Part shown: positions 1 through 64,000 of the stretch, piece after piece | Layout of the letters: each line of letters begins with the position of its first letter | Position numbering within the stretch: the stretch's first letter is position 1 | Origin: an uncultured Spirochaetota bacterium | GTDB lineage: Bacteria; Spirochaetota; Spirochaetia; SZUA-6; Fen-1364 | DNA: 64,000 nucleotides | Assembly (NCBI GenBank): GCA_963734545.1 | Contig: CAVTHO010000003.1 | Location: 128,001 to 192,000, forward strand | Direction of reading: 5' to 3' | Notes under the pieces: generated by a model | Databases searched by the model: none | The model's input: only the letters and a program-made list of their open reading frames with translations | Told to the model about the DNA's origin: nothing | Translations under genes and position numbers: made by a program

Positions 1-859
1 TACCGAGACAGAGAAGCTGGACTCCGCCGAAAAAGATGATCGAAATCACGGTCGATGCCCATCCTGGCACGAGGGAAACCTCTTGCGAGAAATACGTCAC
101 CAGGACGTAGACCGCCAGCAGAATGCCGACTGCAATCGAGACAAGCCCGACGGTCGTCGCCAGCTTGAGAGGTTTTGCGCTGAAATACTGGACGCCGTGA
201 GAGGCGAACTTCAGCATCTTGCGGAAGGGGTACTTGGTCTTCCCGGCGAATCTTTCCTCCCGCTGGTAGGGCAGCGCCACCTGCTTGAAACCCATCCAGT
301 GGATGAGGCCGCGCAGGTACTCCTTTCTCTCCGGCATTTTTTTGAAGGTATCGATGATTCTGCGATCGATCAGTCGGAAGTCTCCCGTGTCTTTCGGCGG
401 CTTCTGCGTATCAGACAGGAAGCTGAGGAGGCGGTAGAACCAATATGCGCTCAGTCTCTTGAAAATGCTGTCACCCTTTCTCGAGGTGCGAAGGCCGTAG
501 ACGATATTTGCCTCCTGCGTGAGGTGGACTCTGACCATGTCGCCTATGAGCTCAGGAGGGTCCTGAAGATCCGCATCTATGATGACGGCAACGTCGCCGG
601 TACAGTTCTCGATGCCGGCGGCGACGGCGGGCTGATGACCGAAATTGCGGGAGAAGCTGAGGACCCGGACGTCCGGGTCTGCGCGGGCTATCGCGCGCAG
701 TATTTCCAGGGTGCGGTCCCTGCTTCCGTCGTTGATGAACAGGATTTCCCGGCGGGAGGCCCCCGCATCCTTCAGGGAACGATCCACCCGCGCGTACGTC
801 GCGGCGATCACTTCCTCTTCGTTGTAGCAGGGAATGATGACGGAGAGCTTGAGATCCAT
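1..859 (-). CDS. Glycosyltransferase family 2 (GtrB/ArnC-like polyprenol-phosphate sugar transferase), truncated by window edge
   Basis: Manual minus-strand translation from ATG at 859: MDLKLSVIIPCYNEEE...FINDGSRD...SRNFGHQ...IIDADLQDPPELI...DTGDFRLIDR, then C-terminal hydrophobic helices. Not in the ORF track because it runs off the edge. Confidence 0.9.
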   Translation of the reverse strand, partial: MDLKLSVIIPCYNEEEVIAATYARVDRSLKDAGASRREILFINDGSRDRTLEILRAIARADPDVRVLSFSRNFGHQPAVAAGIENCTGDVAVIIDADLQDPPELIGDMVRVHLTQEANIVYGLRTSRKGDSIFKRLSAYWFYRLLSFLSDTQKPPKDTGDFRLIDRRIIDTFKKMPERKEYLRGLIHWMGFKQVALPYQREERFAGKTKYPFRKMLKFASHGVQYFSAKPLKLATTVGLVSIAVGILLAVYVLVTYFSQEVSLVPGWASTVISIIFFGGVQLLCLG

Positions 860-972
860 GATGGATTCCGGTTGCACGCCGAAATCAGTATAGGTCAGGC
901 TCATCTGCCTGTCAAATTGAGCCGCGGGGGGGCGTACCGACTTTCGCAGGTTCTGATATACTCACCCGGATC

Positions 973-2466
973 ATGGAAGCAGAGCTGGCGATAAACCCCG
1001 CGCGCGTCCTCGGACAGAGAGACCCGAAGATATACGGGCACTTCATCGAACACTTTCACCGACAGATCTACGGCGGCATCTACGCTCCCGGATCCCCGCT
1101 GTCCGACGCGGCAGGCCTTCGACGCGACGTGTGTGAGGCGATACGGGCCCTGCGGCCGCCGATCATCAGATGGCCCGGCGGGTGCTATGTCTCGGCATAC
1201 CACTGGGAGGACGGGGTGGGTCCCACCCGTTCCCCGCGCTTCGACAAGGCGTGGAGGGTCGAAGACAGCAACACTTTCGGCACGGACGAGTTCATCGGCT
1301 TCTGCAGAAAAGTCGGGGCGGAACCCTACATCTGCACGAACGCGGGATCAGGAACGTCCGAGGAGATGAGCAACTGGGTCGAGTACTGCAACCTGGCCGA
1401 TCAGGGCAGATGGGCGCGTCTGCGGAAGGACAACGGATCCGCGGCGCCTCACGGTGTCAGGTACTGGAGCATCGGCAACGAGAACTACGGGGACTGGGAA
1501 ATAGGGGCAAAGACGGCCGAAGAATGGGCCCGGTTCGTCAAGGAATCCGGGAAGATGATGAAGGCCGTGGACCCTTCGATCCAGCTCATGGCCGCGAGCG
1601 TTGCCGAGCTCGACTGGAACCTCCGGCTCCTGCGGGAGGCGGGCAAGGTCCTGGACTGGATATCCATTCACGGCTACTGGGATCCCCTGTGGGAGCGCAA
1701 TGATCTCAGCTCGTATGAAACGTGCATGGCCTTCACGACCACGATCGAGGAGAAGATCACCACGACGGAGCACATACTCGGCGCGCTCGGATTGCTCGGC
1801 AGGATCAGGATCGCGTTCGACGAGTGGAACCTGCGCGGATGGCATCATCCGAACCGCTGGTCGTCGACGGAGGATTTCCTGACTCCCCGGGACAAGAATG
1901 ACCTGAACGCCAGCTACACGATGGCGGACGCCGTTTTCACCGCTTGTTTCCTGAACGAGTGCCTGCGGCACTGCCGGACGGTCGGAATGGCGAATTTCGC
2001 TCCGCTGGTGAACGCACGGGGACTCATTTTCGCGCACGATGCCGGGATCGTCCTTCGATCCACGTATTTCGTCTTCCAGCTTTTCACCCGGCACATGGGG
2101 GACGTGGTCCTGGATTCCTGGCTCAGTCGAAATGCCGATTTCTCCGTGACGCGGCCTGAGGGAGATGTTCTGGTCCCTGCAATCGATGCGGTGGCCACCC
2201 GATCCACCGGCGAAGATGCGCTTCGCATCGCAGTCGTGAACAGGCACCCGGAAATGCCGGTCAGCCTGACGATCAGCGGCACCGCTGTCCACCGATTCTC
2301 GAAGGCGACCGTGCACACCCTCGGCGCGCCGTCAAAGGACTCGTACAACGATACGGACAAGCCCGACGTCGTGGCCCCGGGCCAGGATTCGTACTCCCTG
2401 AAAGAGAGCGACCGGACTCGTCTGGACATCCCGCCGCACTCGGTCTCCGTGATCGTGCTTGCATAG
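973..2466 (+). CDS. Alpha-L-arabinofuranosidase (GH51)
   Basis: IYGHFIEH, RWPGGC, FGTDEF, WSIGNE and AFDEWN motifs typical of GH51. Confidence 0.9.
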   Translation: MEAELAINPARVLGQRDPKIYGHFIEHFHRQIYGGIYAPGSPLSDAAGLRRDVCEAIRALRPPIIRWPGGCYVSAYHWEDGVGPTRSPRFDKAWRVEDSNTFGTDEFIGFCRKVGAEPYICTNAGSGTSEEMSNWVEYCNLADQGRWARLRKDNGSAAPHGVRYWSIGNENYGDWEIGAKTAEEWARFVKESGKMMKAVDPSIQLMAASVAELDWNLRLLREAGKVLDWISIHGYWDPLWERNDLSSYETCMAFTTTIEEKITTTEHILGALGLLGRIRIAFDEWNLRGWHHPNRWSSTEDFLTPRDKNDLNASYTMADAVFTACFLNECLRHCRTVGMANFAPLVNARGLIFAHDAGIVLRSTYFVFQLFTRHMGDVVLDSWLSRNADFSVTRPEGDVLVPAIDAVATRSTGEDALRIAVVNRHPEMPVSLTISGTAVHRFSKATVHTLGAPSKDSYNDTDKPDVVAPGQDSYSLKESDRTRLDIPPHSVSVIVLA

Positions 2467-2487
2467 CGTGCGGGTGAAGGAGGAGCC

Positions 2488-3267
2488 ATGGAAAGGCTGG
2501 AAGGTCGGACGGCTCTGGTCGCGGGGGGCGGGAGCGGCATCGGACATGCAATCGCCAGCCGGTTTCACCAGGAAGGGGCCTTTGTTTTCATCTGCGGCCG
2601 CCGGGAGGCGAAGCTCGTGGACGCATGCACCGTCATTTCCCCCTCCGGCGAGCGGATAGCCGGAGTCCCGGCCGACGTGACACGGGATGCGGACATCGGC
2701 AGGGTGGTGCGGGAGGTGGGGGCAAGGGCCGGGGGGCTGGATATCCTGGCCAACTGCTCCGGCATGATGCGATTTGGAAAGCTCGAATCCCTCGATCCCG
2801 CCCTGCTCGGCGAGATGTTCAATGCCAATACGTTCGCTCCCTGGAGATTGTCTTCGGCCGTGCTCCCCCTCATGAGGGCGCGCGGAGGAGGCTCCATCGT
2901 GAACATTTCTTCGATCTCGGGGCTGCGCCCGTTCGAAGGAAGCGGCGCCTACTGCATGGCCAAGGCCGCCCTTATCATGATGTCCCAGGTGATGGCGCTC
3001 GAGCTCGCTTCGGAGAATATCAGGGTGAATGTGATCTGCCCCGGGATGGTGGAGGACACGGAGCTGGGGGACGCCATATTCTCCCCGGACCAGGTCCGTG
3101 CGTCCTACGAGAGGTTCCGCCCCCTGCATCCTCTGGGCCGGAACGGGAAACCGGGAGACATCGCGGAAGCGGCTCTTTTTTTCGCCTCGTCGGAAAGCTC
3201 CTGGGCAACCGGATCCGTTCTTCCCCTCGACGGGGGCAGGCACCTCACCACCAACAAGCCGGGCTGA
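2488..3267 (+). CDS. Short-chain dehydrogenase/reductase (SDR)
   Basis: GGGSGIG nucleotide-binding motif, YCMAK catalytic motif, IRVNVICPG. Confidence 0.9.
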   Translation: MERLEGRTALVAGGGSGIGHAIASRFHQEGAFVFICGRREAKLVDACTVISPSGERIAGVPADVTRDADIGRVVREVGARAGGLDILANCSGMMRFGKLESLDPALLGEMFNANTFAPWRLSSAVLPLMRARGGGSIVNISSISGLRPFEGSGAYCMAKAALIMMSQVMALELASENIRVNVICPGMVEDTELGDAIFSPDQVRASYERFRPLHPLGRNGKPGDIAEAALFFASSESSWATGSVLPLDGGRHLTTNKPG

Positions 3268-3287
3268 CAACGAAGCTGTTCGGCCTG

Positions 3288-3453
3288 GCGGTCTGACCGC
3301 GGACAGGGACAGGGGAAGCTCTGCGTCAGCGCGGCCTTCGGCTGTCATCTTTCTCCGGGAAAGGCCTTTTTTGGTCCTGGCCGATTATAGTTGACAACTC
3401 TCGATCCGGCGCGATAGGATGGTTCTCGTGGTCTGACAGCTATACCAAGACCA
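3288..3453 (+). promoter_or_regulatory. Putative sigma70 promoter with GntR/FadR-type operator boxes
   Basis: TTGACA (3391-3396), 18 nt, TAGGAT (3415-3420); palindrome GCGGTC-T-GACCGC (3288-3300) and related TGGTCTGACAG (3429-3439), resembling FadR-subfamily GGTCTGACC boxes. Confidence 0.55.
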
Positions 3454-3473
3454 TCCAACCGATTGAGGAGAGC

Positions 3474-4200
3474 ATGTTCGAACGCCTGCATTCGCAGAAG
3501 AACTACATGCAGATCGCGCGGCAGATCCGCAATCTGATCCGTGATGGAACCTTGAAGGTGGGGCAGCAGCTCCCGCCCGAACGGGCCCTCGTGGAGCAGT
3601 TCGGCGCTTCCCGGGCGAGCATCCGGGAGGCGTTGAGCGCGCTGGAGATGCTCGGGCTGATCGAGTGCAGGAGCGGACAGGGCAACTACATCAAGGCGGA
3701 CGGCTCCACCGGCACGATCGACGGGGAGATGCTCCGCACCCTGCTGCTGGACCACGACCCCTACGAGATTTTCGAGACCCGTCTCGAGCTGGAGCCCAGC
3801 ATGTCCGCCCTTGCGGCGGAGCGGGCTACCGACGAGGAACGGGACAAGCTGAAGGCCCACGTGGAGACACTGGCCGCGCTCGGCGAGCCGGATCCGCGCC
3901 GAGGGTTTCAAAGACGCGACCATCGAAGAATACATGGAAGAAGACAGGAAGTTCCACCTGCAGATCGGCAGATGCGCCCACAACAATGTGCTTTTCACGG
4001 TTTTTTCAGGGGTGAACCTCATGATGAAAGAGACCCACTGGAAGGCAATGAAGAGCAAAGGGTTGATGGACGAGAGCAATATCACTGCATACGCGGTCGA
4101 GCATGAGGCCATCCTGGCCGCCATATTGTCGAAAGACCCCCGGGCGGCCCAGCGGGAAGCGAAAAAGCACATCCTCATGCTGAAGAAGACTCTGTTTTAA
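3474..4200 (+). CDS. GntR/FadR-family transcriptional regulator (frameshift near 3890)
   Basis: LPPERALVEQFGASRASIREAL wHTH; the FCD domain continues in ORF 3934-4200 (DRKFHLQIGRCAHN...EHEAIL). Confidence 0.88.
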
Positions 4201-4228
4201 GAACCGATTTCAATACGGAGGAAGGAAA

Positions 4229-5122
4229 ATGCTTTCAGGGAGCGAAGTCAAAGGAGTCATCCCGGCCCTTGTCACACCGTTCACGAAGAACGACCAGGTG
4301 GACCTGAAGGGCGTGGAGACGATCACGAAGTTCCTCGTGGAGAACGGCGTGCATGCCCTGATGCCCGTGGGCGGGACGGGGGAGTTTCCCAGCCTCCTGC
4401 GGGAGGAAAAGCGGGACGTGGTCGCGGCCGTGGCACGCGTGGCCAAGGGGAAGGTCCCCATCATCCCGGGAACGGCCGCCTGCAGCACGCGCGAGGTGAT
4501 CCTCCTCAGCAACGAAGCGTACGAAGCGGGGGCCGACGCGGTGATCGTGACCGCGCCCTACTACTTCAAGCTCCCCGATGAGTCGCTCATCCAGCACTAC
4601 ACGACCGTGGCGCACAACGTCGACTGCCCTGTTGTCGTGTACAACAATCCCCTCTATACCGGCAATCCCATGAGCCCGCAGCTCATCGCGGGGCTCATGG
4701 CGGTGAAGAACATCATCGGCGTGAAGAACAGCGCCTCTGACATGGGCCAGCTCATCGAAATGATCCGTCTTTCCCCCCAGGGGAAATCCCTGTGCACCGG
4801 CATCGACAGCCAGTTCTACCCGGCGCTGTGCGTGGGGGCCTCGGGTCTCTACTCCACTGCCGCCGGAATCATTCCTGCCCAGATGGTGAAGCTGTACGAG
4901 CTGTTCCTCCAGGGAAAACACGCGGAGGCGCTTGCGCTCAACATGAAGCTCCAATCCTTGAACAGGTACCTCGAGTACGATCCGGGGTACGTGGCCCCGG
5001 CCAAGGAGGCGCTCAATCTGCTGGGTCTTCCCGGCGGGTGCCTGCGCGCGCCCCTGCCCCAGCTTACCGCGGCGGAAAAGGCGGGCGTGAAGGCCGCGCT
5101 CACGACCATCGGGGTCTTATGA
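4229..5122 (+). CDS. DapA/NAL-family class I aldolase/lyase, probably not true DHDPS
   Basis: IPALVTPF, GGTGEF, YNNP, Schiff-base Lys in GVKNS. Confidence 0.85.
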   Translation: MLSGSEVKGVIPALVTPFTKNDQVDLKGVETITKFLVENGVHALMPVGGTGEFPSLLREEKRDVVAAVARVAKGKVPIIPGTAACSTREVILLSNEAYEAGADAVIVTAPYYFKLPDESLIQHYTTVAHNVDCPVVVYNNPLYTGNPMSPQLIAGLMAVKNIIGVKNSASDMGQLIEMIRLSPQGKSLCTGIDSQFYPALCVGASGLYSTAAGIIPAQMVKLYELFLQGKHAEALALNMKLQSLNRYLEYDPGYVAPAKEALNLLGLPGGCLRAPLPQLTAAEKAGVKAALTTIGVL

Positions 5123-7189
5123 AGCTCCGAATGGGTGTCGACACCGGAGGCACTTTCACCGACGGTGTGGTGATCGACGCACACGGCGCCATCCACAACT
5201 TCAAGGAGCTGTCCACGCCGAAGGATCCCTCCATCGGCCTGTACAATGTCATCCGCAAGGCCGCCGCGCATTTCGGCAAGGACGTGAAAGGCTTTCTCGG
5301 GGACCTCGACTTCTTCGCGCACGGCACCACCGTGGCGACCAATACGCTTCTCACGGGAACGGGAGCATGCACGGGGCTCATTCTCACGAAAGGGTTCCGT
5401 GACACGCTGGAGATGCGGAGGGCCCACAAGGAAAACATCTGGGACCTCTACCTGCCCGTGGCCCCGCCCCTCGTGCCCCGGCGCCTGCGCATCGGCGTGC
5501 GGGAAAGGATCGACTGCGCGGGGCGCATCGTGCAGCCCCTCGAGGAGCAGGACGTGCGGGACGCGTGCGCGATTTTCAAGCGGGAGGGCGTGAAGGCGGT
5601 GGCCGTGTGCACCCTCTTCTCCTTCCTCAATGACGCGCACGAAAAGGCCATCCAGGCCATCGTCCGGGAGGAGATGCCCGACGCGTTCATCTCCATCTCC
5701 TCCGAGGTGCTTTCCCAGATACGCGAGTATGAGCGCATGTCGACCACCGTGGCGAACGCCTACGTGGGACCCCGGCTGACCGTCTACCTGTCGACCCTCG
5801 AGCGGAAGCTGAAGAATGACGGGCTCTCCCGGGCCTTCTACATCACTGCCTCGAACGCCGGGGTCATGACGGCGGAAACGGCCATTCGCCACGCATCCGC
5901 GACCCTGCTCTCCGGCCCGGCCGCCGGCGCCGTGGGGGGCATATTCTTCGCCGAGCTGCTCGGCCGCGGCAACCTCATCACCATGGACATGGGAGGTACC
6001 TCGTTCGACGTGACCCTGGTGAGCGAGGGCAAGGTGACGCTGAGCACCGAGGGCTCCATTGCCGGCTACCGGATCGCCAAGCCGATGATCGACATCAACA
6101 CGATCGGCGCGGGAGGCGGCTCGATCGCCTGGATCGACGCCGGCGGGATGCTCAAGGTGGGGCCGGCCTCGGCAGGCTCCGACCCCGGGCCCGTCTGCTA
6201 CGACCTGGGCGGAGAAAAGCCCACGGTGACGGATGCGAACCTCCTCCTCGGGTTCCTGGACAAGGACTACTTCCTCGGGGGAGAGATGAAGGTCAACGAG
6301 GGGCGGGCGCGGGCAGCGATGCAGAAGCTGATCGCGGAACCGCTCGGAATGTCCGTCGAGCAGGCGGCCGCGGGCGTGTTCCGGATCATCAACCAGAGCA
6401 TGGCGGATGCCACCAAGGTGGTGTCCGTCCAGCGCGGCCACGATCCGCGCGAGTATGCGCTGGTGAGCGCCGGCGGGGCGTGCTCCATCCATGCGTGCAA
6501 GATCGCGGAGGAGGTCGGCTCCACGACCGTCATTGTGCCGCGGGCGGCCAGCGTCTTCTGCGCGCTGGGCATGCTCGAGTCCGACATCCGCCTGGACACC
6601 TTGAAGACCTGTCACGCGGTGATCCCGGGAATCGATCTGGACGAATTCAACCGGATCATTGCCCAGGCGGAAAAGCAGGCCCTCACGGAGCTGCTGCAGG
6701 AGGGCGTGGAACGGGAGCGCGCGCGGCTGGTCAGGCATCTGGACATGCGCTACGTGGGCCAGCATCACGAGGTGAGCGTCGAGATTCCCTCCGGCTGCCT
6801 CATCGAAGAAAAGCACGTCGCGACAATCTCGGACGCCTTCCACAAGGCCCACGAGAGGCTCTATACGTACGCCACGCCGGAGAATCCGCAGGAGATCATG
6901 AATCTCCGCATCACTGCCGTCGGCGCGGTGGACAAGACGGGGCTTTCCCCGCGCCCCCTCGGAGGGCAGGACGCCTCGAAGGCGCGCAAGGGAACGCGGA
7001 AGCTGCGCTTCCAGGACAGCGACAAATGCGTCGAGGTCCCGGTCTACGACAGGGACCGCCTGGCGCCGGGAAACACGGATACCGGGTCCCGCGGTCATCG
7101 AGGAGCGGATTACCACCATCGTGGTGCACCCCGGCTGGGACGCGCAGGTGGATGCGTTCGAGAACGTGGTGATGGAGGCGCGGGCATGA
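5119..7189 (+). CDS. Hydantoinase/oxoprolinase subunit A (ATP-dependent lactamase); one extra base near 7078
   Basis: GVDTGGTFTD, HGTTVATN, LSGPAAG, DMGGTSFD; the C-terminus PGPAVIEERITTIVVHPGW lies in a shifted frame ending TGA 7189. Confidence 0.9.
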
Positions 7190-8958
7190 GCGTCGCAGAG
7201 GCAGAATCCGCGAAGAAGGAATTCGAAGGGGCGCGGGACCCCATCACCCTCTCCGTCATCTACAATCGCCTGCTCACGATCAACCAGGAGATGGGGATCA
7301 CCATGATCAACACCTCCATCTCCCCGATCTTCGCGGAGGTGCACGACTTCTCCTGCGCAATCTGCGACTGGGCGAACAGGATCGTGGCGCAGATCGACGG
7401 GGTGCCGTCCCATACCGCCTCGGTCATGGAAGCGGTCAAGGCAGTCGGCCGGGAGTTCGGCGACGACATACACCCCGGCGATGTGTTCGTGCTCAATGAC
7501 CCGTACCTCGGCGGCACGCACCTGCCCGACATCACCATCATGAAGCCCGTCTACTACGAGGGGAAGCTCCAGTTCATCGCCATCAATCGCGCGCATCACG
7601 GCGACGTGGGCGGCATCGAGCCGGGCTCCTACGCGCCGAGCGCCCGCGAGCTCTTTCACGAGGGAATCAGGATCCCGCCGCTGCGCATCTATCGGGACGA
7701 AAAACCCATCATGGACGTGGTGAACATGATCCGCATCAACACCCGGATGCCCGACGCCCTGTGGGTGGACATGAAGGCGCAGGTGGCCTCCTGCCGCGTG
7801 GCGGAAAAGCGGATCCTCGAGCTCCTGGCCAAGTACGGGGTCGAGAAGACGCGCGCGACCATCGAGGACATCCACGGATACGCGGAGCGCCGGATGCGCC
7901 GGGAGATCGAGCGCCTGCCGGACGGCGTCTACAACGGGGAGACATTCCTCGATTCCGACGGATTTACCGACACGCCCATCAGGATCAGGGTGTCCATCCG
8001 CATCAAGGGCGACGAAGCCTGGGTGGATTTCGACGGGTCGGATCCCCAGGTGACCGGATTCGTGAACTCCCCGATGGCCAACACGGCCACCTGCGTGTAC
8101 GTGGCTTTTCTCACCACGGTCACGACACCCGACATTCCCCACAACGAGGGCGTGTACCGGCCGGTGCACATCAGCGCGCCGGAGGGAAGCATCGTGAATC
8201 CCCGGTTCCCCGCGCCGGTGGCCTCCTGCACACTGGACACCGCGTGCGCCATCCTCGAGGCTTGCTGGATGGCGCTTTCCCAGGTGCTGCCGGACAGGGT
8301 CCCCGCCGGCTGGAACAGGTGGAACGGTCCCACGATCACCGGTGTCGATCCGAGGACGAACAACTTCTACGTCATGTTCGGGTTCAATGGGTTCGGCGGC
8401 GCGGGCGGCATGCCCGGCATGGACGGCCGGCACTATATCGGGGACGGCATCGACCTCGGCGGATTGATCGCGCCGAACATCGAGACGAACGAGAGCGACT
8501 ATCCCCACCTCACGGAGTTCAATGAGCTCACCACGGATTCCTGCGGCGCCGGAAAGTGGCGCGGCGGCTGCGGAGCGCGCTACAGGGTGACGCTGCATGA
8601 CGCGAGCCCCACACTGGTGATGTTCGGAGACGGCAAGAAGACGGCGCCCTACGGGCTGTTCGGCGGCCGGCCGGGCTCGTGCAACCTCGCGTTCATCAAC
8701 GAGGGGAAGCCGACCCAGCGGGAGCTCAAGGCCAAGGAGACCGTATCCCTGGCCAGGGGGGACACCTACACGTCCTACCCTTCAGGCGGCGGGGGGTGGG
8801 GGAACCCGTTGGAGAGGGACCCCGAGAGCGTGCGGGACGATGTCCGCAACGAGATCATCTCCCCGCAGAGCGCGGAAAAGATCTACCGTGTGGTCCTCGA
8901 GGGGCCCGCATACACGATCAACAGGGAGCGGACCCTCGCGCTTCGCGGGGCGCGGTAG
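7186..8958 (+). CDS. Hydantoinase B/oxoprolinase subunit B
   Basis: DPITLSVI, NDPYLGGTHLPD, AHHGDVGG, GAGKWRGG, GGGGWG; ATGA overlap with subunit A stop. Confidence 0.92.
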   Translation: MSVAEAESAKKEFEGARDPITLSVIYNRLLTINQEMGITMINTSISPIFAEVHDFSCAICDWANRIVAQIDGVPSHTASVMEAVKAVGREFGDDIHPGDVFVLNDPYLGGTHLPDITIMKPVYYEGKLQFIAINRAHHGDVGGIEPGSYAPSARELFHEGIRIPPLRIYRDEKPIMDVVNMIRINTRMPDALWVDMKAQVASCRVAEKRILELLAKYGVEKTRATIEDIHGYAERRMRREIERLPDGVYNGETFLDSDGFTDTPIRIRVSIRIKGDEAWVDFDGSDPQVTGFVNSPMANTATCVYVAFLTTVTTPDIPHNEGVYRPVHISAPEGSIVNPRFPAPVASCTLDTACAILEACWMALSQVLPDRVPAGWNRWNGPTITGVDPRTNNFYVMFGFNGFGGAGGMPGMDGRHYIGDGIDLGGLIAPNIETNESDYPHLTEFNELTTDSCGAGKWRGGCGARYRVTLHDASPTLVMFGDGKKTAPYGLFGGRPGSCNLAFINEGKPTQRELKAKETVSLARGDTYTSYPSGGGGWGNPLERDPESVRDDVRNEIISPQSAEKIYRVVLEGPAYTINRERTLALRGAR

Positions 8959-8972
8959 GCAAGGAGGGAGAC

Positions 8973-10109
8973 ATGCAGCAGATCCGCAGGATCGCGGTGC
9001 TGGGTGCGGGAAGCGGCGGCTTCATGTGCGCGGCGGACCTTGGCAGCATGGGGTACGAAGTTGCCCTGTTCTCCCGGGAGCTCGACCGCATACGGGGTGT
9101 GAAGGAAAGGGGGACCATCGAGGTCCTCGACATAGATTCCCGGCCCACCGGGATGTGCGGCAAGGTGGCGCTTGCCACCAGCGACATCAGGGAGGCGGTG
9201 CGCGGCGCGCAGGTAATCCTCAATCCGATTCCCTATTTCGCCTGTGAAGAGTATGCCCGGATGGTGCTGCCCCATCTCGAGGAAGGGCAGGTCGTGATCT
9301 ATCTCGGAAAGGGCGGAGCCTGCCTCACGTGGGCCAAGGTGATGCGCGAGCTCGGGATCCGCAGGAGAGTGTATCTTGCCGACACGAACACCCTTCCGTA
9401 CGGCGCGTCGCGGATGGGTGATCACCAGGTCAGGCTGGAGAACAGGACCCAGAATCTCATCCTCGCAACATTTCCGGGCAGGGACGTCGACGCCGTGGCG
9501 GCAGTGGCGGAGCAGCTGTTCACGAAGGCGCATGGCTATGACATCCGCAGGGGCCAGAACGCCATCGATTCGATCCTCGTGGACTACAACGCCATCACCC
9601 ACACTCCGCCCATGGTCTGCAACGCGGCGCGCATCGAGCTGGGGGAGAAGCCTTTTTTCCTCTTCGGGAAGAGGGAGAACACCCCGTCGGTGGTGCGGCT
9701 GATCGAGCGCATCGACAGGGAGCGAATGGCCATAGGCGAAGCCCTGGGGCTGAAGCAGTGGACGCTCGAGGAAGAGATCAAGATGGTGAAGTGGAATCCA
9801 CACGGCGAGGATTTCGTGCTTCCGCTGTACGAGGCCATCCACACGCCGTTTCTCGAGGTGTGTGAGGGCCCCTACACGCTGGACACCCGGCACCTCAAGG
9901 AAGACATACCCTACGGGCTGGTCACCTATTCGTCCCTGGGCCGGATGCTGGGAGTGCCGACGCCCGTGACAGATGCCATCATCACCATGTCCGAGGTGCT
10001 TCTCTCGAAAGATTTCCGCGCCATGGGCCGGACCGTGCAGTCCATGGGCATCAATCCTTCCTGGTCGCGCAGGAAACTGTCGAAATACCTGCGCGAGGGA
10101 GCAGCGTGA
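8973..10109 (+). CDS. NAD(P)-dependent opine (octopine/nopaline) dehydrogenase family protein
   Basis: IAVLGAGSGG Rossmann motif, TNTLPYGASR, NAITH, RHLKEDIPYGL. Confidence 0.88.
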   Translation: MQQIRRIAVLGAGSGGFMCAADLGSMGYEVALFSRELDRIRGVKERGTIEVLDIDSRPTGMCGKVALATSDIREAVRGAQVILNPIPYFACEEYARMVLPHLEEGQVVIYLGKGGACLTWAKVMRELGIRRRVYLADTNTLPYGASRMGDHQVRLENRTQNLILATFPGRDVDAVAAVAEQLFTKAHGYDIRRGQNAIDSILVDYNAITHTPPMVCNAARIELGEKPFFLFGKRENTPSVVRLIERIDRERMAIGEALGLKQWTLEEEIKMVKWNPHGEDFVLPLYEAIHTPFLEVCEGPYTLDTRHLKEDIPYGLVTYSSLGRMLGVPTPVTDAIITMSEVLLSKDFRAMGRTVQSMGINPSWSRRKLSKYLREGAA

Positions 10110-10137
10110 ACCACGTTCATACAAGGGGGAAACGAGC

Positions 10138-11139
10138 ATGAAAGACTTGAAGGGTCGAGATCTGAAGGGAATCGCCGATTTCACCGCCGAGGAGATCGAG
10201 TTCACGCTCGAAGTCTCCCGGCTCCTGAAGCTCGAGCAGAAGATGGGAAAGCCCCACCGGCTGCTGGAGGGAAAGACGCTGGCAGCCATCTTCGAGACGC
10301 AGTCCACCCGGACGAGCATTTCCTTCGAGACGGCCATGACCCAGCTCGGCGGCCACATGATCTACCTGGACGAGAACCGGATGTGGGTCGGCACCGCGGC
10401 AGAGGAAGACTGGCACGACACGGTGAAGACCATCGACCGCTACGCGGACGCAATCGCCTACCGGGCGATCCGGCGTGATATGCTGGAAAACGCCGCGGAG
10501 TACGCCCGCATCCCTCTCATCAATGCGTCCTGCCCCGTGGAGCATCCCTGCCAGGCATTCGCGGACGTCATGACCATGATCGAGAAGAAGGGCCCGGTGA
10601 AAAAGGCCAAGGTTGCGCTCCTCTGGGGCTACCGGACCGCGAACCCTCCGGCAGGCCTGACCAACTCGCTCATGCTGATGGCGGGAAAGCTCGGGTTCCA
10701 GCTCGACGTGGCGTGCCCGGTGGGATTCGATCCCGACATGGGCGTCAAGTCGGAGGCGGACCGGGAGGCCGCAGCGAGCGGAGGGAGCGTGAAGATCGTC
10801 CGTTCCTACGAGGAGGCGGTGAAAGACGCCGACTTCGTCAGCATCTACTCGTGGGTGTCACCCGAAGTTTTCGCCAAGGGACTGGAGACGCACTTCAAGG
10901 GAGACCCTGAGTTCCAGGAGAAGAAGAAAAAGCTGAAGGACGCCTGGTGCGTGAACAAGAAGACCATGAGCATGGCCCCCCGGGACAGCAGGGTGATGCA
11001 CTGCATCCCGGTGTCGAGGAACAACGAGGTGACGGACGAGGTACTGAACTCTCCGCAGAGCATCATCTTCGACGAGGCGGAGAACAGGCTGCACACCGAA
11101 AAGGCGATCCTGGCGCTCCTCATGGGCGGCTACAGGTAA
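10138..11139 (+). CDS. Carbamoyltransferase, ATCase/OTCase family, atypical (knotted YgeW/AOTCase-like)
   Basis: FETQSTRT, HPCQ, MHCIP, EAENRLH; lacks the OTCase DxxxSMG motif. Confidence 0.85.
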   Translation: MKDLKGRDLKGIADFTAEEIEFTLEVSRLLKLEQKMGKPHRLLEGKTLAAIFETQSTRTSISFETAMTQLGGHMIYLDENRMWVGTAAEEDWHDTVKTIDRYADAIAYRAIRRDMLENAAEYARIPLINASCPVEHPCQAFADVMTMIEKKGPVKKAKVALLWGYRTANPPAGLTNSLMLMAGKLGFQLDVACPVGFDPDMGVKSEADREAAASGGSVKIVRSYEEAVKDADFVSIYSWVSPEVFAKGLETHFKGDPEFQEKKKKLKDAWCVNKKTMSMAPRDSRVMHCIPVSRNNEVTDEVLNSPQSIIFDEAENRLHTEKAILALLMGGYR

Positions 11140-11151
11140 GGCAGGGGCTTC

Positions 11152-12462
11152 GTGATGAGAATCGTCCACTATATCAACCAGTTCTTCGCGGGAATCGGGG
11201 GGGAAGAAAAGGGCGGCTCCCCCCTCGAGCACTGCGATGGCCCCAAGGGCCCCGGCGTGGGCCTGCTTCCCCTCATGGGCGGCGAGGCCGAGATCGTGCG
11301 CACGATCTGGTGCGGTGACAACCTGATCAACCAGGAGCAGGAGCGGATCCTCGGTGAGATCGAGAAGCTGATCCGGGAAGTGAAACCCGACGTCGTGGTG
11401 GCCGGCCCGGCCTTCAACGCGGGCCGGTACGGGCTGGCGTGCGGCATGGTGGCGAAGCTGTGCACGGAAAAGCTCGGGATCCCCGCGCTCATCGGGCTGT
11501 TTCCCGAGAATCCCGCTGTCGAGATCTACCGCAAGGACGCCTATATCTATCCCTGCGCGGAGACCGCGGTGGGCATGCGCAAGGACCTGCCTGGCCTGGC
11601 GAAGCTCCTCGTGCGGCTGGCAAAGAACGGGAAGCTCGGGCCCGCGGCAGTGGAAGGTTACCTTCCCCGGGGGTACCGTTACAACGAGATCGTGGCAGCG
11701 AACGCCGCGGTGCGGTCCATCGAAATGCTGAAGAAGCGCCTCAAAGGGGAGAACCCCCTGACCGAGGTGCCCCTGCGGACCTTCGAGAAGGTTCCCCCGG
11801 CCGCGCCGGTGCGCAATCTCCGGGAGGCAACTGTCGCGATCGTTACCGGCGGCGGCATGGTGCCGAAAGGAAACCCGGACAAGCTGAAGCAGGCATTCGC
11901 CGATTCCTTCGGCACGTACTCGATCGCGGGAATGAACGAGCTGCCCGCGGGGGACTTCAAGGGCATTCACGGCGGCTACGACTCGACCTGGGTGGACGAG
12001 GACCCCGACAGGGTCGTTCCCGTCGACGTGCTGCGCGGCCTCGAGAAGGAAGGCAGGTTCAAGCGCCTCCTGAATGAGTACGTGGTGCTGTGCGGCATCG
12101 GCACCAATGTGGCCATGAGCAGGAAGCTCGGCGCCGACATCGCCGAGCAGCTCAAGAGAAGGGAGGTATCGGCCGCCATCTACACCTCCACATGAGGAAC
12201 CTGCACTCGTTGCGTGTCAACGATGCAGAAAGAGGCTGAAAGGGCCGGTATCCCCACAGCCTTGATCACCGCGATACCGTCCGTGGCGAAGTCGGTCGGG
12301 GTGAGCAGGATCATCACCGGAGGCGGCATCCCTTATCCGGTGGGCAACCCCTCCCTGCCCCGGGAGCGCGAGATCGAGTTCAGGAAGCGCCTCGTGGAAA
12401 AGGCGCTCGAGGCTGTCAGCACGGAGGTCAAAGGGCCCACCGTGTTCGATGTGAGCCTGTAG
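11152..12462 (+). CDS. Glycine/sarcosine/betaine reductase-type selenoprotein B (GrdB family), Sec at UGA 12193-12195
   Basis: HYINQFFAGIGGEE, AGPAFNAGRYG, HGGYD; reading through TGA gives TST-U-GTCTRC and joins ORF 12214-12462 in frame. Confidence 0.95.
12201..12228 (+). promoter_or_regulatory. Bacterial SECIS hairpin of the GrdB-family gene
   Basis: CTGCA-C-TCGTTG-[CGTGT]-CAACGA-TGCAG stem-loop starting 6 nt after the UGA. Confidence 0.75.
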
Positions 12463-12474
12463 GCGGAGGGACAG

Positions 12475-13792
12475 ATGAGGCTGGAACGTGGTTACTTCCG
12501 CATCCGCAATCTCCTCTTCGGCGCGGAGACGTCCCTGGCGGACGGCGTGCTCACCGTGAACCGGGACGAGCTCACGCAGCGCGCTGCTGACGGAGGACCA
12601 GAACACCCAGGTCGCGTCCCTCACACTCGAGATCGTGAAGCCGGGTGAGGACGCGCGGATCGTGCACGTGCTGGACACGCTCCAGCCGGGGGTGAAGGTC
12701 GAGCGGGGAGGGCGAGTTCATGCCCGGCCAGCTCTGCGACCCGACGATCGTCGGGAGCGGCGACAACGCACCTGTTCGACAATCTCGCCGTGATGGAGTG
12801 CGCCGAGCTTCCGTGGGCGGGCAAGTCCGCGCTGCTGTACGCGCGGGATGCCATCGTCGACATGGTCGGCCCGGCCGCGGCCTACTCGCCGTTCTCCGAG
12901 ACCTTCAACCTCGTGCTGCGCATGACGATGAAGGACGGGGCAAGCGATGTGGAATACGACGAGATCGGTGCGGCACGCGGGGATCCGCGCGGCGCGATAT
13001 CTCGGCGCGGCTGCTCAAGGACCGCGCGCCCGAGGAGACCGAGACATTCGATTTCACGCGCCGGTGGACCCGAAGCTGCCCCGGGTGGCCTACGTGACCC
13101 AGTGCCAGAACCAGGGCACGTATTCGAACACGTTTCTCTACGGCAAGGAAGTGAGCAACCTCGTGCCCGTCAGCCTATTCGCCCACAGAGGTCATGGACG
13201 GCTGCATCGTGAGCGGCAACTACGTGTGGCCCTGCTTCAAGATTCCGTCCTTTCTCCAGGCGAACCTGCCCGTGGTCATGGAGCTCTCCCGAAGGCACGG
13301 CAAGAACGCTCAATTTCGTCGGCGTGGTCTTCGACAGAGGCCACAACAACTCCCACTTCGAGAAGCAGCGCGTTGCCAACCTGGCCGCCTCGCAGGTGCG
13401 GAGGCTCGGCGCGCAGGGCGTGGTCATTTCCTGGGAAGGCGGCGGCAACGCGGCAACGGACGCGATGCTCACGCTCCAGACCTGTGAGAAGTGGGGCATC
13501 AAGGCAGTGGCGTTCACCTTCGAGTTCGGCGGACCCGACGGCACAGAGGGCGTTCTTCTCGTGGACGACGTGCCCGGAGGCGAAGTACCTCGTGTCCGGC
13601 GGCTCCATCGAGAAGCCCACGCTGATCCCGAAGGTGAAGCGCGTGGCCGGCGGGGACGTGCTTCGGCTGCGCAAGGAAACGGGCGGAGAGCCCGAGCCGG
13701 CCGACGTCGAGCGGACACTGGACAACATCACCCCCTTCTATTGCGGGGGAAACCAGAGCGGAATCGGAAGGCTCGCGGGGGTGGGCTACTGA
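12475..13792 (+). CDS. Reductase component B partner subunit (GrdE/GrdG/GrdI/PrdA family), several frameshifts
   Basis: Fragments MRLERGYFRIRNLLFG, DAIVDMVGPAAAYSPFS, LPRVAYV, MDGCIVSGN, VISWEGGGNAATDAM, LVSGG lie in successive frames. Confidence 0.85.
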
Positions 13793-14959
13793 TGGACACC
13801 TGGGACATCGTGATCATCGGCGCGGGCACGGCGGGGCTCTCCTCCGGAATCTACGGGGCGCGCGCGAAACGCACGACCCTGATCCTGGACAGGAAGCGGC
13901 CCGGCGGCCAGACGGCACGACCGAAAAGATGGAGAACTATCCCGGCTTTCCCGAGGTCATCGGCGGGAGAGAGCTCACCGAGCGCTTCCGCAGGCACGCG
14001 GAGGCCATGGGCGCCCGCATCGAGCGCGGGGAGGCGGTCTCTTTCAGCGAGGACGACGGGGCGTACGTGGTCGGCACCCGAAGGAAGGCGAATCCTGTCG
14101 GGCGCGCAGCCTGATCCTGGCCCCCGGATGCGAGCCGCGCGCGCTGGGCATCCCGGGGGAGAAGGAGTTCGCGGGAAGGGGAGTGTCATCCTGCGCCACC
14201 TGCGACGCGGAGCTGTACGAGGGGGTGCGCGTCGTGGTCGTGGGAAGCGGTGATACGGCAGTCGAAGAGGCGGGCTTCATCAGCAGGTTCGCGGACGAGG
14301 TGGTGATGCTGGTGGTCCATGACGAAGGCACGCTGGACTGCAACCGGACCCAGGCCGAGACCGCGTTCGCGAACCCGAAGATCACGTGGATGTGGAACCG
14401 CTCGATTCTCGCGATCGAGGGAGAGGAGGCGGTGACGGGGGTGCAGGGTGAAGAACCTGCGCACCGAAGCGGAGGAGGCCGTGTCCTGCAGCGGGGTCTT
14501 CATTTTCGTGGGCACCGTGCCGCAGACGGCTTTCCTCGGTGACTTTGTCAGCCTTCGAAACGGCTTCATCGCCACCGACGAGAAGATGGAGACGAACCGG
14601 CCGCGCGTGTTCGCGGCCGGGGATGCCCGGGTCAAGGTGCTGCGCCAGGTGGTCACGGCAGCCTCCGACGGCGCGATCGCCGCGTTCCACGCGGACAAGG
14701 CGCTCACGGAGATCGACGAGTACGGGCGTTCGGTGCAGCGGGCGGGAAAAGAGTACCTCCTGTACTTCTACTCCCCGCCGGTGCAGAGGAGCCTCGACCT
14801 GTTTCCGCGCATGGAGGAAGAAGGCCGAGGCGCTCGGGCCTTCCCCTGATCAAGCTGGACACCTTCCGCTACCGGAGCGTGGCCGCGCGGTGCGGCGTGA
14901 CGGAGGTGCCGTGCCTGGTGCGGATGGAGAATGGTGACATGAAGGAATGCTGCGCTTGA
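13792..14959 (+). CDS. trxB: Thioredoxin reductase with C-terminal extension (frameshifted)
   Basis: DIVIIGAGTAG, ENYPGF, CATCD, VVGSGDTAVEEA, FAAGD..RQVVTAASDGAIAA. Confidence 0.88.
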
Positions 14960-14997
14960 AGCGCGCTCGACCTGAAATGGAAAGGAGGTGAATCAGC

Positions 14998-15459
14998 ATG
15001 CTGGAAGGAAAGAAGATCATTATTCTCGGGGACCGGGACGGGATACCGGGCGGCGCCATCGAGGCGTGCCTCGCGGGGAAAAACGTGGAGATCGTGTTCT
15101 CCACGACCGCGTGCTTTGTCTGAACGAGCGCCGGAGCAATGGACCTGGAGAACCAGAAACGGGTGAAAGCCCTGGCGGAGCAGATCGGCAAGGAGAACAT
15201 CGTCGTCCTCCTTGGCGGCGCCGACGCCGAGGCGAGCGGGCTGATCGCTGAAACGGTGATCGCCGGCGATCCCGCGTATGCAGGTGCATTGACAGGAGTC
15301 CAGTTGGGACTCCCCGCGTATCACATTCTCGAGCCCGAGATCAGGCAGGAGATCGATCCTGCCGTGTACGAAGCGAACATCGCAATGATGGAGATGGTGC
15401 TGTCCGTGGCCGACATCGTGAAAGAGGTGTCGTCCATCAGGAACAAGCTCCTCTCCTGA
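14998..15459 (+). CDS. grdA: Glycine reductase selenoprotein A, Sec at UGA 15121-15123
   Basis: MLEGKKIIILGDRDGIPG...TACFV-U-TSAGAMDLENQKR; CxxU motif in frame with ORF 15139-15459. Confidence 0.95.
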
Positions 15460-15471
15460 CGGAGACGTGAA

Positions 15472-15792
15472 ATGACCGAGCTGGACAAGGACAACTTCGA
15501 CCAGACCGTGCTCGCGCACAAGGGCGTGTACCTGGTCGATTTCTGGAGCGAGACGTGCGAGACATGCCTGGACATGATGCCGCAGATCGAGACACTGGCG
15601 CGCGACCTCGAGGGTCGGGTCGGCTTCGGCAAGGTGAACATCCAGGGAAACAGGCGGCTGGCCATCCGTGAGAAGGTGCTCGGCCTTCCCAATATATCGA
15701 TCTACAAGGACGGGCAGAAGATCACCTCCTTCTCCCAGACATTCACGGCAGACCAGGTGAAGACGGCGGTGGAGGCGCTGATCGGTGGCTGA
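15472..15792 (+). CDS. trxA: Thioredoxin (glycine-reductase-associated type)
   Basis: LVDFWSETCETC CxxC; NRRLAIREKVLGLP resembles grd-cluster thioredoxins. Confidence 0.88.
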   Translation: MTELDKDNFDQTVLAHKGVYLVDFWSETCETCLDMMPQIETLARDLEGRVGFGKVNIQGNRRLAIREKVLGLPNISIYKDGQKITSFSQTFTADQVKTAVEALIGG

Positions 15793-17334
15793 GCCCTTTG
15801 CCGTGGTCACGGCATGCTCCTACAATCTCTTTCCACTGCCCGTTCTTCACCGTGACGCACGGCACGACGCCCGGCGGCAGAGCGCGAGGCCGGTCCGGAT
15901 TCCGATTTTCTCAAGGCGCTTCCGAACCGCCTGCGCAGCTTCGCGGAGGCGAGCAGCTACGCGCCGAACCAGGTGTTCATAGGCAACCTGGATCCCCGGG
16001 ACCTGCCGGCCCGGCCCTGGCATTCGGCGCATACGGCGGGGTCCCGGGCCGAGGGAAGATTCGGCCGGATTCTCCAGGAGAAAAAGCTCTACGCTCTCGT
16101 GAAATTCGCGGACACCTTCGACCTCGTGCACCTCGCGGCCGATTTTCTCGACGAGGCGGCGGAGCTGCTCCGGGCCGACGATGCCCTGGGAGGCGCCGAC
16201 CTGTCTCGATTCAAGAACCCTGTCGACCCGGCCGCGCTCCGTGACGAGCTGGCCGCGGGCGCCCTTCCCCTCGTCAGTGACGGGAAAACACTCGGGTGCA
16301 TCAAGGCGGCGCATCCGCGCGACGTGAACCTCGCCGCGCACACGATGCTGGAGAACCTGAGCTCCAAGGCCACGGCGGTCTACGCGCTGCGCCGGCTCCT
16401 GGCAGACAATCGAATCGATCCGCGGAGCATCGACTACATCATCGAGACTTCCGAGGAGGCCTGCGGGGACATGAACCAGCGGGGCGGCGGCAACTTTGCC
16501 AAGTCCATCGGCGAGCTTGCCGCGCTCTCCAACGCGACGGGGTGCGACGTGCGCTCCTTCTGCGCGGGCCCCGTGCACGGCCTGCTGCAGGCCGCCTCGC
16601 TCATACGGGCCGGCTCCGTCGCAGCGGGTGGTGGTCGTGGCAGGCGGCACCACCGCCAAGCTCGCCATGAACGCGAAGAAACATCTGGAGAAGGGATTTC
16701 CCGTGCTGGAGGACTGCATGGGCTCCTTTGCCGTCTGCTGGAAGGGGGCGCCCCGTCCGGACTGCGCGTGCGCAATGACCTGACCGGGATGCTCCAGCAT
16801 CGGGTCCGGCTCCTCCCCCCAGGCGGTGATGCAGGACCTCGTGGCCGAGCCCCTGTCCCGGGCCGGTCTCCGCTTCTCGGACATCGACTGTCTACGCGCC
16901 CGAGCTCCAGAACCCCGAGATCACGGAGGCAGGCGGGCGCGGGCAACGTGACCCTCGCGAACATGAAGATGATCGCGGCCATGGCGGTCATGAAGAAAGA
17001 GATCGAGAAGCCGGACATGGACGCCTTCATTGCGGCGCACGGCACGTCCGGCTGGGCTCCGACCCAGGGGCATATCCCCTCGGGCATTCCCGCCCTCGGA
17101 TGGTTTCTCGTGTGGGCCCGGGCGGGCTCGCTGCGCCGCGGCATGCTCATCGGCAAAGGCAGCCTCTTCCTCGGACGCATGACCGGTCTTTTCGACGGGG
17201 TGTCGATTCTCCTGGAGGCAGGCCCTCAGGCCCGCGAGGAATCGGCGGCCGGGCAGAGCATGCGCGCGCAGCCGGCACGGCAGGCCGGAGCGCAGCCGGC
17301 GCCTGCAGGGGGCGGCCCCTGCGGATCGGCCTGA
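15785..17334 (+). CDS. grdC: Glycine reductase component C beta subunit (frameshifted; probably fused to GrdD)
   Basis: APNQVFIGN, SEEACGDMNQRGGGNFAK, RSFCAGP, WAPTQGHIPSG, GKGSLFLGRMTGLFDGVS. Confidence 0.9.
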
Positions 17335-18394
17335 CGATTCCCGGCTCGGAGAGCGGATACGCGGAGCTCAAACGCGGTGCCGAAGAGGCGCGCGCTCTCG
17401 AGCCCGACATCGAGCCTGTCCTCTTCGGGGAAGAAGGCGGGGACCCGGCTGCGGCGCACCGCGACATGGAGAAGGCGCTTGCAGAGGGCGCAATCCAGGC
17501 CGCGATCACTTTCCATTATCCGTTTCCCATCGGCGTGGCGACCGTCGGCCACATGAAGGCGCCGGGAAACGGAAATGACCTTTTCATCGCCACGACTACG
17601 GGCGCCTCCTCCTCCGACCGGGTGGAGGCGCTCGTGAAAAACGCCATTGCCGGCAACGCCGTCGCAAAGACGTTCGGAATCGCCCGGCCGAGCCTCGGGT
17701 TCCTCAACCTGGACGGGGCCGCGCGCGCCTTGAGCGTGATGCGGGACCTGGAGGCAGGCGGTTACCCGGTCAACCTGGTTCCGTCCATGCGGGGAGACGC
17801 CCTGCTCCGGGGGAACGACATCCTTGCCGGGACAGCGGATGTCCTGGTGTGCGATTCCCTCACAGGGAACGCGATCGTGAAGCTGCTCTCCGCGTTCTCG
17901 ACCGGCGGCAGGATCGAGACTGCCGGCAGCGGCTACGGACCCGGTGTCGGCGAAGGGGCGCCCCTGGTAGGGATCATCTCCCGGGCCACGGCCGGTCCAG
18001 TCGTTGCAGCCGCCATGGCGCTCATGGCCGGAATGGTCCGCGGAGGCCTCCGCACGGTGTACGGGGAGGAGGCGGCCCGGGCGGAAAAGGCGGGGCTTGC
18101 CGGGCTGCTTCGCACATTACGGCAGAAGTCCGCTGTTCGGGAACCCGCCTCCGCGCCGACGGCACCTGCTGCGGCGCGCCTGCTGCGGCCGCACCGGCCG
18201 GGCCCGCGAAGAAGGTCGTGCATCACGAGATCGAGGGCATCGATGTCCTCGAGATCCAGGACGCGGTGAGTCTCCTGCTCGCCGCGGGCATCTACTGCGA
18301 GCCGGCCATGGGCTGCACCGGTCCCGTCGTGCTCGTATCCGCGGAGGACGCGGACGCGGCAGCGGGGCGCCTGAGGGCAGCCCGATTCATATAG
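17313..18394 (+). CDS. grdD: Glycine reductase component C alpha subunit (PlsX-like; frameshift near 18190)
   Basis: IGLTIPGSESG, HYPFPIGVATVG, RGNDIL, GYGPG, and catalytic AMGCTGP at the C-terminus. Confidence 0.9.
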
Positions 18395-18480
18395 GAGCGT
18401 GTAGGGCAATGGCAGGCAACAAACAGTCGGGTAAGCGCGTGGATAGCCGCGCTTCGCGCGGCACGGGCTAGAGAGGGGTC

Positions 18481-19315
18481 ATGCAGTACCGCGCCGTACA
18501 AACCGTTGAAGAGGCCCTCACGCTGCTCGGCTCCGCGGAAAACGTGAGGCCCATCGCGGGCGGAACCGATCTCAGCGTGGTCATTGCCGACGGTCTTGTC
18601 GAGCCGGAGATGCTGCTTGACGTCAGCGCCATTCCCGCTCTGTGCGGGATCCGCCGGTCGGCGCAGGGGCTCGCAATCGGCGCGGCCGTCACCATCGCCG
18701 AGATCGCCTCGCGGAGTGACCTTCCCGCGTGCCTGGTGCAGGGCGCGCGCTCCATCGGCTCGCCCCAGATCCGGAACCTCGCCACCATCGGGGGCAATAT
18801 CTGCAACGCATCCCCCTGCGGGGACACGCTTGCGCCCCTCGTGGCGCTCGACGCCTCGTTCGTTCTCGCCTCGGCGGCAGGCCCGCGCACGGTCCCTGCC
18901 GAAGAGTTCTTCCTCGGCCCGAAGAAGACGGTGCTGCGGCGCGGCGAGCTTCTCGTGGAGATACGCATCGGCGCGCCATGCCTGGCAGGCAGGTCGGCGT
19001 TCCGGATGATCGGCAAGAGGAACGGACAGGCAATCTCGCAGGTCAATGCCGCCGTGTGGCTCGCCCTGCAGGAGGGACGCATCGGAGAAGCCAGGGCAGC
19101 GGTCGGCTCGGTGGCGCCGGTGCCGCTGCGGCTGCGGGAGACCGAGAAGCTCCTGAGGGGGAGTGATCCGACCGGGCATCGAAATCCGGAAAGTCCTGGA
19201 ATGCGTGGACCGCGAGATCGCGCCCATCAGCGACGTCCGCGCGAGCGTGGAATACCGCAGGCTCGTCACGGGAGCGCTCTTTCGGGAGGCGCTTCTCGAG
19301 GCGCTGGCAGGCTGA
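18481..19315 (+). CDS. Xanthine dehydrogenase family FAD-binding subunit (frameshift near 19180)
   Basis: AGGTDL, IGSPQIRNLATIGGNICNASP; shifted tail PISDVRASVEYR. Confidence 0.9.
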
Positions 19316-19325
19316 GGGAGGGGCA

Positions 19326-19787
19326 ATGCGCATCGAGTTCACCTGCAACGGACAGAATGTGGCCGTGGACGCGGAGCCCGACATGCGGGTGCTCGATCTG
19401 CTGCGGGACATCCTCGGTCTCACGGGGACCAAGGAGGGCTGCGGCAGGGGAGAATGCGGCGCGTGCACGATCCTGCTGGATGATGCGCCGGTAAATGCGT
19501 GCCTCCTGTACGCGGCAAAGCTGCAGGGCCGGTCCGTGGAGACGATCGAAGGGATTGCCCGGCAGGATGGAGAGCTGCACCCGATCCAGGAAGCGTTCCT
19601 CGATGAGGGCGCGGTACAGTGCGGATACTGCACCCCCGGAATGGTCCTCAGCACGAAAGCTCTATTAATGAAGAATCCGACACCGGATGTCGCGGACATC
19701 GAAGAGGCGCTGAGCGGCAACTTCTGCCGGTGCACGGGCTACGGGAAGATCGTGCGGGCGGTGCAGAGGGCGAGCGGCACGCCATGA
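19326..19787 (+). CDS. Xanthine dehydrogenase family [2Fe-2S] subunit
   Basis: GTKEGCGRGECGAC, QCGYCTPG, NFCRCTGY. Confidence 0.95.
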   Translation: MRIEFTCNGQNVAVDAEPDMRVLDLLRDILGLTGTKEGCGRGECGACTILLDDAPVNACLLYAAKLQGRSVETIEGIARQDGELHPIQEAFLDEGAVQCGYCTPGMVLSTKALLMKNPTPDVADIEEALSGNFCRCTGYGKIVRAVQRASGTP

Positions 19788-22059
19788 GCAGCGAAAAACT
19801 GCATGTGGTCGGCGCGCGCGTGCGAAAGGTCGACGGCCGTGAGCTCGTGACGGGCCGGGCGAGGTTTGCCGGGGACATGAAGCTGCCCGGGCATGCTGCA
19901 CGGGTGTGCCGTCCGGTCGAATGTCCCGGCCGGCACGATCACCCGCGTCGACACGCGCGCAGCAATGCAGCAGCCCGATGTCCTCGCCGTGCTGACGGGC
20001 GGGGACATACCGGGGCCGAACATGATCGGGATCCTTCCGCCCTTCGACCAGCCCGTCCTGGCAACCGAGGTAATCCGCTACGCCGGAGAGTCTGTTGCGC
20101 TCGTCGTTGCCCGGACCCACGGCGCGGCCAGGAAAGCAGCGCGCCTGGTGAAGCTCGAGATCGAGCCGCTGGAGCCGCTCCTCACGATAGACGCGGCGCT
20201 GAAGGAAGGCGCCCGCAGGATACATGAGAAGGGCAATGTGACCTGCCGCGAGAATCTCGTGAAGGGGGACGTGGAGAAAGGTTTTCGGGAGGCTGACCTC
20301 GTGGTGGAGGGCACATTCGAGACCTCCCACCAGGAGCACGGATACATCGAGCCCGAGGCGGCCCTTGCCGTGCCGGTGCCGGGCGGGCGGGTCACCGTGT
20401 ACGCATCCTGCCAGTCCCCGTTCCACCTGCGCGGTCACATCGCGGCCAATCTCGCCATCCCCGCGGCGCGAGTCAGGGTCGTGCAGGCGTACACCGGCGG
20501 CTCCTTCGGCGGCAAGGATGACGTGGCCACGGAGATCGGGATCCTGGCCGCGGTGGCCGCGCGCAGGCTCGACAGGCCCGTCATGATCGCGCACGAGCGG
20601 GAGGAGTCGATCATCGGATCCAACCTGCGGCACGCCTCGCGCATCCACATCGCCACGGCGGCGAGGAAGGACGGGACCATCGTCGCCCGCCGGATAGAGG
20701 TGCTCCTTGACGGCGGCGCATACGCCTCTGAAAGCCCTTTTGTGACGACGAAAACCCTGGTGCACGCGGCGGGGCCGTACCTGATCCCGAACGTGCTCGT
20801 GCGAGTCCACCGCGGTCTACACGAACAAGACCTACTGCGGCGCGTGCCGGGGCTTCGGCGTGCCCCAGGTCACGTTCGCCTCAGAATCGAACATGGACGA
20901 GCTTGCGCTGAAGCTCGGCATCGATCCCCTTGAGCTGCGCCTGAAGAACGCCTTGAAACCGGGAGATGCAACGGCCACGGGGCAGACCTACGACCGGTCC
21001 GTGGGCCTCGTGGACACGATGCGCGCAATCGAGGCCCGCAGGCGCGAGCTCGTGCTCCCCCGCGCGCGGTGACGACCAGTGGCTCTATGGCCGCGGCGTT
21101 GCCTGCCTGCTCCAGGGCATCTCCAACGGCGCCGAAGGCGTGGACGTGGTGGGCGCGAGCGTGCAGGTCTCCCAGGACGGGAGCGCGCTCGTGAGCGTGG
21201 GGCTTGCCGACATGGGGCAGGGGGCGCGCACCGTGTGCACCCAGATCGTGTCCGAGATCCTCGGCATCTCCCTCTCGAAGATCACGGCCGGGCAGGTGGA
21301 CACGGACCTTGTGCACGACTCGGGGCCCACGGTCGCCTCGCGCAACACCACGGTGGGCGGCATGGCGGTACAGATGGCGGCTGCCGAGGTGAAGAAGTCC
21401 CTCGTCGTCCATGGCCGCCCGGATGTTCAAGGTCGAGGAATCGCTGGTCCTTTTGCAGCGACGATTTCGCGGTTCTTTCGGTCGACCGGAATGCCCGCAT
21501 TCCACTGAAAGACGTGGCCACTGCCGCCTACTGGACGGGGTATCCCCTCATGCACCTCGCTTTCTCCAAGGCGCCGGATGCGGTGTTCGACCACGAGACC
21601 CACCAGGGCAGCGTCTATATCGCCTACAATTTCGGCACTCACCTCATCGATCTGCGGATCGACCGGCACACGGGAAAGGTGGAAGTGCTGCGACACCTGG
21701 CCTGTCACGACGTGGGGAAGGTGATCAACCCGCTGGGTCTGGAAGGCCAGATCGAGGGAGGCTCCCTGTTCGGGTTCGGGCTGGCGCACATGGAAGAGGT
21801 GCTGTTCCGCGACGGCCGTGTGCTGAATGCCAATTTCGCGGACTACGCGCTGCCCTCGATCAAGGACCGGCTTCCGACCGAGGCGATGACGGTGGAAGAC
21901 TTCAATCCGACCGGCCCCTTCGGCGCCAAGGGCGTGGGGGAGCCGCCCGTGGCAGGGGCGGCAGCGGCTTTCGCCAATGCGGTGGCGGATGCCACGGGCA
22001 TCCGTTTCAGGAGACTGCCCATCACGCGGCAGGAGATACTCCTGGGGCTCAGGAGGTAG
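19784..22059 (+). CDS. Xanthine dehydrogenase/aldehyde oxidoreductase family molybdopterin subunit (about 4 frameshifts)
   Basis: QEHGYIEP, GGSFGGK, RGFGVPQ, MGQG, VASR, GQIEGG, GAKGVGEPP across ORFs 19893, 20860, 20966, 21079. Confidence 0.9.
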
Positions 22060-22063
22060 GAAA

Positions 22064-23443
22064 ATGGCGATGCTCATCAAGAACGGGCTCGTGGTGACCT
22101 TCGCTCCGGACGCGCTGCAGGGCGCCGTCATAGAGAACGGGGCCGTGGCGGTGGAAGGCGGCACGATCGTGGCTGTCGGGGAGACCCGGGATCTCGTGTG
22201 CCGGTATCCGCGCGCGGCGCCCGTGCTGGATGCATCCGGCAGAATCGTCATGCCGGGATTCATCATGACGCACACCCACATGCCGTACGTGCTCGGGCAC
22301 AACATGCCGGTGGACTTCAGCAAGCTGCGGAGCTTCTGGGACATGCTGCAGAAGATGGGGTGGGAGTGGCTGGAGGACATCACGACGCCGGAAGGCATCC
22401 ACGCGGCGACCCTGTACGCGGCAATGAAGATGCTCAAGACCGGGACGACGACGGTGTGCGAGCTCGTCGAAGGCCCGCATGCCATCCCCGGCGCGCTTTC
22501 CGCCAGCGCGCGCGCCATCGAGCAGGTGGGCATCCGGGCACAGCTCGGTTTCGAGGTCACCGAGCGGATCCCGGGCGTTTCGATACTGGAGAAGCTGGAC
22601 AAGGGGCAGGCGGACAAGGCGTTCGAGGAAAACCTCGGTCTCCTCGCGCGCTATCCCGCGGGAGGGAAGAATCGGATACAGGGAAGGCTCGGCGTGCACA
22701 CGGCGTTCACCAATTCCTTCGAGACGCTGAAGAAGGCCCGGCGCATCGCCGACGACGCCCGGTGCGGAATCCAGATCCACGTGGCCGAAATCCCCCGCGC
22801 ATTCCTGGTGGAGAAGTACGGCAAGTCGGCGCCCATGGTGCTGGAAGAACAGGGCGTCCTGGGGCCCGACGTGGTGGCGGCGCACTGCATCGATCTCTCG
22901 GACGAGGACCTCGAGATACTCAGGCGGAACCGGGTGAACGTGTCCCACACGCCCATGACGAACTCGCTGGGCGGCAACGGGGTGGCACGAATTCCTGAAA
23001 TGCTGAAAGCCGGAATGAACGTGAGCATCGGTCATGACTGCTTCTTCACCCTGGACGCATCGGAATACATCCGCTATGCCTACCTGCTGCACAAGGCCCA
23101 CAACGCGAATCCCGGGCTCATTCCGCCGTTCCAGGCCCTGGACATGGCCATGGGCAACGCGGCGCGCGCATTGGGGCTGGGGGACAGGATCGGAAGCCTT
23201 GCCCCGGGGAAATGCGCGGACATCCTCATCGTGCAGCCGGACAGCCCGTCGCCCGTGGTCCCTTCGTCGGTCATGTCGTGGTTCACCATGACGTTCCAGG
23301 GCAGGGACGTGGAAACGGTGATCGTGGACGGGCAGATCGTGGTGAAGGAACGGAGAATGACCACGGTGAACGAGGACGACGTGCGGGCCGGGTGCGGGGA
23401 GCAGGCGCGCCTCCTCTGGCGCAGAAACGGGATACAGGTGTGA
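22064..23443 (+). CDS. Amidohydrolase (SsnA/cytosine-guanine-pterin deaminase-like, COG0402)
   Basis: MPGFIMTHTH, HVAE, AAHC, GHD metal ligands, GSLAPGKCAD. Confidence 0.88.
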   Translation: MAMLIKNGLVVTFAPDALQGAVIENGAVAVEGGTIVAVGETRDLVCRYPRAAPVLDASGRIVMPGFIMTHTHMPYVLGHNMPVDFSKLRSFWDMLQKMGWEWLEDITTPEGIHAATLYAAMKMLKTGTTTVCELVEGPHAIPGALSASARAIEQVGIRAQLGFEVTERIPGVSILEKLDKGQADKAFEENLGLLARYPAGGKNRIQGRLGVHTAFTNSFETLKKARRIADDARCGIQIHVAEIPRAFLVEKYGKSAPMVLEEQGVLGPDVVAAHCIDLSDEDLEILRRNRVNVSHTPMTNSLGGNGVARIPEMLKAGMNVSIGHDCFFTLDASEYIRYAYLLHKAHNANPGLIPPFQALDMAMGNAARALGLGDRIGSLAPGKCADILIVQPDSPSPVVPSSVMSWFTMTFQGRDVETVIVDGQIVVKERRMTTVNEDDVRAGCGEQARLLWRRNGIQV

Positions 23444-23454
23444 AGGAAGCTCGC

Positions 23455-24649
23455 GTGGCGGTGGATTTGAAGACCGAGTTCTGCGGGCTCTCGTTCAGGA
23501 ACCCGCTCATTGTTCCTGCCGGCGTGCACGGCAGGGACGGGCCGACGATCGCCGCGGTGAGCAGAAGCGGTGTTGCCGGCATCTGCACGAAGACCATCGT
23601 GTCGCGGCCTGCTCCGGATGTGCTGCCCTGCTTCACCGAGGTGAAATCAGGCATGCTCAATGCCGTGTTCGGCTCGGACAGGACCGCCTCGTACTGGTTT
23701 ACCGAGGGGATCAAGCGGGCCAGGGAAGGGGAAGCGCTCGTCATTGCCAATCTGGCGGGCTTTTCCCCCGACGAGGCCGCGGAGCTCGCGGGCAAGGCAG
23801 CGGCGGCAGGCGCGGACATGATCGAGATCCCCACCCATTGCCCGCACATGGGCGAGATCCTCATGGCGATGTATCCGGGCCTGCGAGATGCCGGAGCCGA
23901 AGCTCACCGACCTGGAGCCCATGAAGCTCTCCGTGAAGCTCGTGAAGAAGGCCGTGAAAATCCCCGTGGTCATCAAGCTTTCCGGTACCTTCTCGCACAT
24001 CGTGAAGGAGTGGGCCGTCGGGGTGAAAGAGGCGGGCGCGGACGGGATCGCGTGCTCGGACGCGCTCGGTCCCGGCCTGAGCATCGACATCCGCACGGGG
24101 CAGCCCTCCCTGGGAGGTCCGCGCGGCGTGGGCGGCCTGACCGGGCCTGCCATCATGCCCATCACGCTGCGCATGGTCCTGGAGATCGCCGCGAGCGTCG
24201 ACCTGCCGATCATCGGCGTGGGCGGCGTGCAGACCGCCGCCGACATGGTGCAGTACATCATGGCCGGCGCCACGCTGGTCGGGGTATGCACGGCCGGACA
24301 CATGAACGGTCCGGGCCGCTACACCCGCATCCTGCGGGACCTCGCACAGCTCCTGGCCGAGCTCGGCGTCCGTTCCCCGGCGGAGCTGCGCGGGCTCACC
24401 CTGCGGAGGATCCGGGAACGCGGGGAAAAGAGTCAGGCCGCCGTGACGACACCTGTGCCGCCCGTGGTGGACGAGGAGAAGTGCACGGCGTGCGGCAGGT
24501 GCCAGGAGGTATGCGCGTATGACGCCATGCGCGTGAACGGCAAGGCGCACGTCGAGCCGCGGACCTGCATCGGGTGCGGGCTCTGCGTAAGCGCGTGCCC
24601 GGTGGACGCGCTCTCACAGGACTACTACATTTCCGAGGGTGGCGCGTGA
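23455..24649 (+). CDS. Dihydroorotate/dihydropyrimidine dehydrogenase-like (PreA-type) FMN enzyme with C-terminal 2x[4Fe-4S] domain (frameshift near 23885)
   Basis: CTKTI, THCPH, PVVIKL, GGLTG, IIGVGG; CTACGRC..C and CIGCGLC..CP. Confidence 0.85.
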
Positions 24650-24713
24650 GCGTTGATTCCGGTTTTCATCACGGCTTTGTTAAGGCCGTCTTCAGTTTGC
24701 GGAGGAGGTCGAT

Positions 24714-25730
24714 ATGAAGAAGAGACTCGTGTGTGTCGTGGTCGCGGTCTTCAGCATCATGCTGGCGGCGCCGCTGTTCGCGGCGCCGGTCAGCCTCGCC
24801 ATCTTCGTCCCGGGCGTGGCGGCGGGCAGCCCCCTGTACGAGCAGATGGTAAGCGGCGCGCAGAAGGCGGCCGCGGAGTATCCCGACATGACCCTGAAGG
24901 TCGTGGAGGCCGGGTTCAACCAGGCGGAATGGCCCGAAAAGATGACGTCCCTCGCGGCAACGGGTGAGTACACCTACATCCTCACCTCGAACCCGTCGAT
25001 GCCCTTCATCTGCGCGGACGTGGCAAAGAGCTTCCCGCAGCAGAAGTTCATCGTGATGGACGGCTACCTTCCTCCCGGCAATCCGCAGTTCTACACCCTG
25101 ATGTACAACCAGGTGGAGCAGGGCTACTTCGCCGGCTACCTCGCGGGGCTCGTGACCAAGAGCAAAATGAAGGGCGCGACGCCGGACCTGAAGGTGGGCG
25201 CGATCGTGGCGCAGGAATACCCGGCGCTCACCAAGGAGATGATTCCCGGCTACACGCAGGGCTTCAAGGCGGTGGACCCGAAGATCACCCTCGACTACCG
25301 GGTGGTCGGCAACTGGTATGACGCCAACAAGGGCGCCGACCTGGCGAACAGCATGATGGATGCCGGCGTGGACGTGATCCTCGCGATCGCCGGCGGGGCG
25401 GGGCAGGGCATCATCAAGGCGGCGCAGGAGCGCGGGCGCTACGTCGTGTACTTCGACAGCAACGCGTACGCGATCGCCCCGGGGACGATCGTCGGGTGCG
25501 CGACGCTGGACCAGAACCGGGCCGTCTACGAGACCCTGAAGAAGGCCCTGCAGGGGACGCTCGCTTTCGGCACGGCCGACGTGGTGAACGCCAAGGCGGG
25601 GTACGTGGATTTCGCGGACAACGACCCGCTGTACACGAAGAATGTCCCGGCGGACGTGCGCGCAAAGATGACGGATCTCATGAAGAAGTTCCGCTGCGGC
25701 GCCATGAGCCTTCCGGTTCCCCCGATGTAG
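24714..25730 (+). CDS. BMP-family ABC substrate-binding protein resembling riboflavin-binding RfuA
   Basis: Signal peptide; AIFVPG..SPLY, EAGFNQAEW, SNP, YNQVEQ, RVVGNWYDANK, DPLY segments match my recollection of Treponema RfuA (TP0298); needs alignment. Confidence 0.8.
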   Translation: MKKRLVCVVVAVFSIMLAAPLFAAPVSLAIFVPGVAAGSPLYEQMVSGAQKAAAEYPDMTLKVVEAGFNQAEWPEKMTSLAATGEYTYILTSNPSMPFICADVAKSFPQQKFIVMDGYLPPGNPQFYTLMYNQVEQGYFAGYLAGLVTKSKMKGATPDLKVGAIVAQEYPALTKEMIPGYTQGFKAVDPKITLDYRVVGNWYDANKGADLANSMMDAGVDVILAIAGGAGQGIIKAAQERGRYVVYFDSNAYAIAPGTIVGCATLDQNRAVYETLKKALQGTLAFGTADVVNAKAGYVDFADNDPLYTKNVPADVRAKMTDLMKKFRCGAMSLPVPPM

Positions 25731-25794
25731 AGAGGACGATTCCGATCGTGCGGGGGAGCAATCCCCCGCACGCTCCGGAACGCGCGAGGGACTG

Positions 25795-27349
25795 ATGCCG
25801 TACCTGGAGATGCGGGGCATATCGAAGCTCTACCCGAATGACCTTCTGGCCAACGATGCCATCGATTTCTCCGTGGAGAAGAACGAGATCCATGCCATCG
25901 TCGGCGAGAACGGAGCGGGCAAGACGACTCTCATGAAGATCCTCTACGGCCTGGAGCAGCCGGATGCGGGCTCCCTCACGCTCGCAGGGAACCCGGTCAC
26001 GATCCGCAGCCCCCTGGACGCCAACCGGCTCGGGATCGGCATGGTCCACCAGCATTTCAAGCTCATCCCGGAGTTCACGGTCGCGGAGAACGTCGTTCTG
26101 GGCATCGAGCCGCGAAAGAACCTCCTGTTCGTGGACAGAAGCGCCGCCGCGGAGCGCATCCGCGAAGTGATTGCGAGCCACGGGTTCAGCATCGATCCGC
26201 GCGCGCGCGTGCTGAACCTGACCGTCGGCCAGATGCAGCAGGTGGAGATCGTCAAGATGCTCTACCGCAGGGCGGACCTCCTCATCCTGGACGAGCCCAC
26301 CTCGGTGCTCACCGAGCAGGAGATCCACAAGCTCTTCGAGACCCTGCGCAGCCTCCAGAGGAACGGGAAGACCTGCATCATCATCACGCACAAGCTGCAG
26401 GAGGTGATGGAGATCTCGGACCGGGTCACCGTGATGCGCAAGGGGAAGGTCGTCGCCGTCCGGGAGACCGCGGAAGTGGACAAGGCGGAGCTGTCACGCC
26501 TCATGGTCGGCAAGAGCGTGCTCTTCCAGTTCGAGCGGGCCAGGAAGGCGTGCGGGGACGCCGTGCTCGAGCTGGTGGACGTGACCCTGAAGCAGCGCGG
26601 CAGGGACCGGGCGCTCCTGGACGGGATCAACCTCACGGTCCGCTCGTGCGAGATAGTCGGGGTGGCGGGGGTCAGCGGAAACGGGCTCGGCGAGCTGGAG
26701 GACGCGGTGGCGGGCCTGCGCCGGATCACCAGCGGAAGGATCCTTCACAATGGGGAGGACATCTGCCGGTCTTTCTCCTGCCACGCTGCGCGAGCGGGGG
26801 TTCGCGTACGTCCCCGCCGACAGGCTGCGGCGCGGCTCGAGCCTCCAGTCCACGGTCACGGAAAACATGATCGTGACCAGCCACCACCGTTTCCTTCGGG
26901 CGGGGTTCCTCAAGGGGGGAAAGATCCAGCAATTCGCGGAACGCCTGACAAAAAGCTTTTCGATCGACGGGGCCCCCCGGGCGCCCATCGGTACTCTTTC
27001 GGGCGGCAACATCCAGAAGGTGATCCTCGCGCGCGAGCTCGCCACTGCCTCCAATCTCGTCATCGTGTCCGAGCCCACGTGGGGGCTGGACGTGGCGAGC
27101 AGCCAGTTCGTCTACGAGAAGATCCTGGAGATGCGCAAGGGGGGTGCCGGGATTCTCTTCATCTCCTCCAACCTCGACGAGATACTCGGCATCGCGGACA
27201 GCATCGCGGTGATGTACCGGGGCCGGGTCGTCGCGTTCCTGCCGAATGTCCCGGACCTCACCAAGGAGCGGATCGGGGAATACATGCTGGGTCTGCGGGA
27301 CGATTTCGCCCCCGAGGGCGGCCCGCAGAAGAAGGATGCGCAGCCGTGA
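25795..27349 (+). CDS. ABC transporter tandem ATPase (CUT2/nucleoside type, RfuB-like; frameshift near 26765)
   Basis: GENGAGKTT, ILDEPT, second domain LSGGNIQK. Confidence 0.92.
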
Positions 27350-28392
27350 AGGAAAAGAGGAATCTCGGCGCGCTGTTCACCGGGTTCACCGGCCTGGCGC
27401 TCACGCTCCTGCTCTCGTTCGGGCTGGTCATCGGGCTCGTCTTCCTGCTCAGCAGGACGCCGGGCCGCACCCTCTACTACTTCTTCGTCGGCGCGTTCAC
27501 CAACAAGTACTACCTGGGAAACATGCTGAACGTCGCCGTTCCGCTCGTCTTCACCGGCCTCGGGATCTCTGTTGCGTTCAAGTCGTCCGTGTTCAACCTC
27601 GGGGGTGAGGGGCAGATCTACGCCGGGGGCCTTGCCGCCACGGCCGTCTGCCTGGCCCTGCCCGCGGCCAATGGCTACCTCGGCGGGTTCACCGCGCTGG
27701 CGGGGGCAGTGGTGCTTTCCGGGGGCATCGCCGGATTGTCGGGGTTTTTCCGGATGAAGTGGAACACGGATGAAATGATCTCCTCGTTCCTCCTCTCCTC
27801 CGCGGTCGTCCTCGTCGTGAACTATTTCATCACGGGCCCCCTCGACGACCCGAAGAACAATCTCCTTGCCACGCTGGCCATCGGACCGCAGTACGGGCTC
27901 CTGAGGATATTCCCTCCGTCGAAGCTCAATGTCAGCGCCTTCTTCGCCCTTGCGGCGGCCCTGGCAGTGTTTTTCTTCATGTACAAGAGCCACGCGGGAT
28001 ACGAGATGCGGATGTGCGGGCTCAACCGCGAGTTTTCCCGCTACGGCGGCATCAACGTGTCCAAGTACCTCGTGCTTCCCATGATCATGAGCGGCGCCCT
28101 GCACGGGCTGGGGGGAGGCCTCATGGTGCTCGGCACCTACGGGGCGACGATCGAGGGCTACTCCTTCGGCATGGGCTGGAACGGGATCGCCGTGGCGCTC
28201 ATTGCGAAGAACAACCCGCTCGGCGTGATCCCCGCCGCATTCCTGTTCGCCTATCTCGACGCCGGGGCAAAGGCCGCGATGCTCAACTCGGACGTCACGT
28301 TCGAGATCGCGGCGATCGCCCAGTCGTTCATATTCTATTTCGTGACCGCGCAGGCCCTCTACGGCTTGACGCGAAGGCGGAGAAGGGCATGA
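27346..28392 (+). CDS. ABC transporter permease (RfuC-like)
   Basis: FNLGGEGQ, GWNGIAVALIA, multiple TM helices; GTGA overlap with ATPase stop. Confidence 0.9.
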   Translation: MKEKRNLGALFTGFTGLALTLLLSFGLVIGLVFLLSRTPGRTLYYFFVGAFTNKYYLGNMLNVAVPLVFTGLGISVAFKSSVFNLGGEGQIYAGGLAATAVCLALPAANGYLGGFTALAGAVVLSGGIAGLSGFFRMKWNTDEMISSFLLSSAVVLVVNYFITGPLDDPKNNLLATLAIGPQYGLLRIFPPSKLNVSAFFALAAALAVFFFMYKSHAGYEMRMCGLNREFSRYGGINVSKYLVLPMIMSGALHGLGGGLMVLGTYGATIEGYSFGMGWNGIAVALIAKNNPLGVIPAAFLFAYLDAGAKAAMLNSDVTFEIAAIAQSFIFYFVTAQALYGLTRRRRRA

Positions 28393-29300
28393 GCGGCAAC
28401 TCTCCGTTCTCCATTCCCCTCATCCACAACGCGGTGGACATCATGACGCCGTTCCTGCTCGCCGGGATCGGCGGGCTCTTCACGGAGCTGGCCGGGATGC
28501 TGAACATCGCGCTCGAAGGGCTCATCCTGACCGGAGCCTTCTTCAGCATCGTGTTCGCGGCCGCCACCGGCAACCTGCTCCTGGGGATCCTCCTCGGGAT
28601 CCTGTGCGCAATGGCGCTTGCCTGGATGTTCGGGGCCGTCACCCTGTACATGCGGGCCAACGTCTTCATCACCGGTCTCGCCACGAATCTCTTCGCGTCC
28701 GGGTTCACCATCGTGCTCGCTTTCCAGCTCTTCAAGACAAAAGGGGTCATCCAGTTCCCGGGGATTCCGAAGCTTCCCGCCCTCGTTGTTCCCCCGTTTC
28801 TCCAGAAAATACCGGTGGTGGGAGATGTCCTCTTCGGGCACAACGTGATCGTCTACCTCACCTGGGCCATCGTGCTGCTGTCCGCCCTGGTCATCTACCG
28901 TACGCCGTTCGGGCTTCGACTCCGCGGCACCGGTCTGAATTCCGCCACGGTCGTGTCTCTCGGTCTCAATCCCAAACGCTACCAGATGGCCGGCATCCTG
29001 ATCTCCGGCCTGACCTGCGGCCTGGCCGGCGCCATGCTCACCATCGAGCTGGCAGCATTCGTGCCCGAGATATCCTCGGGCCGGGGATGGATCGCCCTGG
29101 TGGCCATCTATCTGGGCAACAAGACGCCGTGGGGGATCTTCATCGCTTCGTTCGTGTTCGGCCTGGCGGAGAGTTTTTCGAACTACGCCCAGGGCGCCAT
29201 CAAGGTGCCGGTGGACTTCATCCTGGCCCTGCCGTACGTCATCACGGTGGTCGCAATGATCATCTATTCCATGTTCCGCCATTTCCGCTCGCGGGGATGA
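28389..29300 (+). CDS. ABC transporter permease (RfuD-like)
   Basis: GMLNIALEG, GRGWIAL, ALPYVIT. Confidence 0.9.
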   Translation: MSGNSPFSIPLIHNAVDIMTPFLLAGIGGLFTELAGMLNIALEGLILTGAFFSIVFAAATGNLLLGILLGILCAMALAWMFGAVTLYMRANVFITGLATNLFASGFTIVLAFQLFKTKGVIQFPGIPKLPALVVPPFLQKIPVVGDVLFGHNVIVYLTWAIVLLSALVIYRTPFGLRLRGTGLNSATVVSLGLNPKRYQMAGILISGLTCGLAGAMLTIELAAFVPEISSGRGWIALVAIYLGNKTPWGIFIASFVFGLAESFSNYAQGAIKVPVDFILALPYVITVVAMIIYSMFRHFRSRG

Positions 29301-29333
29301 GGCGGCCGACAGCCGAGTGAGAGGAGCTACGAT

Positions 29334-30360
29334 ATGAAAGCAGCCGTCCTGACCGCGCCGGAGAAGATCGAGATACAGGACATCGAGAAGCCGGTCCTCA
29401 AGGGGAACGAGATCCTCGTGAAGCTGAAGAACTGCGGCATCTGCACCCTCGAGCAGAGGCTCTACACGGGGGCGGTCAAGATCCGGTTCCCCATCGTTCC
29501 CGGACACGAGGCATCCGGGGAGGTCGTCCAGGTCGGCAGCGAGGTGAACTCCGACATCGCCGTCGGGACCCGCGTGGCGCTCGACCTCGTCCTGCGCTGC
29601 GGCGAATGCTACTACTGCCGCACCGGGCAGTCGAACATGTGCCTGAACCGGTTCAAGAAGGACGCGAAGGTGCTCGGCGGCTTCGGGGAGTACGTCGCCG
29701 TGGCCGCGACCCAGGTATTCCCCATCCCTGCCTCGCTCTCATTCGAGGAGGCCGCCTTTGCCGAGCCGCTTTCCTGCTGCGTCCGCTCGCTCAAGAAAAT
29801 CGGGCTGCACCTGGCGGAAGACCTCCTCATCATCGGGGCGGGACCCATGGGGCAGATGCACCTGCAGGTGGCCCTCTGCATGGGGGCCCGGGTATTCGTC
29901 TCGGATCCTGATACATCCCGCCTGGCCATGGCGAAGAGGCTGGGCGCATTCGCCGCAATCGACCCCGGCAGCATGGATCTCATCGGCATCATCAAGGAGC
30001 ACACGGAGGGCCGCGGCGTGGACGCGTGCGTCATCACGAGCGCCGCGCACGTTGCCCTCAACACGGCGTTCGAGTCGATCTGCAAGAACGGGCGGGTGAA
30101 CATCTACACCTCCTACACGGACAAGCCGTCGATTCCCGTCGACGCGAATACCCTTCACCGGACCGAACAGACCATCACCGGGCAGCGAGGGAAGGACGGA
30201 GCAGGATTTCCTCCAGGCGGTGCGCCTCCTCTCCTTCGGAAAGGTGGACGTGAAGCCGCTCATCAGCGGCACGGTGGGGTACCCGCAGCTGGTGAGCGGC
30301 ATCCTGGCAGCGATGACGCCGAAAACCTACCGGGTGCTCCTGGAACACGAAGGCGGCTGA
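29334..30360 (+). CDS. Zn-dependent polyol/alcohol dehydrogenase (frameshift near 30181)
   Basis: CGIC, GHE, CGECYYC..C, GAGPMG; true C-terminus GSEGRTEQDF..ends TGA 30360. Confidence 0.88.
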
Positions 30361-31805
30361 TGATACTTGCAGTCGACGTGGGGACCTCGGTCCTCAAGGG
30401 GGGGCTGTTCGACAGGCACGGTGAACCCCGGTCCCGCGCCGAATCGCCCCTCGAGCTCCTGGCGCATCCCGATCCGCTGTGGCACGAATCCGACGCGAGG
30501 GAGTGGGTCACCGCGCTCCGTCTGGTCACGCGTCGTCTCCGCCTGTCCCATGCCGGTCCGCTCGATGCCGTCGTGGTGAGCGGCAATGGCCCGACCCTGC
30601 TCCCCGTCGGCGCGGACGGGATGCCGTTGACGCCCGCGATGACGTGGATGGACAGGCGGGGCGTGGCAGAGGCCGGAATCATCTCCGAGAAGAGCGGCCT
30701 GCCGACGGACCCCACCTTCTATCTTCCCAAGGCGTTCTGGCTGTACCGGAATCGACCGGACGTGTACGAGAAGACCCGCTGGTTCTTCTCGTGTCCCGAG
30801 TTCATCGCGTACACGCTCACCGGGGAGGCGGTCACCTTCCTCCCGACTCCGCAGTACACGCGCCTGATCTGGGAGGAGAAGCTGATCCGTGATCTCGGCA
30901 TGGCGCCGGAGAAGTTTCCGCCCTTTATCCGGTCCGGCAAGGTGCTGGGCAGGGTGAGCGCGGCGGGAGAGAAAGCCACGGGAATACCCGCCGGCGTTCC
31001 GGTCGTGGCGGGAGGGCCCGACTTTCTCGTCTCCCTTCTGGGCACGGCCACTGTCCTGCCGGGCCGGGCGTGCATCAGGTCCGGCACGTCGGAGGGCATC
31101 AACCTCTGCTCCCGCATCCCGACCGCGGATCGGCGGCTCCTGTGCTTCAGTCACATTGCGGAGGGTTTCTACAACGTTTCCGGCATGATCTCGACGTCGG
31201 GCAAGGCACTCGAGTGGCTCAAGGACACGATCGGCAGGTCCGCGGACAGCTACGAGAGGGTCTTCGAAGACATCGAGCAGGTGCCGCCCGGGGCCGACAG
31301 CCTCCTGTTTCTCCCCTACCTGGCCGGAGAGAGGGCGCCGCTCTGGGACCCCTGCGCGCGCGGCGCCTTCATCGGGCTCACTCTGAATCATCACGGCCGC
31401 GAGATGACGCGCGCCGTGGTCGAATCAGTGGCGTACGCGATCCGCGACGTGGTCGAGGTCATGGAGGATTGCGGGCAGTCCGTGCAGGACCTGCGCATCA
31501 CGGGCAACCCTTCGCGGAGCCGTCTCTGGAACCAGATCAAGGCGGACGTGACGGGACGGCGCATCCTCGTCCCCGTGCTGCAGGATTCGGATCTCGCCGG
31601 CGACGTGTGCCTCGCGCTGCATGCCCTGGGCGAATACGAATCCGCCGCCGCCGCCTCCGAGGCCATCGTGAAGATGGGAATGGTCTTCGAGCCGAACGCG
31701 GAGAACAAGGGCCTGTACGATGATATGTTCCGCCTCTACCGCGAATCCTACACCGGTCTCCGCGCAGTGTTTCAAAAACTTTCGAGCCTCAGGAGCACAC
31801 CATGA
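30360..31805 (+). CDS. FGGY-family carbohydrate kinase (xylulo/ribulokinase-like)
   Basis: LAVDVGTS, WMDRR, GGPD, SGTS, LPYLAGERAP. Confidence 0.9.
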   Translation: MILAVDVGTSVLKGGLFDRHGEPRSRAESPLELLAHPDPLWHESDAREWVTALRLVTRRLRLSHAGPLDAVVVSGNGPTLLPVGADGMPLTPAMTWMDRRGVAEAGIISEKSGLPTDPTFYLPKAFWLYRNRPDVYEKTRWFFSCPEFIAYTLTGEAVTFLPTPQYTRLIWEEKLIRDLGMAPEKFPPFIRSGKVLGRVSAAGEKATGIPAGVPVVAGGPDFLVSLLGTATVLPGRACIRSGTSEGINLCSRIPTADRRLLCFSHIAEGFYNVSGMISTSGKALEWLKDTIGRSADSYERVFEDIEQVPPGADSLLFLPYLAGERAPLWDPCARGAFIGLTLNHHGREMTRAVVESVAYAIRDVVEVMEDCGQSVQDLRITGNPSRSRLWNQIKADVTGRRILVPVLQDSDLAGDVCLALHALGEYESAAAASEAIVKMGMVFEPNAENKGLYDDMFRLYRESYTGLRAVFQKLSSLRSTP

Positions 31806-32596
31806 CAGTCGGCAAGAGCATCAGAGAGTCGTCCCTCTTCAGGCGCGCCACGGGCAGGACCGTCATCGTGGCCCTCGATCACGGCGGCATCGCGGGCCCC
31901 ATCGCGGGAATCGAGCGGCCCGCCGAGGTCGTCCGGGCCTGCCGCGAGGGAGGCGCGGACGCGATCCTCGCCACGCGCGGCGTGGTGACGGCCTCCCAGG
32001 GTGAATGGGACCGGAGCATGTCCGTCATCCTCCGCCTCACCGGAGGATTCACCGTGCTGGGAGGCAAGTTCGAGGAGGAGCTCATCTCGAGCCCCGAGGC
32101 GGCGCTCTCTCTCGGCGCGGCGGGCGTGGCGGTCACGGTGAAGTTCGGCCACGAGCGGGAAGGGGAGTTCGCGCGGCAGGCTTCCCTCGTGGCGGACAGC
32201 TGCGAGCGATGGGGACTGCCCCTGATGATCGAGGCCATGGCAAAGAGCAAGGACATGAAGGCGAGCGACCCGCGGGGCGTCCTGCTCGCGTCCCGCGCCG
32301 CGCAGGAGATCGGGGCGGACATCGTGAAGACCTGGTACACGGGAGACCCCGAGAGCTTCCGCCGCGTCGTGGAAGGCTGTCCCGTGCCCATCGTGATCCT
32401 CGGGGGGGAAAAGTCGGAAACGCTCGAGGCGGTCTTCAGTGACGTGTACGGCGCCCTGCAGGCCGGCGCAAAGGGGATCGCGATCGGGCGCAACATCTGG
32501 CAGCACGGCAAGACCCGGGAAATGGTGGAGGCCATGGTCGGTCTCGTGCACGAGAGCTGGACGGTGAAGCAGGCGCTGCACCACCTGGGCGGCTGA
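31802..32596 (+). CDS. Class I DhnA/LsrF-family aldolase
   Basis: VALDHG, GADIVKTWYTG (Schiff-base Lys), GRNIWQ. Confidence 0.9.
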   Translation: MTVGKSIRESSLFRRATGRTVIVALDHGGIAGPIAGIERPAEVVRACREGGADAILATRGVVTASQGEWDRSMSVILRLTGGFTVLGGKFEEELISSPEAALSLGAAGVAVTVKFGHEREGEFARQASLVADSCERWGLPLMIEAMAKSKDMKASDPRGVLLASRAAQEIGADIVKTWYTGDPESFRRVVEGCPVPIVILGGEKSETLEAVFSDVYGALQAGAKGIAIGRNIWQHGKTREMVEAMVGLVHESWTVKQALHHLGG

Positions 32597-32597
32597 G

Positions 32598-33740
32598 GTG
32601 CCGGCGCTCGCCTTTGCGACCAACTTCCTGTGGGTCATGGTGATCGGCCTCCTGGGGCCGTCCCTTCCCGCCATGGTCGCGGACCTGGGCATCACGTATG
32701 CGCAGGCCGGGTTCTTCTTCACCCTGCTCTCATTCGGGTCCCTGATCGGCACGAGCCTCGGCGCCATCGGCAGCGACTACGTTCCACGGAAGCTCCTGTT
32801 CGGCCTGTGCATCTTCGTTCTTTCCGTGGGCCTGTTCGTCCTGGGACTGATGCCGAGCTACGTGCTGGTCGCGCTCGTCATCTTCCTCCTGAGCCTGACG
32901 GGGAGCCCGATCGGCGCCATCGGTCAGAGCATCATGCTGGGAATGTTTCCCGGCAAGCGGGAGAAATACCTCTCCTACATGGCGTTTTTCGGCGCGCTCG
33001 GCAACCTCCTTGCTCCGGTGGTCGTGTCTCTGAACTTCACTGCCTCCCTCAGCTGGAGGTGGCCGTTCATCGAGACTGCAGTCCTGGCGTTCATTGTGTT
33101 CATCGCGCTCCTCGCCACACCCATCCCTTCTGCTGCACCGGTGCATCGGCCCGAGAAGCTCGCCACGATCATGAAGAATCGCGGCGTCCTGTCCTCCGCC
33201 GTGCTCATATTCTTTTCCGTGGGCGCGGACCTCGGTTTCTCGTACTGGCTGGCCGAGTACTTCAAGAGCGAGCTGCACGCGAGCCTTCGAATGTCGAGCT
33301 CGGTGGTGGGCGTCTACCTGGTGGGCATCCTCGTGGGCAGGATCCTGGTACCCGTGTTTCTCAAGAGGATCAGCGCGCGCGCCAACCTCATCATGGGGCT
33401 CGGTGTCGCGCTCGTCTCCATTGTTCCCTTCATCATCGTCCCGTCGGTTCCGCTCAAGATCGCGCTCTGCGCGGTGTACGGCTTCGGGATAGGGCCGGTT
33501 TTTCCCCTGCTGGTGGCACGGGGATCGCGCGAGTTTCCTTCCCAATCAGGAGCGGTCACCGGTGTCCTCTTTGGGTGCCTGTCCCTGGGCGGCATGATCT
33601 TTCCTCTGCTGGTGGGGGCGATTGCAGGTTCCGCCGGGATTGCACGATCCTATTTCTTCTGCGCGGTGATCGCCTGCGGCCTTCTCGTGGCGGTGATCGC
33701 GGGCCCTACAGAACGACCCGCGAGTCGCCGTCCCGCTTGA
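32598..33740 (+). CDS. MFS transporter
   Basis: About 12 hydrophobic segments, GPSLP, WRWPF. Confidence 0.85.
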   Translation: MPALAFATNFLWVMVIGLLGPSLPAMVADLGITYAQAGFFFTLLSFGSLIGTSLGAIGSDYVPRKLLFGLCIFVLSVGLFVLGLMPSYVLVALVIFLLSLTGSPIGAIGQSIMLGMFPGKREKYLSYMAFFGALGNLLAPVVVSLNFTASLSWRWPFIETAVLAFIVFIALLATPIPSAAPVHRPEKLATIMKNRGVLSSAVLIFFSVGADLGFSYWLAEYFKSELHASLRMSSSVVGVYLVGILVGRILVPVFLKRISARANLIMGLGVALVSIVPFIIVPSVPLKIALCAVYGFGIGPVFPLLVARGSREFPSQSGAVTGVLFGCLSLGGMIFPLLVGAIAGSAGIARSYFFCAVIACGLLVAVIAGPTERPASRRPA

Positions 33741-35481
33741 GAAGACCGTCCTTTTCCATGCGATTCAGCAGGGGGATGACGTATTTCCTGGAGAGGCCCG
33801 TCCTCTCCTTGGCCTCGGGAATCGAGAACCGCTCGGCCTTTTTCCTGCCGGCCAGCACCCGCGCCGCGAGCTCGTCGAACACGGTCCGCGCGTAGCAGAT
33901 GCCCCCTTCCAGGGGCACGACAAGGGAGAGCCGGATCAGGGTTTTCAGCTCCTTCTGTGCGCCCTCGATTCCCGTATGGGTCGATTCGAACCCTGCTTTT
34001 CCCGCGCGCTCGATTTCGGAGAGGAGCCGCCGCCCCCGCGCGGAAAGCCCGCTCTTGTCCGGCTCGGCCCGCGCGAAGTACAGGTCGCGGGCAGGCGTCA
34101 AGACCCCCTTTGCCACGAGTGAGGCAAGCACGCTCTTCAGGGCGTCCCCGTCGATGCGCAGCTTGCTCTCCAGCTCGCGGGATGACACGCCGGCAGGCAG
34201 GGCGGCGACGGCGAGTATGTCCGCGGTGAGCTTCTCCAGCCACGGCGGGTGGAAGAGCCACTCGTCGATCACGACAGGGCTCCCGGCGTCGTCGAGGGAC
34301 AGGTCCTTCGGCTTCCGCGCGAGGCCGTGGAAGCGGAGCTCGAGCAGAAAGCGGTCCGGGTCACGCGGCCTTTCCGGCATCGCGGCGAGCAGCCCGGCGA
34401 GCCGTCCGCGCTCTTCTTTCTTCACCTCGCCGAACCAGAGTATGCGGCCGCTGCCCAGGATCTCGCTGCCCCCGTGGCGGATGACGAGAAATGGCTGACC
34501 CCAGAGCGCCGGCAGCGGCTCCCGAAGCTGGATCCGCGCGACCCGGCGGTCTCCCATGTAATGAAGCTGCGCCATCACGTGTCCGGTGCCCAGCGCCACT
34601 TCCACCTCGGAATGGTTTCTCATCTCCGACAGCCCCTGGAGCCCCTCGACGGGCCGCACGCGTGCCATGAGCTCCGTTTCGGAAGAGAACGGCGCGCGCG
34701 GGGAGGTGATGCAGTTGCCGCGCCTGATCTCGCCGCGGGTTTTCTGGAGGTTGAGCGCGAGCCGCGACGTCGGTCTTGCTTCGCTCACCGAGGCGTTGTA
34801 GCTCTGCATGCCGCGGACCCTCACGGTTTCCCGCTGCGGCAGGAGCACCAGCTCGTCCCTTTCCGTGCACGGCGCGCCCTTGAGGCTGCCGGTCACCACG
34901 AGCCCCGATCCCTTGATCGTGAACACCCGATCCACGTAGAGAAAGGGAAAGCCGGGCGCGTCGCCGCGCATCGGGAGAGCGGAGACAGTCCTTGTGATGA
35001 GGTCTTTCAGCGCACCCACGTTCCTGCCCGTGAGCGCGGAGACCGCGATGCAGGGAGGCTCCGCGCCGAAGATCTTCGCGCAGCGCGCCCGCGCATCTCT
35101 TCCAATCTCTTCCACGCGGTTTTCCGCGGCCGCGTCCGTCTTGGTCACGACGACGATGACGGAGCCCACGTCGAGGGACGCGAGGACCACGGCGTGGTCC
35201 TGGGTCTGCTGCATCCACCCGTCGTCCGCCGCCACGAGAAGCAGGGCGCAGTCCAGGCTCCAGGCGCCCGCCACCATGTTGCGGATGAACCTTTCGTGCC
35301 CCGGCACGTCGATGACGCCGATGGGCTCGCCGTTCTCCCCCGCAAACCATGCGAACCCGAGGTCGATCGTCATGCCGCGGGCTTTCTCTTCGGGCAGCCG
35401 GTCCGGGTTGATTCCCGTCAGCGCCTCGATGAGCGTGGTCTTTCCGTGATCGACGTGTCCCGCGGTCCCGATGACGTGCAA
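33706..35481 (-). CDS. selB: Selenocysteine-specific elongation factor
   Basis: TTG start; HVIGTAGHVDHGKT, RGMTIDLGF, DVPGHERF, C-terminal SRKYVIPLL winged helix. Confidence 0.93.
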   Translation of the reverse strand: MHVIGTAGHVDHGKTTLIEALTGINPDRLPEEKARGMTIDLGFAWFAGENGEPIGVIDVPGHERFIRNMVAGAWSLDCALLLVAADDGWMQQTQDHAVVLASLDVGSVIVVVTKTDAAAENRVEEIGRDARARCAKIFGAEPPCIAVSALTGRNVGALKDLITRTVSALPMRGDAPGFPFLYVDRVFTIKGSGLVVTGSLKGAPCTERDELVLLPQRETVRVRGMQSYNASVSEARPTSRLALNLQKTRGEIRRGNCITSPRAPFSSETELMARVRPVEGLQGLSEMRNHSEVEVALGTGHVMAQLHYMGDRRVARIQLREPLPALWGQPFLVIRHGGSEILGSGRILWFGEVKKEERGRLAGLLAAMPERPRDPDRFLLELRFHGLARKPKDLSLDDAGSPVVIDEWLFHPPWLEKLTADILAVAALPAGVSSRELESKLRIDGDALKSVLASLVAKGVLTPARDLYFARAEPDKSGLSARGRRLLSEIERAGKAGFESTHTGIEGAQKELKTLIRLSLVVPLEGGICYARTVFDELAARVLAGRKKAERFSIPEAKERTGLSRKYVIPLLNRMEKDGLLKRDGDSRVVL

Positions 35482-35486
35482 GGCGC

Positions 35487-36834
35487 TCACACCCCGAGGG
35501 CGGTCCGAATGGCGGAGGCGATATCGTGTTCGCTTTCGCCGTGCATCGTGGCGAGCGAGAGTCGTCACCCGGCCGTCCTCGATTATGCCGATGATCGGTG
35601 TCTCCCGGCTGCGGAGGGACCGAAGGAGGTCTTCCGGCTTCTGTTCCGAGGCGAGCTCGATGGAGAGCGATGGAAAAAACTCGTCCGGGGCGCTTCCCCC
35701 GCCCGTGGAGATTTTCGAGCTGACGAGAGACGCACTGCCGCGCGGGATATCGCGGAGGATTCTTTCCCCCATTGCGCGCAGCTCCTCGGGCGGCAGGGCG
35801 AGAGTGCGTTCCGCCTGCCCGATTTCCGTGCCATTGAGCCGCGCCACGAGATGGTGCTCGAGGAGGGAGTAGATGGTCTTGCCCGGTCGAACGGCGCGCA
35901 GCAGGGGATGCGCCGCGAGGCGGCGCACGAGATCCCTTTTTCCCGCGACGATTCCCGCCTGGGGGCCTCCCAGCACCTTGTCTCCCGAGAAGCACACCAG
36001 GTGGGCCCCCTTTTCCAGCAGGGACCGCACGCGTGTCTCCCCGGCGATATTCTCCGAGACGGTGCCCGACCCCTGGTCCACGGCGAGCACGACGTCCGGT
36101 GGGAGACTCTTCGCAAGCTCCGCAATATCCGGTTTTTCAGTGAATCCCCTGACCCGGAAGTTGGAGGTGTGCACCAGAAGCACCATCCCGGTATTCTCCG
36201 TGACCGCGTCCCGGTAGTCCGCCAGCGTCGTGATGTTCGTCGTGCCCACCTCGACCAGTCGCGCTCCCGAGAGGGCGAGTATCTCGGGGATCCGGAACCC
36301 CCCGCCGATCTGCACCTGCTCTCCCCGGGATACAATGACATCCCTTCCCCGTGCCAGCGCGGCGAGCGTGAGGAGCACCGCCGCGGCGTTGTTGTTCACC
36401 ACCAGCGCGTCCTCACAACCCGTCAGGAGGCCCAGCAGCTCGGGACAGATCCCGTTCCTGCTGCCCCGCCTGCCCGTGTCCAGGTCGAGCTCCACGTTGG
36501 AATACCCGGTGTTCGCGTCCGCCGCATTGTCCCAGACGGACCGGGAAAGCGGTGAGCGGCCCATGTTGGTGTGCAGGATGATGCCCGTCGCGTTGATCAC
36601 CTTCCTGATCCGCTTCGAGGCATGCCGCTGGCATTCCTGCTCGATCCGGCTCACGAGGGCGCTCTCTTCGAATACCGTTCCCTGCTCGCGTATCTCATTG
36701 CGCGCCTCTGCGAGGACATCCGAAACGATCCGCGCCACCAGCGGCCTGCTGAGAGCCGGGCACTGCGCCGCGATTATGGGATGCTCGAGCAGCTTCTCTA
36801 CCTGGGGGATGCTCCTGTAGCTTTTTTCGGGCAT
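35487..36834 (-). CDS. selA: L-seryl-tRNA(Sec) selenium transferase (frameshift near 35565)
   Basis: VINATGIILHTNMGR, VNNNAAA, EVGTTN, FSGDKVLGGPQAG. Confidence 0.93.
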
Positions 36835-36842
36835 TGCTGTCG

Positions 36843-36931
36843 CGGAAGAGGCAGGAATCGAACCTGCCGCTGCAATATCTGCAGCCAACGGTTTTGAAGA
36901 CCGTGGAGACCACCAGATCCCATCAGCTTCC
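36843..36931 (-). tRNA. selC: tRNA-Sec (anticodon UCA)
   Basis: GGAAGCTG...ACGGT-CTTCAAA-ACCGT, long variable arm GCTGCA..TGCAGC, GCAGG-TTCGATT-CCTGC; located between selD and selA. Confidence 0.93.
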
Positions 36932-36936
36932 GGCCC

Positions 36937-36965
36937 ATGATAGGAGCCGCTGACGGGTTAGTCAA
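36937..36965 (-). promoter_or_regulatory. sigma70 promoter for selC-selA-selB
   Basis: TTGACT, 17 nt, TATCAT ending 5 nt upstream of the tRNA 5' end. Confidence 0.65.
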
Positions 36966-36982
36966 TGCGGACGCCTTCGGCG

Positions 36983-38038
36983 TCAATCCACATGGATTGT
37001 ACCCGCGGGCACCGACGGGTCCGCTTCTCCAATGATCACGGCATCGATGCCCGCGCTTTTCAGCTCAGCGACACACTGCTCTGTCTCCCTTTCCGGAACA
37101 GCGGCGAGAAGACCGCCGGAGGTTTCCGGGCTGAAGAGCATCCTGCGCGTGAGCTCCGGGATATCCGAGCCGAATCGGACAGAAGGCTCGAAAGCGGCAC
37201 GGTTGTTCTTCGTGCCCCCGGGGAAGGCGCCGGCTTCTCCCGTGGCCATCGCTCCGTCGATGAAATGCATGCGCGAGGCATGGAAGCGCAGGCCGATCGA
37301 GCTCTTGCGGGCCAGGTCCAGACCGTGGCCAAGAATCGAGAATCCCGTCACGTCCGTGCACGCGGAAACGCCGCGCGCGGCGAGGGTCCGAGACGCGTCC
37401 CGGTTGAGGACCTTCATCGAAGCCACGGCGCGTGCGAGCACGGCCGCGGGCGCGATGCCCCGTTTGAGCGCCGTTGTGATGACCCCCACGCCCAGGGGCT
37501 TGGTGAGCACCAGCGAATCCCCGGCCCGGACGCCGGTCTTGACGAACATGCGGCGCGGATCGACGAACCCGATGACGGCAAGACCGTAGGTGGGCTCCTG
37601 CGAGCTGATCGTGTGGCCGCCCACGACCACGCAGCCCGCCTCCTTCGCTTTCTCCCCTCCGCCGCGCATGATCTCGGAGATCACGTCGGCGGGCAGGGTC
37701 GAGGGGAAGCCTGCGATGTTCAGCGCCAGTGCAGGCTCGCCGCCCATGGCATAGACGTCGCTCAGGGCGTTCGCCGCGGCAACCGCGCCGAAGTCGTAGG
37801 GATCGTCCACCACCGGCGTAAAAAAGTCCGCGGTGAAGACGAGCGCCCGTGAGTCATCAAGACTGTACACCGCCGCATCGTCCCCGGCCTCGAGCCCTAC
37901 GAGGAGCTCGGGCCGGCTCCCTGCGGGGAAGAGATCCGCGAGAGGGCGCAGAACCTGCGCCAGGGCTTCGGGGCCCATTTTCGCGGCTCAACCACCGGCG
38001 GAGCAAAGGGACGTGAGCCGTATCGGGTCTCGCGCCAT
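36983..38038 (-). CDS. selD: Selenophosphate synthetase, Sec at UGA 37988-37990
   Basis: MARDPIRLTSLCSAGG-U-AAKMGP; DDAAV, DFFTP, NALSDVYAMG, TDVTGF, PETSGGLL; hairpin GGGC-CCCGAA-GCCC (37963-37976) as candidate SECIS. Confidence 0.93.
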
Positions 38039-38110
38039 GCAGACACCATACTCCAACCGCGGCGCGCGTTCAATTGACGGGCTCCGGGCGGTCGTGATAC
38101 GAATTGCGGC

Positions 38111-39169
38111 ATGCAGGAGTTCCTCATCTGCGGCATCCAGCAGGTCGGAGTCGGCGTGCAGGATTTTGCGCGGGAAGTGGGCTGGTGCGGCCGGGTGCTG
38201 GGCATCGATGTGCGGATATTCGAAGAGCAGGGCGAGGCCGCGTTGATGCTTCCCTACACCGGAGGAGTTCCCCAGGAAAGACGGGCGCTGCTTGCGGTCA
38301 ATATCCAGGGAGGAGCAGGCCTGGAAATCTGGCAATACACGAAACGGACGCCCCGGCCGCCGGGCTTCACCGTTCAGCCGGGTGACATCGGAATCTGCTG
38401 CACCCGGATCAAGGCGCGGGACCCCCGGAATGCACGGACGCGCATGCAGATCGCCGGCGTGCCGGACCTGGGACCGGCCCGGACAGACCCTGCCGGCGAT
38501 CCGACTTTCTACCTGCGTGATCCCCAGGGTCTGGTTTTCCAGGTTGTGCGGGGACGGGACTGGCTGACTGCCGGACATTCACCGACGGGCGGCGTCAGCG
38601 GCTGCATGATCGGAGTCACCCGAATGGAGCGGGCGCTTCCCTTCTACCAGGGGATACTCGGTTACGATCGCGTCATCTACGACAGGGAAGGAAGGTTCGA
38701 GGACCTCGAGGACCTGGCCGGCGGCACCTCCCGGATGCGGCGCGTGCTTCTGGAGCACAGCGCGCCGCCGCGCGGCGCCTTCAGCCCGCTGCTCGGCTCC
38801 AGCCGCCTGGAGCTCGTGCAGGTCCTCGACCGCGCGCCGCGCCGGATCTTCGCGGATCGGTTCTGGGGGGACCCCGGATTCATCCATCTCTGCTTCGACG
38901 TGCGGGGAATGGACGCGTTGAAGAATCGCTGCGAATCCGCCGGCTTCCCCTTCACGGTGGACAGCGGCGGTTCCTTCTCCATGGACGGCGCGGCGGGCCG
39001 GTTCGCCTACGTGGAGGACCCGGACGGCACGCTGATCGAGTTCGTGGAGACCTACCGGGTCGACATCGTGAAAAAGTGGGGACTGCACATCGACCTTCGC
39101 CGCAGGAGGCCCGAGAAGCCGCTTTCCCGCCTGCTGCTGCGCGCATTGGGGCTGAACAGGATCAGGTGA
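38111..39169 (+). CDS. VOC/glyoxalase-family protein (duplicated domain)
   Basis: GIQQVGVGV, DPQG..FQ, HLCFDV, EDPDGTLIEFVE. Confidence 0.8.
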   Translation: MQEFLICGIQQVGVGVQDFAREVGWCGRVLGIDVRIFEEQGEAALMLPYTGGVPQERRALLAVNIQGGAGLEIWQYTKRTPRPPGFTVQPGDIGICCTRIKARDPRNARTRMQIAGVPDLGPARTDPAGDPTFYLRDPQGLVFQVVRGRDWLTAGHSPTGGVSGCMIGVTRMERALPFYQGILGYDRVIYDREGRFEDLEDLAGGTSRMRRVLLEHSAPPRGAFSPLLGSSRLELVQVLDRAPRRIFADRFWGDPGFIHLCFDVRGMDALKNRCESAGFPFTVDSGGSFSMDGAAGRFAYVEDPDGTLIEFVETYRVDIVKKWGLHIDLRRRRPEKPLSRLLLRALGLNRIR

Positions 39170-39180
39170 GGGGCGCCGGT

Positions 39181-40062
39181 ATGAAAATTCATCTGGTGGA
39201 TGGAACATACGAGCTGTTTCGGAGCTACTTCGGGGCTCCTCCCAGAAAGGCTCCTGACGGACGTGAGGTCGGTGCAACCGTCGGCCTCCTGAGGAGCCTT
39301 CTCTCACTGGTCTCGACGCCGGGTGTGACCCATGTCGCGTGCGCCTTCGACCACGTCATCGAATCCTTCCGCAATCGGCTTTACCCCGGCTACAAGACAG
39401 GCGAGGGCGTCGAGCCTGCTCTTCTGGCCCAATTCCCGCTCGCTGAAAGCGCCATTGCCGCGCTGGGGATCGTGGTCTGGCCCATGGTGGAGTTCGAGGC
39501 GGATGATGCGCTGGCTGCCGGCGCGTCGCGTTTCAAGGACCAGCCCGGCGTCGAGCAGATAGTGATTTGTTCCCCGGACAAGGACCTGGCCCAGTCTGTT
39601 TCCGGAGTGAAAGTGGTGTGCTGGGACCGGCGCCGCGACATCGTGCTGGACGAGCAGGGAGTCATCGCGAAGTTCGGCGTCCGACCGCACTCCATCCCCG
39701 ATTGGCTCGCATTGGTGGGGGACGCTGCCGACGGATATCCCGGCATTCCGCTGTGGGGAGGCAAGTCCGCATCCGCCGTGCTGTCTCGATTCGATCATCT
39801 CGAGTCGATCCCGGAAGACCCCGCCGGGCTCGGAGTTCCGCCGGCGCGCGCCGTGAAGCTCCTGGAGAGCCTTCACGCCCACCACGATGAGGCCCTGCTC
39901 TACCGGCGCCTGGCGACTCTCCGCACGGACGTCCCGCTCGCACAGACGCTCGAGGACCTGGAGTGGCAGGGTGCCGCTCCCGGGCTGAAGGAGGTCTGTC
40001 ACGCACTGGGGGATGAAGCGACACTTACCCGCATTTCGAGATGGCGCGGCTCGCGTGCCTGA
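39181..40062 (+). CDS. 5'-3' exonuclease / flap endonuclease
   Basis: HLVDGTYELFR, EADD, SPDKDL, LVGDAADGYPG. Confidence 0.9.
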   Translation: MKIHLVDGTYELFRSYFGAPPRKAPDGREVGATVGLLRSLLSLVSTPGVTHVACAFDHVIESFRNRLYPGYKTGEGVEPALLAQFPLAESAIAALGIVVWPMVEFEADDALAAGASRFKDQPGVEQIVICSPDKDLAQSVSGVKVVCWDRRRDIVLDEQGVIAKFGVRPHSIPDWLALVGDAADGYPGIPLWGGKSASAVLSRFDHLESIPEDPAGLGVPPARAVKLLESLHAHHDEALLYRRLATLRTDVPLAQTLEDLEWQGAAPGLKEVCHALGDEATLTRISRWRGSRA

Positions 40063-40081
40063 CCCGGATGCAGCCGCGGGC

Positions 40082-40110
40082 TTGACACAGGCGCACGGAG
40101 CGGCTATTTT
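40082..40110 (+). promoter_or_regulatory. sigma70 promoter of ilvBN leader
   Basis: TTGACA, 17 nt, TATTTT. Confidence 0.6.
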
Positions 40111-40121
40111 CCCATAAGATC

Positions 40122-40211
40122 ATGAAGCAGATCAGCCTTCGGCATACACCGGTCGCGCTCGTCCTCGTAGTAGTCGTACTGCTCGGGAGCACCTCCGTGT
40201 GTGCACCGTAG
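40122..40211 (+). CDS. ilvBN leader peptide (29 aa)
   Basis: MKQISLRHTPVALVLVVVVLLGSTSVCAP*; Val/Leu codon run upstream of a terminator and ilvB. Confidence 0.85.
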   Translation: MKQISLRHTPVALVLVVVVLLGSTSVCAP

Positions 40212-40232
40212 GCTTATCAATTCGAGCCAGAT

Positions 40233-40270
40233 AAGCCCCCCTCGGTGAACACCGAGGGGGGCTTTTTTTT
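40233..40270 (+). terminator. Attenuator terminator
   Basis: AAGCCCCCCTCGGTG-AA-CACCGAGGGGGGCTT followed by a U-run; competing antiterminator GGCTTATC (40211-40218) / GATAAGCC (40230-40237). Confidence 0.9.
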
Positions 40271-40287
40271 CGGGCAAAGGAGGCCCC

Positions 40288-41955
40288 ATGAAGTTCAACG
40301 GCGCATCTCTCCTGATCGAGCTCCTGAAGAGACAGGGCATCGAATCCGTTGCCGGCATCCCCGGCGGCGCGAACCTTCCGCTCTATGACGCACTCGGGCG
40401 GAGCGATCTTCGCCACGTGCTGGTCCGCCATGAGCAGGCCGGCGGCTTCATGGCGCAGGGCATCGCGCGGTCCACGGGCAAAGCGGCCGTATGCTTTGCC
40501 ACGTCGGGACCGGGCGCAGTCAACCTGCTCACCGCAATCGCGGACGCGAAACTCGACTCCATACCGATCGTCGCGGTCACCGGGCAGGTTGCTTCTGCCT
40601 TGATCGGGACGGATGCATTCCAGGAAGTGGATACCTATGGAATGACCATACCGATCACCAAGCACAACTTTCTCGTCCGAAGTGCCGCGGAGCTTCTCGA
40701 AATAGTCCCCGAAGCGTTCCGGATCGCGCTTTCCGGACGCCAGGGGCCGGTCCTGATCGACCTGCCGAAGGACGTTCAGCAGGCGGCCATTGAGCGGGAC
40801 ACGCTGCCGGCGCCCGGCGTCCCCGATCCCGCGCCGGAGCCGGACGGGGCCGCCCTCGCCCACATGGCGCGCATGATCGCGGCGTCGGAGCGCCCGCTCC
40901 TGTACGTGGGCGGCGGTGTCGTCGCTTCCGGGGCGGAAGCGGAGGTGCGCGCTCTTTCGGCAGGGTGCGGCATCCCGGTGGTCACCACCCTCATGGGTCT
41001 CGGCGTGATGGAACCGGAGAATCCCCTGGGTCTCGGCATGCTCGGCATGCATGGGAGCAGGGCCACGAACTTCGCGGTCGACCGCACGGACCTCCTCATC
41101 GCGCTCGGGGTGCGGTTCGATGACCGGGCCACCGGATCGGTGGCCTCCTTCGCCCCCCACGCGCGCGTGATTCACATGGATATCGACGAGGCGGAGTTCG
41201 GGAAGATCCGCCATCCGGACATATCGTCGGGGTGCGATCTGAGCCAGGGTCTCAAGCGGTTGAACAGGCTGGTGGCGCGCGCCGAGCGCCGGGAATGGAA
41301 GGCGGAGATCGAGGCGCTGCGCGCCGCGCACTCCCTCCCGTCGCAGGAGGACGCCTCGCACCCCGCGCGCCTGATCGGCAGCCTCGCCGCGGCGGCCCCG
41401 CCGGACTGCATCGTCACCGCCGACGTCGGCCAGCACCAGATGTGGGCGGCGCAATCGTGGCCGGTGCGGAGATCGCGGAGCTTCCTCACGTCGGGCGGCC
41501 TGGGCACCATGGGGTTCGCGGTTCCCGCGGCCATGGGGGCGGCGATTGCCAATCCGGGCACCGCGGTCCTGGTCCTCACGGGAGACGGCTCGATGCTCAT
41601 GAACATCCAGGAGCTGGCGACGATTGCGGAGAACGGATTCGATGTCCGGATCTGCGTCTTGAACAATGGCCATCTCGGGCTCGTCCGCCAGCAGCAGGAG
41701 CTGTTCTACGGCAAGCGCTATGTCGCCTCGCGGTTCGACGCGCGGCCGGACTTCGCGGCAATCGCCCGCGGATTCGGCATCCGCGCATGCACGCTCCAGC
41801 TGGACCGGGACGAGGGCGCCCTCGCGCGCGCCCTTTCCGCCAGGGGACCCGTGCTTCTCGACATCGCCGTCCCGGAGACGGAGAACGTCTATCCGATGGT
41901 CCCGCCCGGCAAGAGCAACGTCGAGGCCATCTGGGCCGGGGAGAGGAACGCATGA
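40288..41955 (+). CDS. ilvB: Acetolactate synthase large subunit
   Basis: RHEQ, TSGPG, DAFQE, DVGQHQMW, GDGS..NN ThDP motif. Confidence 0.95.
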   Translation: MKFNGASLLIELLKRQGIESVAGIPGGANLPLYDALGRSDLRHVLVRHEQAGGFMAQGIARSTGKAAVCFATSGPGAVNLLTAIADAKLDSIPIVAVTGQVASALIGTDAFQEVDTYGMTIPITKHNFLVRSAAELLEIVPEAFRIALSGRQGPVLIDLPKDVQQAAIERDTLPAPGVPDPAPEPDGAALAHMARMIAASERPLLYVGGGVVASGAEAEVRALSAGCGIPVVTTLMGLGVMEPENPLGLGMLGMHGSRATNFAVDRTDLLIALGVRFDDRATGSVASFAPHARVIHMDIDEAEFGKIRHPDISSGCDLSQGLKRLNRLVARAERREWKAEIEALRAAHSLPSQEDASHPARLIGSLAAAAPPDCIVTADVGQHQMWAAQSWPVRRSRSFLTSGGLGTMGFAVPAAMGAAIANPGTAVLVLTGDGSMLMNIQELATIAENGFDVRICVLNNGHLGLVRQQQELFYGKRYVASRFDARPDFAAIARGFGIRACTLQLDRDEGALARALSARGPVLLDIAVPETENVYPMVPPGKSNVEAIWAGERNA

Positions 41956-42251
41956 ACACCCTGCCGAATACCATTGTCAAGCTGAAGGTGAGGAATCACC
42001 CGGGAGCAATGTCCCATATCACGGGCCTCTTCTCCCGGCGCGGCTTCAATCTCGAGGGAATCCTCTGCGCCCCCGTGGGCAGCGGGGAGGACAGCGCGAT
42101 GTACCTTCTGGTGCGGAACGACGAGAGGCTGGAACAGATCGTGAAGCAGCTTCGCAAGCTCTACGACGTGATGTCGGTGGTCGTGCAGGACGACCTGGAT
42201 CACACCGTGTTCAACCGCATCGAGGAGCTTTTGGGGGACGCCCGGCTCTAG
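41952..42251 (+). CDS. ilvN: Acetolactate synthase small (ACT) subunit
   Basis: VRNHPGAMSHITGLFSRRGFNLEGI...LEQIVKQL. Confidence 0.92.
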   Translation: MNTLPNTIVKLKVRNHPGAMSHITGLFSRRGFNLEGILCAPVGSGEDSAMYLLVRNDERLEQIVKQLRKLYDVMSVVVQDDLDHTVFNRIEELLGDARL

Positions 42252-42383
42252 AATGCGCGAGTACGCGCCGCCCTAGAATGTCGGCGTCTGCTGCATGATC
42301 TTTTCGCGAGCGTGAATCCCTCATTTTGGTGATGCCGCGCGGATCGAGTTTTTTCTACTCTCAGGCATGCGAGGAGAAGAAAG

Positions 42384-42863
42384 ATGATCGATCTCGACGT
42401 GGAATCCCTGTACAATCGATACGGACCCATGGTGATGCGGAGGTGCATGCACCTCCTCCGAAACGAGGAAGAAGCGGCGGATGCCATGCAGGAGACCTTC
42501 GTGCGCGTCCTCACTCACAGGACCACGCTGCACGCCGGGTACCCTTCCAGCCTGTTGTACCGTATTGCCACGAACGTCTGCCTCAACCTCATGCGCACAA
42601 AACGGCGCAAGCCGACCCTCCGGGGCGAGCCGTTCCTCGAGATGGTGGGTGAGGAGAGCCACGAGGAGCGGGTCCTGGACGCCTATCTGATCGAACAGAT
42701 CTTCAGTGGAGCAAAGGAAAGCACCCGGCGGACGGCAGAAGCCTATTATCTGGAATGCGGGACGATCAGAGAGACCGCACAGCGGGTGGGGCTGTCGAGC
42801 TCCGGCGTGCGCAAGCGGCTGTCCGCGCTGCGCCGGCAGGGTCTTGCCCTCATGAATCGCTAG
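42384..42863 (+). CDS. ECF sigma factor
   Basis: DAMQETFVR region 2, LYRIATN, C-terminal HTH. Confidence 0.85.
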   Translation: MIDLDVESLYNRYGPMVMRRCMHLLRNEEEAADAMQETFVRVLTHRTTLHAGYPSSLLYRIATNVCLNLMRTKRRKPTLRGEPFLEMVGEESHEERVLDAYLIEQIFSGAKESTRRTAEAYYLECGTIRETAQRVGLSSSGVRKRLSALRRQGLALMNR

Positions 42864-42914
42864 ACGGGGCGCCTCCCGTACGTCCGTGCACTCGGCGCCC
42901 CTCGGCGTCCCTGC

Positions 42915-45251
42915 CTACGGGGCAAGGGGCGCCACCACGGTCACGCATGTGCCCCGGCCCGGGCCAGAGTCCACGGTCAGGCCGCCCGCAATCCTCTCCA
43001 CCCGCTCCCGCATGCTGCGCAGCCCTATCCCGCCGCTCGCCTGCGCCTGGTCGAGCTCGAATCCCACACCGTCATCGCTGATCTCCAGGCGCGCCTCTTC
43101 CTCCCCGAATCGCAGGAGAATCCGCACCGCGTGGGCGCGCGAGTGTTTCAGGGTATTGTTCAACGCCTCCTGCGCGATCTGATACAGCTCCTGGCGGACG
43201 CGCGGGTCCAGGCGCTCGGTTCCCTCCACGTTGTAGCCCACGGACATGCCGCCGCGTGACTCGACGGCGTCCAGTCGAATCTGGAGAGCGTCGACGAGGC
43301 TGCCCTTTTCCAGGGCCGGCGGGGCGAGCTCGAAGATCAGCAGCCGCATCTCCCGAAGGGTCTCGCGGGCCGTGCCTCCCAGCTCCCGCAGGTGCTCGGC
43401 GGCCTCGGCCGTCTGGTTGGCCTGGAGATGACGCGCGGCAGCCTCGGCGTAGAGGGTGACGCTGTACAGAGACTGCGTCACCGAATCGTGAAGCTCCCGG
43501 GCCAGGCGGTTGCGTTCGGCAAAGACCGCCGCCTGCTCCGCCTGGCCGCGCAGCCGGGCGTTCTGAATCGCCAGGGCGGCCTGTGATGCAAGGCTCGAGG
43601 CCACGAGGATCTCTTCGTCGCTGAAGTTTCTCGGCTGGCGATAGTACAGGGTGATCCCTCCATAGCCCTCCCCCTGGACGATCAGCGGAACGGAAAGAAG
43701 CGCCCTGAAACCGCGGCCTACCATGAGCCGCAGGCCGGCCGCTTCTTCCGCATACTCCGGGCTCATCTGGTGCTCCTGCAGATCCACCAACGCGGCAGCA
43801 TCCGGGACAGTGACCGGCTCCTGGGCCGCCAGCGCCCTGCCGGCACCGCCCTTGCCCGGAGAGAATCGCACATTCGCGACGTATTCGGGGTCCAGGCCGC
43901 ACGAGGCCCGAATGCGGAGCGCTCCCCCGGGTGCCTCGGTCTGCATGAGCGAAGCCGCGTCGCTGCCGATGAGCCGGCATGCCTGGCTCACGATGAAATT
44001 CAGCGTTTCCTGGAGCGGCCGATTGGAGTTGAGAACGGAGAGCATCTCCCGCAGGCCTTCGGCGACTTCGCGCCGCCTGTCCGCGTCCGCCCGGCCGATC
44101 TTTTCCCTCTCCAGGAGCCGCGCGTTCTCGATTGCAAGCCCGATCTGCCGTCCCACGGCGATGAGCAGGGAGCCCTCTTCCGGCGTCAGCACCCGGTCCT
44201 GCCGGGAATTGATCACGAGCGCGCCGACCAGCTTGCCTTTGGCCGCCAGCGGCACGCCGATCATCTGCCGGAGCCCTTCCGCCTTGATGAACTGCTTGAG
44301 CTGCCCTTCCGGATACTCGTCGATGGAAAATGAAATCGGCTCGTCGAGACTGACCTGCCTGCCCGCCAGGGCCGTCTCCAGGGGAAGACGCTTCATGCGG
44401 CGGATGAAGTCCTCGGACAGTCCGCGGTGGGCGAGCATGACCAGGGTGCCGCTCCCTTCCTCCAGCGAGTAGGCGCCGCCCGACTCGATCCTGAATGCCT
44501 GCATCGTCTTTGCAAGAGATACGCGCAGGATGTCCCGGAGACTCACGAGCCCGCTCACCACCGCGGCCACCGAGTTGACCAGCTCCAGCTCGCGCGTGCG
44601 CGCCTGCATTCTCTCATCCAGCGCCTCATAGGCATGCTCGAGCTCCGTGGCAATGCGGTTGCTCGCCGTCAGCGTTCGGAGGTGCTTCGCGTAGAAGCGC
44701 TCCACGAGCACCGTCAGCGTGATCAGGAAGACCGTGAGCGCCGCCCCCGCTTCGATCCAGAAGCCCGCGCTCAGGGGATTTTCCTTCTCCGCGAGCCACT
44801 GCGCGAGAACCCCCCCTGCGGCCAGGGAGGCGAATGCCGCGTACATGCCGAGGCTGACGGCGAGACACAGCCAGCCCGCGCGCCCGTTGATCAGGATGAC
44901 GGCCGCCGCGGGGAGGATCATGAGGTAGAGCCGCCCGCTGCCCGCCAGGCCCACCCGGGCGAAGCTCGCCGCCGCGTTGATGTAGGCCACGAAGAAGAAC
45001 GCCGCTGCGCGCAGCGTCACATCCAGCCGGGGGAGGAAGGCGAGCAGGGCGAACGTGATATACACGCCCCCGTAGATCCACAGGAGGGGAGTGGCCTGCC
45101 CGCGGAGGACCGCGGCCACGATCGTGGACGCATAGGCCGGCAATCCCGTGCCGAGAACGACGACAAGAACCAGGTAGAGAGCCCTGCTCCTCCACGCCTG
45201 GAGGTCCGTCTCTCCGCCTGTCCGGAGGTCACTGCTTCGGATCTGCCGCAT
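42915..45251 (-). CDS. Membrane sensor histidine kinase with two GAF domains (HisKA_3/NarX type)
   Basis: N-terminal TM helices, ERNRLARELHDSVTQ, EALNN..KH, DDGVGF. Confidence 0.92.
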   Translation of the reverse strand: MRQIRSSDLRTGGETDLQAWRSRALYLVLVVVLGTGLPAYASTIVAAVLRGQATPLLWIYGGVYITFALLAFLPRLDVTLRAAAFFFVAYINAAASFARVGLAGSGRLYLMILPAAAVILINGRAGWLCLAVSLGMYAAFASLAAGGVLAQWLAEKENPLSAGFWIEAGAALTVFLITLTVLVERFYAKHLRTLTASNRIATELEHAYEALDERMQARTRELELVNSVAAVVSGLVSLRDILRVSLAKTMQAFRIESGGAYSLEEGSGTLVMLAHRGLSEDFIRRMKRLPLETALAGRQVSLDEPISFSIDEYPEGQLKQFIKAEGLRQMIGVPLAAKGKLVGALVINSRQDRVLTPEEGSLLIAVGRQIGLAIENARLLEREKIGRADADRRREVAEGLREMLSVLNSNRPLQETLNFIVSQACRLIGSDAASLMQTEAPGGALRIRASCGLDPEYVANVRFSPGKGGAGRALAAQEPVTVPDAAALVDLQEHQMSPEYAEEAAGLRLMVGRGFRALLSVPLIVQGEGYGGITLYYRQPRNFSDEEILVASSLASQAALAIQNARLRGQAEQAAVFAERNRLARELHDSVTQSLYSVTLYAEAAARHLQANQTAEAAEHLRELGGTARETLREMRLLIFELAPPALEKGSLVDALQIRLDAVESRGGMSVGYNVEGTERLDPRVRQELYQIAQEALNNTLKHSRAHAVRILLRFGEEEARLEISDDGVGFELDQAQASGGIGLRSMRERVERIAGGLTVDSGPGRGTCVTVVAPLAP

Positions 45252-45296
45252 GTCCCTCGATCCTAAGGCCGGGCGGAAAGGCGCGCAAGAACCTTT

Positions 45297-45650
45297 TCAG
45301 GATCCGACGAGCGCTGTCACCGCTCCCAGGAGCTGCTCGGGGCTCTCCCCCTTGCTCACGAATGCGTCGGCACCGGCTGTCCTGGCTTCTTCCCGGTAGT
45401 CGTGCAGGGACAGGATGAGAATCTTGATTTCCGGCTGTCGTGACTTGATGCGCCGAGTGGCGGTAAGGCCGTCCAGCTCCGGCATGCGGATGTCCATCAG
45501 GATGAGCTGCGGACGGACTTCCGCCGCGAGGCGGTCCGCCTCCAGTCCTGTCGCGGCCTCCCAGATCTCCGATCCGGGCAATGAGGCCGATAAAAGGGCC
45601 TTCAGGCCGCTGCGGGCGTGTTTCTGATCGTCCGCGATGATAATTTTCAC
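45297..45650 (-). CDS. Single-domain response regulator
   Basis: IADD, LMDIRMP, VSK. Confidence 0.85.
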   Translation of the reverse strand: MKIIIADDQKHARSGLKALLSASLPGSEIWEAATGLEADRLAAEVRPQLILMDIRMPELDGLTATRRIKSRQPEIKILILSLHDYREEARTAGADAFVSKGESPEQLLGAVTALVGS

Positions 45651-45759
45651 CCGTTGTGTCTCCTGGACCGGCGTTTCGAGGCCGCCGCGCCCGGGAACTA
45701 TAAGTCCGGATCAGGGCCCGGGAGCATCGCCAAAAAGAGTGATTTTTCGGAAAGCGCCT

Positions 45760-46434
45760 CTAGGGCGAATGGTGGGCGGGAAAATCGTCCAACGAGGCGA
45801 GCCCGGAACGGAGCGCATAGAGGGCCGCCTGGGTCCTGCTGGCGAGGTGGAGCTTGCTCAGGACATTGCTCACGTGGGTGCGCACGGTCCACTCCGCCAC
45901 GAAGATCTTCGCCGCGATCTCCTTGTTGCTGAGGCCCTGGGAGATCAGGCGAAGCACTTCCAGCTCCCGCTGCGTGAGAGGCTCCGCGGTCGGCTTGCCC
46001 TTTCCCGGGTGGGAAAGCTCCTGCAGGACTTTGCGGGCGATGGCGGGCTCCAGCGAGGGCTCGCCGCGGTAGACCTGCCGGATGGCTTCCAGAAGCTGCT
46101 CGGGGCTGGAATCCTTCAGCAGGTATCCGAGCGCCCCCGCCTTCATCGCGGGGAAAACCTTGTCGTCCGCCGCAAAGCTGGTGAGCACGAGGATCCTGGC
46201 CCCGGGCTGCTGCGCGGTAATCCTGCTGGTGGCCTCTATGCCGTCCATGCTGGGCATGACGAGATCCATGAGGATGACATCCGGCGTGAGAGAGGCCGCC
46301 TTTTCCACCGCTTCCGTCCCGTTCTCGGCTTCTCCGACCACCTGCATGTCTTTTTCCGTTGCGACGAGCGCCTTGATTCCGCGGCGGACGATCCCGTGAT
46401 CGTCGACGATCAGCAGGCGTATGACATCTTTCAC
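45760..46434 (-). CDS. NarL/LuxR-family response regulator
   Basis: LIVDDH, LMDLVMP, LTQRELEVL..GLSNKEIA. Confidence 0.92.
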   Translation of the reverse strand: MKDVIRLLIVDDHGIVRRGIKALVATEKDMQVVGEAENGTEAVEKAASLTPDVILMDLVMPSMDGIEATSRITAQQPGARILVLTSFAADDKVFPAMKAGALGYLLKDSSPEQLLEAIRQVYRGEPSLEPAIARKVLQELSHPGKGKPTAEPLTQRELEVLRLISQGLSNKEIAAKIFVAEWTVRTHVSNVLSKLHLASRTQAALYALRSGLASLDDFPAHHSP

Positions 46435-46709
46435 AGGACAATTCTCCCGCGACGAGTATAGCAGATCAGTCTCTTCTCGCACAGGTGCGTGACTGCCGTG
46501 CCGGCGCAGGCCGCGCAATCGAGGCGGGGGCGCCTTCCTGATGTCGAATGAATTTGATATGATTTCGTCCACGAATTCAGACAAAAGAGCAGAATGGATT
46601 ATTCTCCGCGCAGGAGGCGCTCTAATTGCTTTAATATTGAACAATTATCCGTGACGGATGGGCGCGCATACTGGCACCCTATTTGCATTGACACCTGGTG
46701 GGGGAAAGA

Positions 46710-46961
46710 ATGATGACTCGGCAGGAAGTTTTGTACGAGCTGGAGAAAGTCCTCGAGAAGCCCAAAGGGGCCCTCACGGGCGGCGAGCTTCTTGACGATC
46801 TGCCCGAATGGGACTCGCTTGCCATTCTTGCGTACATTGCACTGGTGGAGAAGAAAACGGGTGTTGTGCTCGACAGCCTGCTGCTCTCCCGGGCACGGAC
46901 CGTGAATGATCTTGTCCGTCTCGTGGTCCCGGACCCGGTCGCCCCGGCCGCGCGCGAGTGA
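46710..46961 (+). CDS. Acyl carrier protein
   Basis: EWDSL phosphopantetheine Ser motif, acidic ~80 aa, next to FabH-like gene. Confidence 0.8.
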   Translation: MMTRQEVLYELEKVLEKPKGALTGGELLDDLPEWDSLAILAYIALVEKKTGVVLDSLLLSRARTVNDLVRLVVPDPVAPAARE

Positions 46962-46986
46962 GGCCGTGAGGGGCGGCGGCAATCGG

Positions 46987-47991
46987 ATGAACCGCGCATG
47001 CATCTCGGCCATCGAATATTACCTGCCTGAAAACGTGCTCACGAACGAGGATCTCTCCAGGGATTTTCCCGAGTGGAGCCCCGACAAGATACTCGCCAAG
47101 ACGGGAATCGCCCGCCGTCACATTGCCGCTCCGGGAGAGACGTCTGTGGACATGGCGGTCAAGGCGGCGGAGAAGATGTTCGCCAAGGGCAAGGTGAAGC
47201 GCGAGCAGGTCGACTTCGTGATTCTCTGCACGCAGAGCCCCGATTACTACCTGCCGACGTCCGCGTGCATCCTGCAGGACCGGCTCGGAATCCCGACACG
47301 AACCGGGAGCTTTGACATGAACCTCGGCTGCTCGGGGTTCATCTATGGACTGGCCCTCGCGAAGGGGCTCATCGAATCCGGAAGCGCCGGAGAGGTCCTT
47401 CTCATCACGGCGGACACCTACACCAAGCTCCTGCGGCCGGAGGACAGGAGCGTGCGGAGTATTTTCAGCGACGCGGCGGCCGCAACACTCATACGCGCCG
47501 AGCCGGGCGCAGGCGAAGGAAAGCAGCCCATCGGCCCTTTCAGCTTCGGCACCGACGGCTCGGGGGCGGAGAGCCTCATCGTGCGGACCGGGGGATTTCG
47601 CAATCCCGGTTCACCCGCCGAAGGAATGCCCTTTCTCGAGATGGACGGGCCGGGGGTGTTTGCATTCGGGCTGAAGCGCGTTCCGGAGGCCATCACGGAC
47701 CTGCTCCAGAAATGCGAGCTCAGCCTTTCATGTGTCGACCTGTTTATTTTTCACCAGGCGAGCATGTTCATGCTGGAGACCCTGCGCGAGCGCCTGCAGA
47801 TCGCCCCCGAGCGCTTTTTCGTGAATATCGCCCTCCATGGCAACACGGTTTCCAGCACGATTCCCATTGCGATATGCGACGCGTACGCGCAAGGGCTTGC
47901 GCGGCCCATGAGCACGCTTTTTCTGGTCGGATTCGGCGTCGGACTCTCCTGGGCTGCGGCCCGGGTGACGCTGCCCGCCCCCCTCGCATAG
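46987..47991 (+). CDS. 3-oxoacyl-ACP synthase III (FabH-like)
   Basis: Cys-His-Asn triad LGCSG, FHQAS, HGNT; GFGVGLSW. Confidence 0.9.
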   Translation: MNRACISAIEYYLPENVLTNEDLSRDFPEWSPDKILAKTGIARRHIAAPGETSVDMAVKAAEKMFAKGKVKREQVDFVILCTQSPDYYLPTSACILQDRLGIPTRTGSFDMNLGCSGFIYGLALAKGLIESGSAGEVLLITADTYTKLLRPEDRSVRSIFSDAAAATLIRAEPGAGEGKQPIGPFSFGTDGSGAESLIVRTGGFRNPGSPAEGMPFLEMDGPGVFAFGLKRVPEAITDLLQKCELSLSCVDLFIFHQASMFMLETLRERLQIAPERFFVNIALHGNTVSSTIPIAICDAYAQGLARPMSTLFLVGFGVGLSWAAARVTLPAPLA

Positions 47992-48063
47992 GGCCGGGGG
48001 CAGACCGCGGCATTTGACGGGCACGAGAGGGACGAATACCTTATAATGTCCCGGGGAACGTAA

Positions 48064-49623
48064 ATGAAAAGGCTCGCCTGTTCCGTCGCCCTGCTGCTCC
48101 TGGCCGTATTCTCATTCGCGGAGGATTTTTTCGACCTGGTGTCCCAGAGCACGCCGGAGCTCATACTGGCGGCCGTCAGGACAGGGGCAAAGCTCAACGA
48201 CAGGGACAAGTATGGCAGGACCCCCCTCATGTTCGCCGCCCGGTTCAACCCGAACGCCGAGGTCATCAGTGCCCTGCTGAAAGCCGGGGCGAAGATCGAA
48301 GAAAAGGACAAAGGCGATCGGACTCCTCTCATGTTCGCCGCGGCGGGCAATGAGAACCCGGAAGTGATCAACGAGCTGCTGAAATCCGGGGCAAAAGTCG
48401 ATGCCAAGGACGAGGATGGAATGACCCCGCTCATGAATGCGGCGGCCACCAATGGGAACCCGGACGTCGCCGGCGAATTGGTGAAAGCGGGAGCAAGAGT
48501 GGACGACAGGGACAAGAACGGCAGGACCGCTCTCATGCTCGCCGCGCGGGACAATGAAAATCCGGAGGTGGTCGCGACCCTCTTGAAATCAGGGGCACGG
48601 ACAGGGGAGCGGGACAGGGACGGAGTGACCCCCCTCATGTTTGCGGCGGTCCATAACGGCAATCCCGAGGTGGTCCTGTTTCTGCTGAACGCCGGTGCGC
48701 GGACCGACGTCAAGGATGCAAGCGGAAGGACGCCCCTCATGGATGCCGCCTATCACACCCAGAGCGTCGACGTGATCTCCGCGTTCCTGAAGGCCGGCGC
48801 GAAGATCGACGATCGGGACAGGTACAACATGACCCCGCTCATGTTCGCCGCGGGCTTCAACGGCGACATCGGTGTATTGAACGCCCTGCTGGAGGCGGGG
48901 GCTGACGTCAGCGACAGGGACCTGGACGGCCACACCCCCCTGATGTGGGCTGCATACAACAACCCGAACCCGAACGTGCTTGCGGCGCTGATACGGGAGG
49001 GAGCGGTAGTCGAGGACAAGGACGCGAAAGGTCAAACGTCCCTGATGTGGGCCTGCTTGAACAATTCGGACCCGGATATCGTGAAGCTGCTCCTGAAGGA
49101 GGGGGCAAACGTGGAGGACAGGGCGCTGAACGGATTCACGCCGCTCATGTTCGCCGCAAAAAACGCCAACCCCGAAGTGCTGAAGCTGCTTCTGGCATCC
49201 GGAGCGAACCGAAACGACAGGGACGCGAACGGCGGAACCGCGCTGATGTCCGCTGCCTACGACAACTCGAACCCCAAGGTGTTACGGGCGCTGCTGGCGG
49301 CGGGGGAAAGCGTCGACGCGAAGGATTCGAATGGCGGGACCGCCCTGATGTCCGCCGCGTACAACAATCTGAACCCGGAAGTGCTCTCTTTGCTGCTGGA
49401 AGCGGGGGCGCAGATCAATGCGCAGGACAATGAGGGCATGACCCCCCTCATGTGGGCGGCAAAACACAACACGAACCCCGATGTGATCTCCGTGCTCCTG
49501 AGGGCCGGCGCGAATGGAAAGCTGACGAGCAGGGAAGGCAAGACCGCCGGCGCCTATGCCGAGGAAAACGAAAAGCTCAAAGGCACCGCCCAGTATTGGG
49601 ACCTGAACAACGCACGGTTCTAG
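48064..49623 (+). CDS. Secreted ankyrin-repeat protein
   Basis: Signal peptide plus 13 tandem ~34-aa repeats (G.TPLM.AA..N.NPEV...LL.AGA). Confidence 0.92.
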   Translation: MKRLACSVALLLLAVFSFAEDFFDLVSQSTPELILAAVRTGAKLNDRDKYGRTPLMFAARFNPNAEVISALLKAGAKIEEKDKGDRTPLMFAAAGNENPEVINELLKSGAKVDAKDEDGMTPLMNAAATNGNPDVAGELVKAGARVDDRDKNGRTALMLAARDNENPEVVATLLKSGARTGERDRDGVTPLMFAAVHNGNPEVVLFLLNAGARTDVKDASGRTPLMDAAYHTQSVDVISAFLKAGAKIDDRDRYNMTPLMFAAGFNGDIGVLNALLEAGADVSDRDLDGHTPLMWAAYNNPNPNVLAALIREGAVVEDKDAKGQTSLMWACLNNSDPDIVKLLLKEGANVEDRALNGFTPLMFAAKNANPEVLKLLLASGANRNDRDANGGTALMSAAYDNSNPKVLRALLAAGESVDAKDSNGGTALMSAAYNNLNPEVLSLLLEAGAQINAQDNEGMTPLMWAAKHNTNPDVISVLLRAGANGKLTSREGKTAGAYAEENEKLKGTAQYWDLNNARF

Positions 49624-49746
49624 GGAGCTGGCCGCGACCGCCCCTCTTCCACCTTGCCCTGCAGCTTCGCCGTCAGCCGTTCAGATTCGATTATCAATGC
49701 CGTCCGCACGCGTTTGAACAAATGATGCAAATTCAGCTTTGACCTC

Positions 49747-49786
49747 TTGACAGAACCATGTGACTATTAGTACTAATATAGTCACA
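49747..49786 (+). promoter_or_regulatory. Promoter with TetR-type operator palindrome
   Basis: TTGACA at 49747; inverted repeat TGTGACTAT (49759-49767) / ATAGTCACA (49778-49786). Confidence 0.7.
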
Positions 49787-49805
49787 GAGATCAGAGGAAA
49801 GAAAA

Positions 49806-50405
49806 ATGCCAAAAGCCTGGAGCGAACGGGAAAAGGACCTGGTAAAGAAGACCCTGCAGAAAGAAGGAAAGAAGCTTTTTGAAAAGTTCGGCCTGCAAAA
49901 GACAACCATCGACGACATCGTCAGGGCTGCCCGCATTTCAAAGGGAGCCTTCTACCTCTTCTATCCATCCAAAGAGCTGCTCTACCAGGAGATCTCAGAG
50001 GCAATCCAGGCTGAAAACCGCAGGAAGGTCTACGACAAGGTCTTCGAGCCTGCGGCCAGCCCAAAGGAAGGTTTCAAGTCTGCTCTGCGATTTGCGCTGA
50101 ATCTTCTGACCTCCACTCCCATGTTCCAGCAAATGGGCAGCGCGGATTACGCATACCTGATGCGAAAGCTCCCGGATGAAATGAAAAGCCAGAGCATGGT
50201 GGGTTACATCGATGAGTTCGTCGGGAACTTCAACACCTGGATCGAAAACGGCTCGATGCGCAAGGTCGACCCTCTGGGTTTGAAAGGCCTCTTCATGTCC
50301 CTGGTGTACCTGGTCATCCACCGCGAGGATTTCGATGAGCCGGGTTTCAACGCGGCAAAAGAGCTGTGGATCGACATGATCTCCGAATACCTGATCAAGG
50401 ATTGA
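49806..50405 (+). CDS. TetR/AcrR-family regulator
   Basis: TTIDDIVRAARISKGAFYLFYPSKE. Confidence 0.9.
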   Translation: MPKAWSEREKDLVKKTLQKEGKKLFEKFGLQKTTIDDIVRAARISKGAFYLFYPSKELLYQEISEAIQAENRRKVYDKVFEPAASPKEGFKSALRFALNLLTSTPMFQQMGSADYAYLMRKLPDEMKSQSMVGYIDEFVGNFNTWIENGSMRKVDPLGLKGLFMSLVYLVIHREDFDEPGFNAAKELWIDMISEYLIKD

Positions 50406-50419
50406 GGGAGGTGGGCGTA

Positions 50420-50944
50420 ATGAACATGTTCTGCATCTCTGATCGGGACTCGCATACCGCGCTCTCTGATGACTTGATGAAGAAAGTGCAGGCGCTGGCC
50501 GAGGAAAAAGGCTGCGCCCTCGAGTCGATTGCGCTGGACCGAAACGAGACAGCCGCCTGCACGGGGTGCCTGCGATGCTGGAGCGAGCAAACGAGGGAAT
50601 GCGTCAGCCGGGACCTGCTGGGAGACATTACCCGGCACAAGAAAAACTGCGGCGTGGTGGTGTACGTGACCCCGGTCACATTCGGAGGCATGATCTCCAC
50701 GGTGAAGACCGCATGGGACAAGGACGCTCACCTCTTTGCGAACAAGGACCGGTTGAAGCTCGTCATCGGGTATGGAGAAGATGTGGACGATGAGGAAAAG
50801 AGCACCTTTGTGGATACCATCGTCCTGCACCGCGGCGCCGCCGACATTGTGCATCCGGGACAGAAAGAAGCCATCAAGGTCTTTGTGACCAGGTCCAGTG
50901 ACGATACCCGTGCCGTGTGCGAAGAGATCCGGAGGGTCCTGTGA
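50420..50944 (+). CDS. Flavodoxin-like / iron-sulfur flavoprotein-like protein
   Basis: CTGCLRCW..EC, TPVTFGG. Confidence 0.7.
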   Translation: MNMFCISDRDSHTALSDDLMKKVQALAEEKGCALESIALDRNETAACTGCLRCWSEQTRECVSRDLLGDITRHKKNCGVVVYVTPVTFGGMISTVKTAWDKDAHLFANKDRLKLVIGYGEDVDDEEKSTFVDTIVLHRGAADIVHPGQKEAIKVFVTRSSDDTRAVCEEIRRVL

Positions 50945-51588
50945 AAAGAATATGTTTCATAAACGGAAGCCTGAGAGGAAAGGCCGCCTCGTCTCTCAAG
51001 TTCCTGCACGGCGTGGACAAGCTCCTGAGCGACACGGAATTCGAAAAGCCAATCATCACGGTCAAGACCTTGATGCCCGGCGGTTATCCCGCGGAGATAT
51101 TGAAGATGATCGGGGACGCGAATGCCCTTGTCATCGCATTTCCGCTTTTCTGCTACAGCCTTCCCGGGGCCCTGATGAGACTGCTGGAAGACTACAATGC
51201 ATATGCGAGGCAGAACGGCGCCCGGCACGAGACCAGGGTATATGCTATCGTGAATTGCGCATTTGCCGAGCCGGAAATAAACGCTGAAGCAATCCGTGTC
51301 ATGCGGAACTTCTGCAGAAGCGCCGGTCTTGAATGGAGGTTCGCTCTTTCAATCGGATGCGGCCCGGTTGCCGTCCTTGCCAGTGTCATACCGTTTCTGA
51401 ACATGCGAATCAGGAGGGGATTTCGGGAAATAGCGGATGATATCCGGCAGGATCGCAGAGACGCCCGCGCAACGTTCATGGTGAAGCCGTTCATTTCGAA
51501 GAAGATTCTGCTTGCCATACGGGACGGGTTGGAGAAGAAGGCCCAACGGCGCCTTGAAAGAAAGATGAAGCTGAACTATGGAAAATAA
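50941..51588 (+). CDS. Flavodoxin/NADPH-dependent FMN reductase-like protein
   Basis: FINGSLRG, AFPLFCYSLPG, IVNC. Confidence 0.7.
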   Translation: MKRICFINGSLRGKAASSLKFLHGVDKLLSDTEFEKPIITVKTLMPGGYPAEILKMIGDANALVIAFPLFCYSLPGALMRLLEDYNAYARQNGARHETRVYAIVNCAFAEPEINAEAIRVMRNFCRSAGLEWRFALSIGCGPVAVLASVIPFLNMRIRRGFREIADDIRQDRRDARATFMVKPFISKKILLAIRDGLEKKAQRRLERKMKLNYGK

Positions 51589-51600
51589 GGGGGGCCGAAG

Positions 51601-52422
51601 ATGGGGATAAAAGGCGAGTGGATCAGCTACGGAGAAGGATCGGGCTACTTTGCCAGTGCCCGAAAGGGCGCCGACGCCTCTGCCCGGCGTGCTGGTCATC
51701 CAGGAAATCGGCGGCGTCAACGGGCACATCGAGGACGTGACACGCCGCATCGCCGCGGCGGGCTACGCGGCCCTGGCGCCCGACCTGTATGCCGTGGACG
51801 GCAAGCGGCCGGAGGCGCTGACAAAAGAGAGGTTTGCGGAAGCATTCGGCTTCGCGGCCAGGCTTCCCCCCGGGACCATGTTCAATCCGGCCGCCAGGGA
51901 AGCGGCGCTCGCAAAGCTCGGAGAGGCCGAGAGGCGGCTGATAAGCGAAACATTCAGCCAGATGTTCTCATTCGCCGCGCCGGGACGAGACGGGATCCCT
52001 CATGGGCCCGCTCGTCCGCGGATTCCGGCACCTCCGCGAGGAACGCACTGAGACCCGGGGGCAGAAGATAGCCTGCGTGGGCTTCTGCATGGGCGGCGGC
52101 CTGTCGGCCCTCCTGGCCTGTGAGGAGCCCGAGCTTTCCGGTGCAGCGGTGTTCTACGGCATGGCGCCGCCCGCGGAGAAGATCGCCGCCATCGCCTGTC
52201 CCGTCATTGCCTTCTACGGCGCCATGGATCAGCGCGTCAACGCGGGCATACCCGGCTTCCAGGAGGCAATGCGCGCGGCAGGCAAGTCCTTCGAGCACCA
52301 CATCTACGAAGGGGCGGGCCACGCCTTCTTCAACGACGACGGGCCTTCGTACGACGTGAATGCTGCCCGTGATTCCTACGCGCGACTGCTTGCCTTCTTC
52401 GCGAAAGACACTCTCCGGATAG
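51601..52422 (+). CDS. Dienelactone hydrolase family (frameshifted)
   Basis: [28 protein letters not shown]. Confidence 0.85.
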
Positions 52423-52432
52423 GAGGCGACGC

Positions 52433-53610
52433 ATGGATTCGCCGCAGCCAAGCTGCAGCCCCAGCTCGAACGGCCCCGCGAATGCCTTGTCATGGCCAAG
52501 CCCGCGGGACCGCGCTGCAACATGCGCTGCGCGTACTGCTACTACATCGGGAAGGAGGCGGTATTGCGGGCAAGGCCCGGGCCGCCTGCCCACCGACCTG
52601 CTGGAACGCTTCATCGAGCAGAGGCTCCAGTCCTCCCGCGAGTCCGTCGTGCACTTTGAATGGCACGGGGGAGAGCCGACGCTCCTGGGCCTGGACTATT
52701 TCCGTTCGATAGTCCGGATGCAGCGCGCGCATCTGCCGCCGGGGCGCACGGTCTCCAACGGACTGCAGACGAACGGATATCTTCTGAACGGGGCCTGGGC
52801 CGATTTCCTGGCAGCAGAAGGCTTCTCCGTTGGTCTGAGCCTGGACGGGCCCGAGGAGCTGCACGATGCGTTCAGGAGAAGCGCCGACGGCGGGCCCACG
52901 CACGCGCGGGTGGAGCGGGCCTATGCGCTTCTCAAGGAAAGGGGCGTTTTCGTCAACCTGCTGTGCGTGCTTCACGCCCGCAACGCCACGGAACCGGACA
53001 GGGTCTACGACTATTTCCGCGGCCTTGGGGCCACGCACTTTCAGTTCCTGCCGCTGGTTGCGGGGACCGCGGGCACGGACTCCGCCGCGGCGGAGCCCGA
53101 TGCAGGTCGGCGGAATTCCTCTGCCGAGTATTCGACCGCTGGATTCACGAGGACGTGGGCCGGGTTGTGATCCAGAACATCGACGAGGCGTTGCGCCCGA
53201 TCTATGGGCTCCCGCATGCCCTCTGCATCCATCGCGAGACCTGCGGGGATGTTGCGGTGCTCGAGCGTGACGGCGCCTTCTACGCGTGCGACCATTTCGT
53301 CGATGCGGATCACCTGGTCGGCAACCTGCGCGAGCGGAGCCTGGCGGACCTGGCCGCCGACCCGCGCATGATCGATTTCGGCAACGCGAAGCGGGACACG
53401 CTGCCGCGCGTCTGCCGTGAGTGCGACGTCCTCTCGTGGTGCAACGGCGGATGCCCCAAGGATCGCGCGCCCGCGGCCCCCGGTGAGGCCGGCGGCGTGA
53501 ACAGGCTCTGCGCTGCCTACAAGAAGTTCTTCCGCCATTGCAGGCCCGAGCTGACGAGATTGGCGGCGCACATGCACGCGGGACGGCCGCTGCGGGAGTT
53601 CACTGTCTGA
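52433..53610 (+). CDS. Anaerobic sulfatase maturase-like radical SAM/SPASM enzyme (frameshifted)
   Basis: KPAGPRCNMRCAYCYY, WHGGEP, QTNG, SLDGP, CDHFV, C..C...CNGGCPK. Confidence 0.88.
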
Positions 53611-53904
53611 GGAGTCGTTCCTCAACGGGGCTGCCGGTCGCGAGCGCGCGGCCCCGCGGCCAGGGCATGCCGGTGTTCCCGCACCTCCAGGACTTCTCCC
53701 TGAATGTTGCGGGCGGAATTTGGTTGCGGAGATCTCTTTCTGCTATATAATGACAGCATAAATAAGTTGAAGCGACTGAAAGTGCGTACGATCTGCCCAA
53801 GTCACAGAAAGCGCGCTGCGGGAGGGATCCCTGCAAAGGCCGCAGGCGGTCTGCATTGACGCCCGCCTCTTCAGCCGCCCGACACAGGCATTACGAGTCC
53901 ACTC

Positions 53905-54046
53905 GCATAACTCGACGTCCGAGGGAGTTGCACGGCGAAGGCAGAACATACCTTGTGAAGATATTGTGCCGTTCGATGCGACGCCGCGTAACATATGCGA
54001 TAGCGCGGTTAGCGGCCGCACCGTACAATAAGATGTTATGCAAAAC
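53905..54046 (+). mobile_element. Putative first recombination site (attI-like or degenerate attC) of a cassette array
   Basis: Core GTTATGC at 54035; GTTATGCAAAAC is the exact reverse complement of GTTTTGCATAAC at 57282-57293. Confidence 0.6.
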
Positions 54047-54121
54047 GGAGTTGTTACCTTGACCAAATGCCATTTGCCCAAATGTGCTGTACAGCCAATA
54101 CAGCTATGATATAGTCCGATT

Positions 54122-57100
54122 ATGGGACTAACAGACTTTGATAGGGCGTACGATCGCGTCAAGTCGCTGTCCGAGACCTTCGAGCGAGGCATTACCCGAT
54201 ATATGTCTTCTATATATCAAGAAGCTGAAGCACGCAAGGATTTCATAGACAAATTGTTCATCGCACTTGGATGGGATGTTAATCACGATATTCAACTAAA
54301 CCCCTATGAGCAGGAAGTAAAGGTAGAGCGGGCAATATCTATCTCATCCAGCCAGCGGAGAGCAGATTATGCGTTTTGCTGCTCTCCAAACTACAGGGAT
54401 GTAAGGTTCTATGTTGAAGCTAAGAAGCCTTATAGCGACATTGGCAACGCCGAAAACTACTTTCAGACAATACGGTACGGATGGAATAGCGGTACCGCAC
54501 TTGCGGTTCTGACAGACTATGATCAATTCCATATTCTTGATTGTCGCTACAAACCGGATCCAGAAACCATATTAAGCCGAGCCCTTCGTGTCTACCACTA
54601 TACCGACTATATCGATAAAGACAGCTTCGCAGAAATATACTGGCTGTTTTCCCACGAAGCCGTTGCAGGTGGATCCATCGAGAAGCGTTCAGCCGAGTTA
54701 CCTAAGCCTCGAGGGAAGGCGGTGCAACGAGAGCTCTTTCCCGGTGCCTATAAACCCGTAGATGAAGCATTTCTTGAAGACCTAGACGAGTATCGCATTA
54801 CCCTGGCACGTTCCTTTAAGGCGAGTAATCCTGAACTTGATGGTGAGGCTCTTACTGAAATAGTTCAGCGTACTCTCGACCGACTCGTCTTCTTAAGATT
54901 CTTAGAAGATAAGCAAATCGAACAAGAGCCTATAGTTGCCAATTTAGGAAGCCATTCGAGTGCATGGGATGATTTTATAGCTACTAGTCGTCGATTGAAT
55001 AGCATTTATGATGGAATGCTGTTTAAGCATCACAATCTCCTTGACTCCAAGGAGACAAAAATCGACGAAACTGCATTTGCCAAAATTTGTGAGTCTCTTG
55101 CTCACATAAATACTCCATATGATTTTAATGCTATCCCGATCTATATCCTCGGTTCAATTTATGAGAGATTCCTGGGAAAGGTGCTTGTCGCTACCGAAAA
55201 GAGAGTCTATCTAGAAGAAAAGGCCGAAGTAAAGAAGGCTGGAGGCGTCTATTACACGCCAGAGTACATTGTCCAATACATCGTTGATAGGACAGTAGGT
55301 AGAATTATCGAGGGAAAGACACCCGCGCAGATTTCTAACCTAAGATTTATTGATATTGCATGTGGCAGCGGCTCATTCCTTCTCGGAGTATATGACAAGC
55401 TCGTAGATTATCATGGAAATTATTACAACTCATTAGGGAGGGAAGATAGAGACCGCCTCGTAAAGCGTGGAGATTGCATAGAGCGAAACGGAAGAATCTA
55501 TGTCTCTCTAAAAAAGAAAAGATCCATTCTATTGAATAATATATATGGAGTTGACATAGATTCACAAGCAATAGAGCTTGCGCAACTTTCACTCTATCTT
55601 AAGCTATTAAAGGACGAGACAATTGTAAGCTCTCATGAGCATCAATTAGAGTTCCATGAGGCACTGTTGCCCTCCTTATCGTCCAACCTTATTTGTGGTA
55701 ATTCAATTTTGGGGACCGAGATACTTCAGGGCAAGCTTTTTAGCATAGAAGAGGAAAAGAAGCTTAATCCCATGAATTTTAAGGATGCGTTTCCGGCCGC
55801 AATAGCAGCCGGGGGTTTTGATGTAGTAATCGGAAACCCTCCATATCGGAGAGAATTAGATTACAAGCATTTGTTGGATCAAATAGCACAAGGTAGTCTT
55901 GGCAAGAAATATCGTTGCGCTCGTATGGACCTTTGGTACTATTTCGTACATCGCGGCATGGAGATTATGAAGCCAAAAGGTCTGCTGTCTTTTATTGTAA
56001 ACGCATACTGGATTGCTGGTACTGGATCAGAGAAACTGATTCAGACAATGAAAGATTCATCGCACATTGAAGAGATTTTTGCCTTGGGAAAGATGAAAGT
56101 ATTCGAAAAAGTATCTGGCCAACATATGATAATTCGCATCCAAAAGGGCAAATCTAGTGCACAAACGGTGCTTAGGACGGTCATAGGTGGCAATGAAAGG
56201 ACCGCTGAACCTTTTTTTACAGGGCTAGGAAAAGTAGTAAGCCTAAGAAAAACGCCGAAAGAGTTGTTCCTGGACGGAAAAATCGACATTCAACCAGGCA
56301 GTGGTGTATTGTTAAGAAAAATCGATCGCGGAGTGAAGCTCTCTCAATTGGGGATTGTAAGACAAGGAATTGCAGAGAATCCATCCTCAATTAACCGGAA
56401 AACAAACAAAAAGTTTGGTGAAAAATGGAAAGAAGGTGAGGGTGTATTTGCGCTTACAAGCAGTGAAGCAAAACGGCTGAAATTGACTATCCAAGAAAGG
56501 CAATTGCTAAGGCCTTACCATGATCTGTGTGATCTTGATAGGTATTGGATAAGAGAAGCGGCATCTTATCTGCTAATATATTCAACTCCTAAGACATGCC
56601 CGGACATAAAGGTCTATCCAAATATTTATGCGCACCTCAGCAAGTTTCGTGAGATTACATCTGCTCGTAGAGAGACAAGAAACGGGTCTAACCAATGGTG
56701 GCACTTGCATTGGCCTCGCGATGAAGAAATATGGAAAGCAAGCAAGATCATCTCCATACAGATGGCCGCAAGGCCAAGCTTCTCTTGTTCAGAGCAACCC
56801 GTATATTTGCCTTTTAGTGTGAATGTTTTTGTTCCGAACAATATGGTGAAAGAAAACATGAAGTATGTCCTTGCGCTTCTGAATTCCAAGGTTTTGTGGC
56901 ATTGGTTTAGCCATCACGCAAAACGAAGGGGGGTTGGCCTAGAGATAAATGGCAATGTCTTATCTTCTGCACCGATTCGAAGGATAAACTTCAGTATTGC
57001 AAAAGAAAAGCGAATTCACCAAGAATTGGTCGAATTGGTGGATGCAAATATTAAGGCGATTAACCAGGTAAAGATAGGCGTAACGGAGAAAAATCTTGCC

Positions 57101-57211
57101 TACTACGAAAGTAGGCAAAAGTCAATCGATCGGCAAATTGATCAACATATTTATCAGCTTTATGGTCTTTCGGAAGAGGAGGCGGGTCTCTTGGACAAGG
57201 AGTATGAATAG
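54122..57211 (+). CDS. Type IIG restriction-modification enzyme (Eco57I-like fused nuclease/N6-adenine MTase/TRD)
   Basis: ADY..VEAKK PD-(D/E)xK, GVYYTP, DIACGSGSFL, GNPPY; visibly AT-rich. Confidence 0.9.
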   Translation: MGLTDFDRAYDRVKSLSETFERGITRYMSSIYQEAEARKDFIDKLFIALGWDVNHDIQLNPYEQEVKVERAISISSSQRRADYAFCCSPNYRDVRFYVEAKKPYSDIGNAENYFQTIRYGWNSGTALAVLTDYDQFHILDCRYKPDPETILSRALRVYHYTDYIDKDSFAEIYWLFSHEAVAGGSIEKRSAELPKPRGKAVQRELFPGAYKPVDEAFLEDLDEYRITLARSFKASNPELDGEALTEIVQRTLDRLVFLRFLEDKQIEQEPIVANLGSHSSAWDDFIATSRRLNSIYDGMLFKHHNLLDSKETKIDETAFAKICESLAHINTPYDFNAIPIYILGSIYERFLGKVLVATEKRVYLEEKAEVKKAGGVYYTPEYIVQYIVDRTVGRIIEGKTPAQISNLRFIDIACGSGSFLLGVYDKLVDYHGNYYNSLGREDRDRLVKRGDCIERNGRIYVSLKKKRSILLNNIYGVDIDSQAIELAQLSLYLKLLKDETIVSSHEHQLEFHEALLPSLSSNLICGNSILGTEILQGKLFSIEEEKKLNPMNFKDAFPAAIAAGGFDVVIGNPPYRRELDYKHLLDQIAQGSLGKKYRCARMDLWYYFVHRGMEIMKPKGLLSFIVNAYWIAGTGSEKLIQTMKDSSHIEEIFALGKMKVFEKVSGQHMIIRIQKGKSSAQTVLRTVIGGNERTAEPFFTGLGKVVSLRKTPKELFLDGKIDIQPGSGVLLRKIDRGVKLSQLGIVRQGIAENPSSINRKTNKKFGEKWKEGEGVFALTSSEAKRLKLTIQERQLLRPYHDLCDLDRYWIREAASYLLIYSTPKTCPDIKVYPNIYAHLSKFREITSARRETRNGSNQWWHLHWPRDEEIWKASKIISIQMAARPSFSCSEQPVYLPFSVNVFVPNNMVKENMKYVLALLNSKVLWHWFSHHAKRRGVGLEINGNVLSSAPIRRINFSIAKEKRIHQELVELVDANIKAINQVKIGVTEKNLAYYESRQKSIDRQIDQHIYQLYGLSEEEAGLLDKEYE

Positions 57212-57286
57212 TAATTGAATTGAGATGGCCCTTGTGAGTATTTCAGTCGTCGAGATAGCAATTAAAGTGGAATTGAAAACTGTTTT

Positions 57287-57401
57287 GCATAACAAATCGT
57301 TGCAGTTGTCCCCTAGACGACGTTTGGAAGAGCCAATGCAGTTTCGCAATGCCGTTCATTGCTGTGCTGATGCTGCGGGGCAACTGAACTCTATGCTCGG
57401 C
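57287..57401 (+). mobile_element. Integron attC site 1
   Basis: GCATAAC-AAATCG-TT[G]CAGTTG[T]CCCC ... GGGGCAACTGAA-CTCTAT-GCTCGGC: inverted arms with two extrahelical bases; right core degenerate. Confidence 0.8.
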
Positions 57402-57479
57402 GTTTTCACTTGAATTCGCGTGGCTCTGCTCCTTGTGCATTGCTCCTGAGACTACGAATGAAAGTTAGGAGGTAACCCC

Positions 57480-59639
57480 ATGATTCAGAACTTCAGCGTC
57501 GCATTCCAGCAGATGGCAAGCTTTCTTTCGATATCAAAACTCCGCGCATTCCCTGATATCCTTGAGGAGCTCGTGCAGCAAAGCCTGGTCATCCTTCCCA
57601 GCGACAGGCACGGGAACGCGCAGGACGTCTCAGCCTCGCTGCAATCTCTCTTTGGTCTCCAGCTGAACGACAAGGATATTCAAGCTGCAATCGACTCTCT
57701 GGTTGCCCGAAAGGCCGTGCAGACACTCGCAAACGGCAGCCTGGCGCTCGAAGAATCAAATGCGGTGCGCATAGAAAGACGAATCCAGGACGCCAGAGAG
57801 CTGGAGTTCAGAGTGAAGGCTAAGTGGACCGCAGCAGTTGGCCGGAAAAAGTGCTGCGTAGTTTCGGACGACCTTTGGAAGGCACTGCGGGACTTTTTGC
57901 AGCAAGCTTTTCGCAGACACGGAATTCAAGTTGCGGCGCTGGTGGACCCAAACATCGACGTTTCGCACGAGCAGTCCAGCAGCTTGAGCTACATTGTGGA
58001 CGAAACGGTTGCCAGACTCTTCCCTCAGCTTGCTCCCGCTGAGAAGCGGTCAGCCGCTGAAGTCATTTCCTCCTTCTTTGACGCAGGCTCAATTGACAAT
58101 GACCGCGCACGGTACATTTCGGGTTTGGCGGATGGAGCCTTCAACTACTTTTCTCTTTCGATTGCTCCCGATGTATCGAAGCGGTTCCGTGATAAGCTGG
58201 ACAGCCTGACCATTTTCATGGATACCAACTTTTTGTTTGGCATTTTAGATCTCCACCTCAATACCCAGGTCGACGTTTCAGCCGAGCTTGTTGAAGCAAT
58301 AAACAGGTTCCGACTGCCTTTCAAAATGAGATATCACGAGGCGACTTCAAGGGAACTCACGAACACCCTCACGTTCTATTCTTCTGTGTTGCGGTCAACG
58401 AAGTGGCCTCAAGCGATAAGCCGGGCGGCTAACAACCTCGGCGCGCTCTCAGGAATTGAGCTAAAGTATCACCAATTGAACGCTGAGCGAAGAGTCGACG
58501 TTGAGGACTTCCTTGCACCTTACCAGCAATGGCAGATTCTTCTCAAATCCAAAGGCATCGACGTCTATAGAGGAGATTCCTCTGAGGAACGACTGCGCAG
58601 ACGCGCAGATCTCGAGGATGCGTATCGGAGATACTTTGCGCAAGTGGGGCGCACAAAGTTTCCCGAAGCTGTCCAACACGACATGGCCGTCCTTGAAGCA
58701 GTTCGCTCGCTGAGGACTCCTAACAGAGCGGCGCTGGAGTCCGGTGCCATGTTGCTAACCTGCGACCACCACTTGTTCAGATTTGACAGCATTTCCAGCC
58801 GGCAATCGCGTGACTTCGGCTGCACGATGCTTCCGAGCGTGTTTTGGCAAGTATTGAGGCCCTTCGTTGCCGACGCATCTGACTACGACAAGGCCTTCGC
58901 CGAGTCTTTCGGCATTCCTGAGTTTAGCCTCACTCGGGGAAACGCCTCAAAGGCGGCGACGAGAATGCTCAGCATCCTTGCGAGTTACAAAGACATCCCA
59001 GAAGAAACGGCCGCGGCAATGCTTTCGAGCTCCATGGTACTCTCGCAAATAGAGAGAGCGGAGAGCGATGAGGACTTTTACCGAATCATCGACAGTGAAC
59101 TTGCGCGGCAAAACACGAGCCTAATTGAAGAACTGGCCGAAGTCGAAAAGCAGAAGCAAATAGAGCAGGAGAGCGCAACGCAGAGGGCGAAGGAATTGGC
59201 CCAGGCGAAGGGAATCATTGCGGACAAAGAAGCTGAGCTCGCGAACCTCGAGAAAGAGCTCGCGGAGCGAGATGATGTCGCAAGCATAAAGCGCAAACAG
59301 CTGTCTGCAGCGGCCGAGGCAAGGCAAGTTGCAGAGGATCAAGCCTCTAGCCAACAGACAGCTATAGATTCGTCTAGGCGTCAGATCCGCAACCTCCGGC
59401 GCGGTGTTGGACTGTCGGTAGGGCTTCTACTGAGTCTCGTGTTCTATTTGCTTATCAACATGGTAGGAGTTTGGCCGTGGCTCCAGAACCATTACCACTC
59501 GGTCGGAATCCAAGCGTCCGCCATTATCTTACTGATTCTTGCTGCGCTCGGCATTGCGGAGCCGAACCGGCGCCTTCGGTTGCTTTGGTTTGCGGCCACT
59601 GCCTTACCGGTCATTGGAGCTTTGCTGACCATTTTGTGA
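57480..59639 (+). CDS. Hypothetical protein: PIN-like domain, coiled coil, 3 C-terminal TM helices
   Basis: IFMDTNFL, QHDMAVL, LLTCDHHL acidic PIN-like motifs; E/K/Q-rich heptads; hydrophobic C-terminus. Confidence 0.7.
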   Translation: MIQNFSVAFQQMASFLSISKLRAFPDILEELVQQSLVILPSDRHGNAQDVSASLQSLFGLQLNDKDIQAAIDSLVARKAVQTLANGSLALEESNAVRIERRIQDARELEFRVKAKWTAAVGRKKCCVVSDDLWKALRDFLQQAFRRHGIQVAALVDPNIDVSHEQSSSLSYIVDETVARLFPQLAPAEKRSAAEVISSFFDAGSIDNDRARYISGLADGAFNYFSLSIAPDVSKRFRDKLDSLTIFMDTNFLFGILDLHLNTQVDVSAELVEAINRFRLPFKMRYHEATSRELTNTLTFYSSVLRSTKWPQAISRAANNLGALSGIELKYHQLNAERRVDVEDFLAPYQQWQILLKSKGIDVYRGDSSEERLRRRADLEDAYRRYFAQVGRTKFPEAVQHDMAVLEAVRSLRTPNRAALESGAMLLTCDHHLFRFDSISSRQSRDFGCTMLPSVFWQVLRPFVADASDYDKAFAESFGIPEFSLTRGNASKAATRMLSILASYKDIPEETAAAMLSSSMVLSQIERAESDEDFYRIIDSELARQNTSLIEELAEVEKQKQIEQESATQRAKELAQAKGIIADKEAELANLEKELAERDDVASIKRKQLSAAAEARQVAEDQASSQQTAIDSSRRQIRNLRRGVGLSVGLLLSLVFYLLINMVGVWPWLQNHYHSVGIQASAIILLILAALGIAEPNRRLRLLWFAATALPVIGALLTIL

Positions 59640-59668
59640 TCCTGTCGGACCTGCAAGGTCAGAAAAAC

Positions 59669-59784
59669 GCCTAACAAATCGTTGCAGTAGTCGCCTTAAA
59701 GGCCGTCTGGATCGGAAGGTGCAGTTCGGAATTCCAAATTGGGCCGAGGCTGATGCGGCGGCGCTACTCAACTCTATCTTATGA
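59669..59784 (+). mobile_element. Integron attC site 2
   Basis: GCCTAAC-AAATCG-TTG[C]AGTAG[T]CGCC ... GGCGCTACTCAA-CTCTAT-CTTATGA. Confidence 0.8.
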
Positions 59785-59866
59785 CGCAGGAGATACTGAT
59801 ATCTCAGGGTCGGGGCATGCGGGCTTGCTCGTAGACTACGCCGGTCCTGCCGAGTAGGCTTTGGCC

Positions 59867-60820
59867 ATGATTTCGCTCCTTGATGTGCAGCGCGCGAAGG
59901 CGGCAATCACGCCCTACGTGAGGCGCACGGCTCTCGAGAAGAACTCCACTCTCAGTCAGCAGCTCGGTACGAATGTCTATCTGAAGCTCGAGCTGTTCCA
60001 GCGCACTGGTTCCTTCAAGCCGAGGGGCGCGTTTGCCCAGGTCCTGAACCTGACGCAGGCGCAGCGGAACAGGGGAGTTGTCGGTGTCAGCGGCGGCAAC
60101 TTTGCCCAAGGGATGGCGATCGCGGCCCGCGAGCTGAACTGCCGGGCTGTTGTGTGCATGCCCGCGTCAACGCCTCGAAACTACATCGAAGCAGCCGAAG
60201 CCTACGGTGCAAAGGTAGACCTCTCGCCAACATTCGCCGGGATCTTCGAGCGGGCAGACCAATACGCGCGAGATGGATGGAGCCTCCTTCACCCCTTCGA
60301 CAACCCGCAGCAGATGGCCGGCGCCGGAACAATCGGCCTGGAGATCGTGGAGGACCTGCCTTCAGTCACTGACGTACTGATCAGCATCGGCGGCGGCGGG
60401 CTGTACGCCGGGATAGCTGTAGCATTGACTGGCCTGAAGCCCAGCGTGCGGGTCTGGGGCGTGGAAACAGTGGGATCCGAAACGATGGGTGCGTCCTTGG
60501 CAGCCGGCAGGATCGTCGAGATCGAGCCGAAGTCTCTGGCGAAAACCCTGGGATCTCCCTACGTCGCCAAGGATGCCTTCGAGATCATGCAACGCAACCC
60601 CGAGCGGTACGTAGCGGTGACTGACAGGGAAGCGTTTGAGGCCGGCGTGTTCCTGCTGGAACGCGCCAAGCTGAACACTGAGCTGGCAGCTTCCTGCACC
60701 CTGGCAGCAGCTCGCCGTATCTCAAAGAGCTTTGGCCCAGAGGATCATGTGGTCTTGCTCATCTGTGGCGGAAACAACTCCCTGGAGAACTGGCTGCACT
60801 ATCGCGAGGTTCTCACCTGA
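59867..60820 (+). CDS. PLP-dependent threonine/serine dehydratase family
   Basis: TGSFKPRGA, SGGNF, IGGGGL, CGGN. Confidence 0.9.
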   Translation: MISLLDVQRAKAAITPYVRRTALEKNSTLSQQLGTNVYLKLELFQRTGSFKPRGAFAQVLNLTQAQRNRGVVGVSGGNFAQGMAIAARELNCRAVVCMPASTPRNYIEAAEAYGAKVDLSPTFAGIFERADQYARDGWSLLHPFDNPQQMAGAGTIGLEIVEDLPSVTDVLISIGGGGLYAGIAVALTGLKPSVRVWGVETVGSETMGASLAAGRIVEIEPKSLAKTLGSPYVAKDAFEIMQRNPERYVAVTDREAFEAGVFLLERAKLNTELAASCTLAAARRISKSFGPEDHVVLLICGGNNSLENWLHYREVLT

Positions 60821-60874
60821 CTCGAACCGCGTCAATATCTAGGCAAATCCTTGTCACCGGTAAGGAGAACGATT

Positions 60875-61378
60875 GTGCAGCAGTTCCGTGTGGAGCCGGA
60901 AGACGACACCGGCAGCGTCATGCAGTTCCTGGAAGACAGGATCTACGAGTACAACTCGAAGGAAACCGGAAGGGATGATGGCCGGCTCTTCTCAAGAGTT
61001 GTCCGGGATACCAAAGGGGACATCGTTGGCGGCGTTGCCGGATGGACGTGGGCGGCTGTCTGTGAGATCACGCAGCTTTGGGTGAGCCAGAGCGTGCGCA
61101 ACAAGGGAATCGGAAAATTGCTCCTCCAGGCAGCGGAAGGCGAAGCGAGGGAGAAGAATTGCACGAAGGTTCTCGTGAGAACCTACAGCTTTCAGGCACC
61201 GCGGTTCTATGAGAAGCACGGGTACAATATAGAACAAGTCACTGAGAACTTCCCCGAAGGTCACCGTTACTACACTCTTATGAAAGCCAATCTGACCCCG
61301 CGCAGTGCCGGCTTGATCGGTCACAAATCCTCGAGAAACCTCAGCACGCGATCCAGCATTGAAGCCGCCGACGCCTGA
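60875..61378 (+). CDS. GNAT acetyltransferase
   Basis: LWVSQSVRNKGIG, SFQAPRFYEKHGY. Confidence 0.88.
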   Translation: MQQFRVEPEDDTGSVMQFLEDRIYEYNSKETGRDDGRLFSRVVRDTKGDIVGGVAGWTWAAVCEITQLWVSQSVRNKGIGKLLLQAAEGEAREKNCTKVLVRTYSFQAPRFYEKHGYNIEQVTENFPEGHRYYTLMKANLTPRSAGLIGHKSSRNLSTRSSIEAADA

Positions 61379-61899
61379 TCGTAGTCACTTGTATCTTCAT
61401 CCGCGAATAGGTGCCCGGACCCAGCGTAAGAATGCACTGCGCAGGGCTGTCCCGCCTCACGGACAGCTTCCGACAGGGCTGCTACCTGTGCCGCCTCGAC
61501 CCAAGGATCGCCAACCGCGTAGTGTATCTGAACGGGAACGGACGGCCACTTTCCTACGCCCATCATCGCCAGAGGAAGTGCCCCGTGCATGAGAATGGCA
61601 CCGCGTGCCCCTGGCCGCGTGGCGGCGAGATACTGGGCTGACGAAGATCCCATTGAAAATCCTGCGTAGACGACTTGCTTCGGCAGATCAGCGACTGATT
61701 CCTGCGCACGCCCGATCAGGGCGGGAATGCCGATTGCATCGCGTCGCGCAACGCCGTCGTTGAGATCGTTGAACACGTCGCCATCGAAGAAGTCTGGCGT
61801 ATATACCGAATGACCGGCGGAACGCAATTGATCGGCAAATTTGCGAACCGCGGGCCGAAGCCCGAGGGCGGAATGAAAGAGAACGACTGTCTCCGGCAT
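61321..61899 (-). CDS. Dienelactone hydrolase family
   Basis: FHSALGL, GFSMG, GHLFAD. Confidence 0.88.
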   Translation of the reverse strand: MPETVVLFHSALGLRPAVRKFADQLRSAGHSVYTPDFFDGDVFNDLNDGVARRDAIGIPALIGRAQESVADLPKQVVYAGFSMGSSSAQYLAATRPGARGAILMHGALPLAMMGVGKWPSVPVQIHYAVGDPWVEAAQVAALSEAVREAGQPCAVHSYAGSGHLFADEDTSDYDQASAASMLDRVLRFLEDL

Positions 61900-61969
61900 G
61901 ATGGTCTCCTTGCTGTACACTGTACAATATATATTGGACGTTGTCCAGCACTTTCTATAGACTCTTGCC

Positions 61970-62665
61970 ATGAGGCAAAAAGGTCATCCGAAGCGAGCAC
62001 CAGGGGAACGCGCCGGAATCCAAGTCGATTCCGTCTTGGCAGCCGCACTCGCGGTATACGCACGCGAAGGACTCAGCGGCCTGACTATGCGCGCCGTAGC
62101 AAAGGAACTCGATGTCGCTCCAAATGCACTCTATAGCCATGTAAAAAGCAAGGAGCATCTCGTGGACGCTGTGATCGATGCGTTGATGGGCGACGTAGAG
62201 ATTCCAGACCAGTCGATTGAATGGCGCGAGGCTCTCTTTCGACTTATGTGGACATCGCGGACCGTTTTGCTCCAGCATGCCGACCTCATGCCCCTGTTCC
62301 TTTCAAGGCCTGCACGCGGACCCACCGCCCTCCGTCTAGGTGAAGCCACACTTCGATTTCTATCCCGCGGCGGCATACGGGATGAGGCCGCAGTATCCGC
62401 CCTGCGTATCCTTCTTGTGTATACGATTGGTTTTGCGGCGCAAGAAGCGCCACGTCGCGATGACCCGACAAATAGTGAGCGGCTGGCGGAGACGACCAGG
62501 GTCTACAGTAATGCCCATGATCAACCCCACATGCAGGCGCTGGCGGCAACGCTCGCCAGGCATCCGGATGACAGCACCTTCGAGACGGGACTGAATTGGC
62601 TGATCGATGGCATCTCAAACGCCATCGGCCGGAAGAACGCGCCATACAACAAATCGTTGCAGTAG
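61970..62665 (+). CDS. TetR-family regulator
   Basis: LTMRAVAKELDVAPNALYSHVKSKE; FETGLNWLIDG. Confidence 0.9.
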   Translation: MRQKGHPKRAPGERAGIQVDSVLAAALAVYAREGLSGLTMRAVAKELDVAPNALYSHVKSKEHLVDAVIDALMGDVEIPDQSIEWREALFRLMWTSRTVLLQHADLMPLFLSRPARGPTALRLGEATLRFLSRGGIRDEAAVSALRILLVYTIGFAAQEAPRRDDPTNSERLAETTRVYSNAHDQPHMQALAATLARHPDDSTFETGLNWLIDGISNAIGRKNAPYNKSLQ

Positions 62666-62684
62666 TCGCCTTCGAGGCCGTCTA
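62644..62684 (+). mobile_element. Partial attC site 3 (left arm only)
   Basis: AACAAATCGTTGCAGTAGTCGCCTT..AGGCCGTCT nearly identical to attC2; right arm not recognisable. Confidence 0.65.
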
Positions 62685-62805
62685 TGTCCGGCTATCGAGT
62701 GCTGCAATGGATACCGATGCCCGCGGCCGGCGTTGACAGCCCACAGAGCCAATGGCAGACTCCCATGAGTCGCGGCCGTAGTTGTCATAGAAAAAGGAGA
62801 GATCC

Positions 62806-63661
62806 ATGAAAGTCACCATCATAGGCCTGTCAATCATTTTGTCCATTTCGGGCACGTCCCTTCAAGCGCAGAGCTTCGTTGAGACGTATGGGGTCCCTTA
62901 TCAGGGTCATTGGTGGCAGAGAACTTCAGATGGACATTCAGAGACCTCAACCCGTGGGCGTTGCGAAGCCGGCAATTGTGTTTCTTTGCGGCAACGGTTG
63001 GGGATACGATAAGACTCTGAACCGGGAGGGATTCTGGTACGCCCTGGATCTGGCCAATCAAAAGGGATATGTCGCCGTCACTGTGGATTACAGTGCCTCG
63101 GTAGAGAACTCCAACCGCCGACCTATCGGGATCTTCCCTGCGCAAATCCATGACGTCAAAAGTGCCATACGGTTTCTCAGGGCAAACGCAGCGCAGTATG
63201 ACATCGATCCAGCCCGCATTGGGGTTGTTGGCTTCTCATCAGGAGGAAACCTGGCGCTGCTGCTCGGGCTGACGGTTCCGGCGGATGGGCTCGAAGGGCA
63301 GGACGACAATCTCCAGTACTCCAGCTCCGTGCAAGCCGTTGTCAATCTCTCGGGTGCAACGGACCTCGTGAGTTGGAACAGGGAGCCATATGTCAGTGCG
63401 TATTTGGGGGGCTCTCTTCAGGCAAAGCCTGAACAGTACAAGAAGGCTAGTCCTATCAACTATGTCAAACCGGGCAGAGCACCGATTTTGACCATCCATG
63501 GGGACAAGGATACCTCCGTCTCCCCGGATCAGGCGCTGCTGCTTGACGCACGAATGAAAGAAGCGGGCGCGCCTCACACTCTGATAATTGAAAGCGGCCG
63601 TGGTCACACCGACGAGTTGGATCAGGCCGTTTGGGATTTCCTGGAGAAGGCGCTCAAGTAG
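62806..63661 (+). CDS. Secreted alpha/beta hydrolase (esterase; frameshift near 62905)
   Basis: Signal peptide in ORF 62806; FPAQIHDVKSAIR, GFSSGG, HGDKD, GH. Confidence 0.82.
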
Positions 63662-63841
63662 CCGGCCTGCAGTGGACAACAGCTTAGGCGAGAGAGACCA
63701 GGGTTCAAAGTTGAAGTGCAATAGTCTTGAGCTCCGATAATCCTCCTAGGTTGTGATCTCATCCGAAAAGTCCAATTGCCGAGGGGCAGGTGCGATGGTA
63801 TAGTACTCTGAGAAAAGGGCAGATTCAAAAAGGAGCGAATC

Positions 63842-64000
63842 ATGGGTAGGCACCAAAATGGATCGACAGCGGGCTGCCCGCTGCGGTTCCCGGTCCTGTT
63901 GCTGGCATTCGTGGTCCTGGCAGGCGGCACTGCCCTGGCCCAACAGAATTCCCAGCCGTCCGGCAACGCCACAGACAGAGTCATCTACAACGCCGGATGG
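63842..64000 (+). CDS. Start of a probable secreted protein (truncated by edge, possible frameshift)
   Basis: AAGGAG RBS; signal-like LLLAFVVLAGGTALAQ. Confidence 0.4.
   Translation, partial: MGRHQNGSTAGCPLRFPVLLLAFVVLAGGTALAQQNSQPSGNATDRVIYNAGW

Follow-up and report, generated by a model that had tools for sequence, protein, structure and literature searches.

Does the stretch of DNA analysed here (the window, 64,000 nucleotides) carry integron cassettes that have become detached from an integrase, and are these cassettes still mobile? An earlier note had read 54035..62700 as a decaying cassette array of the CALIN kind, from three copies of a repeat behind gene ends, self-complementary cassette boundaries, mutated crossover triplets and the lack of an integrase in the window. 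A CALIN is an attC cluster without an integron integrase, for which several origins have been proposed by Cury et al. 2016 (PMC4889954). Our analysis indicates that the stretch between 54035 and about 63700 is very probably a four-cassette cluster of this type, drawn from the genome's own sedentary chromosomal integron family, which was inserted, then decayed, and is now fixed. The features of the cluster are collected in Table 1.

Table 1. Features of the cassette cluster (window coordinates)
Feature	Position	Strand	Basis or remark
Left junction	54035..54046	+	G/TTATGCAAAAC starts cassette 1; exact 12-nt complement of its own R'' region, 57282-57293
Type IIG restriction enzyme-methyltransferase, 1029 aa (cassette 1)	54122..57211	+	Pfam, PADLOC
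attC1	57287..57401	+	Model R1, 98.1 bits, E 1.7e-21
P0001, 719 aa (cassette 2)	57480..59639	+	No family match; predicted layout
attC2	59669..59784	+	Model R1, 98.3 bits, E 1.6e-21
Cassette 3 content, four genes	59861..62665	both	Pfam
PLP-dependent enzyme (cassette 3)	59861-60820	+	Pfam
GNAT acetyltransferase (cassette 3)	60851-61378	+	Pfam
Dienelactone hydrolase (cassette 3)	61321-61971	-	Pfam
TetR regulator (cassette 3)	61970-62665	+	Pfam; stop codon within attC3
attC3 stump	62644..62684	+	Model R1, 13.3 bits, E 0.69
Cassette 4 including leader	62690..63700	+	BD-FAE/alpha-beta hydrolase gene 62879-63661; Pfam BD-FAE 2.7e-47

The repeats are attC sites of the genome's own integron family

The 16-mer AACAAATCGTTGCAGT has three exact copies on the + strand, at 57291, 59673 and 62648 (0 matches in 100 shuffles), as the earlier note had stated. 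It corresponds to the conserved 5' arm of attC sites that form one family, and has 36 genome-wide matches at up to two mismatches. A covariance model specific to this attC family (R1), built from 29 attCs outside the window with the window copies left out, has 35 matches in the genome, all in four clusters (contigs C6, C5, C9 and C3). The array sites are long (112-121 nt), closely alike, and score 70-128 bits. The note's proposal to look for an integrase elsewhere proved fruitful: an intact gene is present at C5:2875-3807 (403.9 bits against a curated cut-off of 265 for TIGR02249), alongside about 30 sister attCs in the genome, and is adjoined by an attI-like junction and two cassettes. The nearest named integrases belong to Spirochaetia MAGs (68-71% identity), a weak pointer to the lineage, and the planctomycete marker PSCyt2 was searched for and not detected. 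In relatives, the same attC family forms arrays of dozens of sites (64 matches in 78 kb).

In the consensus fold of the 29 sister sites, a 5-nt unpaired spacer separates the R box from the L box, and two single-base bulges and a variable loop are also present. The fold pairs AACA with TGTT and GTT with AAC, with 4-5 unpaired nucleotides between, and compensatory changes are present in 6 of its 17 pairs. attC1 and attC2 align with it end to end. The bulges are located at model positions 16 and 23, 6 bp apart, in the consensus and in both window sites, which bears out the claim that two of the copies fold as attC. attC1, which begins 76 nt past the stop codon of the restriction enzyme gene, is complete, with R'' (GCATAAC), 5-nt spacer, L'' with a bulged G, stem with a bulged T, variable loop, L', spacer and R' (GCTCGGC). 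attC2 is also complete (R'' GCCTAAC, R' CTTATGA), begins 30 nt past the stop codon of the P0001 gene, and is 90% identical to the attC at C6:29460-29570. The third copy represents only the first ~40 nt of an attC. According to an alignment by eye, it has kept R'' (ATACAAC), the spacer, L'' and the stem arm on the 5' side, and the 3' two-thirds including R' are missing; BLAST similarity to sister attCs is limited to 62648-62684.

The cassette boundaries are complementary in the way the note described. GTTATGCAAAAC (54035-54046) and GTTTTGCATAAC (57282-57293) are exact reverse complements of each other, and GCTCGGCGTTTT at 57395 agrees with the complement of AAAACGCCTAAC (59664) except at 2 of 12 positions, so that the start matches its own R'' region at 12/12 positions for cassette 1 and at 10/12 for cassette 2. 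Of the 29 pairs of adjacent attCs outside the window, 18 have, right behind the first site, a 7-mer fully complementary to the R'' of the second, and in the main array the complementary run usually extends over 12-13 nt. The window repeats are genuine attC sites and belong to the family found in the genome's own integron.

Cargo and extent of the cluster

Cassette 1 (3.4 kb) encodes a restriction enzyme-methyltransferase with Pfam matches to Eco57I (8.7e-34), N6_Mtase, MmeI_Mtase and TaqI_C, and a PADLOC match to REase_MTase_IIG (1.3e-153). Its gene has a G+C content of 0.41-0.46, compared to 0.62-0.63 for the genome. The base composition changes stepwise from cassette to cassette (flank 0.66, cassette 2 0.49-0.56, cassette 3 0.55-0.64), in agreement with the note. 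Cassette 2 is also large (2.4 kb). Its gene is located directly behind the type IIG enzyme gene, yet forms a separate cassette.

The product of this gene, P0001, could not be assigned to a family in Pfam, PADLOC or NCBIfam. The AlphaFold2 model (mean pLDDT 81.3) predicts a winged helix (23-113), a PIN-like nuclease fold (243-453), a long coiled coil and C-terminal hydrophobic helices. Structural comparison with VapC/PIN structures gives Z scores of 10.0-10.5 and an rmsd of 2.9 Å over 132-137 residues, which corresponds to whole VapC chains, and winged-helix structures are matched with Z about 10. The Foldseek matches are weak by E (0.13-0.3) with a probability of 0.97-1.00, and there is no match to a Pfam PIN model. 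When solved structures were searched with a profile of the P0001 family, only coiled-coil or membrane noise was returned. Four acidic residues (D248, E292, D401 and D429) do not vary among 40 homologs.

There are at least 209 homologous clusters of P0001. At 10 of the 21 loci scanned, the relatives adjoin restriction genes, and in several of these they are found between hsdS and hsdR. The family-specific model R1 detected no attCs near 10 P0001 homologs in other phyla. A limited search of the literature on restriction-embedded PIN proteins found nothing that matches the family. We tentatively suggest that P0001 might represent a widespread family, unannotated and with no member described before, that combines a winged helix, a PIN-like nuclease, a coiled coil and a membrane anchor and acts together with restriction-modification, for example as a back-up suicide nuclease that is released when restriction is blocked. 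If this were true, the integron would have built a two-layer defence from independent cassettes, and attC decay would then have welded the pair together. P0001 appears to be a reasonable candidate for a phage-defence screen, as its relatives accompany restriction systems in many phyla.

Downstream of attC2, the start CTTATGACGC of cassette 3 and the complement of its end GCGCCATACAAC are alike only with one indel and two substitutions. We infer a single cassette for this region, but since the four genes lie on both strands and the ends match poorly, there may be more than one. The array of the earlier note is real, but it does not end at 62700. The hydrolase gene that follows belongs to a stretch (~62690-63700) that is 79-86% identical to attC-flanked cassettes in arrays of two relatives (G023, with 4 copies, and G034). 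It has no recognisable attC on either side. Judged by this likeness, the gene is a fourth cassette that lost both of its sites. A candidate vestigial attC behind it (63665-63830) was rejected, as its alignment to attCs of three relatives equals that of shuffles (z 0.0-1.0); if this unsupported vestige were read as a site, the right-end triplet would read GGT, in conflict with the consensus GWT. A site finder undercounts clusters of this kind: it would list two sites here, and two of the four cassettes emerge only when relatives are compared.

Genomic setting

The sites of the cluster, two full ones 2.4 kb apart and one stump, are all on the + strand. They are found at 185-191 kb of contig C3 (509,592 bp), that is 185 kb and 319 kb from its ends, and they are not physically joined to the integrase and attI on contig C5. 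The note's statement that the window lacks an integrase can be extended: a six-frame scan of the genome with TIGR02249 gave no integron-integrase match on contig C3 at E <= 0.001, and tblastn searches with IntI against 53560-54140 and 62640-64000 gave chance-level matches alone (E >= 1). To the left of 54035, no attC, attI or integrase remnant was found with model R1 and tblastn/blastn. With model R1, neither the 20 kb that follow the window nor the syntenic loci of five relatives yielded any more attCs.

CALINs are defined by at least two attC sites on one strand, with no intI within 4 kb (IntegronFinder); for pseudogenes, Cury et al. use 10 kb. The cluster is a true CALIN, because the copies lie in the middle of a contig, more than 100 kb from either end, and within a strain-specific island that two relatives lack. 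The comparison of the locus proposed by the note shows that both flanks are adjacent in relatives: in G014, 76 bp replace 51575-68444, and in G002, about 2.15 kb of unrelated DNA replaces 53609-68446. The relatives searched also lack the DNA to either side of the cluster (53609-54034 and 63816-68446). The cluster could therefore have arrived ready-made in a larger island, and for the same reason the empty target site is not reconstructable. A 356-aa gene just past the cluster has a counterpart in another genus with 91-93% identity, and the family-specific model found no attCs near its close homolog in G024. Among the island ORFs scanned, none was identified as a transposase by Pfam.

In public metagenomes, only three runs contain small shares (0.05-0.08 each) of the stretch, as contigs. 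Besides many attC-like contigs, these include short pieces that match portions of cassettes 1, 3 and 4 at 97-100% identity; the lack of cover over other portions is not informative. Apparent attC1-attC2 joints in such contigs were considered as traces of excision and rejected: their sides match over 20-31 nt at 88% likeness, and they are probably other attC copies.

Origin and mobility of the cluster

In the R' box, the triplet GTT is present in 29 of the 33 attCs elsewhere and in neither of the two full window sites, which have GCT (attC1) and CTT (attC2), as the note had reported, and have kept the AAC of R''. Damaged triplets thus affect both surviving window sites, compared to 4/33 elsewhere. 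The window sites belong to the attC family by structure and descent, and are defective in this one feature. The assembly comprises 10 contigs with 89% completeness, and two neighbouring genes have frame changes. Errors in the sequence at the two triplets are a residual possibility, though the changes are substitutions, not indels.

In this family, the integrase is expected to recombine the folded attC strand at G/TT of the R' box, and recombination would excise a cassette as a circle and then insert it elsewhere. The left junction coincides exactly with the start of cassette 1, and nothing that resembles an integron adjoins it; we infer from this that an integrase probably inserted cassettes at a secondary chromosomal spot that was not an attC. 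The sites would since have decayed, with uncompensated changes in the crossover triplets of attC1 and attC2, loss of most of attC3, and loss of both sites of cassette 4. As the sites are mutated, truncated or lost, the four cassettes should hardly be excisable, even by the intact integrase encoded elsewhere, and would behave as ordinary fixed chromosomal genes.

How tightly the cassettes would be held can be gauged from experiments with IntI1, not with the integrase of this genome. According to PMC2811028, a first-position change in one partner site only reduces recombination 10^3-10^4 fold, a non-complementary cleavage site brings it down from 2.2e-3 to 6e-6, and recombination is restored when the changed first base is common to both partners. 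Many second- and third-position changes in one partner are tolerated, and a compensated attC-GCT causes only a ~6-fold drop with wild-type attI (PMC2811028). By analogy, the cassettes appear to be locked in place, as the note suggested. Since IntI1 tolerates some single changes, the block may be partial for attC1, which may keep some activity.

It is improbable that the cluster is a live reservoir, an outpost of the integron from which the C5 integrase still excises and re-captures cassettes in trans. An intact intI is present in the same genome, attC1 and attC2 keep their full structure with 98 bits, within the range of the array sites, and the tolerance of IntI1 (PMC2811028) would favour activity. 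Moreover, Loot et al. report excision of genomically inserted cassettes (10.1101/2022.09.11.507474), and Cury et al. propose mobilisation of CALIN cassettes in trans (PMC4889954). However, both triplet changes are uncompensated, and the first-position change in attC2 demands identity between the partners. attC1 (G at the first position) and attC2 (C) differ there, so that excision of cassette 2 would be the worst case, and cassettes 3 and 4 are without any usable site.

That the repeats are of some other dispersed type with no link to integrons (a REP-like element, a terminator or a MITE, located behind genes by chance) can be dismissed with near certainty. Single-site folding energies are no better than those of shuffles (z -0.4 to -0.9), as such a repeat might show, and the attC structure is supported by covariation and the model, not by single-site energies. 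Yet the model matches all fall into the four clusters, one of them beside an integron integrase, the R and L boxes, bulges, compensatory pairs and cassette-end complementarity are present, and relatives have the family in arrays. It is a more serious, though still rather unlikely, possibility that the cluster was not inserted here by an integrase, and is a rearranged piece of an array, an import within the 14.8-kb island, or a second integron minus its integrase. The entire region 53609-68446, beyond the cassettes, is strain-specific, the other insert of G002 at the same locus suggests a variable hotspot, and the 356-aa gene has its close counterpart in another genus. Rearrangement and loss of intI are among the CALIN origins listed by Cury et al. 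(PMC4889954). This reading does not account well for the left end, which lies exactly on G/TT of the cassette start with the typical 12-nt complementarity; such an end is expected from integrase cleavage and would rarely result from a random breakpoint. The lack of an intI or attI remnant in 53560-54140 (tblastn/blastn) and on C3 (TIGR02249), and of a Pfam transposase among the island ORFs scanned, also speaks against it. Insertion by an integrase followed by decay is therefore our preferred reading.

Relation to known systems

The type of element is already well known, and the cluster is a decaying integron cassette cluster of a familiar kind. Vibrio repeats are sedentary chromosomal integron arrays with homogeneous attC sites. 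The homogeneity of attC sites in sedentary chromosomal integrons is also described in general terms in PMC4889954. The present case is similar, with the same attC family in an array of its own genome (~25 or more cassettes, intact intI) and in related genera. The sites share the 6-bp bulge spacing of usual attCs. They differ in the strand of the bulged bases: the G and T are on the coding (top) strand, which places C and A on the recombined strand, whereas Nivina et al. 2016 (PMC5027507) describe the bottom strand as the usual place of the G and of a conserved T.

Defence genes have been described as integron cassettes (preprint 10.1101/2024.07.02.601719; PMC12614218). Similarly, cassette 1 encodes a complete single-polypeptide restriction-modification enzyme, and the family of the cassette 2 protein adjoins restriction genes elsewhere. 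In contrast, both cassettes are large here, and lie outside an integron and without its promoter; their defence role is a candidate one. The cargo provides a practical lead in the form of a complete restriction enzyme and, behind it, a large protein that could not be assigned to a known family.

With respect to origin, small CALINs have been proposed to arise by insertion at genomic attG sites, with the consensus 5'-GWT-3' (preprint 10.1101/2022.09.11.507474). As in this model, the start of the cassette meets non-integron DNA at G/TT, with no remnant of attI, attC or intI. Unlike in the model, there are four cassettes and not one, and the GWT target and hybrid right-hand site are unrecoverable from the relatives. 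The pattern fits the emergence of small CALINs by insertion at genomic sites.

Among CALINs, the cluster is typical in having at least two attC sites on one strand with no integrase nearby, in its small size (most CALINs have fewer than 6 sites; PMC4889954), in its cargo of mostly unknown or non-resistance function, and in the presence of a complete integron in the same genome. It differs in that every site is damaged at or around the crossover and that two cassettes are siteless, which places it at the decayed end of the range. The case may thus illustrate the end of the mobile life of a cassette, when genes from the mobile pool turn into ordinary chromosomal genes once their sites erode.

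attC sites of the window and their relatives in the genome

The 16-mer AACAAATCGTTGCAGT, the conserved 5' arm of an attC family, occurs exactly at 57291, 59673 and 62648 on the + strand, as the earlier note had claimed; these three matches in the window compare with none in 100 shuffles. With up to two mismatches, it is found 36 times in the whole assembly (10 contigs, 5.14 Mb, 89% complete), and the reversed control is not found at all. This genome-wide search, which the earlier note had suggested, shows that the matches are clustered: about 24 are on a single strand of contig C6 (C6:13-35372, spacing 0.56-7 kb), C5 has two at its start and C9 five at its end, and three are in the window, which is C3:128001-192000.

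When aligned, the sites share the layout xxTAAC, AAATC, GTTGCAGTTGTCCCC, variable loop, GGGGCAACTGAAC, TCTAT, GTTAxxx, and have a length of 112-121 nt. In the RNAalifold consensus of the 29 sites outside the window, the R boxes are paired, 4-5 nt are unpaired, the L boxes are paired, and two single-base bulges lie 6 bp apart. Compensatory changes are present in 6 of the 17 pairs. The fold matches the attC anatomy in the relevant passages of Nivina et al. 2016 (PMC5027507). The 6-bp spacing and the arm are canonical, but the identity of the bulged bases differs. All attCs of the family have a bulged G and a bulged T in the coding strand (for example at 57302 and 57309 of the window), and hence C and A on the recombined strand, whereas the usual extrahelical bases are described there as a G and a conserved T of the bottom strand (PMC5027507).

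A family-specific covariance model (R1) was built from the 29 attCs outside the window. An unfiltered scan of the window gave four matches at E <= 10, three of which are the attC sites in the table. The earlier note had named a covariance model as a test of the attC assignment, and in the family-specific R1, attC1 and attC2 score about 98 bits each. About 40 nt are left of the third copy, comprising R'', the spacer, L'' and the 5' arm of the stem, and its similarity to the sister sites stops at about 62684. The match at 25459-25506 is at chance level. In the whole genome, R1 finds 35 sites, every one of them within the four clusters.

Features of the cassette cluster (window coordinates)
Feature	Position	Strand	Description
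attC1	57287-57401	+	R1 98.1 bits, E 1.7e-21
attC2	59669-59784	+	R1 98.3 bits, E 1.6e-21
attC3 (third copy)	62644-62760	+	R1 13.3 bits, E 0.69
Cassette 3 cargo			PLP-dependent enzyme, GNAT acetyltransferase, dienelactone hydrolase, TetR regulator (Pfam)
Cassette 4 cargo	62879-63661	+	BD-FAE hydrolase (Pfam)

Integrase, genomic location and CALIN status

The earlier note had reported that no intact integrase is present in the window and had proposed to look for intI elsewhere. No match to the integron integrase profile TIGR02249 was found on the whole of C3, and left of 54035 there is no trace of intI or attI. An integron integrase is encoded at C5:2875-3807 (403.9 bits against TIGR02249, cut-off 265). 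Its gene diverges from two cassettes. The sequence GTTATGTTCA, with which the adjacent attI-like junction ends, is exactly complementary to the R'' region in the attC of the first cassette. Among named integrases, the closest belong to Spirochaetia MAGs (68-71% identity). The open reading frame (C5:2311-3810, L021) encodes 499 aa, of which the integrase profile spans only about the last 310; the N-terminus is a proline-rich extension of about 180 residues, and many relatives are likewise 410-500 aa long. Near-identical attCs follow the same cassette end at least three times (C6:9-124, C6:24655-24770, C9:351845-351960), and two contigs end 8-11 nt short of such sites. It seems that the assembly of the main array is interrupted by a duplicated cassette, and either C6 or C9 may be the contig linked to intI.

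On the 509,592-bp contig C3, 185 kb separate the window copies from one end and 319 kb from the other, and the flanks of the copies are chromosomal and syntenic with relatives. In the related genome G014, the equivalents of C3:168287-179575 and C3:196444-212616 are adjacent, separated by 76 bp. The left flank in G002 continues to window position 53608; unrelated DNA of 2,077 bp comes next, after which a 55-nt exact overlap links the contig to the one bearing the right flank. The segment from window 53609 to C3:196446 is therefore specific to this genome, compared with the 40 relatives searched, and the cassette cluster forms its first two-thirds. The comparison of the locus proposed in the earlier note thus places the cluster inside a strain-specific island. 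With attC sites of the genome's own family and no integrase match on C3, the cluster is a CALIN as defined in PMC4889954, in line with the CALIN-like reading of the earlier note.

The locus is a variable hotspot, with about 2.15 kb of unrelated DNA in G002 and just the short spacer in G014, which also lacks the two genes at 51575-53608. It lies between a SPASM-domain gene and a BtrH_N/DUF4872 gene. In its right third, the island carries genes for an esterase, a 195-aa protein of no known function and a PMT_2 glycosyltransferase. Directly after the cluster (window 63842-64000, continuing to C3:192912), there is a 356-aa ORF that matches no Pfam family. Its 91-93% DNA identity to a gene at an unrelated locus of G024, a member of another genus, suggests recent horizontal transfer. 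Just left of the island (51601-53610), a dienelactone-hydrolase gene and a SPASM-domain gene have two frame changes each relative to G002, in which the orthologs are intact (272 and 404 aa; the pieces are 84-93% identical). They may be pseudogenes, or the assembly may have local errors here. The conserved left flank also encodes a 519-aa protein of nearly nothing but ankyrin repeats (48064-49623, Pfam Ank_2 1.6e-121, 11 Ank stretches).

Cassette boundaries and a fourth cassette

The first bases of a cassette derive from its own attC, and the cassette start should therefore complement the R'' of that site. Outside the window, an exact 7-mer complement is present in 18 of 29 adjacent attC pairs, in runs of typically 12-13 nt, and the pairs that miss it are mostly more than 2 kb apart. 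Start and end are complementary at 12 of 12 positions in cassette 1 and at 10 of 12 in cassette 2, exactly as the earlier note had it. The ends of cassette 3 match only when one indel and two substitutions are allowed, and similar ends are common in the genome, so that it is only probably a single cassette. The shift in base composition that had been noted between cassettes is also seen, with a G+C content of 0.66 in the left flank and 0.41-0.46, 0.49-0.56 and 0.55-0.64 in successive segments.

The array itself stands, but it does not end at 62700 as first described. Matches of relatives' DNA to the window restart at 62690, exactly where the attC3 similarity ends, and span the hydrolase gene at 79-86% identity. 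In the dense arrays of G023 (four copies) and G034, this segment forms a cassette that is bounded by attCs of this family, for which R1 finds 64 sites in the 78 kb of DNA searched from G023, G034 and G007. The aligned G023 and G034 cassettes start with GTTATGTCTCTC and end with GAGAGACATAAC. In the window, a deletion has removed the start along with the 3' part of attC3, and downstream of the gene only GAGAGAGAC and GTTGAAGT are still similar to the relatives. The whole stretch after the gene scores no better than shuffles for an attC vestige. In one contig of a peat metagenome run, for which the evidence consists of contigs only, the end of the hydrolase gene is joined to attC-like sequence, in weak agreement with a fourth cassette.

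Cargo

The product of cassette 1 is a type IIG restriction enzyme-methyltransferase of 1029 aa, with the Pfam domains Eco57I (8.7e-34), N6_Mtase, MmeI_Mtase and TaqI_C, and a match to PADLOC REase_MTase_IIG (1.3e-153). Its G+C content is 42%, compared with 63% for the genome. A sigma-70-like motif (9/12, extended TG; a consensus match only) lies inside the cassette, 7 nt upstream of the start codon.

The 719-aa protein of cassette 2 (57480-59639) matches no Pfam, PADLOC or NCBIfam family. Its homologs form at least 209 clusters from many phyla (34-87% identity), and D248, E292, D401 and D429 do not vary among 40 homologs. The AlphaFold2 model, based on 40 sequences (mean pLDDT 81.3), predicts a winged helix (residues 23-113, Z about 10), a PIN fold (residues 243-453; whole VapC chains, Z 10.0-10.5, rmsd 2.9 A over 132-137 residues), a coiled coil and C-terminal hydrophobic helices. 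We fetched 27 homolog loci and scanned the neighbours in the 21 with usable flanks. By raw count, restriction-modification genes adjoin the homolog in 10 of the 21, from many phyla (L038, L039, L041, L043, L051-L053, L058, L061, L062). In L061 and L062, hsdS and hsdR flank the homolog, and in L038 it comes right after an Eco57I-like gene. One further locus has a ResIII match alone, several have Abi_C, Schlafen-AlbA_2 or deaminase neighbours, and in two the neighbours are plainly metabolic. The association with restriction genes suggests a defence role for the family. That the protein acts together with the type IIG enzyme here is speculation.

Mobility and origin of the cluster

Of the 33 sites outside the window, 29 have GTT as their R' triplet. 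The other four comprise the last site of the C6 array (ATT) and all three sites of a small, inverted and degenerate cluster on the - strand (C6:43454-46675, L019; GAT, GCT, CAT). A gene for a non-integron tyrosine recombinase (C6:44828-45637) lies between the sites of this inverted cluster, and in one of its cassettes GCT is compensated by AGC. In the window, attC1 has GCT and attC2 has CTT, the mutations pointed out in the earlier note, and R'' is still AAC in both, which creates a mismatch at the cleavage position of the folded site. By simple counting, with 6 of 35 sites non-GTT, the chance that both window sites are non-GTT is 15/595 = 0.025.

For IntI1, the experiments of Frumerie et al. 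that bear on the triplet show that a non-complementary cleavage site lowers recombination from 2.2e-3 to 6e-6, that recombination falls 10^3-10^4 fold when the first position is changed in just one of the partners, and that the loss is about 6-fold for an attC with a compensated GCT (PMC2811028). By analogy, excision of cassette 2 would be the worst case, since strand exchange would have to take place between attC1 (G first) and attC2 (C first). Cassettes 3 and 4 are without a second site, and excision of cassette 1 would need the left junction, which is not an attC. Together with the IntI1 data, it is a reasonable inference that the cassettes are locked, most strongly for cassettes 2-4.

The left end of the cluster lies exactly at G|TT, with the 12-nt complementarity typical of the family and nothing integron-like adjoining. 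Integrase cleavage at a secondary site would give such a left junction. Cassette insertions at 5'-GWT-3' sites have been demonstrated by Loot et al., who, in the part of their work that concerns us here, propose them as a source of small CALINs (10.1101/2022.09.11.507474). The empty target site cannot be reconstructed, because the DNA adjoining the cluster is likewise strain-specific. For the same reason, and given that other DNA occupies this variable hotspot in a relative, a serious rival to insertion at a secondary site is that the cluster was imported ready-made within a larger island, although we consider this the less likely of the two.

Comparison with known CALINs

The most useful by-product of the analysis is the uncharacterised, restriction-linked putative PIN protein family of cassette 2. 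The cluster itself is of the same kind as the CALINs of Cury et al.; like about half of those that they describe, it shares its genome with a complete integron, here one with attCs of the same family (PMC4889954). It stands out by the extent and pattern of its decay and by its defence-type cargo. It belongs to a known kind of element, and its presence will not surprise the specialist.
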